Assembly: GCF_028641065.1 (NCBI RefSeq)
Contig: NC_073400.1
Coordinates: forward strand, 23,560,001-23,624,000
Reading direction: 5' to 3'
Source of the DNA: Leucoraja erinacea
Taxonomy: Eukaryota
DNA: 64,000 nt
Below, one piece after another: positions 1 through 64,000 of the stretch. Numbering within the stretch: the first letter of the stretch is position 1; every line of letters begins with the position of its first letter. The notes under the pieces were generated by a model. It did no database searches. It worked only from the letters and a program-made list of their open reading frames with translations, and had not been told where the DNA came from. The position numbers and the translations under genes are program-made.

Positions 1-124
1 TGGTCTTAGCCTCTCCCACTAGTGGAAACATCCTCTCTATCCATGCCTTTCACTATTTGGTAATAGATATGACAATTAAACACTCTTGATTCTTCTACCG
101 CAAACCCTACACGATGGTACTCAC

Positions 125-251
125 TCAGTTTCCGGGGCAAATGGATGAGGAAGTCCCGAGGACTGCTGTACACAGCAGTAGGGGGTCTGGTCTGAAATGG
201 AGGGGATAGTTCGGTTGAGCTGCGGGGAGACATGGTACAACCTGGCTCCTG
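125..251 (-). CDS. ETV7: ETV6/ETV7 (TEL-family ETS transcription factor), coding exon 2; the gene continues off the left edge
   Basis: ttttgccag acceptor and GTGAGT donor bound a 127-nt phase 0->1 exon encoding QEPGCTMSP...DFLIHLPRKL. This parallels ETV6 exon 2 (QERISY...DSIRLPAHL), just before the PNT domain. ETV7 rather than ETV6 is inferred from linkage to ADIPOR1. Confidence 0.7.
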
Positions 252-3200
252 CTGGCAAAAACAAAAATCCAAATCTGAAGAAAACATCTGCAGTTCAATA
301 AAACAAATCAAATGCAATTTTAAGGAACCTGTCGTTACGACACTAGTATCACACAATGGTACAGCTAACAGAGCAGCTGCCTCTCAACGCCGGATCAATC
401 CTGACCTCGGGTGCTGTCTGTGTGGAGTTTGCATGCTTTCTCTGTAACCTTTTTTGTTTCCTCCGAGTGCAACATTTTCCTCCCACATCCCAACGACGTG
501 CTGGTTGGTAAGTTAGTTAGCCATGCACATTGCCCTGATATGTAGATGAGTGGTAGATACTGGGGCAAGTTTATGAGAAAGTGGGAGACCAAAGGAAATG
601 GGATTAAAGTAAATTGCTGACATCAGGATACTTGAAAACTCTGAATTCCTGCAATGCAAACTTCAATGTGATAACATTCTACAAACATATTTCATGATAC
701 GTGTATGATACAAACAGAGCAATGTAAATGTGGCTTTGTAGAGGTCCTATCATATTCCCTACACTGCCCTAACCCGTACAATGCCAACACACCTATTTCA
801 AAGTGTTATCCCTGAATTAACACGAGTACAGAGAAAGATTGTGTTTTGCAGGAATTTATTGTATGTAAATTGTCCGTCGTGGTTTCCACATGGAACGGAG
901 GGCTGAGGTGAAGAGCTTTATCCTGTGAGGTGATTAAACAGTCAGACACAAAATGCTGGAGTAACTCAGCGGGTCAGGCAGCATCTCTGGAGAAAAGTGA
1001 TAAGTGACAGATTGAAACCCTTCCTCAGACTCCACGAGTCTTCTGAAGAAAGGTCTCAACAGAAAAGGTCACCTGTTCCTTTTCTCCAGAGATGCTGCCT
1101 GTCCCGCTGAGTTACTCCAGTATTTTGTGTCTATCTTCGGTGTAAACCAGCATCTGCAGTTCCTTCCTACACAGTTAATTAAACAGGTTGGTCTCGTACT
1201 TGCTGAGTTTACAAAGATGAGGTGAGATCTTGCTTAGATAGAAATTCTCCTTATGGGACTTGAACTGCAGATGCTGGTTTACAAAGAAAGACACAAAGTG
1301 TTGGAGTAACTCAGTGGGTCAGGCAGCATCTCTGGAAAACATGGATAGGTGACAATTCAGGTTGACACCTTTTTTCAGTCTAAAGAAGTCCCCAAATCAT
1401 TTTTTTTAATGATTTTCTCTTAGTTGCTATGTTCTGAATTGGGAATCACAGTCTTAAAATAAATTGCTCATTACTCTGGACAGAGATAACAAAATATTTC
1501 TTCACTTGGAGTGTAGTAAATCTTCAGTACTCTCAACACAAGATCTGTGAAGGCTTCGTCACTGAGTATATTCCATTTTATGGCATATTTTATTTTCCCC
1601 TCTTGACATTAGGAGGCCATTCGGCCCATCAAATTTAAGGCAGCTCTTACAGCGCTCCCAGCAACTTCCACATTTCCCTGTAGCCAATTTTTTCTCACCT
1701 GCCCATTTAACTCAATGTCACAGCTGGTACATCTGCTGCCTCACAGTGCATGAGAACCGGGTTGAACATTAACCTTGGATGCTGTCTGTGTGGAGTTTGC
1801 ACATTCTCCCTCTGACAGTAGGGAGTGGATGAGAAAATAGGATAACATCGGGCTAGTCCAAATGGGTGATCGAGGGGGGCCAAAGAGCCTGTTTACATGC
1901 TGCATCTCCAAACTAAATTCCAATGTGGTTCTTTTACCATCCACTCAAAGCCAATAAAACAAGGAACCAGCACATCTATGGGATGCAGGAGGAATCCAGT
2001 GCACCTGGAGAAAACCCACACAGGTCACGGGGAGAATATACAAACTCCACAGAGACAGCACCCATAATCAGGATCAAATTTGGGCCTCTGGCGCTGTGAA
2101 GCTGCAGTTCTAGTAGCTGTGCCACTGTGCCACCCCTGTGCATTCTCATTGTGCAGGAGGCAGCACTAATACAGCAGACAAAGAGTAGGCGAGGGTGCCA
2201 GAGAAAATTTGGAACAAGGACTGTTCCAAACAGCCAAAGTCAAGTACTCCACAGTTAAGGCCCATAGAAGTGTCCATAACTACATCGTTGATATGTACAA
2301 AGTGGGAGGAATAGAAAGAGAAATTGTTGAGCAAAGGTCTAGGAGAGTTTACAGGGCAGGTCTACTGATAGATCTCGTTCAGTTTGCTCTCACCTCCTGC
2401 AAAATCGGAGAACCTCCAAAGTGACTCCAATGCACAGAATGGGCCAAAATGTTTGGACCGAATATGATGCCTGGTTAAACTAATTTCATCTGCCTGTACA
2501 TGATCCATATCCCTCTATCTCCAGCATTCCCTTGAGCCCATCTTAAATACGCAAACATCACTTTCATATCTGCCTCCATCACCACCCCAACACAGTGTAA
2601 AAACACTTACCTTGCACATCTCTGTTAAACCTTCCACCTCTCACCTTATACCTGCGCCCTCTAGTGTTGGACATTCCCACCCTGGGGAAAAGGTTCTGTC
2701 CAAAGATCTTCAAGAGGAGATCTTTGGTTCTGTCTACCCTATCCATGCCTTTCACAATTGTATATACCTCTATCAAGTCTCACCTCAACCTCTGACATTC
2801 CAGAGAAAACAAACCAAGTCTATCCTATCCTGTAGCTGCCTCTTTCAAACAATATTGTAACCCCCCACCCCCCTATCAAGTTTTTTCCCAGCTCAACCTC
2901 TGACATTCAAATATTAGAGAGCAGTCCTGAGCCAAGTCTTAATTGGAGATCCGAACTTTACCTGTAGACTGAAACCCCCTTAGCATATGTGTATGCTGTG
3001 AATGGTTGCGATTGTAATCACCTATAGTCTTTCCGCTGACTGGTTAGCACATGACAAAAAGCTTTTTGCTGTACCTTGGTACACATGACAATAAACTAAA
3101 TAGCACCTTCTCCAAAGCCTCCACATCATTCCTGTAATGGGGCGACCAGAACTAGGCACAATATTCCAAAGGCAGCTTAACAAAAGTCCTATGGAGTTGT

Positions 3201-3359
3201 GTCATGACTTCCTGACTCTGCTATTCAATGCCTCTATCAATGAAGGCAAGCATAACATATACCATGTTGTGGTTATATAGTATTTCCAGCATCCCCGGTA
3301 GGTGGGTGAATGGAAGATCAGGTTTCAGGCAGACCAAGTTGCCTGACACTCCGAGATGA

Positions 3360-3870
3360 GGGAGTTTGGGGTGGGGAGAGGGGGGGGGGGGGGGGGGGGG
3401 GGTGTGGGGGTGGAGGTGGCGTGGAAGTGGGGTTGGGGGGTGTTGGGTGGGGGTTGAGGAAGTTAGAGGTGGGTGGGCGGGGAGAGGGGGGTTGAGAGGA
3501 GGTTGCCAGTTGTTGAAAGGGGGTTGGGAGGAAGGTGGAGAGGTCAAGGGACTTGGGGTGGTTGGGTGGGGAGTGGGGGCATTGGAAGGGGTGGAGGGAT
3601 GGTGAGGTTAAGGGTGTTGGGAGGGGAGGTTGAGGGAGTTAGGGTGGTTAGGAGGGTGGGGTTGGGGGTGTTGGAAGGGGGTGGAGATTCAAGGGGATTG
3701 GGACGGGAGGTTGTGGGGGTTTTGGAAGGAAGGGGGGGGGTTGAAGATTGGGGGGTGAAAGAGGTTTGGGGATGGGTGGGGAGGGTTTGAGGGTGGTGGT
3801 GGTGGGCAAGATAGTGTGGAGGGAGAGTGTGCGGGGATGTTTGTGGGTGGGATTGGGAGACTGGGTGGGG
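3360..3870. repeat. G-rich low-complexity tract
   Basis: Runs of GGG/GT/GA; the source of spurious Gly/Pro-rich ORFs. Confidence 0.85.
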
Positions 3871-3889
3871 GTCATGAGGGTTAGCTTCC

Positions 3890-4735
3890 CCACAAGAAAT
3901 CCTCGCCAAGGGACATATAGAAGTTGGGAGGTCATGTTGCAGTTGTATATGACGTTGGCGAGACTGCATCTAGAATATTGTGTTCAGTTCTGGGCAGTTA
4001 GAGGAAAGAAGGTACACACAAATGCTGGAGAAATTCAGCGGGTGCAGCAGCATTTATGGAGCGAAGGAAATAGGCAACGTTTCAGGCCAAAACCCTCTGA
4101 AGGCCTGAAGAAGGGTTTCGGCCCGAAACGTTGCCTATTTCCTTCGCTCCATAGATGACCCGCTGAGTTTCTCCAGCATTTGTGTGTACCTTCGATTTTC
4201 CAGCATCTGCAGTTCCTTCTTAAACACAGTTATAGGAAAGATATTGTCAAGCTTGAAAGGGTTCAGAAAAGATTTACGAGGATGTTGCCAGAACTAGAGG
4301 ATGTGAGCTATCGGGAGAGGTTGAGTAGGCTGGATCTCTATTCCATGGAGAGCAGGAGGATGAGGGTGATCTTATAGTGTACAAAATCATGAGAGGAATA
4401 GATCAGGTAGATGCACAGAGTCTCTTGCCCAGAGTAGGGGTATCGAGGACCAGAGGACATACATTCAAGGTGAAGGGAAAAAGATTTAATAGGAATCCGA
4501 GGGGTAACTTTTTCTCACAAAGGGTGATGGGTGTATGGAACAAGCTGCCAGACGAGGTAGTTGAGGGTGGGGCTATCCCAATGTTTAAGAAACAGTTTGA
4601 CATGTACATGGATAGGACAGGTTTAGAGGGATTTGGACCAAACGCAGGTATGTGGGACTAGTGTAGCTGGGACATTGTTGGCCGGTGTGGGCAAGTTGGG
4701 GCAAAGGGGCTGTTTCCACACTGTATCACTCTCCT
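3890..4735 (+). mobile_element. CR1 LINE 3' fragment interrupted by a palindromic Penelope-derived repeat (~4005-4226)
   Basis: Peptides LEYCVQFW, LERVQKRFTRMLP, TRGH and WNKLP, typical of the CR1 ORF2 C-terminus. Confidence 0.85.
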
Positions 4736-5379
4736 GACTCTGGCAGAGGGAGCATTGAGGGGGGGGGGGGGGGGGGGGGGCGGAGGGCGGGCCAAATGGC
4801 CTCCTCCTGTACCTATTTTCTAATATCTTAAATCAGACAGTGGTCCCAGTGGATCAGACAGGGGGAGAATGAAATCAGTCGGGGGTGTCCCCAATGGGAA
4901 GGGGGGGGGGGGGGATCAAATGGCGGTGGGGGGAGGGGAGTAGGAAGCAGACGAGGGTGTCCCACAAAGAGGGGGTAATAATAATATGGGGGCATCTGAA
5001 AATGTGGTTCCAAGGAAGGAGGTAGGACGATATCAGACGAGGGCGAGTCCGAGGAGGGGAAATAAGATGGGGGGTGAGGGGTAGGGCAAGTGGTCCGTGG
5101 AGGGGGGGGGGTAATGACCAAACAAGGGGGCACAGGGCAAGTGGTTAGCAGGCTTGTGGGGGGGGGGGGGGGTCAGATAAGCGGTCCGTGGGGGGGGGGG
5201 GGGGGTCTCACCAAAGAGAATTTAAGGAAGGGGGGGAATTGGATAATGTTGTCGGGTGGGGGTCAGACTGGGCGACGGGACAGAATAGGGTTAGACTGGG
5301 GGTGATCAGATTGGGGGACGGGACGGAATGGGGCTTAGACTGGGGGGGGGGCAGTGGGTAGAAATCCCGGGTGAAAGGG

Positions 5380-5910
5380 TTAGGGGACCCTGGGGCGCGG
5401 GGTGAGTGGGGGCTGCGGGTCCCGGGCGGATCGAGGCGGGGTTGGTGCCGCGGGGGGGGGATTACCTCTTACCTTGAGCCGGGGAACTGACTCACAGTCT
5501 GTCATGGTCCTTCCACAACTTCCAGCAGCGAACAAAAATAAATGAAGTTATCGGGGGCTCCCCGCTCGGCTCCGTAGCTCCCCTCTCGAATAACCCGGGG
5601 CAGCGACCAGGGCAGAATGGGCAGTTAGGAGGGAGAAGGTGCGAAGCCCCGGCTCTGGATAGTCACATCGCCCGCAGCCCAATTCTTCCGGGAAACAAAA
5701 TCGAAAGCACCGGATCTGGAGAAGAGGCGTGTGAGAGAGCGACACTTCCTTGGGGAACGACACTGAACCATTCAACAGGTAGAGCAGGTCACCCAGAGCT
5801 GAACAAGGCGAGCGCCAATCCCCAGCCTCGGCGAGCTAAGTTTGCAACTTGTTACCTAAGCCTGGACTGAGAAAAATACTGCCTCTTCGAACAGGTAACG
5901 CGGCGTAAGT
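5380..5910 (-). promoter_or_regulatory. CpG-rich promoter/5'UTR of the ETV gene with a GAS site and an adjacent IRF-like site
   Basis: High CpG density; TTCCGGGAA at 5686-5694 runs directly into GAAACAAAATCGAAAG. Confidence 0.55.
5473..5505 (-). CDS. ETV7: ETV6/ETV7 coding exon 1 (MTDCESVPRLK)
   Basis: accATG start, 11 codons ending in Lys, then a GTAAGA donor, within a CpG-rich region. Same length and phase as ETV6 exon 1 (MSETPAQCSIK). Confidence 0.7.
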
Positions 5911-5919
5911 AGTGCATTT

Positions 5920-5957
5920 TATACACACACATATTATAGATACATACATGCACACAC

Positions 5958-5988
<31 letters not shown>

Positions 5989-6267
5989 GGGTACACATAC
6001 ACATCGACCCACATACACACACATATAAAACCCATATACACACATATATATAAATATCACATGTGTCTAAAATATATATGTGTCTATACATTTATATTTG
6101 TGTGTGTACATATGTGTGTGTTTGTCTTTAAAATGAATTACTTTTAGTCCAAGCGGCCAGCTCGTTACCCGTTCTCTCTATCTATCTATAAATATATATA
6201 TATATATATATACTAAATATATATTATTGACACACACGCTTATGTATAATGTCGATATAATATATAT

Positions 6268-6326
<59 letters not shown>
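5920..6326. repeat. TA/CA microsatellites and a (TAGA)n tetranucleotide repeat (6268-6326)
   Basis: Seen directly in the sequence. Confidence 0.9.
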
Positions 6327-6327
<1 letters not shown>

Positions 6328-7594
6328 ATGATCTTAGTGTTTAACTAACACTACGTGGGTCTTTTCACCATGTGTGATGTTTTCAGAAATAGAACTTTAA
6401 CTGTAAGAACATTACTGGTGGGGAACTAGGAAGGGAAATGGAAGTAACAAAGCTCCACTCATTTTTGAAGTGAAACCAGAAGTTGCTGACAAAGGAGAGT
6501 TGAGGGTGTGAATTTTTTCACAGATGCGAGAGACCCGCAGCCTCTCAATTCCAGGGACCCGGGTTCGATCCCGGCCTCGGACACTCTTCATCCTTGCCTC
6601 CATCTCTTCCCTCCCCCACCCCCACCCCGGCGTGAATTTCACCTTAATTGGTACATGTGACAATAAACTGGCCTTGAAGGCGCGTGTTTTTGCGCTGTAT
6701 GAACTGGAGAATGTTAGTGATAAAAAGACACAAAGTGTTGGAGTAACTCAGCGGGCCAGACAGCGTCAATGGAGAAAATGAATAGGTGACGTTTCGGGTC
6801 GAGAGCCTCCTTCAGACCCGAAAGGTCGAAACGTCGCCTATTCCTTTTCTCCAGGGATGCTGCCTGACCCGCTGAGTTACTCCAGCATTTTGTATCCGTC
6901 TTCGGTTTAAATCAGCATCTGAAGTTCTTCCCTACACAAAAAGGAAGCGGAGATGGCTACCTACTGATAGTAAATAATAAAAGGCATGCCCGGGAGATGT
7001 GCAGATAAAAGCAAGGGAATTAAATGCATGCCTTTGATAGTTACCAGCAGCAAGCAAAATGGCCCCTTTGTGGATTACAGGAGACATTATTAAATATCAA
7101 GAGATCTTTGGACAAGTACATGGAAAGGAAAGGTTGAGATGGATATGGGCCAAATGCAGACAAGTGGGACTAGCTCAATAGGCAACTGGGTTGGCCTGGA
7201 CCAGCAGAACTGAAGAACCTGCCTCTGTTTGAGGCTGTTTGACTAAAGTAGCCAGGAACAAAAACTTCCTGATAGTCATTCAGTGTGGAAACAGGCTCTT
7301 TGGCCCAACATGCCCACACTGACCAACATGCCCCATTGCACTAGTCCCATCTGCTTGCGTTTTGCCCATATCCCTTTAAACCTGTCCTATCCATGTACCT
7401 ATCTAATTGCTTCTTAAATGTTGCAATAGTACCTGCCACATCTCCTCCTCTGGCAGCTCGTTCCATACACCCACCGGCCTTTGTGTGAAGAAGTTACCCC
7501 TTAGATTCCTATTAAATCTTTCCCCTTTCACATTAAACCTATGTTCTCTGGTTGTGATTCTCCTACTCTGGGCAAGAGACACTGTGTGTATTCA

Positions 7595-8435
7595 AAGTAT
7601 TCAAAGGTTTTTATTAGTCACATTCACATACACCGAGGTGTAATGAAGTGAAATGCTTTTTGCCATTTTGCAGTACACAAAAAAGAATACAGACATAACA
7701 CCAATGAGAGTCTTAAACACAAAGAACATCCCCCCACAATGGCTCCCACCATGAGGGAAGGCACAAAGTCCAGTCCCCAACCCCAGTTCACCCATAGTCG
7801 GGCCTATTGAGGCCTCCACTGTTGCCTCTACGGAGGCCCGATGTTCCTGGCCGTTCTCGCCGGGTGGTGGTGCTCTGGCGTCGGGAGAGTCCTCACAGCG
7901 GCCTGGGAACCCTGGAACGGCCGCCTCCGCACTCGAAGCCGACAAGGCCACGCCGGATGGAGCTCCACAACTGGCGATGTCGTCGCGAGATCCCAGGCTC
8001 CCGGTGTAAAGTTCGGCGCCGCCACCTGCAGCTGGCCGCTCCACAGTCCCGCAGCTCCGCGATGTTGTTCCCGGCGGTCTCAGCTCACTGGAGCTCCAGC
8101 GCGGCGACCCAGGCAAGGCATCGCCCGCTCCACGATAGCGCTCCAGCGCTGTGCCGCCGCCGAAGCCGAGGTTCTGGGCGGTCCGCGACAGGAAGCGCCG
8201 CTCCAGGCCCGCTGGTAGGCCGCGAGGACGGGTCGAAGCTGCAGCCCGGAGAAAAGCTGCCTCTCCGACCAGGTAGGGACCCTGAAAGGCAGTTTCCCCC
8301 TTCCCCCCCCCCCCCCCACACAAAAAAGTCTAGACCTCCAAACAAAACACTTTAACTAACTAAAAATAAAAATAAAACGGTGAAAAGACAGACAACTGCT
8401 GGCAGGGCAGCCGTGCACAGGACAGCGCCCCCTGA
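7595..8435 (-). mobile_element. GC-rich non-autonomous retroposon inserted into a CR1 fragment
   Basis: L2-like 3' tail (…gtgactaataaaacc) on the minus strand. CR1 sequence is interrupted at ~7590 and resumes at ~8440. Confidence 0.55.
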
Positions 8436-10123
8436 CATATATCGGATCTATTCCTCTCATGATTTTATACACCTGTATAAGATCACTCCTCATCCTCCTG
8501 CGCACCAAGGAATAGAGCCCTAGCCTGCTCAACCTCTCCCTGTAGCTCAGACCCTTCAGTCTGGGCAACATCCTCGTAAACCTTCTCTGTACCCTTTCCA
8601 ATTTGACAAAATCTTTCCTGTATCATGGTGCCCCAGAACTGAACACAATACTCTAAATGCGACCTCACCAACGTCTTACAGCATGTATTTCCAACCTCTT
8701 TATGATGATGAGATGTGTTTCAGAATACTTTGAAGGACAACCAAAAAATTGATGAATAAAGGCAAATAGGAATATGGAAGAGCCCACCGCAATGTTTTGA
8801 GAATACGGCAATGTCTAGACTTTGATTGTGCCAGACTAATAGATTTTCTGAGCGACTGGACGCTGCTCCTGCTAATACCCAAACACACTATTATTTTACT
8901 TTTTTATGTTACACAATGGTTGAATGAATGTTCTCGTATCTCTGCTGAGCTTAAAGGGAGCTGCAAGTAAACAAGCTCTCTGGATCCTGGCTCTGACCAT
9001 TAACCTACATGTGTTCCTGGAGACACTAGAAACTGCAGATGCTGGTTTGTCAAAAAAAAAACCCACTTGTGCTGGAGTAACTCAGCGGGTCAGACAGTAT
9101 CTCTGGAGGACATCTCTCCCCCGACTAGTGTTAGTCTGAACATCTGCAAATTAACCCTCCCTCACCTGTGTACGGCTATCACTTGCCTGGCTTTGTCCCA
9201 ACCCCAAAAGGTCACAAAGTATTGGAGTAACTTAGCAGGCCAGGCAGCAACCTTGGAGAACATGGATAGGCAACGTTTTAGGTCGAAACCATCTCACCCC
9301 CATCACTTTTCCAGCTTTGTCTCCTCTGCCACAAACAGTCTGAAGAAGGATCTCAACCCGACCCGAAACGTCGCCTATCCAGGTCCTCCAGAGATGCTAC
9401 CTGATCTGCTGAGTTGGTCCAATACTTTGTTTTGTTCTTAAGCTGTGTTCCTGATCCCTGGCCTGTCTTTAACTGGATTTGGCTGCCCATCCAATCCATG
9501 TTTCAGATCCTTGCCAGGGCCACAGTCTTGAACTTCTGACCCTCATTCTAGACTAATGCGGAAGCCAAATGCCAAACCATTGGATTTTACCACCAGTCAG
9601 GTGGTGGATTGCTGGAGTTCTACTGTAATGATAAACAGAAAAACAAATCACAGAGCTTCTGAAAGTGAAAATGAAAGGACTAGTGACGGGGAATGTGGGT
9701 CTCTTACAGTTATAGACAGAAGAATGTTCGAAGGTTCGTAGGTTCAAAGATATTTTATTGTCCTGTGTCCCAATTAAGGTACAAACTCGATTTATCATAC
9801 AGTCATACTGGTGAATATGGAATTAAACAACTATTTTGAGTCCGTTTTGATTAAAATATATGAAATATGAAAAATATGAATTCTGAGCAAATAAAATAAA
9901 TATAATAGTAGTAAAGGACTAATAAACCCCAAGGATCTGCCCATCTACACCATAGACTGCGGGAGGAGATGGAGATGGAGGCAGTGAATGGTCTGGTTAT
10001 CATGATCCAACATTCTACGGATTCTGGAGTGGTTCTTGAGTGAAGTGAAGCAAATGTGATCCCACAATTTAAGAAAGAAAGTAGAAGGAAACAGGGAGCT
10101 ACTGATATGTTGGTCTGACATCA

Positions 10124-10125
<2 letters not shown>

Positions 10126-10203
<78 letters not shown>
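10126..10203. repeat. poly-G tract (~78 nt)
   Basis: Homopolymer run; its length is probably unreliable. Confidence 0.9.
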
Positions 10204-10207
<4 letters not shown>

Positions 10208-12039
10208 GTGTCAGAGGATTTAAAGGATATGATGTCATGACACATTAAAACAATTATATGATGGATTTATGAAAGGAAAATCAAGTTTGATTAAGAATCA
10301 GGAGTCCCTTGAGTAGAACTTCTGGATATGGTGTATTTGGAGTTTCAGAAGATTTTCAATAACGTCCCACACACGACATAAAGAAGCTGGAGAAGAGAAC
10401 TTCGAAACATAGCACAGGAACGGTCCCATTATCCACAATGTCTGTGCCAAAAAAGACACCAAGTTAAATTAACGTATCCATGTTCTCCAGGGATGCTGTC
10501 TGACCCGTTGAATTGCTCCAGCATTTTATGTGTCTTTCCTTGGTAAACCAGCAAACCTAAACTAATCTCCTCCACCCACATGTGATCCATATCTCTCCTT
10601 TCCCTTCATTGCTAAGTGCCTATTTACAGTAAAAGCATTTTAAAAGCTGCTCTCCTATCTGTTTCCACTACCACTCTTGGCAGTGTGTTCCAGGCTTCCA
10701 CCACCCTCGTTGTAAAAAAACAACTTCCCCCCCCACATTTCCCTTAAACCTTTCACTCCTCTGACCTTAAAGCTATGTCCTCTGGCCTTTGATATTTCCA
10801 CACTGAGAAAAAAAATCCTGGTGCATGATTTGCAAGTGCAGCATGTTGCAACATAACACCCCCACTTCTAAATTCAATAGGTAGACACAAAATGCTGGAG
10901 TAACTCAGCGGGACAGGCAGCATCTCTGGAGAGAAGGAATGGGTGACGTTTCGGATCCCGCTGAGTTACTCCAGCATTTTGTGTCTACCTTCGATTTAAA
11001 CCAACATCTGCAGTTCTTTCCTGCACATTCTAAATTCAATACCTTGACTGATGAAGGCCAATGTGCCGAAAACCTTCTTGACCAACCTACCACTTTGGTT
11101 GAAGGCTGGTACTTGTTTACAACCAATGGTTCCAATTACGGTAACTCCAATTGAAGCCTGGGTTAAATTGGGACTATGGAACCACACATACAGGGTAGCA
11201 CAAAAATAGACCACTCAGCCCAATGGGACCATGTCAACATTCAAGCAGCTACCTTTTTGCACCATTCCTACCCTAACTCATTTTATTCACCCCACATTTC
11301 CATCAACTCCCTCCAGATTCTACCACTTACCTACAAGCTAGGTCCAATTTACATTGGCTAACTAACCCAGCAACCTGCACACATTGAAGGTGTGGGAGGA
11401 AACCGGAGCATCCATTGAAAACTCAAATAGTCACAGGGAGCGCACGAAAACTCCACGCAGTAAGCACCTGAGGTCAGGATTGAAGTTGTCTCAGTGGAGT
11501 TGTGAGGATGTGGCTCTTCCACAGTGCCACCCATGTTCCAGTAAAATTATAGTGACATGTAGCATGTCTACAGAAAATGGGTGGACAGGGAACTGGTACC
11601 AAGTTTAATAACTATTGAATAAGAAAAGAAAATATAAACACAGTATAATGTGAAAACATAATAGCCTTGTTAAATTAGCAAATGGCAAAAAATGGTGGAG
11701 TTACCGACAGTAAAGAAGGCCGTGAAAGGCTGTTTATTCACAATGGCGGTCTTGGGCTATTTAATTGATCAGCAGAGAGAAATCTATGTATAGATCACGT
11801 ATAGTCTTTCAGCTACTAGTTAGCATGCAACAAAAGTTTTTCACTGTACCTCGGTACACGTGACAATAAACTAAACTAAACCTAATCTGTGGACTGGGGT
11901 GAGCTGTGCAGATGAAGAGAGTGGGTGCCAGCAACATTCAGACACAGTTTCAGACACAGCAGTGTGTGGTGGTGTGGAAGGCTGTAATTTGTACCAAGAT
12001 TCTGATTCAGCAGCGGTGTGAACCAGGGTTCCATAATGC

Positions 12040-12330
12040 AGGGGGCAGCACGGTGGCATAGAGGTAGATTTGCTGCCTTTGCAGTGCTAGAGATCCGGGT
12101 TCGATCCTGACCATGGGTGCAGTCTGTATGCAGTTTGCGTGTTCTCCCTGTGCCAACGTGAGTTTTTCCCGGGTGCTCCGGTTTCTTCCCACACTCCAAA
12201 GACATACAGGTTTGTAGGTTAATTGGCTTCAGTAAAGATAGTGCAAGTTGTATGGAGATCGCTGGTGGGTGCAGACTCAGTGGACCAAAGAGTCTCTTTC
12301 CATGCTACATCTCTAAACTAAATTAAACTA
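12040..12330 (+). mobile_element. tRNA-derived V-SINE (HE1-like). Other copies lie near 350-600, 1965-2135, 41460-41780, 49600-49920, 51080-51340 and 59700-59910.
   Basis: tRNA-like head with A/B boxes (GGTGGCATAG…GGTTCGATCC), V-domain-like TGTGTGGAGTTTGCA core and CTAAA tail. Confidence 0.8.
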
Positions 12331-14899
12331 AATGAGGAACCTTTGCAAAGATGAAGCAGTGCCATGTTTTTGTTTTGACTTACTAAGGTGGAGCTAGGGT
12401 GGGGTGGGGTGGGGGTGTTAGCTGAACACAACCTTGTCCTCATCAACAGGGATGCTGTAATGATGATCAACTGCTTCAGGTTTCTTGGCATCCATATCAC
12501 CAGCAACTAAACCTGATCACTTCATACTAATGCAGTGATCCCCATTGCCGGAATGAGGCCACACGCTAACTGGAGGAACCGCACCTCATATTTCGCTTGG
12601 GTAGCTTACAACCCAACAGTGTGACATTGAATTTACAATTTTATCTAACTACATAATCCTCCCCCTCTCCCTTCTTCCCCCATATACCCCCCCCCATCAT
12701 TTATCCTCCTGCTCTTATTTTGTCTGCTGCCCCCCCCCCTTCCCTGTGCTCCAACTGAACATGCACATATTTCTCCTCTCCTCCTCTCCTTCCACCTACA
12801 ATCCTTCCTCTAGCTTCACAATTTGCAACTCTTCAATCCTTTTGTCTCACACCTCCTGTCTTTCCATGTCTAGCCTTTGTCCAATCATCTGCCTTTCAAA
12901 TACCCACCTCACCTGTGTTGGCCTAATTTGGATTTCATTCAGGCCATTCAGCTCTGTCCAAACAGGGACATAAAGATTTATTCTCTAGCTCCCCACAATG
13001 TTCTCCGATATATCTAATCAGAACTGGAGGATTTATCTATCTTCATACACCTTAGGACGTCCAGTACCTCCTCAACTGTCTTCAAGGCATCTCCATGAAT
13101 TGTCCCAAAGTTCCCAGTCTTCATACCTTTGTCAACGGTAAATATTAATTGAGGACCTTGCCCATTTCTTGAGGCTCCACACATAGGTGACCACTTTGGT
13201 TTCTCAGGGGCCCTATTCTCTCTCTAGTTACCCTCTTTCCCTTAATGTACATAAAATCTCTTAATATTAATTGCCAGAGTTGTCTCCGGGTCACTTTTTG
13301 CCCGCCTTATGGATTTACATGTCTGGTTATATTCAATTTGTGTAAGAAAGGAACTGCAGATGCTGGTTTAAACTAAAGATAGACAGAAAAAGTGGAGTAA
13401 CTCAGCAGGACAGGCAGAATCTCTGGAGAGAAGGAATGGGTGACTTTTCGGGTCGAGACCCTTCTACAGACTACTGAACTCGGTCTAGCTGAGTTACTCC
13501 AGCTTTTTGTGTCTATATTCAATTTGTGACTGACAAAAGCCTAGTTTTACTTTCAAAGCCAGGTGACTGAATTTCTGTTCATCTTTTACCTGCAATAGTT
13601 TTCTTTGTTCAATTTCTACCCACGACCATAGGAGAACGGTTCCCTGATTTGATTGTTGTAGATGATTGTCTGTAAACAACAGCAGCACCCAGAGGATTTC
13701 CAGGGAAGTGGGAGTAAAACACAGCCAGAAAATCACAGCAGTGAACAATCAAATGAACAAGTCATCTCAGCGGCTTCAACACAATGCTTGATCAGAATGC
13801 AGCAAAGTGCATCTTTTTCATGTTAAGTTTTGCCCATTTAATATTTGATGAGCTTGTTTTGTTAACTAACCCTGTAGTTTATCTTTAACTTTAGTTAGAA
13901 CCTTTCAGGCTTGTTCAGCAACATTTTGTGCTGAGATTTTCCTTTGCTCTGCACAAGAAAAGCAACAAGGCGGGCTGCTGTTCAGCACCTGAGCCAGAAT
14001 AGACTATGTCAATGGACCAGGAAGAGGAAAGGTTTGTGGCTAGGACTTTGCAAGCTCAGTACAGCCAGGGAGCCTGTGGTCAGCAGTATAAAATAGCAGC
14101 AGAATGGAACCAGTGTAAGTGGGTGCCTGATAGTGTCAGAGAGACCATCATCCACCCATTAGCATTGATTAGTCATTGAGTCAGTCATAGAGCCATGCAG
14201 CACGGAAACAGGCCCTTCAGCCCAATTTGCCCATGCTGATCAAGATGCCCCGTCTATTCTAGTTCCACCTTCCCGCGTTTGGCCCATATTCCTCTAAACC
14301 TTTTCTATCAAAGTACATATCCAAATGTCTAGTTGAGGCTGGGACTATCCCATAATTTAAGAAACCGTTAGACAGGTACATGGACAGGACAGGTTAGGAG
14401 AGATATGGACCAAGTGCAGGCAAGTGGGACTAGTGAAGCGTAGACATTGTTGGCTGGTGCGGGCAAGTTGGGCCGAAGGGCCTGTTTCCACACTTTATCA
14501 CCATGACTCTATGACTCTAAATGTTATTACAGTATATGCATAAACGACCTCCCCAGCAATTCATTCCATGTACCCATCACCCTGTGTGAAAAAGTTGTCC
14601 CTCATTAAATCTTTTCTCTCTTCCACATTAATCTCAACCCCAACACATTTTTAAAATTCTGCCCACATTCTTAACAACTCTACCATTCATCTACATATTC
14701 AGGACCTGCTGACTTGCACAACTTTGGAGGAGAAAACAGGAGGACCTTGATGGGCCGATGGGCCCGTTCCCGTGCTATATGATTCTATGTCGCCTGGAAT
14801 ATCAGCCTGCATTGCAACAAATAAGTGTGAGCAATGGTGTTGGTATCTGATACAAACCTGTAGCAAGAATTATTCCCACTTCCTCTGCTTCTGCCCTTG

Positions 14900-15810
14900 T
14901 TTTGTCTCCATTCCAGATCCCTCCCTTCCTGCCCTCTCTGCTCTCCTCCCTCCACTGCCTTCCTTGCCATGCAGTTTTTCTCTGCTCCCCTGTCCTTTTG
15001 CACACAATCTTCCCCTTCACCCGTTTCCCCTCTCTCTTCACCATCTCCATCCCTTTCCGTCTCCCCATTGCCATTTCCTGATCTTCTCAATCCCATTTCC
15101 TCACACTGGATCCTCTTTCCTCTTGCCCTACACCTTTGCTCATTTGCCTCCATCTTGCTCCATTTCACGGAGTCTCCTATCTCTTCCTCTACCATACTTC
15201 TCTACATTTTCACTCCCTCGTCCCCATCTCTCTTTCTCTCATCCATCTTTATACCCCTCTCTCTCTCTCTCCCTTTTCTCCTTCTCCCTCACTCCTTTTC
15301 CTCTCATCTCTCCCTCATTTTCCATCTCTCTCTCATCTCCCGCCACCCTTCTCACTCCTCCTTTCTCTCTAATTTCTAATTTTCTCTCTCCCCATCTCAT
15401 CTCTCACCTTTCTCTCTATCTTTTACCTCTCGCCCCCTCCTCCCAATACCACACTTCTTTCTCCCATTTCTCCCTCTCCCACCTCAGCTCGCTCACTCCC
15501 ACCTCTTTCTATCTTTCTCTCTCTCTCTCTCATAGCTCCCCCCTTGCTCTCTCTCCCTGTCTCACACATTATCTCTCCCTCGTACTCTCTCTCACACACT
15601 CACTTTCTCCCTCTCTCTCACACACATCTCTCTCCCCGCCTCTCCTCTCTCCTCCATTCTCCCCGTTTCTCTCCCTCTCACATCTCCTCTCACGTCTCCT
15701 CGCTTTCTTTCTTTCTCTCATACTCTTTTACACTCTCTCTCTCTCTCACGCACACATATCATCCTCTCTCTCCCACTCTTATTCTCATTCTCCCTCTCTT
15801 TCACACACAA
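14900..15810. repeat. CT-rich polypyrimidine low-complexity tract upstream of methyltransferase A
   Basis: About 900 nt made almost entirely of C/T; explains the spurious 416-aa ORF. Confidence 0.9.
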
Positions 15811-16022
15811 GTCTAAAGCATCTAGAAACACTGCTACTCGCTTCACTTCCAGACCACTCTCACTTTCACCTCAGTGACAAGTCCCTCAACCAATCGGTCG
15901 TGCAAGTTGTGTTGGGACGTTATCTGGCTTTGGTGTTGTCGACGAGGCTGCCACTCACCCGGCAAGGACTGTTGTGCTGTGCAGCGGCAACAGGAACAGT
16001 GTGGTGTAGCTCTGTGGTTTAA

Positions 16023-16452
16023 ATGTTGGTCGAACGGCTCACACGGCAGCTGGGGAAACCCACTCGCAACCTGTGGGGTTGGTTGGTCAAAAGATTTCTT
16101 GAGAGAAACAGATTCTTAGAGGCGAGTGCCGTGAAACTGTGCGACATACAGCCCGAGAATGTGGTTCTGGAGCTGGGCTTCGGTCCGGGGCTGGGGTTGC
16201 AGGAAGCTGCCCGGCGTCTAACACAGCCCGGGGGGAAACTGTACGGGCTGGATATCTCGGAGTACATGTATAATACCGCCAGCGAGCGGCTGCAGGCGGA
16301 CATCCAGTCGGGGAAGGTGACTCTGTTTCTGGGCAGCGTGGAGCAGATCCCTTTGGCGGACAATGCGGTGGACAAGGTTTATCACTGCAACTGTTACTAC
16401 TGGCCTGACCTGCGAGCTGGGAGCAGAGAGATCCACAGGGTGATGAAACCAG
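16023..16452 (+). CDS. Class I SAM-dependent methyltransferase paralog A (Methyltransf_11/UbiE/YdaC-like), exon 1
   Basis: Motifs VLELGFGPG, YGLDIS, IPLADNAVDKVY and EIHRVMKPG; phase-1 donor CAG|GTACAA. Confidence 0.85.
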
Positions 16453-16777
16453 GTACAATGTTTACCGAGTCAGCCGAAAGCCGAGAGATTCCCAGAAGGG
16501 TTGAAGGAAAGCTGGAGAGCAACAGGGGAGATATTGTGCACAAACTGTGTTTCCAAAACACTGATGCATCTAGCTGAATGTCGATTAAACATTTATTACA
16601 AACCACAGTGGCGCAAATGGTAGAGCCACTGCCTGGTAGCACCGAAATCGGGTTCTATCCAGATCTTGAGTGCTGTCTGTGTGGAGTTTGCATATGCTTC
16701 CCGTCACAGAGTGGGTCAGAAGTAGGGTCTCGACCCGAAACATCACCTCTCCATGTTCTCCGGAGATGCTGCCTGAA

Positions 16778-17465
16778 CAGGGCCGGATTTAGACGAAGAG
16801 AGGCCCTAAGCTGTTCCACTTGTGAGGCCCCTCCCAATCCTCCACCCCCACGACTAGAGGAAAGATGGTCCACCAGATTGACACCGATTTGTGGCCGATG
16901 AGATAAGGGGCTGGAAAGCTGCGCTATTTGTTTATTTATTTATTGCCAGTGCTAGTGTCGAGTTATTGGCTTATTATTGGCTATTATTCTGAAATGGTGG
17001 GCAAGGAAAATTACTGAAGGGTTGTTTAGAGACTACAGTGCGTTGTGACAGCATATGTAAGAAAGGCCTATGGCAGAGTGAAAAATATTATACACCTTAC
17101 AGGGCTCTCTTAATTTTTTTCTCTGTTGTCAGCCGGGCAACCTCAGCAGCTTTTTAAGTTGCCAAATGGCAGTTTAGGTGGTCATTTAAGACAGTTTGCA
17201 TGACGCGTGCGATAATGTGCTCGGACGAAGTGCGTAGTTACCAGTCAGAATTATGCTCAATGAAGCATTCACATATTATTTCTGCTTCAAATAAAGTCAC
17301 AAACTAAACATATTCACCAAACAAGACATGATTTATACCACAATGACATGCAGCAAAATTATAATACAGTATCTCAACTCTTTCTACACGTTGCAATTAA
17401 TGCAATTTCTATTATTTCTTTCCACTTCCAAACAAAAATGTGGTTGGATTATTCAGCGTATGATC
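16778..17465. mobile_element. hAT-like non-autonomous transposon fragments
   Basis: CAGGGCCGGATTTA (16778) and CAGGGCTCTC (17100) resemble hAT termini; matching right ends were not found. Confidence 0.35.
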
Positions 17466-17469
17466 AACC

Positions 17470-17725
17470 TCGGTGAGACCAAACACAGGCTTGGCGATCG
17501 CTTCGCACAACACCTCCACTCAGTTTGCAATAACCAACCTGATCTCCCGGTGGCTCAGCACTTCAACTCCCTCTCCCATTCTGAATCTGACCTTTCTGTC
17601 CTGGGCCTCCTCCATGGCCAGAGTGAGGCCCACCGCATATTGGAGGAGCAGCACCTCATATTTGCTTGGGTAGTTTACACCCCAGAGGTATGAACATTGG
17701 CTTCTCTAATTTCAGGTAGTCCTTG
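17470..17725 (+). mobile_element. Penelope-like element, GIY-YIG endonuclease C-terminal fragment (another near 12545-12650)
   Basis: GETKHRLGDRFAQH…PVAQHFN…LEEQHLIF. Confidence 0.85.
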
Positions 17726-19132
17726 CTTTTCCTTCCTCCTTCCTTCTCCTCCCCCCCCCCCCCCACCTCCCCCCCCCCCCCCCCCTCTCTCCACCCTCTG
17801 TCCCCCCCCCCCCCCGTCTCCCCTCTAGCCCTCCCCCTCTCCCTGTCTCCCCTCCCGCCCCTCCCTCCCTCCCCCTCTCCCCTCCCACTTCTCACATCCT
17901 CTCACCCTCCCTCCCCCGCTGCGTGCTTGGGGGGAGGTTAGTGTGTGTGTGACGCCGCAGCCCCCCCCCCGCAACCGCGTGTTGAGGGGACGGTTTAAGA
18001 CTGAGGGCATTTAAACCATCGGTGCTCAGGCAGGTTTAAGTTCTGCCGCATTCCATGCAGGGCTCGTTTTTTAAAAATTCGATTAAAGCTGCCTCAACTG
18101 GGGAATAAAGTAGGAAAAACTAGCTTTGCATGCAAGCTAGTGTGTTTTTGTTTTCTGACTTACTAACGCTATGAGACACATGTTGGAAGAGGCTTTGAGT
18201 GAATGCAGTTTATTTTGTAGATGGCAAACACTGCAGCCGTGGTGCATCTATGTCGGAAGGGCTGAATGGTGCATTTGGTGGATGGGGTGCCATTGGTATG
18301 GTCTCATTCATACTGGATAGTGTTGACCTTTTAAACCACTGATGAAACTATGTACTCATCCAGGCATTCCTGGCATGCTCCTGACGTGCCCTTATTGAAG
18401 GTTATCTGGTGGTGAATCATTTACTGCAGAATACCCAGTCTCTGATCTGCTCTTCCCACAATGTTTATGCAGCTGGTGTAGTTAGCTAGTCAGTTCTTGA
18501 TTTGGGTTTATTCTTGTCACAAGAAGTAAGACACAGTGAAAAAACATGTTTTGAATGCTTTCTAGGCAAATCATACCATACACAAGTACGATCAAACCAT
18601 GCATGAATAAATCAGATAGTGCAAAAGGCAAATAAACTGTTCAGCTCCCACATTTCCACCAATATGCACACTTGATTTAAGTTTTACCAGAGCAACTCCA
18701 TGCCATATGTGGTCAATGTCAAGGACAATGCACCTCATCTTTTGAAATTTAGCTTTTGTCTCTCTTTAGATTTTGTACCCATTTGTCTTTTAGACCAAGG
18801 CTTTGATAGGCTCTGTAACCAAGTTCCTGGCAAAATCCAATCCGACTAATAGTGAGTAGGTGGAGCAAAAAACCCCTGCAGAAAGCAGAAATACGAGAGA
18901 AAAATACGAAAATGGTGGAAACGTTGAGCTGATAACCCAGTATCAGTTGGTGTACCCTAGGCCACTACAAATGGGACTAGCTTAGTTGGAGTATCCTTGA
19001 TGGGTCCATCGTGTTCCAGATTCTGCAATATATTTCTGCCTATAGTGTTACTTCCGTGTTAATAGCTCTTATCATTGAAATCTCTTCAACGCTTCCAATA
19101 AAACCGAATATTTATTTATTTGCATTGGCCAG

Positions 19133-19332
19133 GAGCTTTGATGGTGACTGCCTTGCATCTGGAATACCTGCAGAAGTTGATTGCTGCCGGACTGTTGAAG
19201 GGGACAAAATGGCGCCCTGAGCCATATATGGAGGCGCTCCGTGAGGTGGGATTTGTTGACGTACGCATGGAGGAGCAGAGATTCAGAGGAGAATCTTTTC
19301 AGGCAATCTTCGCTGCAGCAAAGAAGGCCTGA
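19133..19332 (+). CDS. Methyltransferase paralog A, exon 2 (total 209 aa)
   Basis: ggccag acceptor; phase-compatible GALMVTALHL...GFVDVRMEE...AKKA*; AATAAA at 19593. Confidence 0.85.
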
Positions 19333-20179
19333 GTGTGATGTTCCCCTGAACCATTATATTTCAGTAACCTGATGATTCATTAGTAATGTGAATGCATTGT
19401 GGAACACAATCACTTCCACCAATAATATTTACATCACCATTGACTTAAATTTAATATGTGCAGAGGAATTTTACAGTACTCCTTAGTGCCTCTTTTGTGA
19501 ATCTATTCAATAATTGACTGTACAATTCTCTACTGCAAACAAATAGCAGCAAATAGGTATGTGGCCTAACTGCAATGTGTAGGGATGGCTGCAATAAATC
19601 TATCTGCCAGATGTTGAGGATGACTAGCGGAGTAGACCCGATGGACCGAATGGTCTACTTCTGTTCCTATGGATTATGAACTAACGCTAACAATCTTTTC
19701 ACCAATATCTTGGTGAAACCCCTCAATAATATAGAACCTTCAATAGGATAAGAAGAGTTTAGCCAGGCAACTCATGGGCAGTATAAGACAGAGAGTACTG
19801 CAGATGCTGGTTTACACCGAAGAGAGACACAAAATGCTGGAGTAACTCAGCGGGTCAGGCAGCATCTCTGGAGAAAAGGAATCAGTGACGTTTTGGGTCA
19901 AGGCCTCTTGCTCCGTGGACTGTTCTATCAGTGCGTAAAACTTAGAGCTGCATGTTAAATCTTGATTTAATGTTTTTAATAATAAACCAAATGTTAACAA
20001 ATCCAGCCCGCGTTTATCTCAGGCTGGTTGTTAATTACCAATTTGCTGTCATTTATTTCCATCATCTAGAGTTTGGACTGTTCCAATGTTCTTAATATTA
20101 GATGATCTTTTTTAACCCAAGAAGAGAATATCCTTGGTCTATTTGGTGAACCTCATTCAACGTTAGGCCATTTAAAAAA

Positions 20180-20680
20180 ATACGAAAAGACAGACAGCCC
20201 GCTTTGTATGTAATGACTACAAACACGAATCGAGCATGAATAATATGCTGACTTCTCTCGGATGGGATACCCTAGAGTTCCGCAGAATCAGGCCATCAAA
20301 TCTCCCATCATCAGAATCACTTATTGCAATTTACAAGGAGATTTACAAAATCACGCCATCAAGTCTCCCATCATCCCAGAGCACCAACTACCATGAAACA
20401 GGACAAAATAACGGTCCCTACGTCATCAACTCACTAAATTTCAATAAACTTTGCTACCAATATTCCCTTTACCCAAGGACGATAAGGGAATGGAATAGGT
20501 TGCCACCCAACACACGCTCCGCTCCCGATGTTAAGTCATTTAAAAAGGGGATTGAGCAACTAGATCTCCTCGACATGGTCAAAAAGGCCCACTTCAAAAT
20601 TTAATCACCACTCTACTCACTCCGACCTGCACGAGATAACCACTGATGAGGTGTTTGCGCAGTAACCAACCAGACTGTTG
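20180..20680 (+). mobile_element. LINE (L2/Crack-like) 3' end
   Basis: MLTSLGWDTLEFRR…YSLYPRTIREWNRLP, a typical LINE ORF2 C-terminus. Confidence 0.75.
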
Positions 20681-21528
20681 GCGCGACTGCCATCATACGG
20701 CACCCCTGGTGGTAGATGCTGCCTGATCCGCTGAGTTACTCCAGCACTTTGTATCTAACTTTGGTATAAACCAGCATCTGCAGTTTTTGTGTCTCTACGT
20801 TTTCCTGTATGGTTCCAGTGTTTACCTTCTGTCCCCACCTACTGCCCAGATCCAGTACAAATGGATGTTATTGCCCATTGATGATACTATCCTGGTATCT
20901 TTTATTTTTAGGACAATTCCTTGATTTCTATTTCCAGATACGAAAATATGATACCCTTTGAATGGTTTGAGGAATCTGATATTACAACAAAAGAACACAA
21001 CACAGTTATGCAAGAAAGAAGGCTGATCACTCTATCCATCAGTCTGAAGAAGGTTTTCGGCCCGAAACGTTACCTATCCCCTTCGCTCCCTAGATGCTGC
21101 TGCACCCGCTGAGTTTCTCCAGCATTTTTGTGTACCTTTGATTTTCCAGCATCTGCAGTTCCTTCTTGAACACTCTATTTAGTCTCTTCCCACACTCTGA
21201 TGTTCCCAGATAGAATAGCTCGGTAATGATCATTCATTTTAATTTAAAAATGAAGATCGTTCATTTGCCATTGTCTGTTGTGCTGTTGCAAGTAAAATAA
21301 TTTCACTATCTGGGACATATGCCAATATGACCGCTGAACTCTTACTACGTTGGAATTTCACTATTTTGGACACATGACAATAAAACACTCTTGACTCTTG
21401 GCGTGTTGTTGTCGGTCGCCACTGGCTTCACTCGTCTCGCATTAACTTCAGTGACAAGACCCCAACCAACGGACTGGCTCCTTTCCGCGTGTAAATCGAA
21501 TTTGGACACATCCCTGCCTTGGGCGTGC

Positions 21529-21731
21529 AGGGGTGGGCGTGGGTCGTATGGCAGGGGTGGGCGTGGGTCGTGCGGCAGGGGTGGGCGTGGGTCGTGCGGC
21601 AAGGGGTGGGCGTGGGGTGGGTCGTGCGGCAGGGGTGGGCGCGGGTCGTGCGGGGCGTGGGTCGTGCGGAAAAGGGTGGGGCGTGGGTCGTGCGGCAAGG
21701 GGTGGGCGTGGGTCGTGCGGCAAGGGGTGGG
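21529..21731 (+). repeat. ~24-bp GC-rich minisatellite (GGGTGGGCGTGGGTCGTGCGGCA), about 8 degenerate units
   Basis: Seen directly, ~70 nt upstream of the paralog B ATG. Confidence 0.9.
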
Positions 21732-21800
21732 CGACTGGGCGTGTGTTGTGCAATTGCAACGTTGGTGTGCTGTGCAACGCTGGTGGCTGAAGTTGGAGAA

Positions 21801-22236
21801 ATGTTCGCTGAGTGGTTCTCGCGACAACTGGCCAAACCTACCCACAGCTTGTTGGGATGGGTGGCGAAAAAGTTATTTGAGAGGAATAACAGATTCCTGG
21901 AGGAGAGTGCCGTGAAACTGTGCGACATACAGCCCGGGAATGTGGTTCTGGAGCTGGGCTTCGGTCCGGGCCTGGGGTTGCAGGAAGCTGCCCGGCGCCT
22001 AACACAGCCCGGGGGGAAACTGTACGGGCTGGATATCTCGGAGTACATGTATAATACCGCCAGCGAGCGGCTGCAGGCGGACATCCAGTCGGGGAAGGTG
22101 ACTCTGTTTCTGGGCAGCGTGGAGCAGATCCCTTTGGCGGACAATGCGGTGGACAAGGTTTATCACTGCAACTGTTACTACTTCTGGCCTGACCTGCGAG
22201 CTGGGAGCAGAGAGATCCACAGGGTGATGAAACCAG
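21801..22236 (+). CDS. Class I SAM-dependent methyltransferase paralog B, exon 1
   Basis: MFAEWFSRQLAKP…VLELGFGPG…CNCYYFWPDL…RVMKPG; same phase-1 donor as paralog A. Confidence 0.85.
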
Positions 22237-22798
22237 GTACAATACTAGATCCGCGTGATCACTGTGTTCATCGACCCGCCACTACCCATCTACGCATCCT
22301 GTTTACTGGGACTTGGACTGGGTGATTCAAATGCTCGTTCAATACCATTACCACAGACTGAGAGTAGACACCTCATGTTACTCAACAACGTACCTCGGTG
22401 ACTGCCAATCCCCCCCCCCCCCCACACTTATTATTATTTATTCAAATCGTTTGCTATGTCGCTCTTCAAGGGAGATGCTAAATGCATTTCGTTGTCTCTG
22501 TACTGTACACTGACAATGACAATTAAATTGAATCTGAATCTGATATGTCAGAGGGTAGTGTCTGTGGAATTCATTGCCACGGAAGGCTGTGGAGACCAAG
22601 CCAATGAATATTTTAAGGCAGATATTGGTCGATTATTGATTAGCACGGGTGTCAGGGGTTATGAGGAGAAGGCAGGAGAACGGGGTTGAGAGGGAAAGAT
22701 AGATAGATCCACCATGATTGAATGACGGCGTAGACTTGATGGGCCGAATGGTCTGCCCAGCTGAGTTACTCCAGCATTTTGTGTCTATTTTCCCTATA

Positions 22799-24423
22799 GG
22801 GGGGTTGCACGGAAGGTTACTGGGTCATAGGGCTCGACGCACGGAGCCGCTAAATCCAACTGGAAGACATCCGTCATTTCCGGTATATGTTATTAATGCT
22901 AGAAACGCGTACTTTCCTACCTGTTAAAAACCGCCAAAATGTTGATTTTTTGCGCTGAAAAATTTGTGGGAGTCGGGGTAAGTGTGAGAGACATGTACCC
23001 AGCTTCAGAATTCCAAACGTGAAGCGAAATGAAGGTATAGGGTGATTTCACGAAAGGTCACTGGAGCGTAGATCCGCACCCACGTGACCGAAAATCTCAA
23101 GTGGAGGACATGCTATACATCCGGTACATGTTAGTGAATGGGAAAGGACGCACTTTCCCACCCGTTAAAAACATCAAAAACGGCCAGTTTTTGAGCTGCA
23201 ATTTACTGTGCCAGTCGGGGTGACCGTGAGGCACAGCTGCCTAGATTTTCAGTCCAAAAAAAAGATAGAAACTAAGGTAAATTAAAGAGGGAGCTGAAGG
23301 TGCCAATCCAGCGGAAGTGAACAGCGGACATTTGCCGTGGAGATTTAAAGGTCCAAAATATCGGGAATTATCGCGGTTGCTCGCTGCATTTCATCAATAA
23401 AGATAAAAAAGTAAATAATGCCTGACTTTTGATGAAATGCAGCGAGCAAACGCGATAATTCCTGATATTTTGGATCTTTAAATCTCCACGGCAAATGTCC
23501 GATAAGCATTTCCGCTGGATTTGCACCTTCAGCTCTCTCTTGAATTTACCTTAGTTTCTATCTTTTTTTTGGACTGTAAATTTAGGTAGCTGTGCCTCAC
23601 GGTCACCCCGACTGGCACGGTAAATTGCAGCTCAAAAACTGGCCATTTTCGATATTTTTAACGGGTGTGAAAGTGCGTGTTTTCCCATTCACTAACATGT
23701 ACCGGATGTATAGCATGTCCGCCACTTGAGATTTTCGGTCACGTGGGTGCGGATCTACGCTCCAGTGACCTTTCGTGAAATCACCATATAGAGAAGCGAG
23801 AACTGAAGGGACAACAGCTGCTAAAGTGCTTGGTAAACATTGAAAATATTGGGAATTATCACGTTTGCTTACTGCATTTCATCAAGTAAGGCATTATTTG
23901 TGTTTTTTCTTGATTCCTTTGGTATCTAAAAATTCTCAGAAGTGATAAATCTGGCTGTAAAATTTTCTTCAGATGCGTTTTCTTTTTGTATGTAAAAACC
24001 TACTTGGGAACCATGGGCAATTAAAAATAATTACAGCCAGATTTATCACTGCTGAAACTTTTTAGATGCCAAAGTAATCAAGAAAAAACACAAATAATGC
24101 CTTAGTTGATGAAATGCAGTGAGCAAACGGCCAATGTTCGCTAAGCACTTTGGCTGTTGTTGTCCCTTGAGCTCTCGGTTCTATCTACCGTCATTTCTCC
24201 TCACTTTTAGAATTGTGAAGTTGGCTAAATGTCTCTCACGCTTATCCCGATTTCCATAATTATTTACAGCGCAAAAATTAACAATTTCGGCGGGTTTTAA
24301 CGGGCCCGCTACACTGGAAACAATGGTAGGTGCCCACCTGCAGTTCATCGCGTGTACTCCATTTGGAGTAGCCTAGCAACAGTACGAGTCATGGGTCGTG
24401 ACCCGACTGCCGTGAAACCTCCC
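22799..24423. mobile_element. Outer foldback/MITE DNA element flanked by TATA, hosting an inner element
   Basis: Termini GGGGGGTTGCACGG… and …CCGTGAAACCTCCC, TATA on both sides, and imperfect long internal inverted arms centred near 24000. Confidence 0.75.
23040..23786. mobile_element. Inner near-perfect 747-bp foldback element flanked by TATA
   Basis: ~357-bp inverted arms (GGGTGATTTCACGAAAGGTCACTGGAGCG… and its reverse complement) with a ~30-nt spacer near 23400-23428. Confidence 0.9.
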
Positions 24424-25487
24424 TATAACATGAACTTATGTCAACTGGGAAACAATATAAGCAAGAGAGGTTTTCCGTGCACAGTGAACTTATTTGAGGG
24501 AGCAGGGCTGTAGATAGAACATTTAGCCATGCTCCAGGCAAAGTCCCATCACCACCACCACCTCTCCCCATCCCTCTAAGAACCATTGCTTTGCACACCC
24601 ACAGTTTGAGTCATTGAGTCGTTCAGCGCAGAAACAGTCCATGCCGATCAAGTTGCACTTCAGTCCCACCACTGGAATCTACTCCAGTCCCACCAACCCA
24701 CATTTGACCCATATCCCTCTAAACCTTTCTTATCCATGTAACTGTCCAATTGTCTTTTTAAATGCTGTTATAGTATTTTAAGGATCTACTTCATAGGGTT
24801 CATTTTGTGTCTATCTTTGGTTTAAACTAGCATCCATTGTTCCTTCCTACACATATTGTTTGCTCTACTGTGAAATCTCCTTAAGGTATGCCTACTTTGA
24901 AGAAGTTCTCCACCTCCCAACAAGAGTTCTGCAACACCCTCCCTCGCTGCCCCCTCGCTGTGATTTCTCCTGCTCTCCAGCTCTACAACCACGTTTTAAC
25001 TCAGACTCGCTCATTCATTTGTTCTTTGCACCTTTTCATATCTCTAGTTTCCCGCCCCCCCCCCCCACTCTCAGTCTGAAGAAGGGTCTCGACCTGAAAT
25101 ATCAGTTATTCATTTTCTCCAGAGATGCTACCTGACCCACTGAGTTATTCCAACATTTTGTATCTCAAATTCTACCATGGAAGTTTGTGTAGGAAGGAAC
25201 TGCAGATGCTGGTTTAAACCAAAGATAGACACAAAATGCTATCTCAAAAAACTCAGCGGGACAGGTAGCATCTCTGGAGAGAAGGAATGGGTGACATTTC
25301 GGGTTGAGACAATTCTTCAGACTATAAATCTGAAGAAGAGTCTCGACCCGAAACATCACCCATTTCTTCTCTCCAGAGATGCTGCCTGCCCCGCTGAGTT
25401 ACTCCTGCATTTTGTGTATTTCTTGAAATTGAAGTTGCTTCATATACCTTCCAAAGTAACCGTGTGTTTCTACCTTTTATTCCACAG

Positions 25488-25687
25488 GAGCTCTCATGGT
25501 CACCACCTTGCACCTGGAGGCCCTGCAAAGGGTGGTTGCTTCTGGAGTGTTGAAGGATACAAACTGGCAGCCTGAATTGTACATGGAGGCTCTCAGTGAG
25601 ACGGGATTTGTTGACGTGCGCATGGAAGAGCAGCAAGACAATGAAAGATCCTTCAAAGCCGTCTTTGCCACAGCAAACAAGGCCTGA
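25488..25687 (+). CDS. Methyltransferase paralog B, exon 2 (total 211 aa)
   Basis: ttttattccacag acceptor; 200 nt like paralog A; GALMVTTLHL…GFVDVRMEE…ANKA*. Confidence 0.85.
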
Positions 25688-25879
25688 GATTGCTATTATC
25701 AAAGCCATTATTATCATTAATAGCTTAATACTAAATGGAGCGTTGATCCTTTAGCTATGGATAAGTATTGTGGAGCACAATGACCTACAATTGTCCCAGA
25801 TAGTTCAGAAACCAGTTGAATTATTTCAATTCACACAGTTTTGTTAAACTCTGCTTTGTTTTGAACATTGCTGCCCTTT

Positions 25880-27910
25880 TAGCCTCAGGTCCGCCTGGAT
25901 GCATGGTCTTTGGAGCAGATGTAAGATCGGCCTTCCCGAGAGTGAATCTGCTGAAAGCTGTTGGACTGGATGGAGTGCCCAGCCATGTTCTCGGGACCAG
26001 GGAGGTCAAGCAGGCAGAGTTATTCACAGACATCTTTAACCTTTCACTACTTAGTTCTGAGGTCCTAACCTGCCGCAACAAGGCTACTATCATCTCGGTG
26101 CCAAAGAAAAGAGGGTTAACATGCCTTAATGACTACCATCTAGTGTCTCTGGCCTCCGCCATCATGAAGTGCTTCGAGAGTCTGGTGTTGATGCACATTA
26201 ACCCCAGCCTCACTGACAGCCTTCATCCACTACAGTTTAACTACTTTTGCCACAGGTTTAAGGCTGACGCCATCTCACTGGCCCTACACTCATCTCAGGA
26301 ACAGCGAGATAACAAGGATACCCACGCCAGACTTGTTTATTGACAATAGCCCTGCCTGCAACACCTTAATCCCATCCAAACTCATCGGTAAACCCCTGGA
26401 CCTAGAAGTAAGCACCCCTTCTGCCAATAGATGCTAAACTTTCCGATGCATAGACCGCAGTCAGTGAGGATAGGTGACTATGCATCCTCCATAATAATAC
26501 TCAACAATGTTGCCTCAAAAGGATGCACAATCAGACTCCCACTATACTTCCTATAACCCACAAGCGTGTGGCCTGATTTAGCTGCAAATCCACCCATATT
26601 TGCAGATGATACCACTGGATGGGCCAGTTCTCGAACAATGATGAGTACATGAAGGAGATAGAGAGTTTAGTGACAAAGTATCAGGACAGTAAATTCTCCC
26701 TCAATGTCAGCAAGATGAAGGGTTAGTTTTCAACTTCAGGAAGTGCGGTGAAGTACATGTCCCTATCAGCATCAACGGTGCCGAAGTGGAAATGGTTGAG
26801 AGCTTCAAGTTCCTAGGTGTAAATATTACCAACAAACTGCCCTGGACCAACCACATTGAAGCTACAGCCAAAAAGCACACTAATAACCATATAACCATAT
26901 AACAATTGCAGCACGGAAAACAGGCCATCTCGGCCCTTCAAGTCCGTGCCGAACACTTATTTTCCCCTAGTCCCATCTACATGCACTCAGACCATAACCC
27001 TCCATTCCTTTCCTGTCCATATACCTATCCAATTTATTTTTAAATGATAAAATAGAACCTGCCTCCACCACTTCCACAGGAAGTTCATTCCACACAGCTA
27101 CCACTCTCTGAGTAAAGAAGATCCCCCTCATGTTACCCCTAAGCTTCTGTTCCTTAATTCTCAAGTCATGTCCTCTTGTTTGAATCGTCCCTTCTCTCAA
27201 TGGGAAAAGCTTATCCACGTCAACTCTGTCTATCCCTCTCATCATTTTAAATACCTCTATCAAGTCCCCCCTTAACCTTCTGCGCTCCAAAGAATAAAGA
27301 CCTAATTTGTTCAACCTTTCTCTGTAACTTAGTTGCTAAAACCCAGGCAACATTCTAGTAAATCTAATGCCTCATTTGCCTCGGAAATGTGGCGTGTCTC
27401 CAATGGGTCTTACCAACTTGTACATGAGCACAGTCGAAAGCATACTGTCAAGCTACATCACAGCTTGGGTTGGCTTGTAACCCAGTCCATCACACAGACC
27501 AGACCTTGCTCCATTGACTATCTACACTTCACACTGCCTCGGGAAAGTCGCTAACAATATCAAGGAACTTTGGTCATTCCTTCTTCTCACCGAAGCTGTC
27601 GGGAAGAAGGTAGAAAGGCAAGAAAACACAAACCAGAAATAGTATTTTTCCTTTTGTTATCAGACGTCTGAATGGTCCTTCCATAAGCCAGCTACAATTT
27701 TCCAGCCTACCTCATCGCGGACATTGGAATTCTTCCCTCGAACTGTTATGCTACAATGCTGAGAAACTATATTTATACTGCACTCTTGTTGTTTTTCTCA
27801 TCAACTGTTGTATGTGTATGGTTTGATTGTATTATCTGATTTGATTCAATGGCATGCAAACAAAAGCTTTTCACTGTATCATTGAACACGTGACAATAAT
27901 AAACCAATAC
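25880..27910 (+). mobile_element. Decayed Rex1/Babar- or L2-type LINE RT, interrupted by a minus-strand CR1 3' end (~26890-27360)
   Basis: KAVGLDGVP…LNDYHLVSLASAIMKCFE…LQFNY. The CR1 insert encodes SLERRRLRGDLIEVFK…WNELP. Confidence 0.75.
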
Positions 27911-28619
27911 CAATACACATTAATGGGACAACCAGAACTGCACACAATACTCCAAATGTGAACTAACCAAAGTTTTATGAAACTGCAACATAACTTCCTT
28001 ATTCCTATACTTAACTCTCCGGCCAATAATACCAAAGAATACCAAACACCGTCTTTACCAATCGATCTACTTTAGTTTAGTTTAATTTAGAGATGCAGCG
28101 TAGAAACAGGACCTTCAGTCCACCGAGTTCACACTGACCACCCGTTCACACTAGTTCTATGTACAAACAAGTAACTGCAAATGCTGGTTTACCAAAGAAA
28201 GACACAAATTACTGGGTCAAGCAGCATCCCTGGAGAATGTGGATAGGTGACATTTCAGATCGGGGCCCTTCTTCAGTCTGAAGGGTCCCGACGCAAAACG
28301 TCACCTATCCAGGGTCCCGACCTGAAATGCCACCTATCCATGCTGAATGAAAGAATTAATAAGTTTATTGGCCAAGTTTTCACATACAAGGCATTTGCCT
28401 TGGTGCTCCGCCCGCAAGTGACAACATGACATACAGTGCCAGGAATGACAAAAAAACATTAAAACATTAGGAATTAGACACAAAACATTCTCAGGGATGC
28501 TGTCTGACCCGCTGAGTTACTCCAGCATTTTGTGTCTTCTCACACTAGTTCCATGTTATCCCACTTATGCATCTACTCCCTATGAACTTGGGGGCAATTT
28601 TCAGAGGCCAATTAACCTA

Positions 28620-30182
28620 TAGTACATTCAGAAAGCATTCAGATCCCTTCACTTTTTCCACATTTTGTTACGTTACAGCCTTATTTTAAAATTGATTAAA
28701 AAAAATTGTAATCATCAATCTACACACAATACCCCAGAATGAAGAAGTGAAAACTGGCGTTTAGAAATTTTTGCAAAGTAATGAAAAAGAAATAACTGAA
28801 ATGTCACATTTACATAAGTATTCAGACCCTTTGCTATGACACTCAAAATTGAGCTTAGGTGCATCCTGTTTCCATTGATTATCCTTGAGATGTTTCTACA
28901 ACTTGATTGGAGTCCACCAGTGGTAAATTAAATTAATTGTACATGATTTGGAAAGCACACACCTGTCTATATAAGGCCCCACAGTTGACAGTGCTTGTCA
29001 GAGCCAAAACCAAGCCATGAAAATGAAGGAGTTGTCTGTAGACCGCCAAGGCAGGATTGTGTCGAAGGGTATAAAACAATTTCTGCAGCATTGCAGGTCC
29101 CGAAGAGCACAGTGGCTTCCGTCATTCTTAAATGGAAAAACTTTGGAACCACCAGGACTCTTCGTAGAGCTGGCCGCCCGGCCAAACTGAGCAATCGGGG
29201 GAGAAGGGCCTTGATCAGGGAGGTGACCAAGAACCCGATGGTCATTCTGACAGAGCTGCAGAGTTCCTTTGTGGAGATGGACGAACCTTTATGGTAGAGC
29301 GGCCAGACGGAAGCCACTTCTCAGTAAAAGGCACATGACAGCCCGCTTGGAGTTAGCCAAAAGGCACCTAAAGGACTCTCAGACCATGAGAGACAAGATA
29401 TTCTGGTCTGATGAAATCAAGATTGAATTTTTGGCCTGAATGTCAAGCGTCATGTCTGGAGGAAACCAGGCACCGCTCATGACCTGGCCAATACCATACC
29501 TACGGTGAAGCATGGTGGTGGTGGCAGCATCATGCTGTGGGGATGTTTTTCAATGGCAGGAACTGAGAGATTAGTCAGGATCGAGGGAAAGATGAACAGC
29601 GCAGAGTACAGAGAGATCCTTGATGAAAATCTGCTCCAGAGCGTTCTGGACCTCAGACTGGGACAAAGGTTCATCTTCCAACAGGACAAAAACCCTAAGC
29701 ACACAGCCAAGACAACGCAGGAGTGGCTAGTCTGTGAATGTCCTTGATTGGCCCAGCCAGAGCCTGGACTTGAACCCGATTGAACATCTCTGGAGGGACC
29801 TCAAAAATAGCTGTGCATCGATGCTCCCCATCCAACCTGACAGAGCTTGAGAGGATCTGCAGAGAAGAATGGGAGAAATTACCCAAATACAGGTGTGCCA
29901 TGCTTGTAGCGTCATACCCAAGTAGACTTGGGGCTGTAATCGCTTCCAAAGGTGCCTCAACAAAGTACTGAGTGAAAAATCTGAATACTTATGTAAATGT
30001 TATATTTCAGTTATTTCTTTTTAATTACTTTGCAAAAATGTCTAAACACCTGTTTTTGCTTTTTTATTATGGGGTATTGTGTAGATTGATGATGATAAAA
30101 AAAAAAAGAATTTAATCTATTTTAGAATAAGGCTGTAACGTAACAAAATGTGATGGGGTCTGAATACCTTCTGAATGCACTG
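28620..30182 (+). mobile_element. Full-length but frameshifted Tc1 (DD34E, IR/DR type) transposon inserted into a SINE
   Basis: ~200-bp TIRs ((C)AGTRCATTCAGAA…), TA on both sides, and transposase motifs GRPAK, WSDE, HGGG, FQQD and SLDLNPIE in broken frames. Confidence 0.92.
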
Positions 30183-30349
30183 TACAATCCTACACGTATT
30201 TATGATGTGAGAAGAAACGGGAGCACCCGGAGGAAACCCATACACTCAGGGAGAACGTGGAAACTCCACACAGACAGTCCCCGAGGTCAGGATTGAACTG
30301 GGTTCTTTGTCGATTTGAGGCAGTAGCACTTACAGCTACGTCACAGTGC

Positions 30350-31130
30350 TGTCCTTGTGTTGCTACTCGGACTCGGATCCCAAGATCCCTCTGTACACAA
30401 TGTAATAAACTTCTAGGTTTTCCCTCAGACTCTAGAACTCCAGACAAAAACAATCCAAAGTTGTTCAATCTCTCCTTCTAGCTAATACTTTCAGGCAGCA
30501 TCCTCTTAACCTCTTCTGCACCTTCTTTAAAGCCCCCACAACCTTCCTGTAATGAAACTGCAAATTTGACCTAACATAAGTTTTATACAGCTGCAATATG
30601 ATTTCCCGTTTCTTTACGTCTATCTACTTGTGTTGCCACTTTCGGGGAGTTAAGGACTTGGGCCTCAAGATCCTTAAGGTTTCTTCCATTAACTATATAC
30701 TTTCTCTTTAAGAGTAACCTCCAAATGTGCAACACTTCACACTTGCTCAGATTAAACCATTTACTATTTTTCTCCCCTATTTGTAACTGATCTATATCTC
30801 GCTGCAACCTTTGACAGCCTTCCTCAATGTATACAAACCTGCTAACCAACCCATCTACATATATACATATGGCATGGTCTGCTGTGACAAAGCCATGCTG
30901 ACTGTGCCTAATTATCCCATTCTCTTCCAAATGCAAATCAATCCTATCTCTAAGAATCCTACTCAATAGCTTCCCTACCACTGATGTGAGGCTCACTTTC
31001 CTATAATTCATTGGATTATCTCTACTTCCCTTCTTAAGCAAAGGAACAATATTGTCTACTCTCCAATTGTCCAGGACCTCTCCTGTGGCTAGATAGGATA
31101 CAAAGATTCTCATCGAGGCTCTGTACTCTT
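30350..31130 (-). mobile_element. Decayed CR1 LINE RT fragment
   Basis: WRVDNIVPLLKKG…NYRKVSLTSVVGKLL…QHGF. Confidence 0.8.
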
Positions 31131-34100
31131 CTTTCTTGCCTCTCTCCATATATATATTTATTCCTTTTTTTTCAAATTTCTGCTGGCACCATTGCATAAT
31201 CATTTTAACACTTCAACCAGTTCTGTAATTATCAGGTGTCGTAGTAGGACACCGTTATCTCTTTGTTCGGTGCTCAATGTCATTGGACCCGGCAGTGGTC
31301 GAGGACAGGCCCGCGGTGGGTGCCAGAGGATAGACGAGGATGTACCGTCAAGAACAAAGAGGAACCCGGCGCCGGCATAATTCATTCATCACACCCTTCA
31401 TTTTAAGTTGGATACCTTTGCCAGAGATTGAGAATTTGATGCACCCATTCCATGTCAGTTTTCACCTACGTGAAGGCGAGATTAAACATATAACCTTGGG
31501 GAAGGTGATACATCAGGAGGAAGGAAAAGAAGACTTGCTTTTATGCAACACTGTACACTACTACATTGTAGAAATCTAGATAACCAATTTGTGCAATGTT
31601 ACCAGCATTTCCTTCTTTGTGGGTTCTATTGGAGTTCTAGGCTACTGCAGTGTGATCCCAAGAATTTTCAATGGCAAGGATAGTAATCAAGTAAATCAAA
31701 GAAAAGTGAGTAACTGATAATTCTGCTGCACACACCGGTGGGATGTCAGTATGATTGATCAATGATGTCAGAGTACCATTGGTTTCAGATCAATATTGTG
31801 ACTGGGTCACTTTAGACAGTGCAAGAAATAGGGTTGTAATTTGAAGAAACAAAGGGAATAACAAAGGGCGAGTTTAGTATCAACAAAAACATAATTTGAA
31901 ACCTATTGTTTTATTCTCTAATAACTGGATACCAGCAACAATCTAAGGAACATTGGAAGACCAGTAATGCAGGTGAGGGTGGTGTCTTGTGAAGGATTAA
32001 ATCTTCTTTCACTACTTGTGTTCACATTGAATTCACTACATTTTTTTCCAATAACACTAAAATAAATTTATTGGGAACTTTTTTGCTTAAAATTATATTA
32101 ACCTGCTACATCACTATGCAAGAGAAGTTACTTTGTCTCATTCAAAATAATTTATTATTCTGGTTTTCGTTTCCTTGTTTTTTATTAATTCACCAGCCAG
32201 CATCTTATGAAGCAGCTTGTTTGTTAACCTCCCTCAGTCTCTGATCCATCCCTAGTTTTTCATCATTTAGGTTTGCCCTAACTCACAATTATGTTACAAA
32301 TATTCACTTGGACTATTTATAAAGCACCACTCGGTCAAGGCATAAATCTTCTGTTCAAAGATGTGAAACATCTGCTGAAGAAAGGAAGCATAGCCTGATA
32401 TTATTTTTTTTATGTGATGTTTGCACCTGCCGCACTCCTGCACTTCATTTTCATGCAGTTGCATGGATATCTACAATCATCATTCCACGACATTCTCAAC
32501 TGAAAGAATATTTCTTTAATTGGAGATTGTTACTGGTGTGTCTTTATAACCTTAGGTACAATGACAATGTGAAGTGTATGTCCTTTGCTCACCTCCTAAT
32601 ATGTTATTTAATGTATCAATATAACCTAAATTACTCAGTACCATGTTGACAAATTTAGTTGCTTCTATGTGATGTAGCAGGAGAAATAATGAACTAGAAT
32701 TTTGCTCCAATTTAAAAGTTTTAGTATTTTAATAATACATTGAAAACATTCCATGCATTAGGAATTTTAACAAACTACAGTATAACAAATTAAATATTTT
32801 CTTGAATTTCCAAGATGACTCGGCCTCTAAAATCTAATTCAAGAACAGTAAACATAATAAACTGCTGAGGTTTTATGCCATGGACAAGATTCCTTCAGCT
32901 TGATGGCAATTTGATCCCTTCACATGGTGGATTACTATCCTTCACAGTTTAAAAAAGCTTTTTTTGTAAAGCAGACAGCAAATTGGAAAGTAAGATATGA
33001 TTGAAAAAGACAGCATGGAAACAAGCCATTTGGCCCACCAAGTCCACACCATTAAGTTTGAACTCTGTTTAGATGAAGTAAGATTCCTTCTCCAGGGAAC
33101 ATTGGTGTGAGGTAAAGCTAAAACATACCTGCTAATTCTCAAAATATCATCTGATCAAAGCATTCATTGGGGTGGGAGATTGCAACCTTCACGTGGTCCA
33201 CCTTGTTTCGACTAATGCAATCAACTTGACGTGCACAATCGAGATCAATTAGAACAAGTTGACCTACAACTTTAGATTGTGCACGCCATAAGCAAGAATA
33301 AGAAAGCATTCATTGAAATGTATTTCACAATAATTTTGGTCCCTCTATAATCCCTCTTATTATAGTTCCATTTCTGTTCATTCCCATAACCTAAGCCAAC
33401 CTTATGCTCATTCATTATGAGTTTACTATTAAGGTTCAACCATTTCGTTTCGTAATTTGAGAATATCATAAACTTCATAAATTGTCATAAACTTCATTTA
33501 ACACAAACCTTTTGTAAGTTAATGTAACCAGACAAGGGGGTTGGCTTAACACGCCCCCCAAACAATTAGTCTCTAAATGTAAGGGAGCTCTGTAACTTTG
33601 GAGCTGCGGTTTAGACAGAGTGCCTTGCCACACAGTATATAATCAGGCAGGAAAGCAGCAGTGATAAATCAGTCAGAACACAACAGCAATTGCAGAAGAA
33701 TCCCAAATTAATCTAGCTAATTTCTAACATTGTAATTTCTTATTCACAGAGCACAATTATTCTTTCAAAATGTATTGGAAAATTGAGTCTGATGTTATTC
33801 ATCCATTAATTTTTTTGTTAAATGGTACTTGCAGTATCCCTGCTGCTCTCATGGCAGATACATTATGCAGTAAAATGATAATCTAATCTGCCGTGTCTGA
33901 ACTTCATACAATGGAAAATGCTGTAAATCCACCTCAACAAAGGAAATACTGACAGGCAAGCTTGGTGTCACGAACTGCAACATTACACATCAGTATAAAT
34001 AATAAGACCAATTATGGCACAACAAAAAGTGCAGGAAGTGTAATGAATATATGATAACTACTACTACTGCCCATAAATGTCACTTGCAACCTGAAATGAT

Positions 34101-34175
34101 TTGCTCCCAAATGCGAGTTTCCTTTTTCAGGTAAAGGCATGGTGAAGTTAGTGATACTAGAGAGTAGTTACTGTC

Positions 34176-34337
34176 CTACGTATAAAGCAACTCTTCCAGA
34201 AGCACAATCCCCACTCTGATCACCATCCTCCAAATTGATGGGTGTCTCCGTGGTCGTATTCCAATGACTGGGACTCCAGTCACTGCAAGCAGATCTCTGA
34301 TCATATTGGCGATAAGCATGGCGTTTTCTGGCTGAAT
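34176..34337 (-). CDS. Candidate BH3-only gene, terminal coding exon (IQPENAML…PSIWRMVIRVGIVLLEELLYT*)
   Basis: tctttatattgtggtag acceptor; the phase-0 frame is open for 53 codons, with a basic then hydrophobic C-terminal tail. Confidence 0.55.
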   Translation of the reverse strand: MQPENAMLIANMIRDLLAVTGVPVIGIRPRRHPSIWRMVIRVGIVLLEELLYT

Positions 34338-34642
34338 CTACCACAATATAAAGATACATGGAAAGTTAGTACGTTAAATTGACCAATTCTATTACAGTGT
34401 ATGATTACAAATTTACTAAATAAATGCAAGCTTCAATGTGTTTAGATTCTGTAGAAATATTGTGCTGTGAAAGCCAACACAATGCAATCTAATTACTGGG
34501 CATGAGCATTAGCAAATCATACACTGTAATCCATTGTAATCCATCCTAATTGTATAAAATTCAGTAACCCTTCCCGACCAGTGGTAAACAAAACCCTAAC
34601 AGGTTAATGACCAATGTTGACCAGGAACAAAGTTAACAATAC

Positions 34643-34672
34643 CTGAAGAGTTCCTGCCTCAACAGATGAATG
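34643..34672 (-). CDS. Candidate BH3-only gene, 30-nt exon (HSSVEAGTLQ)
   Basis: ttttctaccgtttttgttaacattag acceptor and CAG|GTATTG donor; phase 0-0. Confidence 0.4.
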
Positions 34673-35587
34673 CTAATGTTAACAAAAACGGTAGAAAATA
34701 TTACAGGAATCAGCATTTGTCAAGAAAGATCCTAATCAACGAAGGGTCTCACCCTGAACACTCTCTCTTCTCCCCTCTCCAATCAGGCAAGATGTACAGA
34801 AGTGTAAAAATGCTCGCCTCCAGATTCAGGGACAGCTTCGTCCCAACTGTTATCAGGCAACTGAACCATCCTATCACCAACTAGAGACCGGAGCTGAGCT
34901 ACTATCTACTTCATTGAAGACTCTCAGACTAAATTTAATCAGACTTTACTAAACTTTAACTTGCACTAAATGTTACTCCCTTTATCCTGTATCTTTACAC
35001 GGTGGACGACTTGATTGTAATAATATATAGTCTTTTCGCTGACCGGATAGCATGCAACAAAAAAGTTTTTCACTGTACCTCTGTACATGTGTCAATAAAC
35101 TAAACTAAGATCCACCTTTACCTATATCTTTGAAAACATAATTATTTAACATTAAAAACTAAAATGATAGAATAAAATGAAGCTGTCAGGCAGTGCATGT
35201 AGAAAGAGAAACAGTTAACCAATTGGGTCTGGGATCCTTCATTAGAATTCTGGCTATCAGAACTGCCAGCACCTTGGCATTTACTGGCATGGATTTAGGA
35301 TTGATTAAAAGACAGTGGACAAAGAGCAGGAATTAACTGGTCACTTTCAACTTGGGAGCCAGTGATCAGTGGGGTCTCATAGGATCAGTGCAAAGACCCT
35401 AGCTGTTCACATCCTGTAGCAATGATTTGGATGAGTTTATCTTCCACATGTTTCTGTCTCTGTGGTGTGGGGTTTTCTTCCATTGGTTTATCACCAGACT
35501 GGTTGGACTAATACATCTCAAACACAATAGAAACATCTGTGCAAACACTAACAGATCCTTAGCATAGCTTTAAAGTCTTAAACTTAC

Positions 35588-35703
35588 AAATTCATTGATG
35601 GCAAGAAGAGTACGCTGGATGAAATGCAGGTTATTGTCAAAATTGTTGTTTAGCTGGTCGCCGATCAGTTGAAGTCTCCTGGCCACAATGGCGTTATCAT
35701 CAC
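35588..35703 (-). CDS. Candidate BH3-only Bcl-2 family gene, BH3 exon (GDDNAIVARRLQLIGDQLNNNF…INEF)
   Basis: catttcctcag acceptor, GTAAGT donor, 116 nt phase 1->0; canonical BH3 pattern h-A-x-x-L-x-x-I-G-D-x-h-N. Confidence 0.7.
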
Positions 35704-36189
35704 CTGAGGAAATGTGAATGCATAAGACCTCATTGAAATGAATGGCTTTTACCCACACATTTCCACTCTTTGTTCAGTTCCCCAGATCTTGTCAGGAATG
35801 AATTTGGCTGACAGAAATACATAAACATGTGTGCAGCATAAGTGGTAACAAGTTTTTTGATTTTTGGATCTTACCCATCTAGCATGCTGTTTAAGGTGAA
35901 CTATCATTTTTGGGCACAAATGTATAGCACTGCTGTCCACATAAGTACATTTTAAGTTGCACAGTAAGATTAAGAGAGTGGCCAGAGACGTAGGTTCTAT
36001 TCTAACTGCGTGTACACGGTGCAATCTAATTACTAGGCATGAGAATTGGCAAACCCTACATTAAAGGAAATAGCCAGATCCATCCTAATTGTATAAAATT
36101 CAGTAATCCTTCCTGACCAGTGGAAAACAAAATCCTAACAGGTTAACGACCAAAGTTGCGCAGAAACATAGTTAACAATACCTGTTATC

Positions 36190-36605
36190 AAAGACTCTAC
36201 TTCCTGTGAAGATGAAGGAGATTCGGTATGTCAATTCCTCGTATGTTGCAAAACGTACTTGGCTAATAAAGTATTATTGTATCATTGTATTGTATTTTAT
36301 GTTGAAGAGGATTCTCTTGAACTTCTCCAGGTGTACAATACAATATTGACTGGTTGCCTCATGGCCTGGTTTGGCAACTTGAATGTCCAGGTACAGAAAA
36401 GATTGCAAAAAGTTGTGAACACTGCCCAGTCCATCACCGGCTCTGACCTCCCCACCATCGAAGGCATTTATCGGAGTCGCTGCCTCAAAAAGGCAGCCAG
36501 CATAATCAGAGACCCACACCATCCTGGCCACACACTCATTTCACCACTGCCATCAGGAAGAAGGTACAGGGGCCTGAAAACTGTAAAGTTCCGATTCAGG
36601 AACAA
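36190..36605 (+). mobile_element. L2/Rex-type LINE 3' fragment (similar pieces at 34740-35105, 43730-44545 minus, 56480-57030 and 60565-61015 minus)
   Basis: QRLYFL…LQKVVNTAQSITG…HPGHTLISPLPSGRRYR. Confidence 0.8.
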
Positions 36606-38371
36606 GCTTTCTCTGGTTGCTCCGGTTTCCTCAAATATTCCAAAGACGTGCAGATTTATAGGTTAAATAGCTTCTGTAAATTGTCCATAGTGTGTAGGAT
36701 AGAACTAGTGCAAGAGTGATTGCTAACTACAGTAAGTGCTGACTAAGTGGGTTTTGGGCCTGTTTCCATGCTGTATCTCTAAAACTGAAAATTTAAAAAC
36801 TGCTGGAGGATCTGAGGATCAGGCAACATCCATAGGGTCTTAATGTATCATTTCAACCGGAAACGTGGACCATCCCTCTGCCTCCACAGATGCTGCTTGA
36901 CCCGTTCCTTCAGGAGTTTGTTTTTTTTCTCCAAATTCCAGCATCTGCTGCCTCTTGCCTCGCCTTTGAGAGGCAGCACTGAATTAAGTTTCAGGATGTG
37001 AAATGAGGAAAGTTGAAAGTACGGATGGGTGACATTGTAGAAACAGTAACCTGTGAGAGCAACCTGTCAAAGACAATTGTATTTAACTGAGAGAATAAGT
37101 AAGCTCACTAAAAAATATGGGATGGCTGAGTTACAGATTTGAAATTGTGCTACAGGATTGCAACAGACATTTCTTCACTGATGAAGAAACATGAAAACAG
37201 GCAACTGAAAAATCTAGACAGCTATGTAAGGCAGCCCAGCAAGGAGAGAGAACTGAATAAAACAATCATGGGATCAATAGACATTAGTTGCATGAGTAGG
37301 CCATTCGGCCCTTCAACCCAACACCGACATTCCATGTGATCATGGTTGATCATCCACAATCAGTACCCCGTTCCTGCCTTCTCCTCATATTGGGTTCAAA
37401 TTGGGCTGGAGGAACAGACGCAGATTTGAATTGATGAAGATGTACACAAAATGCTGGATTAACTCAGCGGGTCAAGCAGCATCTCTGGAGACCCTATCTT
37501 CAAACTGAAAGTCAGGGGAGAGGGAAACTACTAGGGATATGAAAAGGTACAAAGAACAAATGAATGAAATGTAGGACAAGGACAAACCAAAGCCAGACAG
37601 ATGACCAAGGAAAGGTGGAGCCCATAATGGTCCATTGTTGGCTGTGGAAGAGATGATAACGAGTGGATAAAAAAAAGTGAACCCAGTGCAAGACTGCAGT
37701 GAAACGAGTAGGGTTGGGGAGGGGGTGGAGAGAGAGGGAATACAAGGGTTACTGAATTTCCTCTTTTCTAAAGCTGACGGCTGAAGGTGGAGGTTTTGCG
37801 TAATTGAAAGGGGGAATTGGACGAAATACTGGATGGGTTTGTCTCTGTCTCTTGTCTCACGTTTCGAAATACGACTGGACGGCAGGTCCCGTGCGCGCAC
37901 ACGTTTAGACGGTTGGCATCGTGCGCGCACACTTTTAGACGGTTGGCATCGTGCGCGCGGGCGACGTCGGGCCCAGCTGCGGGCGGCGCGCGCAGTTTGT
38001 GATGGGCGCCATTTCGAGCGGAGAGGACGGAGCGCGTGTCAATGGATGACGCTTTAGGCGAGGGAAACAGATTCAGAGCGGTACGATAGTCCGGACATCG
38101 AACAACGTCGTTGTATAGACACGATTACAGACCCAAATGCTGGAGTAACTCAGCGGGCCAGGCAGCATCTCTCGAGAGAAGGAATGGGTGACGTTTCGGG
38201 TCGAGACCCTTCTTCAGATTCGCTGTCTGACCCGCTGAGTTTACTCCAGCATTTTGTGTCTATCTTCTGTGTCAACCAGAATCTGCGGTTCCTTCCTACA
38301 CATTACGTCGGTAATAGACAATATGCTGCGCCGAAAAGAGAGTGTTTTGTGATATTGAAGAAAAAAAAAAT

Positions 38372-38640
38372 CAATTGAAGTATCCTGGCTACAATTGCGT
38401 TCTCATCACCTGAGGAAACGTGAATGTATTAGACCTCATAGAAATGAATGGCTCATTTCCACTCTGGTCATTCCCCCAGTTCTTGTCAGAAAGGAATTAA
38501 CATGATAAAAATATATAAACACATGTGCAGCATAGGTGGTGACAAGTTGTTAATGTTTTGTATCTCACCCATCTACCATCTTACTTCATTTATGGTGAAC
38601 TATAATTTTTAGGCACAAATATATAGCACTGCTGTCCACA
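38372..38640 (-). pseudogene. Truncated duplicate of the BH3 exon and its upstream intron
   Basis: Aligns to ~35666-35940; reads GDENAIVARILQLI and then breaks into a T10 run before the Gly-Asp. Confidence 0.7.
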
Positions 38641-40159
38641 TCTGTAGGTTTTGAGTAAGATCTATCTATGGTGGTACAGTGGTGCAGCGGTAGAGTTGTC
38701 GCCTTACAGGGCCAGAGACCTTGAAAAAACAAAACTGCAGGTGTTGGCAATCTGAAACAAACCCATAAAATGCTGGAAACTCTCAGCAGGTTAGGCAGCA
38801 TCTGAACAAACAGAAACATCAAGTTATTTCTCGTTTCCTGGTTCAATTTCCACAGATGTTGACCTGCAGGGTGTTTTTCCCGCATTGTGGGATTGGCCTC
38901 AGTATGGAACACTTGCACCAGGAAGAGTTTATCATTGAAATTGTAGGCGATGCACAAATAATAGCAATACATTGCATTTTATTGATTGCAGATCTTAGGT
39001 GCACAAGCACTGTGTGACTATTAGTAGAAACAAAAGACCCTTGAGTCCCTGAGCCTGCTCCCCTGGACAACTGGATTGTGGCTAATGGGACATTCACGTT
39101 CATTTTTTTGTCCTTTCACCATAAAACCTAATTTCATTTCACATTGAAAATCTATCTCAGCCTTAAATAATTGTGACATAATTGTGCCCTTACAGCCTCA
39201 TGTCAAGGAGTTCTAAAATCAAATTTTCAGAGAAAACAAATGATTTACCAATTCAGAGAGTGCTCTCTAGTGCTTGACTGTCCCATGAGAGGAAACAAGC
39301 TCGCAGTAGGATCTGGTTCCCCCAAGACTCTTACTTCAATAAAATTGCCTCTCTTCTTACCTGTTCCGCCTTTCCTTGTAGAATTATCCCTTCACAAACT
39401 TGATCATCCAAAGAAACTGTCTCAAAACTGCCACCAATTAAATAATATAATTCCTTAAAAAAGTGGGATCAAACCTGTTTGCAGTGCTTTAGATGTGGTC
39501 TCCCTAGTACCTTACAGCAGTTGGACTTTGCCAGTGAACTAATTGTGGCATTTGTGGAGTATAAAATCCATACGAGGTTGTGTTCAGAGAGATGAAATTA
39601 AATTGGGGCTTCAGTTTAAAATCCCAATACTATGAAATGTAAAATTCACCCTTCTAAGCTTAAAAACAAGTAATTTGTCCTGTTTATCCGCAGTTAGTGA
39701 GTTCATGAATCAATTCAAGAACAAAACACAGGGATCACCATAAATATATTCAATATTGAAATATAGTGCATGGATAACAGCATTGTGTGCATTGTCACAT
39801 AGGGATCAGTGTTCCCTTCTATTACAATAGATTTTAGGGCTTTCACATCCACCTGAACTTTTGGAACAGTTGGAAATAGAATTATTGATGAAAGGCAGCA
39901 AATTCCACAGTATAAGATAAAATTCAACATATTAATATTGGACAATAACCTGCATCCTCTGTTATTATCATTTTTATCTACCCCACTATAAGTGTCCAGA
40001 TTTGTTGATCTCTGCACCTCCAAGATGTGGAATCAAGCAGATACTCTCATGTGATATTTTGCTATGTTTTATGAGTGATTACTATATTGACACGTGAAAA
40101 TAAATTCCCCAGAGTGCTGAACCATGCAAGAGGATTTCTCTAATATTTTTGTTACTTAC

Positions 40160-40210
40160 CAAGCACAATTTCTGAAGACATTATTTTCAGATTTCTGTCT
40201 TGTTTTACAT
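40160..40210 (-). CDS. Candidate BH3-only gene, 51-nt exon (DVKQDRNLKIMSSEIVL); a 12-nt version is also in frame
   Basis: Strong GTAAGT donor, phase 1-1; the acceptor is a weaker AAG. Confidence 0.3.
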
Positions 40211-40491
40211 CTTAGTGATGACAGGATCACAGAACTGAACACTTATATTGTGGTAGATGTGAAGAAGCATCTACTCTTGAATATTATTGATAATTATTAT
40301 AATCGATTAGTTATTTTGAGGTGTTTCTTCCGTGTTAAATACAATTCAGTATAAATGTTTTTCTTGATGACCAATGGTCACCATTACCCCTATGACTTTT
40401 TTCATTATGTAAATCAAAATGTATGAAGTGGTTTTCACTATTAAATAACTATTGGTTTAGGATGATTCAAATAACACATTTTGTTGCTCAC

Positions 40492-40551
40492 CTGATGCCA
40501 TGGTCTTGCACTTGGCAAATCTTGTTATTTTCAGACTCTTAAAGCGGAAAT
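40492..40551 (-). CDS. Candidate BH3-only gene, 60-nt exon (DFRFKSLKITRFAKCKTMAS)
   Basis: ttcttcag acceptor and CAG|GTGAGC donor; phase 1-1; contains an in-frame accATGG. Confidence 0.45.
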
Positions 40552-40806
40552 CTGAAGAATCTCATGTAGTGTTTGATAACTTTTATATCTTGGGAACCTT
40601 TCCTGTAATTTTCCTTCAGTTTTGTTTCTAATGACTTTAGGAAACAAAAGCCAAAATAGACAGATATATGGCAAGTTTTTGACAAGCTAGAACATGCCCG
40701 GACAATGATGTTTTGGGTTTTCCACATCCACCTGCCTGGGAAGTGATATTTAATTGCCAGCAATCGATTGGATACAAAACTTGTTACAATCACAGTGAAT
40801 GCTCAC

Positions 40807-40831
40807 CATAAGCAGTTTCCATTTCTGACAT
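40807..40831 (-). CDS. Candidate BH3-only gene, first coding exon (MSEMETAY)
   Basis: acaATG start; G|GTGAGC phase-1 donor compatible with the downstream exons. Confidence 0.4.
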
Positions 40832-42049
40832 TGTTTCTCCTCCAGTTTCAGGACTGATGAGTAAAGGATTTTCAGTGTCAGCTTATAAAGGTGCCTCTCT
40901 CTCTTGTGGGGATTTCAAATCGATACATGACACGTTGAAACTTGCGTGTAGGGAAGTCAACAAGTTTGTCTAATCAAAGCATCAACTGATAAGTTTTTAC
41001 TCTTAAATAGGGCCTTATGTTTTCAATCATCGATGCTGTTTATTCTTCTTTATTTAGTGCATTTATTTGATCTCCATCCTTTCCAGTGCAGAACTAAATA
41101 GAGATGCCTCACACTTGTGTCTAACAATGTTAACTGGTCACTGAGGCACACTAACATATTTTGTCTTGATTTTGTGTTGCATCTGAACAATACTTCCCCT
41201 CTTCAGCAGTAAGTTGTATGTTTCATAGTTTTATGTTCTATACATTCATATTAGAAATATTTAAAGTGGAGAAAATCTAAAATAATGGAAATCCTTTCTT
41301 AAAGTTGATGTTTCTTTAGTATGTGTTTGGGCATAAAGGTACTGTGACTGAACCTGCAGCCAGAATTTTGGACCATTAAACCAGAGGCATAGATCTGAAT
41401 TTTGACACAGCAGACAACTCGTTAAATCTGCAATTAAAAAAGATGTCTGGATTCAAATTTTTAGTTTAGTTTAGTTTTGGGATACAGTGTGGAAAGAGGC
41501 CCTTCAGCCCACCGGGTGCGCGCCAACCAGCGATCCCCACATATTAACACTATCCTACACCCACTAGGGACATTTTTTACATTTACCAAGCCAATTTACC
41601 TACAAACCTGTACGCCTTTGGAGTGTGAGAGGAAACCGAAGATCTCGGAGAAAACCCATGCAGGTCACGGGGAGAACGTACCAACTCCCTACAGACAGCA
41701 CCTGTAGTTGGGATCGAACCCGGGTCTCCGTCGCTGTATTCGCTGTAAGGCAGCGACTCTACCGCTGCGCCACCGTGACCACAAATTGTGTTAACTATGA
41801 AACTAGCAGATTGTCATTCAAAGCTCATCTTTTTATTTAATTTAATTCATGGAATGAAACTCAACGTTCTTTCCTGATCTGGGCCAAATATGATTCCAGA
41901 CCCACCAAAGTGGTTATATGACCCACCAAAGTGGGTATATGACTGTTCGGTTCCGAAGCACTTAGGAATAGGCAGTAAATATCAGTGAACTCCCATTGAC
42001 TACATGCTGTCTCGGCAAGGTCCCCAGCATAATCAAGGATCAATCAATC

Positions 42050-43350
42050 TTATCAAAAAAAACCTCGGAAAATATATCTTTAACTTGCAACCAGATAAAA
42101 GATCAGTAAATGACAACTGGGTGTGGCTGAGAAACTCCTTAAATAATATTGTTACAAATCATGTTCCTCAAAAACTCATTAAGGGCCGTATGCGTCCTCC
42201 TGGTCTTCGGCATAACTGAAACGTCTCTGCAGTAAGAAAGAGAAGTTTTATATCCGTGCCAAAAAAAAGGGTACATAATTGGACTGGGACAATTTTACTA
42301 GCGTGCGAAAGCAAGTCGAACATGCAATTAGGAGTGCTCATAGACAAAATGTTTCTTTTATTCTTGGGGGAGAGCAACCCAAGGCTTTTTGGAGATATGT
42401 GAAATCCAGACGGACAGACAACACTGGTGTCCAGATGCTTAAAGTGACCAACTGTCTGATCACTGAGGACCAGGCGAAAGCAGAAGCTTTTGCAAACCAA
42501 TTTCAACACGTTTTCACCCGGGAAAATGTGGAGCCTTCATCATTTCCAGTCCTACCGCCCAGCCCGTATGCTTATATACCTGCTATTAAAATTGAGGTTG
42601 AAGGTGTCAAGAAGTTATTGCTCAACATCAATACCACAAAAGCAATTGGACCAGATCAGATACAGAATCAAGCCCACAAGATCGCAGCCGAACAACTGGC
42701 TCCAGTTTTGCGGTTCATTTTCCAACAATCGCTTGACTCGGGAGATGTTCCGCTGGATTGGAGGAAGGCTAACATCACTCCTCTCTTTAAGAAGGGTTCA
42801 ACCACCAACCCAGCGAATTATCGTCCTGTTTCATTAACAAGTACTTGCTGCAAATTGCTGGAGCATTTAATTGATAGTAATCTGATGCGACACGTGAGCA
42901 AACATAACATTCTTGCTGACAACCAACATGCATTTAGGAGGCATAGATCATGCGAGTCTCAGCTTATCCTGACGGCAAATGACCTGGCCAAGCACCTTGA
43001 TAGTAACGTCATCACGGATTTAGTTGTGCTGGACTTCTCTAAAGCATTTGATGTCATCCCACACCAGAGACTACTTCGGAAGCTTGACTTCTATGCTATT
43101 CGTTCCAACACGAAACGATGGATCTCCAGTTTCCTGACAAAACGTCTTCAGCGTGTGTGTGTGAACGGAAAGAGCTCCAATTGGCATCCAGTGTTGAGTG
43201 GTACACCACAGGGCACAGTACTTGGCCCGCACCTATTTTTGCTTTACATAAATGACATCCATGAAAACGTCGCAAGTACGACCAGACTTTTCACTGATGA
43301 TTGTTTGCTGTACCGTCCAATTAAGTCAGCTGATGATGAAGATGCTCTTT
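42050..43350 (+). mobile_element. Internal LINE ORF2 fragment with a long open RT frame (L2/Crack/Daphne-like)
   Basis: KAIGPD, NYRPVSLTS, QHAFR, LDFSKAFD, GTPQGTVLGP…YIND and FTDD in a 360-aa ORF. Confidence 0.9.
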
Positions 43351-46299
43351 CTTCTCAATAACCCTTTCTGGCTTAAGCCCTCCCTTCACCACCTCCAGTT
43401 TAAATTCCATTTGGAATATTTTGGAGGACCAAGAAACCAAGAACCAAGAACCAATCACACCGATCATTCTCCCCTGCCCCATCCGACAAGAGGTACAGAA
43501 GTTTGAATATGCATACCTCCAGATTCAGGTAAGGTTTCTTCCCAGCTCTCATCATGCAATGAACTGTCCTCTCACCAGATAGAGGGCAGTCCTGACCTCC
43601 CATTTACCTCATTGGGGACATTCGAACCATTTATTCTGACTTTATCCCTTCATATTTGTACACTGTGGATGGCGAGATTGTATCATGTCTAGTAATCTCA
43701 CTGACTGGATTGCACCAACACATGACAATAATGAATGAATGATTGACTGAATTAATGCATGAATAAGTTTATTGGCCATAGAGACATTTAGGAATTTACC
43801 TTGATGCCCCGCTTGCAAGTAACACGACATACAGTGAACATTTAATACTAAAACATTATAGTTTAAACATGTAAATGAATTAAAATACCAGAGCAAAAGG
43901 AGGCTACAGTCTTTTGGTTATTGAGTAGAGCTACTGCTCGTGGAAAAAAAGCTGTTTTTATATCTGGCTGTGGTGGCTTTGACATTCCAGAGTCGCCTTC
44001 TAGAGTAGTGCTTCAAAGAGTTTGTGGCCAGTGTGAGGGGGGTCAGAGATGAACTTACCCGCTTGCTTCCTGACCCTTGCAGTGTAGTTTGTCAATGGGG
44101 GAAAGGTTGCACCCAACAACCTTCTCAGCTGATTTGCTGCAGCCTCCAGATTTCATGCTTGGTGGCTGAGCCAAACCAGACCATGATGGAGAAGGTGAGG
44201 ACAGACTCTACGATGGCAGTATAGAATTGGACCATCATTGCCTGTGGCAGATTGTGTTTCCTCAGCTGCCGCAGGAGGTGCATCCTCTGTTGGGCTTTTT
44301 TGACTTGAGTCGATGGTGGCCCCCCATTTGAGGTCCTTGGAGATGATGGTTCCAAGGAGCTTAAAAGACTCCACAGATGTGACTGATGTTGTTGATGGTG
44401 ACTGGGGGGGAGAGGGAGCTCTCCTAAAGTCTACTATCAATTCCACTGTCTTTGGAGCATTGAGCTCCAGGTTTTACGAAGGCACCAGCTATGTCACTTC
44501 GTGTCTGTTGGCAGATTTCTCCCCATCCTGGATCAGTCCAATCAGGGATAACAAATTAAACTAAACTAGACCTGATATGGCTTTGTTAATTGTTCAAAGC
44601 ATTGATGTTACCAATGTTGCTTGGAATCTATCAAATTTTTTTGAGGTCAACCATGAAATAATTTTACCAGGTCCAATTCTTCTTGCAGTAATATAAAATG
44701 TGCATGTAACAACGAAATAGAGCTGAATGGAGCATATTCAGATATTTACATAAATTACTTGTTCAGAAGAGTCGGTCGAGGAAGAAAGATTAATCTTAAT
44801 TAACTATCAAATTTAGTAAAAGCCCAGTAGAATTTATATCTGATCTGAGCCAAATATGCAATTTATGCTTGCATATTCGACATGTTGTTCTTAAGAGAGT
44901 GAGTGCTGTGAGAACACTGCCTCCAATACTCCCACGGGCAGAGTGTTGCAGATTCTAGTCACCCTATGGGTGAAGTAAAATCTTCCCAAAATCTCCTACC
45001 TTTACCTCAAACCTGGCTTTTGATACCTCTGCTATGGGAAACAAATCTCTATTTATTCTATCGATGCCCCTCATAATTCTACAATAACAATGAAAGTAGA
45101 TATTTGTTCAACAACAACCTATTTTAAAATTCCAATTCCTTTCAAATCCCATCATATTGTCATACTTTCTTCTGTTTAACCTCCTTCAGACTTGCAATTC
45201 TTCAATGCTTCTATACTCTTCTAATTCCAGTCTCTTGCATATTATTGATTTTCATCATTCTGCCATTGCCAGTTGCACCATTGCCAAAGCCAAATAGTGG
45301 AATAGGCACCTAGATCTCTCCTCTAACATGCTTAGTTTAATTTATTAGTTTAGTTTATTATCATTGTCAGTGAAAAGATTTTTGTTGCATGCTATCCAGT
45401 TAGCAAAAAGACTATGCATGATGACAATAAAGCCGTCCACTGTGTGCAGATACAGGATAAAGGACATACCATTTCGTGTAAGATACAGTCCGATTAAAGA
45501 GGTCCAAGGTCTCCAATGACGTGAATAGAATGTCAGGACCACTCTGCTTAATAAAATCCTCCTATTTCATCAAGCTTGAAGTCACCCATTGCAATTGTTT
45601 ATTAAATGGTTTATGGTGAATTTTGGTTAATATTGTTCCTTGAATGTGTAAAGATACTACAAGTTAATATTATAGAAAATCATATTTAGTCTGTACAGGG
45701 ATGAGTTTTTTAAACCACAATGCTGAATTCTGAGAAATACCAAAAAATAAAAAGGTCTCTCATATTTTGGTCTCCTCAGATCATTCCAATAACGGTGTAG
45801 TGTCAGATGCTGGTGATCCAGTGTCAGGGTTGCATCGGGTTTTGCATCAGACTCCTTTGGACAGTTGCTTTAGGCCCATATCGACCGTCACCTGTTCACA
45901 CTCGTTCTATATTATCCCACTTTCACACCCACTCCCTAAACACAAGGACATAATTTACAGAGGCCATTTAACCTACAAATCTGTCCATGGGACATTGTCC
46001 GAGTTGTGAAGATAAAAAGCCTTAATGTGTAATTGGCGTCGGTATCAGCTACTGATCCTCTGCGAGTTGTTGGCCCGTGTTGGTTGTTTCTGCTGGAACT
46101 CAGAAACAGGACGTTGTCCAACACATCTACCAGTGTGGCGGAAGGAACGGCAGACGCTGGGTTAAACCGAAGATAAACACAAAAAGCTGGAGTAACTACC
46201 AGTGTGGTTGTGCACCATGGTGCACGTCAAAAGGCCACAAAACTGTGAACAACAAGTAGACATTGCTAGAAATGTTGGGGGAAACGTTTTATCTTGTGT

Positions 46300-46700
46300 T
46301 GTTGCTCGTACATTGGCGAAATCAGAGAAAAATCACGCCAAAGAGAGAGCATAGAGGGAGAGGCGGCTCAGGGCATCGGATGAGGGTGGGGAGACTAAAG
46401 AACGGGAAGTGTAGGCCTCTGGCAGCCGGGCGGAACCTTTGTGCTGGTACAGCGGGTGCGCGGGGAGGGTGTTGAGTGTGAAGCCCGGGCCATGGCGCTT
46501 GTACTGCGCCGGCTGGGCTGCTGCCTGTGGACAGGCAGCGGCCTCGGGAGACCAGGTGAGGCCCGAACCCGACAGCGCTGGGTCCCGGGAACGCAGTTAG
46601 TGGAGGTCACCCCTGTCTGGGTCCGGAGTGTGGGGGATGAGGGGACTCGTGGAAGGGGAGTGTAGACCGGCGGGATGGGAGGGAGAGGAGAGATGGGCGA
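46300..46700. promoter_or_regulatory. CpG-island promoter of MRPL16, possibly bidirectional
   Basis: CpG-rich, with an ETS-like GGAAGT near 46405; it surrounds exon 1. Confidence 0.6.
46492..46555 (+). CDS. MRPL16: Mitochondrial ribosomal protein L16, exon 1 (presequence MALVLRRLG…)
   Basis: gccATGG start, CAG|GTGAGG donor, phase 1. Confidence 0.8.
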
Positions 46701-47967
46701 GGGTGAAACACTTGGCAAGTGTGTGTGAACCAGGCATGGTCCTGCAGTCCAGCCACTTGGCCTCGGGACCATGTCCAGCTCATTTCCAGGCAGCCCCCCT
46801 TTGGGAAGGACCAGGTTGCAACTGTGGGCTCGACCTTGGTCTGGGGTGAACTGGATGCAGTTTGGGAACAATGACCTTAATAACTATTTGTGCTGTAGTC
46901 CAGGTGAGCAGTGTAAGTAGAGACACAGGAATTGCAGATGCTGGAATCTTGAAGACAGCACAAAGCGCTGGAGTTACTTAGCAAGTTAGGCAGCATCTGT
47001 GGATGGAATGGATAGGTAATATTTTGGGTCGGGACACTTCTTCAGACCACCTTCTGAGTCTGAAGAAAGATCCTGGCACGATGGGTTGTCTGTCCATTCC
47101 CTCCACCGATGTTGTCTGAGTTACTCTAGCACTTTGTCTTGCTGAGCAATGCAAGTCCCTGGCTAGTCGTTCACTCAGAGAGTTGGATGCAACTTGCATT
47201 TTGAATTTCAGTCTGAAGAACGGTCTCGACCTGAAATGTTACCCATTCCTACTCTCCAGAGATGCTGCCTGAGTTAATCCAACATGTTGTCTCTATCTTC
47301 GATTTAAAGCAGCATCTGCAGTTCTTTCCTTTATATTTTGAATTAGTGCAGTGCATCCTCTGTCGGACTCAGTCAGTTGGTTGAGTCTAGTATGTTCAAA
47401 AAGCTTTTAACTGCCTTGTATCTTCTCTGCACAAAAACCAAAGCTCTGGAAGAATTCAGCAGATCAGGCAGAATCGGTGGAAAGAAATGGGCAGATGATA
47501 CTTCGGGACGGAAACCTTCTTTGCGAAGTTGGACACAAAATGCTGGAGTAACTCAGCGGGACAGGCAGTATCTCTGGAGAGAAAGAATGGGTGATGTGAA
47601 GGGTCTCGACCCAAAATGTCACCCATTCCTTCTCTCCAGAGATGCTGCTTGTCACGTTGGGTTGCTCCAGCTTTTTGTGTTATTTTCGGTTCAAACCAGC
47701 ACCTGCAATTCCTTCTTACACATACCTTCTTCAGACTGATGAAAAGTCCCGACCCAAATGTCGTATGTTCAATATCCGTTCACAGATGTTGTCACGTGCA
47801 CTTTGTTCCTCCACCACTTTATATTTTTGCTCAAAATTCCAGCATCTGCAGTCTCTTGTCTCCATCTTCTCTGCGCAGTCCATTGTCCACATATCATGTA
47901 GCTTGTTAATGAAGGATAATGTTTCCTTCCATTATTTTTCTGCATGGAATCACATCTGTCTTTTCAG

Positions 47968-48039
47968 GTCTACATCAGAACTTTTCAATAGTTTTTGCAG
48001 CTGGGCTTAAGACATACGAGTGTCCTCCCAGTTATAATG
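47968..48039 (+). CDS. MRPL16: MRPL16 exon 2
   Basis: ttttcag acceptor and GTGAGT donor; …AGLKTYECPPSYN; phase 1-1. Confidence 0.82.
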
Positions 48040-50426
48040 GTGAGTTTGAATACATTTTACACTCTATCTTGATGATTTTAGTCTGCCACAATTACATTTT
48101 GGAAAGCAAAAAACAAACTTGTTTACTAAAGGTGTAGATATAATGTATCTTTCTCTTCTGATAGTTCATTGATAAGTGTAATTCAGAATGTCTCTATTAT
48201 CAATAATGACCATGAGTTGTGAGATCTGACTGCCATGTTGCATTTAATCAGGCTGTGTTTTAAGGATCCCAATTGATAGGGTTTTAAGATATAGATCCTG
48301 AGATCTCTTTCAAGTGGCCAGCTATGGCATTGTAGTATCACTTTTGTACTTGTACCAGTAGTTTGCGTGAGGTAGGGTTTGTATGTAAGAACTATATTCT
48401 GCACTCTATTTTCCTGTTTGCTTTATCTATTGTACATGAGTTTGATTTGATTGTATGTATAATAATATCTAATTTAGTTGGACAGCATGCAGAACCATGC
48501 TATTCACTCCACCTGGGTACACTTCAGAGTCAAAGTCAAAGCCCGGCTGGCGATGGCGATTGTCCCGCGGCCATTAAGCCCGCCGGGTGATGCGAGGTCG
48601 CACACCGGGTCTTGGTGTTAGAGCCCCCGGCAATAAATAAACCCAAACTAAGTCTAAACCCAAGGACAAAACTTCATCTCTCTGATGGAGACATTTTATC
48701 CAATAGTCGTGTTTTGAAACAGAAATTGGAAGTTAATTCTTGTGATTCAAACTAAAGTGAATGTCTAATATTGTTTGAAGGATCAGTCAAAACACATTCT
48801 GTGAATTGTTTGCATATTATCACACTGCTGTTTCTCAGATCTGTATCCACAAAAATAACACAATTTAGAATCATAGAGTGTACAACACACTCTTCGGCCC
48901 AAACTGCCCATGCTGACCAAGGTGCTCCATCTATTCCCACCTGCCTGTGATTACCCCATATCCCTAAACCTTTCAATCCATGCACAATGCAAATGTCTTT
49001 TAAACGTTATTTTCTACAATAAAACCATGAATCCATTTCAAGTGTTTTATTCTCTGCCAAGATCATGGAAGGTGCTATATAAATGAAGTTCTTAATTGAG
49101 AAATGGAGAATGAGAGGATACCCAGTATATACCAGTATAATTTGACAGATTTGTGGAAGGGCACAAGAGAAGACTTCCACGAGAATTGTGATGCGTAAAA
49201 TGTCAACAGAAGCAGTAAATGAAGCAAAGAATGCTAATTTGTATAAAGAGGTAGGGTTGATGTGGAGAGATGTAAAGAATGAGGTCTGGTTCAGATTTTG
49301 TCTCTGCCTAAGCAGAAGTGTCATCTTAGAAGTGTACTTGTTTAACCTTGTGTTGGAATCAGTGGATGGGATGTGGTGATGAATGGCTAAGTGTTACGTC
49401 AAGGTTGGATTAGGACGTCAGGCAAGTGATCAGGTGGCGGATATTTTAAACTTTTTAATTGGATCACGCGGCTTTGAAATTGGATTGCAATGTTCTCAAC
49501 AAAAAAAACCATGGGCAGATCTAAGTCAAATAAATCTGGATTAAATGACTCCAGTTTTGAATTTGAACCCTGGCCCACTCGCCAAAAGCAGGACAAGGGT
49601 GGCACAGTGGCACAACTGGTGATGTTGCTGCCTTATAGCACCAGAAACCCAGATTTGATCCTGACCTTGAGTGCTCTCTAGGCGCAATTTACACATTCTC
49701 CCTGTAACCGCGTGGGTTTTCTTCAGGTGCTGCGATTTCCACTCTCGTCTCAAAGACGTGCAGGTTTGTTTGTAGGTTAATTGGCCTCTGTAAACTACCC
49801 CGAGTGTGTAGGGAGTGGAGGAGGAAATGGGATACGATAGAACTAGTGCGAACGGATGATTGGTGTAGACTGGGTGGGCGAAGGGCCTGTTTCCATGCTG
49901 TATCTCTAACCTAAACTAAAACCCATGGACACCCCTCCCCGTTGAAGAGGCAGATATGTTAGTTCAGATAAAATGGCACTCGGTGAATAATAGGTTTGTA
50001 TTGCCAAATTCAGACACTCACTCTGATCAGTTTGATGCCATGTATGACAGATTCCAGGTATTTGAATTCATAAGTTATAGGAGCAGAATTAGGCCATTTA
50101 GCCCATCAAGTCTACTCCGACATTTAATCATGGCTGATCTCTTTCCCTCTCAACCTCATTCTCCTGCCTTCTCCCCATCACCATCAAGAGTTTTGGAACA
50201 TTGTCAATGGTGCTCTATAAGTGCAATTTTTTCCCTTCAAAACAGAAAAGGGCTGCATTTAATTATATTCAAATTTGACAAGAAGGTAGATGTTCTCTGG
50301 TTTATAATTTATTTCTTTATGAAGCTAGAAATAATAGTTCCAAAGTTGTTGACGGATAGGCTGCTGTCTATAGATCGTTGCTGGGATGAGGAAGTCTGTG
50401 TAATGTTGGCGGGTTTGTTCCCTCAG

Positions 50427-50575
50427 ATGTGATTATTCCGGAGAAGCCAAAGCTGAAATTCATGAATAAAGTCCCAAACTACAAGAAGGCTAGGAGATGG
50501 ATGAAAAGGTTGGGCGATATCCGAGGGCCAGCAACACAGGCCAATAACATCGCCTGGGGACAGTATGCCATCGTG
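50427..50575 (+). CDS. MRPL16: MRPL16 exon 3
   Basis: IPEKPKLKFMNKVP…LGDIRGP…GQYAIV. Confidence 0.92.
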
Positions 50576-52374
50576 GTAGGTGCTCCCGTTCCCTGGGTGA
50601 GGGACATTCAACTCTGGGTGCTCCTTGGAGCTGAACATACAAACAAAAGTTAATATTATTCTCATGGAGACTTCCTTGCCCGGATACCCCAGTGACACAA
50701 GTGGTGGGTGTGCAAGAGATATCATAACTTTAGATATCCGAGGCAGCGATCTGTAATTACAAGAGAAAATTCTTCCAACACGTGTTAACTCTTTGTGGGT
50801 CCACCCAAGATCAGTCCTTTGCAAGTCTTCAGTTATCTTTCCTTGCTTTTGCTGCCTCCAATCTGAATGGACACTTAGACATGCTACCAGAGTGGTTTGA
50901 GGGGGTACAAAGTCATTGCCAAGGAACGGAGCTCCATCTGATGTACGAAGGACGTGCATTGACAAGTAGAAATCCAGAGTGAATGGGGGAAAAAATACGG
51001 CCTTTGGGAATTGCAAATAAAGCTGCAGATATGTAGTGCAGTGCAAACATGATATAAAATAGATGTTGGGGGAACAACTTCGGGGGCGGCACAGTGGCAC
51101 AGCAGTAGAGTTGTTGCCTTACAGCACCAGAGGCCTATGTACGTTCTCTCTGAGACCGCATGGGTTTTCTATGGGTGCTCTGGTTTCCACCCACATTTGA
51201 AAGATATGCAAGTTTGTAGGTTAATTGACCAGCAAAAAATGTCCCTAGTGTGTGTAGGATAGTGTTAGTGTACAGGGTGATCACTGGTTGGTGTGGACTC
51301 AGTGGGCCAAAGGGCCTGTTTCCATTCTGTGTCTCTTAAGTCTAAAAACTTTAACATACATATAAAGTACTGGAGTAACCCAGCAGGTCAGGCAGCCTCT
51401 CTGGAGAATATAGATGGCTGACTTTTCAAATCGGGCCCCTTTTTCAGACTGAAAAGGGTCTTGATGTGAAATGTCATCCTCTTAAGTTACTTCAGAATGA
51501 TATGTTTTACTTACAATTACAGCAACTACAGTTCCTTGTGTCTCAACCTAAACACACGTTGTAGGTGAAACTAATGATGACTTGATTTTTGTCTTTGTGA
51601 TATTATTTCAGAAAATGCAAAAAAAACTATGTCAAAATTGCTCTGTATTTAGGACTGTTTCGGCAAATATCTAAGGAGAAATATTGAGTTGATTAATATA
51701 TTAGGACTAAAAAGCACACTACCTATGTTTACTGTCAAGACTTAACAGTTGAGAAACTCTGATCTTCTGTATAAAATGTTATCTTCCACTATTGGATGTA
51801 CCTGTAGTACAGTACAACCTTGGTCATGGATCCAAAGGGATAACTTTGGTAGTTAACTGAAGGTAGTGATAGATTGTTGTTGTAGCAGGAAAATTAAAGT
51901 ATCGCGGGCACTTCACAAATTACCTTTTAAACAGAAATCAGCTATTGCTCAGAGTGATGGCAGTCAGTTATATTTGAGCAGAATAAGCTCCAATCCATTG
52001 CAATGTGGAGACAATACAAGTATGTGAAATATGCTATTTTTCTCCATAATTAGTTATAGAAACATAGAATGGTGCCAACATTCTTTTCAATCGCACCACA
52101 TCTACTGATGTAAAAGGACACAAAGTGCTGGAGTAACTCAGCAGGTCAGGCAACATATCACGAGAATGTGAATAGGTGCCATTTCAGTTTGGGATCTTAT
52201 CCGATCTTACCTATCCGTGTTCTCCAGAGATGCTGCCTGACCTGCTGAGATATTCCAGCGTTTTGTCTTTTTTTTGGCAAACAAGCATCTACGGTTCCTT
52301 GTTTCTACTTGCACTGATGTCTTGTCTCCTCACCCCCACACACCGTTCCCTTCTTCCACCTTCTCCCTCTCCAG

Positions 52375-52860
52375 GCACTTGGCGGTGGCTACCTTCACTG
52401 GGGTCACTTTGAGATGATGCGGCTCACCATTAACCGGCGCATGGACTCCACGACCATGTTTGCACGCTGGCGTGTGAATGCCCCATATAAACCCGTCACG
52501 CGTAAGGGACTGGGCCAGAGGATGGGCGGTGGGAAAGGGGCCATCGACCACTACGTTACTCCTGTCAAGTACGGCCGGGTTGTGGTGGAGCTTGGAGGGA
52601 GGTGTGCTCTGGAGGAGGTGGGGCCTTTCCTATCGGAAGTTGCCAAGAAACTGCCCTTTCCCGCTAAGGTCTTCAGCAAGGAGTCGCTGGAGGAGATGGT
52701 GAAGGAGGAGGAGCAGAAAGCTGCAAACAACCAGAATCCCTGGACCTTTGAAAGGATCGCATCCATGAACATGATGGGAATTCGCAAAGTGTTGAGCCCA
52801 TTTGATTTAAAACATCATGGCAAATTTACTGGGAAGTTTCGTGTTCCTAATCGTGTGTGA
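52375..52860 (+). CDS. MRPL16: MRPL16 exon 4 (total 256 aa)
   Basis: [21 protein letters not shown]…[23 protein letters not shown]…NQNPWTF; AATAAA at 52866. Confidence 0.96.
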
Positions 52861-53383
52861 AAAATAATAAATCTGACCAAGTGTTCTTTGTATTTACCTG
52901 AATGACTGGTTCCAATAGAATATGTCATCTGTAAAAGTTAGAAACAGAATATTTGTAGCATCTGAGCAGGAGGCCTGTTGCCCAAGTGACAAGGTTTTTA
53001 TTGGAGCATTTCCTATTTTGCAGTGTTGCATTTACATTGTTATCCTTGTGCATATATTGGCCATTCAGCCCATTGGGTGTCTGTCAGCACTTGGGAAGCA
53101 AATTATGATGCTGCTGATGATGACACTTTATTGTCACTTGTACCTACCTAGGTGCAGTGAAGTATTTTGTTTTTTTGCATACAAAGTACTCAAAACAATC
53201 GCCATTAAAGCACCAACAAAGTTACAATAAGTATTCGTCCCTTCTTCGTCCCTCCCACCGGGTCCCCCTTAGTTCTTGGTGGCACGGCCCATCCACCTTG
53301 GCCTGACTCGGACCTCGGTTAGGCCCGTCTCAACCTGGAGGCTCTGTCCTGTGTGGGGGGTATGGTGGGGGGAGGAGGGTAAT

Positions 53384-53753
53384 GCCCCTGTCCCACTTAG
53401 GAAACCTGAATGGAAATCTCTGGAGACTTTGCGCCCCACCCAAGACCTTTTTTTCACCCAGTTTTATTCCACCAGGGAGGTCTTACCTTCCACTACCTAC
53501 AACCTCCGGCAACCACCTTCAACTAGCATCACAGCCGGCTTCGACTAAAAAATTACCGATTTTTAAAACGGCAACCTATTTTTAGGTGCGGCTGGTTTTG
53601 AATTTATTTAAATAATTGGATCATAGAAGAAGCTGAAACCACTTTCGACCATTAGGGAGACTGTCAAAAACCTCTGGGAACTGCACGGAAACCTTGGGTG
53701 GGGCGCAAAGTTTCCAGAGGTTTTTGTTCAGGTTTCCTAAGTGGGACGGGGGC
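53384..53753. mobile_element. PIF/Harbinger-like MITE
   Basis: ~60-bp TIRs beginning GCCCCTGTCCCACTTAGGAAACC; 3-bp AAT on both sides. Confidence 0.8.
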
Positions 53754-54149
53754 AATATATTTGGGGGGGGGGGGGGGGTAAGGGGACTGGGGACTGGGGG
53801 GAGGGGGGATGGGGAGGGAGGAGAGAAGATAAGGGGACGAGGACGAGGGGGAAAGGGAGGGGTGGAGGGAAGGGAGGGGGAAAAGGTGGGGTGGAAGGGA
53901 GGGGGAAAAGGGGGAATGTGAGGGGGAGAAGAGGGAGGGGATGGAGGGAGAGATGGAGAGGGAAGAGTTGGAGGGAGGGGTGGGGATGAGAAGAGAGGTT
54001 GGGGAGGGATGGAAGGTGGGGGATCAGGGAAGGGAGGGGGTGAGGGGTTGGGGAGGGATGGAAGGTGGGGGATCAGGGAAGGGAGGGATGGAAGGTGGGG
54101 GATTGGGGAAGGGAGGGGGTGGTGAGTTGGGGATGGAGGGAGCTGCTCA

Positions 54150-54444
54150 TTCCTATGGCATGGAACGGCCTTCAGGGGGCTCTGCTCTTGGCGTTAGCCT
54201 GCGCAGCTTCGGGACGTGATACCCAACGTCATCACGCTGGGCCAGACGCCGGAAGAGATCGGCATGGGACCCGGAAGTGGCCGGTCTGGACTGGCTGGGG
54301 GGAGGGGGGGTTGTTGCAGTGAAGCTGTTCGCCGGCCCTGAGCAGCGGGACGGGCCGCGACCGGACAAGACAGGACGGGGCAGGACGGCAAGGCAAGGCC
54401 TGCTGGCGGCAAGCGACTCATGCAAGCACTCAGGCGACACTCGG
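54150..54444 (+). promoter_or_regulatory. ADIPOR1: ADIPOR1 CpG-island promoter and probable non-coding exon 1
   Basis: CRE half-site ACGTCA, two CCGGAAG ETS sites, and donor CGG|GTAAGA at 54445. Confidence 0.6.
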
Positions 54445-55099
54445 GTAAGACGGAATCCCACCGGGAGGGCAATCCAAGAGGCAGAGGCTCCACAAAGAGA
54501 GGGTCAGATCCGATCGAAGAGTGAAAATCCCAAAACAACTGCAGTTGCTGCAAATGTGAAGCGAAGGCTGCGGATGTTGGAAACACCCAGCAGGCCGGGC
54601 AGCAATTGTGGAGTGAGAAACATCGAACGTGTCAGCTCGAAAACCCTTCCCAGCCATTGACTCTCGTTTCTCCTTTCACAGATGCTGCCTGATCTGCCGA
54701 GTGTTTCCTGGATAGATCAGAGAGGGGGGGAGGGGATCAGAGAGAGAGAGATCACTGAATAAAGGGCAACCTATACATAGATTTCCAGAAGGCATTTGAT
54801 GATGGTGATTTGCAGAAAGTCAATGCTCACTTGGTGTTGAAGGTATCGTTATTGGCACGGGTAGAAGAATGTGCGGGTAAAAGGAAGCAAAGAGTATGCA
54901 TGAATGTGTCTTTTCAGGTTGGCAAAAAACGTTGTGTCAATGATTTGATGTTGGCATCAAAGCCTCATTTCCCAACAGGCCATGGAGCTGAGAAGAAGGA
55001 AGTGCAAAATATTTTTAAAGCAGTCATTACGATAAAAGATTGTCAGCTTCATAGTAAAAGAGAGTCAGGTTTAAGAGGAGCGGCTGTCATGAGAGAGGC

Positions 55100-55485
55100 T
55101 ATAGAAACATATAAACATAGAAAATAGATGCAGGAGTAGGCCATTCGAGCCTGCACCGCCATTCAATATGATCATGGCTGATTATCCAACTCAGTATCCT
55201 GTACCTGCCTTCTCTCCATACCCCCTGATCCCATTAGCCACAAGGGCCACATCTAACTCCCTCTTAAATATAGTCAATATTTTGTAAGTTTCTATAAGAT
55301 CCCCCCTCAATCTTCTAAATTCTAGCGAGTACAAGCCGAGTCTATCCAGTCTTTCTTCATATGAAAGTCCTGACATCCCAGGAATCAGTCTGGTGAACCT
55401 TCTCTGTACTCCCTCTATGGCAAGAATGTATTTCCTCAGATTTGGAGACCAAAACTGTACACAATACTCCAGGTGTGGTCTCAGG
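55100..55485 (-). mobile_element. CR1 LINE 3' fragment with an internal deletion
   Basis: RPHLEYCVQFWSP…YSLEFRRLRGDLIETYKIL. Confidence 0.85.
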
Positions 55486-58198
55486 CAACTGTACAACTGT
55501 ATGTTTGAGTTCTGTTTGAGTAGTAAGTGCTGAGGTATTGACATGTGAGGCCTCAGCAAGGAGATTGAGGAGAGGCATAGGTAAGAACAGACAAAGTATT
55601 TTAACTGTACTCGTCAGACTTTGTGTTGTTGGACAGAGGTATACATCCAGTGTCCTTGGTGACAGCACCTGTGGGGAATGTGCACAGCTGCTGCTCCTGA
55701 CTGACTGCGTCAGGGAACTGGACAGATGCACTCAGGATCATCTGGGCTGCTGAGATCATCGTTAATAGCCCTGGGGGGCTGTAGAACAGAGGCACCAAGG
55801 AGTGCATAGTTCCCTGAAAATACCTTTAGAGGTAGACAGGGTAGTGAAAAAGGTGTTTGACACGCTGGCCTTCATCAAACAGGACAATGAGTATAGAAGT
55901 TGGGATGTTATGTTGTAATTTTACCTGACATTAGTGATGCCACGCAGGAAGTGTTGGGCCAAAGAGTTTGATTTTCTGCTGCGTGACCTTTGACTTCCTG
56001 GTGACGTCATGTTGTGAAGAAGACGAGATACTGTGGGTGGACAAAGATTTGGCAAATGGAATATTAAGAGAGTCAATTTAATTGTCTCAATATTATGAGA
56101 GAATATTGCACCATTTTTTCATTTTGGGGGGCAAAATCGAAAATGAAAAGTTTTTTAAAATCTAAATAGTGACTGGTTGTAGCAATCTGAGCTTTTTTCC
56201 CAGAATGGAAAAATCAAATACTAGAGGGCATCGTTTTAAGGTGAGAGAGGCAAAGTTTAAGGGTGGTGTGCGGGGCAATTTTGTTTTCACACAGGGTTGT
56301 GGTGAGTGCCTGGAACGTGCTGCCAGGGTGGGTGGTGATTGCGGCAAATACGATAGTGACTCGAGAGAGTGCTCCTTGACATACGAAGAGACTTTTGGAA
56401 AGGTGTATGGATATGGAGGGAAATAGACAATAGGTGCAGAACGAGGCTATTCGGCCCTTTGAGCCAGCACCGCCATTCCAGAACACTGATGCAATCATAA
56501 AGAAAGCACATCAGCGCCTCTACTTCCTGAGAAGATTACGGAGAGTCGGTATCTCGAACTTCTACAGGTGCACAGTAGAGAGCATGCTGACCGGTTGCAT
56601 CGTGGCTTGGTTCGGCTGCAAAAAGTTGTAAACACTGCCCAGTCCATCATCGGCTCTGACCTCCCTACCATCGAGGGGATCTATCGCAGTCGCTGCTTCA
56701 AAAAGGCGGCCAGCATCATCAAGGACCCACCCCATCCTGGCCACACACTCATCTCTCCGCTGCCATCAGGTAGAGGGTACAGGAGCCTAAAATCTGCAAC
56801 ATTTGGGTTCAGGAACAGCTGCTTCCCCACAGCCATCAGACTATTAAATACAACTTCAAACAAACTCTGAACTATAACAGCCTATTGCACTATGTGTGTG
56901 TGTGTGTATTCCATAGTATATGGACACACTGATCTGATCTGTATTTATGCCTACAATATTCTGTTGTGCTGCATCAAGCAAGAATTTAATTGTCCTATCT
57001 GGGACACATGACAATAAACTCACTTGACTTGATCATGGCCAAAGCTCCGCTATAAGATCTTTGATCATGGCTGATTGTAGATTGGCTATTGCATGCTAGG
57101 TAATTAGAGTGTTTGTTATTAGTAGTCCCGCCCATGCAATGCAATCGCCAATCTACACTAATCATCCACAATCAGTACCCCTTTCCTGCTTTTCCCCCTA
57201 TATCCTTGACTCCACTATCTTTCAGAGCTCTATCTAACTCTCACTTGAACGCATCCAGAGGATCGGCCTCCACTGCTTTCTGAGGCAGAGAATTCCACAG
57301 TTTACAACTTTCTGGGTGAATACGTTTTTCCTCATCTCCGTTCTAAATAGTCTACCCCTTATTCTTAAACTGTAGCCCCTGGTCCTGGACTGAAATGGAT
57401 ATGTGCAAGTAGGTAAGAGTTGTTCGTGGTATCATATTTGGCACAGGCATTGTGGGTCGAAGGGCCTATTCTTCAGCTGTATTGTTTGATGTTCTATGAG
57501 TTAGAAAGGGATCTATATCGTATCCGATTATATGATTTGTTAGTCCTGGACTCGTGCAGCACAGAAACGGGTCTTTCAGCCCGATTCATTATTTAAGGAA
57601 GGGCACTAATGCATTGGTAACAGTTCTGAGAAGCTTTACTAGAGTAATACCAAAATGGATAGGTTGACTAATGTGAAAATGCAGAGACATGCTTACGTAT
57701 GCCGATGTTTGCAAAAGTGAGAGGGGACTTGATTTATACGTAGGGGCCTTAACGGAGTGGATATCCAGATATGTTTCTCTTGTGTGCAAATATGGAACTA
57801 GAACAATAGACCATTGTGGGCTCCACCATTCCTTGATCATTGTTGCTTTTTGCATATCTTTCATTCATTTGTTCTATGTACCGTCTATATCTCTCGCTTC
57901 CCTTTCTCCTCACTCTCAGTAATATGAAGGGCTTCGACCCGAAACATTATCTATTCATTCTCTCCAGAGATGCTGCCTGACCTGCTGAGTTACTCCAGTT
58001 TTTTGTGGCTACACTTGGTATGTGCAGCTCAATAGAGGGTTGGGATGCCATGGTTCGATTGAGGTGAAGGCTAGTTTTTAAATGACTTGTGAATGCATTG
58101 ATTGTGAGAATGTGCGGGAGTGACCTGTGTGTCGGGGCCTTGTCCTCATTTCCCTCGTTCTAGCCTTCGCCAGGCAGAAGGCTGGCAGTGCAGCATCC

Positions 58199-58330
58199 AT
58201 GTCTGCCCAGAGATCACCCAGTGAAGGGAGCGGCGCGTCTAACAACAGCGGCGACCAGAGGAGCAATGTCGAACTAACTGAACTGCTGGACGAGAAACCC
58301 AAGCCGCAGGCTGGTGGGAACTCTGGGGAC
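58199..58330 (+). CDS. ADIPOR1: Adiponectin receptor 1, first coding exon
   Basis: MSAQRS…VELTELLDEK resembles the ADIPOR1 N-terminus; GTAAGT donor, phase 0. Confidence 0.85.
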
Positions 58331-60165
58331 GTAAGTGCTTGTGGCCGAAGGGTGGGGCGTTGTTGGGGCAGCCAGTGGGGAGTAGGGTGCAGGCAAGACA
58401 GATAATTCAAGCACATAGTCTTAATCTTTGGACGTTTCTATTCTGCAAGCTTGAAATTAGATAAACTTATAATTATCATTGCAAGGTTAATATTAGACTC
58501 CATCTTAGAACTCCTTGCTGGTATAATTAGAAGTTGTAATTATAATAGATCTTCTTTGAGGTTGGTATGTTCAATGGTTCTTTATTATCACGTGTACCAA
58601 AGTACAGTGAAATTATTTTTTCGCATTCAGATCAGTGTGACTATTGCCATACATAGGTACAATCCCCGATTAAGTACAGAATACATAGAAACAGCCCACT
58701 GAATCCATATGCAAGAGTCGTCAGGTTTTGACACAATTTTCAAAGCCCCAGCTGCAGATAGCTATAAAGGTCCATTTCAGCCATCGTTTCCATCTGATTC
58801 ATCCCGTGAACTGATATCCCTTTCCTCGCGTGGCCAACATTAGTCTTTGTGCCCCAGGGGCCCTTCCACAGCCGACCTTGGGGGCACTGAAGGCAAGGCG
58901 CCAGGATCTCCTTACCGGCCTTTGTTCCATTGTCCGCCACTGTCGCTATCTCCCTCCACCATGTCTCCAGTTCCCGGTCTTCAGGGATGAGTAGGAGATG
59001 AGCCTGGGACGAGGCTCCCTATCCAGGTGGGTTCCTGGTTCTGCGGAGGGCGAGCAAAGCCTGTTGCTGGGGTACGGCCCCCGGCTTGTCAGAAGTTAAT
59101 GTGTCGGGGAGGAGGACACTTTCATCATTGGCAGCAGCTGTGATGTGTTGGTGAAATAATAGACTAGTCATTTCCGTATTTATTCCACCTTGTAAGACGG
59201 GGATCAAAAACAAATTCCCTTCCAGTTATTAGGTCCCCAAACGTAAATTTTCCTCCCCATTACAGAAGTATTAGATGAGCAGGAAAAGATCATGTGTATT
59301 ATTTAAGACAGGTTGACTTCAGAACCAGGAATTGTTATTCAATCAGGATAGCTTATCTGCTGCAAGTGGTTTTGTGCTGTTGCAGTTAGGTGAGCAAATT
59401 TGATCTTGCAATGTTGTTCAGTTCCACTGGGATCAGCTGGAATCACTGCCCATGAGATCAGTTTTAGCTTCAGAGAACTTCACAATGTGCACTGAGTCAT
59501 GAAACCAGATACAACGCATTTGTTCAGTCCTACTAGTTTAGCCATCTTGGGGTTTCCAGAGTTCTGCCATTGCCCACCATTAGCCCAGACTTGAGACTTG
59601 GGCACAACAGAGGTCTGAAACTCCGGTGCAATGCTGCTTCAATGAGATGTTAAGGGAAGGCCTGCTCTGCTCTGATGTGGAGTAACAAATATCTCATGAT
59701 GCAGGGCGGCATAGTGGCACAGCAGATAAAGCTGCTGTCTCACAGCAACAGAGGCCTGGGTTCAATCCTGACCTCAGGTGCTGTCTGTGGGGAGTATGCA
59801 CGTTCTCCCTGTGACTGCACGGATTTCCTCTGGGTGCTCCACTTTATGCCCACCTCCCAAAGATGCGCGGGTTTGTAGGTAAATTGGCTTCAGTAAATTG
59901 CCCCTCGGGTGTAGGGAATTGGAAACAGCAGCTCTACTTCTGCATCACTGTGCCGCCCAGTTTTTTTGCATAAAGGATAATCCCTCGGGGATCTCGTTGG
60001 AGGGGTGTGACAACCAAATCTGTGAATCCCTGAGGGCCAGAGGTAAAAGCAGAGGGAAGAGGCCAGATGGGGAGCTGGGTTTGACTGGGAATGCTCGGGT
60101 AGATTCACTTGCTAAATATTACTGTGCAGCTGAACCCACTGTCTAACACTGCTGTTACTTTGTAG

Positions 60166-60291
60166 GGAATGGAACTAAAGACGGACTCTGGCACACAAAA
60201 TGAGGAAGAAGAGGAAGAGGATGTGCGAGTACTGACCCTCCCACTCCAGGCTCATCATGCAATGGAGAAGATGGAAGAGTTTGTGTACAAG
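60166..60291 (+). CDS. ADIPOR1: ADIPOR1 coding exon 2
   Basis: EEEEEDVRVLTLPLQAHHAMEKMEEFVYK, diagnostic for ADIPOR1. Confidence 0.95.
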
Positions 60292-61489
60292 GTACTGCCC
60301 GTAACACAGCCGCCATGTATGTAAGAAATAGAAAGCAGGCCATGGATTATTCAGCCTGTGCCTGACTCTCTGAAGTCCACTCTCTTATCTCATCTCCACT
60401 TCCCATAATTTTATTGGGTTCAGCTTGCATTTCTTCTGATCTGCATCTGAAAATATATTGATCTCTGCCTTGAATGACTGAGTCCCTGGTCCTCTGGGGA
60501 AGAGAGTTCCAAAGATTTGCAACGGTCTATTCAAAGCTGTTTCTCCTAATCTTAGCCTTTAATAGTTTAGTTTATTGTCACGTGTACCCAGGTTCAGTGA
60601 AAAGCTTTTTGTTTTGTGCTCTTCAGTCAGTGGAAATACTATACATGATTATAATCGTCCACAGTGTACAGGATACAAGGAATAATATTTAGGGCAAGAT
60701 AAAGTCCAATTAAAGATAGTCCAAAGGTCTCTCGGTTAGTACTGCTCTTTAGTTGTGAATAGGATTGTTTAGTTGCCTGATAACAGCTGGGAAGAAACTG
60801 TCCCTGAATCTGGAGCTATGAGTTTTCACACTTCTGCACCTCTTGCCTGATGGGAGAGGGGAGAAGAGCGAGTGACTGAGGTGAGACTCGTCATTGATCA
60901 TGCTGGTGACCTTGTCGAGGCAGCGTGGTGTAGATGGAGTCAATGGAAGGAAGGTTGATTGGTTTGGGCTGTGTCCACAATCCTCTGCAATTTCTTGTAG
61001 TCTTGGATGGAGCCGTTCCTACAGCGTCCACTCTATCAATCCCTCCAAGAATCATGGATGTTTTGCTGAGATTGCATCATGCTTCTACACTCACACAGGC
61101 CTTCGTCAATCCTATTCATCATTTCCTGTGCGGAAATACTCTTCAAAAAAGAATTGTGCGTTGATCCATTGAAACTGTGCAGAACCTCTCCTGATCTGGG
61201 TTCGCATGCCAAATTATACGCACCATTCTGTGCTCAAGATTCCGCAGTACTTCTTTAGTCTTGATTGGAGTCATAACTCGCACAAGGGAAATTTGGTGTG
61301 GTTGCTGAAGTTCAGTCATTCAACCTCCAAGTCCATCATCTTCCACGGCATCATTAATGTCCTTTCTTCCATCAAAAGATCAGAAGTGGGATTATTTAGT
61401 GATGGTTACACTCTTCAATTCCATTGGCACAATTGTTTCTATCAAAGAAGACATTGTGAGATTAAGATGAATGTTATTGTGTGATTCAG

Positions 61490-61661
61490 GTTTGGGAGGG
61501 CCGTTGGCGAGTCATTCCCTACGATGTGCTCCCAGACTGGCTGAAGGACAATGACTATCTCCTTTATGGACACAGGCCACCCATGCCCTCTTTTCGAGCT
61601 TGCTTCAAGAGCATCTTCAGAATCCACACGGAGACCGGTAATATCTGGACACATCTGGTGG
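61490..61661 (+). CDS. ADIPOR1: ADIPOR1 coding exon 3
   Basis: VWEGRWRVIPYDVLPDWLKDND…IHTETGNIWTHL; 172 nt. Confidence 0.96.
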
Positions 61662-62699
61662 GTAAGCAAAGAATGAATTCACAAGTCTGATTCACAGCTT
61701 CTTAGCCTCTCGTTATATCGTTAAAAACTTATGGTCCTGTTGTTGTAATATACAGAGACGCCTCTTCTGTTTCCTCTAGCTGTGAGCCACAGCTAGTTCC
61801 CTTTGGTTATGAGATTGTCGCAATGAATCCAATTTTTAAAAGGAGTATCTTCACTCTTGTAGGATTAACTGAGTCATAAAGTGCACCATGCACTGACCGG
61901 AAGCTGAGACAGCCCAATGGAGGGAGAATGAGGGAGGGAGACATGGAGGATAAGCGAGGAGGGAGAGGCAGATGGGCAGCCTGTGGAGGGTGAAGAATGA
62001 TGAGGCAAAGGATGATCTGTCATAGACCATAGATCAATACAGCGCAGGAACAGGCCTTTTGGCCCACGGCACTTGTGCCGAACATGATGCCAAGATTAAT
62101 TAAACTCATCTGCCTGCACCTGATCCATATCCCTCCATTCCCTGCATATCCATGTGCCAATCTATAAACCTCTTAAATGCTACCTATCTACCCCCACCAC
62201 CATCTCTGGCAGTGTGTTCCAGAAACCTTGCCCCACACATCTTCTTTAAACCTTGTCCCCCCCCCCCCCCCCCCCCCCAACTTTCATCCAGATACCTGGA
62301 AAATATTAAATCTGGGGTGAATTACGGTTAGTATGGTCAACAACTTGGTTTAGTTTATTATTGTCACGTGCACCGAGGTGCAGTGAAAATCTTTTGTTTG
62401 CGTGCTAAGCAGTCAAGAAAAGACTATACATGAATAAAATTGAGCCGTCCACAGTGGGAGGATAAAGGTTGCATCATTTAGTGCCAGATAAAGTGCGATA
62501 ATAGATAGTTCAGAGGGCTCCAAAGACATAGATGGGAGATCAGGACCACACTACAGCTGATTGGTCGTCTTGCTTTATATTCACATTTTTGCCCAGAGCA
62601 ATGTAATACTTTATGAATAATTTAGTTTTAGCCTGATAGAGTTCTCTGCCTCTGGTGCGCATGTTGGTGAATACTTCACTAACTGAAGCTTTTTCACAG

Positions 62700-62886
62700 G
62701 TTTTGTCTTTTTCCTGGGTCTGGGAATCCTGACTCTTCTGAGGCCCAACATATACTTCATGGCCCCTCTGCAGGAGAAGGTAGTCTTTGGGATGTTCTTC
62801 CTGGGCGCGGTGCTCTGCCTCAGTTTCTCCTGGCTCTTCCACACGGTGTACTGCCACTCCGAGAAAGTCTCCAGGACCTTTTCCAA
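62700..62886 (+). CDS. ADIPOR1: ADIPOR1 coding exon 4; the gene continues beyond the window
   Basis: GFVFFLGLGILTLLRPNIYFMAPLQEKVVFGMFFLGAVLCLSFSWLFHTVYCHSEKVSRTFSK; 187 nt. Confidence 0.96.
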
Positions 62887-64000
62887 GTAAGTACAGAGGA
62901 CGCAGATCTGACATATCGGAGCGAGTGAATAAGTAACACTGACTCTCTCAGTCAAATGTGGGAGGCGTTGGTGTGTTTGGGAGAAGAAAATGTGGTTTTG
63001 TTGAGGATTGAGGGCATAGTTGCTAGAATATAAAGTTGCAATTACTTGCTAGTGCTCATAAATGATACACCATAGAAACAGGCCCTTCAGCCCACCAAGT
63101 CCACACCAGTGTGATGCTTAGTTAAACTGATCTCATCTGCCTGCACCTGATCCATGCTCTGCCATTCCCTGCAAATCTATGTGCCCAACTATACATCTCT
63201 TAAATCCCACTATCGACCTCCACCACCACCACCACTCCTGGCAGTGTGTTCTAGGCACCTGCCACACACTGTTAGAAAAGGAAACTTGCCCCACACATCT
63301 CCTTTACCACTAATCCCACTTTTTATTTGCTCCATTTTCCCATCAATTCTCCCAGAGCTGTACCCCTCACCTACACATAGGTGCCATCTAACATATAAAT
63401 TCACATGTCTTTGGGAGGAAATGGGAGCATCCAGGAGAAATCCATGGGGTTACAGGGCCACCACAGACCCCACAGGGACAGAGCTCAGGATTGAACCTGT
63501 GTCACTGGAGCTGCTCTACCAGCTGCAGCAGTGTGGGATCAGAGATGTGAGAGTTGGATTTGCATTCCTCTTGCCTTAGCGATACATTGTGCAGTGCCAT
63601 CAGCTGTGATTCATCACTGGTGGGGAACTACAGGCTGATATGTTCTGTCATTTTGTTGTATGTGTTTACTGATCTGGATTGGAACCCAATTCAGGAACAG
63701 CGCAGTTTTAAACATTTCCTCCTTGCTTTCCAAACCTTCTTTCCACTGCTGCAAAATTGTTCTCTCGCTCACTCTGTCTCATTTCCTTTTCTTTTTTTTC
63801 TCTCCTTTAATTATCCTTAAAACCCCCATTTTTGACCAAGCCCCCCTGATAAACACATATCATACATTCCTGTCACGAATCTTGCATATCATACATTGAA
63901 GGCGCTATATAAATGAGACTTGCTATAATGTAATACCAAGGAACTGCAGATGCTGAAGTAACTCAGCGGGTCAGGAGAAAATGGATAGGTGAGCCTTTTG

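Follow-up and report, generated by a model that had tools for sequence, protein, structure and literature searches.

A BH3-bearing open reading frame, intact and unannotated, in the skate Leucoraja erinacea, likely a shortened gene of the BID/BFK lineage

Whether BH3-only genes originated by exon loss from folded Bcl-2 proteins or by convergence is a question raised in PMC10244440 and PMC8998228. Among the closest described proteins is PXT1, a small mammalian BH3-only protein found only in the testis, which binds pro-survival proteins and activates BAK (as described in PMC10298792, PMC3093327 and bioRxiv 2022.05.07.491048). Another is BFK (BCL2L15), for which PMC8814693 gives the helix-5 residues as Arg110, Leu113, Val115, Val117, Leu119 and Leu120, and the helix-5 register of BFK and BID as R-x-x-aliphatic...L-L.

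We analysed a 64,000-nt stretch of the Leucoraja erinacea genome (henceforth the window; contig NC_073400.1, positions 23,560,001 to 23,624,000, forward strand), in which a sequence-only reading had joined six phase-compatible minus-strand exons into an open reading frame of 147 aa. The exon coordinates were verified, each internal junction has AG before and GT after it, and splicing in silico yields 444 nt, i.e., 147 codons plus TAG. The parts of the locus are as follows.

40883..40887, minus strand: TATAA, 56 nt upstream of the first ATG; possibly the core promoter
40807..40831, minus strand: exon 1, coding part, starting with ATG and ending in phase 1; donor rank 6 of 528
40492..40551, minus strand: exon 2, 60 nt, phase 1-1, skippable; donor rank 2 of 528
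40160..40210, minus strand: exon 3, 51 nt, phase 1-1, skippable; weak AAG acceptor
35588..35703, minus strand: exon 4, 116 nt, phase 1-0, with the BH3 helix and 21 more codons; BID-type geometry
35648..35686, minus strand: BH3 core VARRLQLIGDQLN, from a strict pattern match and a groove model
34643..34672, minus strand: exon 5, 30 nt, phase 0-0, skippable; the exon with least support
34176..34337, minus strand: exon 6, coding part, 53 aa plus TAG (stop at 34176-34178)
34182..34241, minus strand: last helix, a basic lead-in followed by an aliphatic run
32181..32733, minus strand: first poly(A)-type hexamers past the stop (ATTAAA at 32733, AATAAA at 32186); putative 3' end

Given the symmetry of exons 2, 3 and 5, any of which may be left out with the frame kept, continuity of the frame is no proof of these exons. 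On a home-made matrix applied to 9 kb, donors 1-3 rank 6, 2 and 4 among 528 GT sites, while acceptors 2, 3 and 5 rank only 88, 126 and 75 among 539. Another in-frame ATG in exon 2 (40499-40501, ACCATGG context) would give a protein of 122 aa if used. When exons 1-3 were compared with one another, similarity scores were too low for a claim of duplication, and a search of the skate's own genome found no paralogues of exon 4, exon 6 or the 5' exons.

Compared with the BH3 consensus as given in PMC3093327, the core deviates only at the acidic position following Gly-Asp, where it has Gln; the agreement at four hydrophobic positions plus Gly-Asp noted in the sequence-only reading stands. At the deviating position Gln is also found in BFK and BNIP5, and Asn in PXT1. 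Neither NWGR (BH1) nor GGW (BH2) occurs in the 147-codon frame, as had been noticed before. A strict BH3 pattern, composed with the motif already known, gave five matches in 864 kb chosen around Bcl-2 genes (the candidate, BID, a BID-like gene, BAK1 and a BAK-like gene), compared with a chance level of 0.2 per 864 kb in 10 shuffles. Because four of the five strict matches fall in known Bcl-2-family genes and only 0.2 were expected, the motif, judged as a sequence pattern, is not a product of chance. One could still suppose that motif and exon chain are an accidental arrangement in non-coding DNA, seeing that short exons chain easily and that neither expression nor a homologue was found. We consider this very improbable in view of the low chance level, of a motif exon with a strong acceptor, BID phases and almost BID length, and of an Atlas recognition of 3131, which was reached by 9 of 100 shuffled proteins. 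Scored singly, exons 4 and 6 matched no Pfam family; the BH3 exon of the skate BID-like gene has no Pfam match either.

When the BH3 was modelled together with a skate BCL-XL-like protein, its fit in the groove scored 0.72 (best control 0.01), with runs sharing at least 80% of contacts and a partner pLDDT of 63. In this model Asp16 contacts the Arg of NWGR, and Leu, Ile, Gly and Asp occupy the textbook pockets. Among solved pairs, 51 of 78 microbial and 71 of 105 eukaryotic ones reached the mark used for such complexes; among mismatched pairs, 2 of 108 and 2 of 126 did, respectively. This calibration was made up of pairs other than peptides. The BH3 helix is predicted on this basis to bind a BCL-XL-type groove, and the score of 0.72 may have passed through likeness to solved BH3 complexes.

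The architecture of the BH3 exon points to BID. Exon 4 runs 29 nt ahead of the conserved Leu and 63 nt past the last hydrophobic codon in phase 1-0; the corresponding figures are 26/69 nt in skate BID and 32/69 nt in its BID-like neighbour, both again in phase 1-0. By contrast, only 24, 24 and 21 nt follow the last hydrophobic codon in BIM, BAD and BMF, respectively, and the BH3 exon of BAK1 has phase 2-2. In phase and length exon 4 is therefore of the BID and BID-like type, unlike BIM, BMF, BAD and BAK, and kinship with BIM and BMF, the tails of which the sequence-only reading had likened to that of the candidate, is not supported. A BH3 exon in phase 1-0 that carries helices 2-3 characterises the BID/BFK lineage, human BFK included. 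The BFK peptide is also the closest BH3, with 10 of 21 residues identical between the human protein and the candidate (counted by eye), and among nine weak matches in a PDB search BFK was the sole one outside BAK and had the longest match (PDB 7ccl). A motif scan for a BFK-like gene was empty over 200 kb around skate AP4B1/DCLRE1B, the neighbours of BFK in human; PTPN22 was not seen in that stretch.

The family members against which the candidate might be confused have loci of their own: skate BID lies at C19:1.916-1.923 Mb, BIM at C1405, BMF at C9, BAD at C545 and NOXA at C1. Identity with any of BIM, BMF, BAD, NOXA, BID, BAK1 or BAX is excluded in this way, and the frame was not found in protein collections, in support of the earlier statement that no known gene could be assigned. 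The BID-like gene is at C24:23.67-23.70 Mb, on the same strand and chromosome arm as the candidate and 72-100 kb from it; both this neighbour and the mammalian PXT1 gene beside ETV7 had been overlooked by the sequence-only reading.

An alternative affiliation would make the candidate a disordered BH3-only gene of the BIM/BMF/PUMA/BIK type, either, as in the sequence-only reading, an additional copy from genome duplication that mammals have lost, or else the PUMA or BIK gene missing from the skate. Its tail may resemble that of PUMA, and Atlas places exon 4 nearest the BIM/NOXA/PUMA peptide clusters (0.84, a lead only). The BIK and PUMA Pfam models found no convincing locus in the whole skate genome, their reach into cartilaginous fish being uncertain, and PMC8998228 lists only Bim, Bmf and Bid in Chondrichthyes. 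The exon geometry, however, is unlike that of skate BIM, BMF and BAD, the same Pfam models (PF12201 and PF15826 for BIK and PUMA, respectively) miss exons 4 and 6, and no sister gene emerged where one was sought. Specifically, motif scans of 400 kb around ETV6, for BCL-G or a sister gene, and of 130 kb beside MCAT/TSPO, for BIK, were empty (TTLL1 was not seen in the latter stretch), so that the proposed ohnology with the BIK/BCL2L14 regions gained no support. We regard this affiliation as improbable.

Beyond the BH3 exon, the frame departs from a complete Bcl-2 fold. Helices 6-8 and BH2 of the BID/BFK fold are missing, with the stop at 34176-34178 and read-through beyond it leaving no significant remnant, and the candidate is therefore not a full-length BID or BFK. 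A pseudo-BH4 first helix is not in the 147-aa frame, and a pattern for it had no match in the 11 kb upstream, a pattern that also missed this helix upstream of BID and the BID-like gene. Exon 6 was modelled as two helices (residues 3-20 and 33-52), with which a fold search found no match. It fits the helix-5 register of BFK and BID, and the resemblance of its last helix to helix 5 is suggestive only: homology of helices 4-5 to BID/BFK was not significant (hhalign E 0.23; profile p 0.39 and 0.43; global p 0.17 vs BID), and the one test to fall lower, over 12 residues and selected after looking, gave p 0.019. The last helix has a mean hydropathy of 1.7 over 15 residues, with two Glu within it and no basic residues after it, and may serve as a membrane anchor.

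Taken together, we favour the reading that this intact, unannotated frame with a BH3 death motif is a shortened gene of the BID/BFK lineage that encodes a predicted pro-apoptotic BH3-only protein, which we hold to be likely at a probability of about 0.5. Exon 4 would then correspond to helices 2-3 and exon 6 to helices 4-5 of a BID-like fold that breaks off past helix 5. Without the helix by which BID and BFK are held folded shut, such a protein would not depend on caspase cleavage and would be comparable to a ready-made tBID; its last helix would target it to membranes, and its BH3 would neutralise pro-survival proteins or activate BAK/BAX. Control would lie with transcription, the protein acting in a tissue outside those sampled, which fits the silence of the gene in most samples.

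That silence is also an argument for a different reading, in which the candidate is a recently silenced BFK/BID-like pseudogene, truncated by the exon 6 stop and with splicing open to diversion by the acceptor of a tandem copy. All three RNA runs mapped (of unlabelled tissues, among 12 raw-read runs) gave no transcripts and near-zero depth over the gene: depth was 0 to 0.44 in repeat-free bins with exons 1-3 and 6 and 12 to 91 in the last exon of MRPL16. None of the best 15 of 12,644 splice joints in these runs joins exons of the candidate, and its junctions have no spliced read in support. In favour of a shortened, working BID/BFK-lineage gene, on the other hand, the locus is present in a relative diverged by about 4% (run X6). 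Protein searches, in a collection that includes shark, ray and skate proteins, found no homologue and hence no annotated protein in relatives, neither with exon 4 alone (0 of 2 candidates, proteins of 71-2000 aa) nor with exon 6 alone (0 of 192, 94-2000 aa); an Atlas search with exon 6 found no relative, and 0 of 600 metagenome stretches were confirmed. Searches and folding were done by single exon, so sensitivity was lower than for a whole protein. The sole match among 1.84 billion representatives, a 2098-aa Lys/Ser/Asn-rich protein with 19 stretches, was rejected as a low-complexity artefact.

A decayed duplicate of the cassette lies upstream of exon 4, and is absent from the sequence-only reading:

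36014..38656, minus strand: decayed head-to-tail cassette copy, from the last part of intron 3 into the first part of intron 5, with repeats in place of its middle
38370..38409, minus strand: half BH3 exon of that copy, with a strong acceptor retained, ending before Gly-Asp

The copy retains 79% identity to the intact cassette over 299 nt and 83% over 175 nt. Its acceptor scores equal to that of exon 4, and its use would bring in a stop ahead of Gly-Asp, a point in favour of a pseudogene. The half exon shows 5 differences from exon 4 in 12 codons, and 3 of these differences are synonymous (p 0.09), which argues the other way. The same holds for the splice dinucleotides, the frame and the key BH3 residues, all of them intact; in a simulation of neutral decay all six exons survived in 1.3% of runs and exons 4 and 6 in 13%, odds against decay that are overstated since the exons were chosen to fit; the tandem copy, for its part, did decay. 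As for truncation, when the read-through frame is aligned globally with BID, the best alignment stays colinear up to the exon end, but at p 0.13 to 0.98, depending on the setting, the likeness fails to reach significance (p 0.21 for the tail alone; hhalign E 0.3), the read-through has no PDB match, and its tail is modelled as low-confidence strands. A decayed BH2 region past the stop, proposed by eye, was dropped when alignments lacked significance. Overall, we judge a pseudogene unlikely.

The neighbourhood raises a further alternative, namely that the candidate is the cartilaginous-fish orthologue of PXT1, with the same action, and so an old member of a named family that was not lost in mammals. 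The skate order is a PNPLA1-type gene (plus strand), an ETV7-type gene (minus strand), two methyltransferase genes and the candidate (minus strand); the dog order is PNPLA1, C6orf222, ETV7, PXT1, KCTD20. The candidate thus sits 5' of ETV7 in the PNPLA1-ETV7 block, as mammalian PXT1 does, with two methyltransferase genes in between. Since a BH3-only protein holds the position beside mammalian ETV7, the earlier suggestion of a gene lost in mammals is unproven. No further BH3 candidate turned up in the interval from PNPLA1 to ETV7 or in the 88 kb lying 5' of KCTD20, a testis-only expression like that of PXT1, a peroxisomal protein, would account for the RNA silence, and the last helix may resemble the PXT1 tail. 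On the other hand, in the skate KCTD20-STK38 flanks ETV7 on the opposite side, meaning the block has been rearranged, and the BH3 is identical to that of human PXT1 at only 5 of 21 positions (by eye), compared with 10 of 21 for BFK. The PXT1 Pfam model (PF15214) matches neither exon 4 nor exon 6 when these are scored singly, and the locus is not among the five weak matches listed from its genome search (25 candidates). A model search for BNIP5/CF222 gave no match. Moreover, the PXT1 BH3 exon ends about 7 codons past the motif instead of 21. We likewise judge orthology with PXT1 unlikely.

A combination of the two lineages is a similarly tentative idea: the candidate could be a living intermediate, derived from a folded BID/BFK-type protein by loss of the helices at either end, and at the same time the form from which mammalian PXT1 descends. 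If so, PXT1 would be a descendant of the Bcl-2 fold as old as jawed vertebrates, rather than a protein that acquired a BH3-like motif. Since the locus combines a BH3 like that of BFK, an exon of BID type and the position held by PXT1, orthologues from a few genomes would make the question of origin testable, and the gene would extend the set of cartilaginous-fish BH3 genes, which PMC8998228 gives as Bim, Bmf and Bid. If silent, it would be a minor relic.

Set against known systems, the shortened BID/BFK-lineage gene that we favour shares features with several of them. With human BFK it has in common the absence of BH1 and a match to the helix-5 register, in which a basic residue leads into an aliphatic run; BFK, however, includes a pseudo-BH4 first helix along with a caspase site and BH2, whereas the candidate frame is without the first helix and BH2 and, unlike BFK, ends after the helix-5-like stretch. 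BID and the BID-like gene each retain an exon of 74-75 aa with GGW at its end and score 47 and 29.6 bits with the Pfam BID model, the candidate showing neither, and its BH3 is identical to theirs at 6 of 18 and 4 of 18 positions, respectively. Like the candidate, BIM, BMF, BAD and NOXA have a single BH3 and no other BH motif, and BIM, BMF and BAD a phase-0 intron after the BH3 exon, but that intron lies 7-8 codons past the motif compared with 21 in the candidate. The stretch between BH3 and tail differs by about 50 residues between PXT1 and the candidate, the candidate being longer. Finally, PXT1 and the candidate are both BH3-only, similar in size and located beside ETV7, and the same mechanism is proposed for the candidate.

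All six exons of the candidate BH3-only gene (minus strand, window 34176..40831), their splice dinucleotides and the 147-codon frame were reproduced exactly as the sequence-only reading had claimed. Its BH3 motif (core 35648-35686) also held: a strict pattern, composed with this motif in view, matched five times in 864 kb of DNA chosen around Bcl-2 genes (the candidate, BID, a BID-like gene, BAK1 and a BAK-like gene), where shuffles gave 0.2, with zero junk matches. Scored with a home-made matrix, donors 1-3 ranked within the top six of 528 GT sites in 9 kb and acceptors 2, 3 and 5 were mediocre, while the frame survives the skipping of exons 2, 3 and 5; therefore exons 4 (35588..35703) and 6 (34176..34337) are the firm core and exon 5 is the weakest. 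A TATAA lies 56 nt upstream of the first ATG, and a second ATG inside exon 2 has a better context than the first.

The skate genome has separate loci for BIM, BMF, BAD, NOXA, BID, BAK1 and BAX, and exon geometry is the clearest signal of the candidate's kinship. Specifically, its BH3 exon has 29 nt ahead of the conserved Leu and 63 nt past the last hydrophobic codon (phase 1-0), compared with 26/69 nt in skate BID and 32/69 nt in the BID-like gene (both phase 1-0). By contrast, BIM, BAD and BMF have 24, 24 and 21 nt past that codon, and BAK1 has 25/95 nt with phase 2-2. The earlier proposal of an unrecognised BH3-only gene thus stands as regards a BH3 gene distinct from the BIM, BMF, BAD, NOXA and BID loci, but its likening to BIM and BMF does not, as the exon geometry differs. 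By-eye counts on published peptides put the BH3 of human BFK (BCL2L15; PMC8814693) closest, with 10 of 21 residues identical, against 5/21 for PXT1 and 4/21 for BNIP5 (C6orf222; both PMC4072508 supplement); over 18 positions, skate BAK1 shares 7, BID 6 and the BID-like gene 4. A PDB search gave nine weak matches (E 0.47-1.7), eight to BAK and one to BFK. We put the chance that the candidate is a shortened BH3-only gene of the BID/BFK lineage at roughly one in two.

Exon 6 (53 aa and stop) was modelled as two helices (pLDDT 74), the second fitting the BFK/BID helix-5 register (shuffle p 0.006, for a pattern picked after looking); a 12-residue helix-5 test, likewise picked after looking, gave p 0.019 (27 of 7,650 background windows). 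Neither hhalign (E 0.23) nor profile tests (p 0.39 and 0.43) were significant for exon 6, and global alignment gave p 0.17 for BID, 0.57 for the BID-like gene and 0.028 for BCL2L13. The assignment of exon 6 to helices 4-5 is suggestive. A decayed BH2 region sought past its stop was unsupported. Since the exon 6 tests free of bias were not significant and no BH2 remnant was supported, descent from the BID/BFK lineage rests on exon 4.

Several other Bcl-2-family features were seen. The BID-like gene pairs a BH3 exon with a 75-aa exon whose last residues are GGW, shares 34% identity with skate BID, scores 29.6 bits against Pfam BID and is possibly a BID ohnolog or BFK orthologue. In skate BID, the exon coding for helices 4-8 (C19:1922542-1922763) also ends in a BH2-like GGW, a motif which we take to be absent from human BID. 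A second BAK-like gene (C19:4117856-4119348) combines a good BH3 with NWRQ for NWGR and shows no clear donor past its BH3 exon; it may be a BAK paralogue that has diverged or is decaying. A 211-aa open frame (C1:26180185-26180820, minus) matches Bcl-2 weakly (E 0.004) and reads QPGR where BH1 would lie. BAD-like (contig C545) and NOXA-like (C1) loci are present, though PMC8998228 names no Chondrichthyes BH3 genes beyond Bim, Bmf and Bid; searches of the whole 2.19-Gb skate genome with PUMA and BIK models gave no convincing match.

The gene order is as follows, with neighbours provisionally named from Pfam matches combined with characteristic motifs (PNPLA1-type from a scan of 150 of 212 chosen frames).

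Gene order around the candidate on contig C24
23.35 Mb, plus: KCTD20-type
23.38 Mb, minus: STK38-type
23.45 Mb, minus: mitochondrial carrier
23.50 Mb, plus: PNPLA1-type
23.539 Mb (ETS) and 23.556 Mb (pointed domain), minus: ETV7-type
window 16023-16577 and 21495-22325, plus: two near-identical tandem class I methyltransferase genes, between ETV7 and the candidate
window 34176..40831, minus: candidate, between the methyltransferases and MRPL16
beyond the candidate, plus: MRPL16 (its last exon, inside the window, shares 96% identity with the protein of Amblyraja radiata and 89% with that of Pristis, which marks the source as a skate)
beyond MRPL16, plus: ADIPOR1-type
beyond ADIPOR1-type, plus: KLHL12-type
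23.67-23.70 Mb (23672638-23672862 and 23700505-23700629), minus: BID-like gene

Motif scans at sites chosen from what we take to be the human neighbourhoods detected no BFK-like gene in 200 kb at AP4B1/DCLRE1B and, in the 400 kb surrounding ETV6 and 130 kb beside MCAT/TSPO, nothing with a BH3. Two frames between AP4B1 and DCLRE1B (C24:7173924, plus; 7188558, minus) presumably resemble fish actinoporin-like proteins.

A table row in PMC9744541 gives the dog order as PNPLA1, C6orf222, ETV7, PXT1, KCTD20. PXT1 is described as a BH3-only protein of the testis, and is reported to bind each of the five pro-survival proteins and to activate BAK (PMC10298792, PMC3093327, bioRxiv 2022.05.07.491048). 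With respect to PNPLA1-ETV7 the candidate sits where PXT1 does, and neither the interval from PNPLA1 to ETV7 nor the stretch 5' of KCTD20 yielded a second BH3 candidate in skate; however, the low BH3 identity, the lack of a match to the PXT1 Pfam model (PF15214) and the rearranged gene block make orthology to PXT1 unlikely. Given this conflict and the empty scans, the candidate could be a BFK cut short, an early form of PXT1, or the member of a third lineage. Full-text searches of non-subscription literature, judged mostly by titles and abstract openings, turned up no published description of it (texts on the topic include PMC10244440 and bioRxiv 2022.07.24.499430), and genome-browser annotation may already hold a non-coding or uncharacterised model there.

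The sequence-only reading missed a head-to-tail duplication of the cassette that reaches from the last part of intron 3 into the beginning of intron 5. In the upstream copy (36014-38656) the BH3 exon is cut off ahead of the Gly-Asp, and repeats fill the middle of the copy; a 30-nt tandem repeat (2.3 copies, 37890-37958) lies within a CpG-rich insert there. Between the copies, 39 of 222 intron positions differ, as do five positions over 12 codons, three of them synonymous (p 0.09). Neutral simulation with half the inter-copy divergence left all six exons intact in 1.3% of runs and exons 4 and 6 in 13%, which favours selection on the intact copy, although its exons had been picked to fit. The dead copy retains an acceptor as strong as that of exon 4, which could divert splicing.

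RNA was drawn from three of 12 raw-read runs, each from a different study and sampled at 5, 6 and 25% (tissues unlabelled). The proposed splicing found no counterpart among the joints listed: none of these 15, from a repeat-dominated total of 12,644, joined candidate exons. Depths in the repeat-free bins that hold exons 1-3 and 6 were 0 to 0.44 per direction, against summed depths of 91, 12 and 16 for the MRPL16 last exon. Single-exon queries (39-53 aa) found no protein relatives in collections including shark, ray and skate proteins. The contigs of a relative span the stretches with exons 1-3, 4 and 6, and across these whole stretches differed at 93 of 2,650, 36 of 875 and 48 of 1,148 letters respectively. 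The lack of transcripts and relatives fits narrow expression or recent loss alike. A recent pseudogene and PXT1 orthology are the chief rivals of the BID/BFK reading, and we regard each as unlikely.

A 156-aa skate exon, called BCL-XL-like on the strength of its sequence, served as the modelling partner for exon 4. The complex scored 0.72 against 0.01 for the best of three controls, with contact agreement of at least 80% between runs and a partner pLDDT of 63; Leu11, Ile14, Gly15 and Asp16 lay inside the modelled groove, Asp16 contacting the NWGR Arg. In calibration on microbial pairs, 51 of 78 solved ones and 2 of 108 mismatched ones attained the score mark. Because many BH3 complexes are already solved, the modelled pass indicates likeness to these rather than binding. 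PMC9171138 cautions that BH3 patterns are poor predictors and that some BH3s, that of BFK among them, were judged non-functional.

The frame, motif and exon layout of the candidate are established, and its BH3 is predicted by the model to bind the groove. In BID and BFK, according to PMC8814693, the first helix keeps the protein shut until caspase cleavage, after which helix 5 enters the membrane. By contrast, the candidate frame has no first helix of this type and terminates with a helix-5-like stretch. Membrane targeting, killing and tissue restriction would then be expected, and the candidate could be a ready-made tBID-like protein under transcriptional control.
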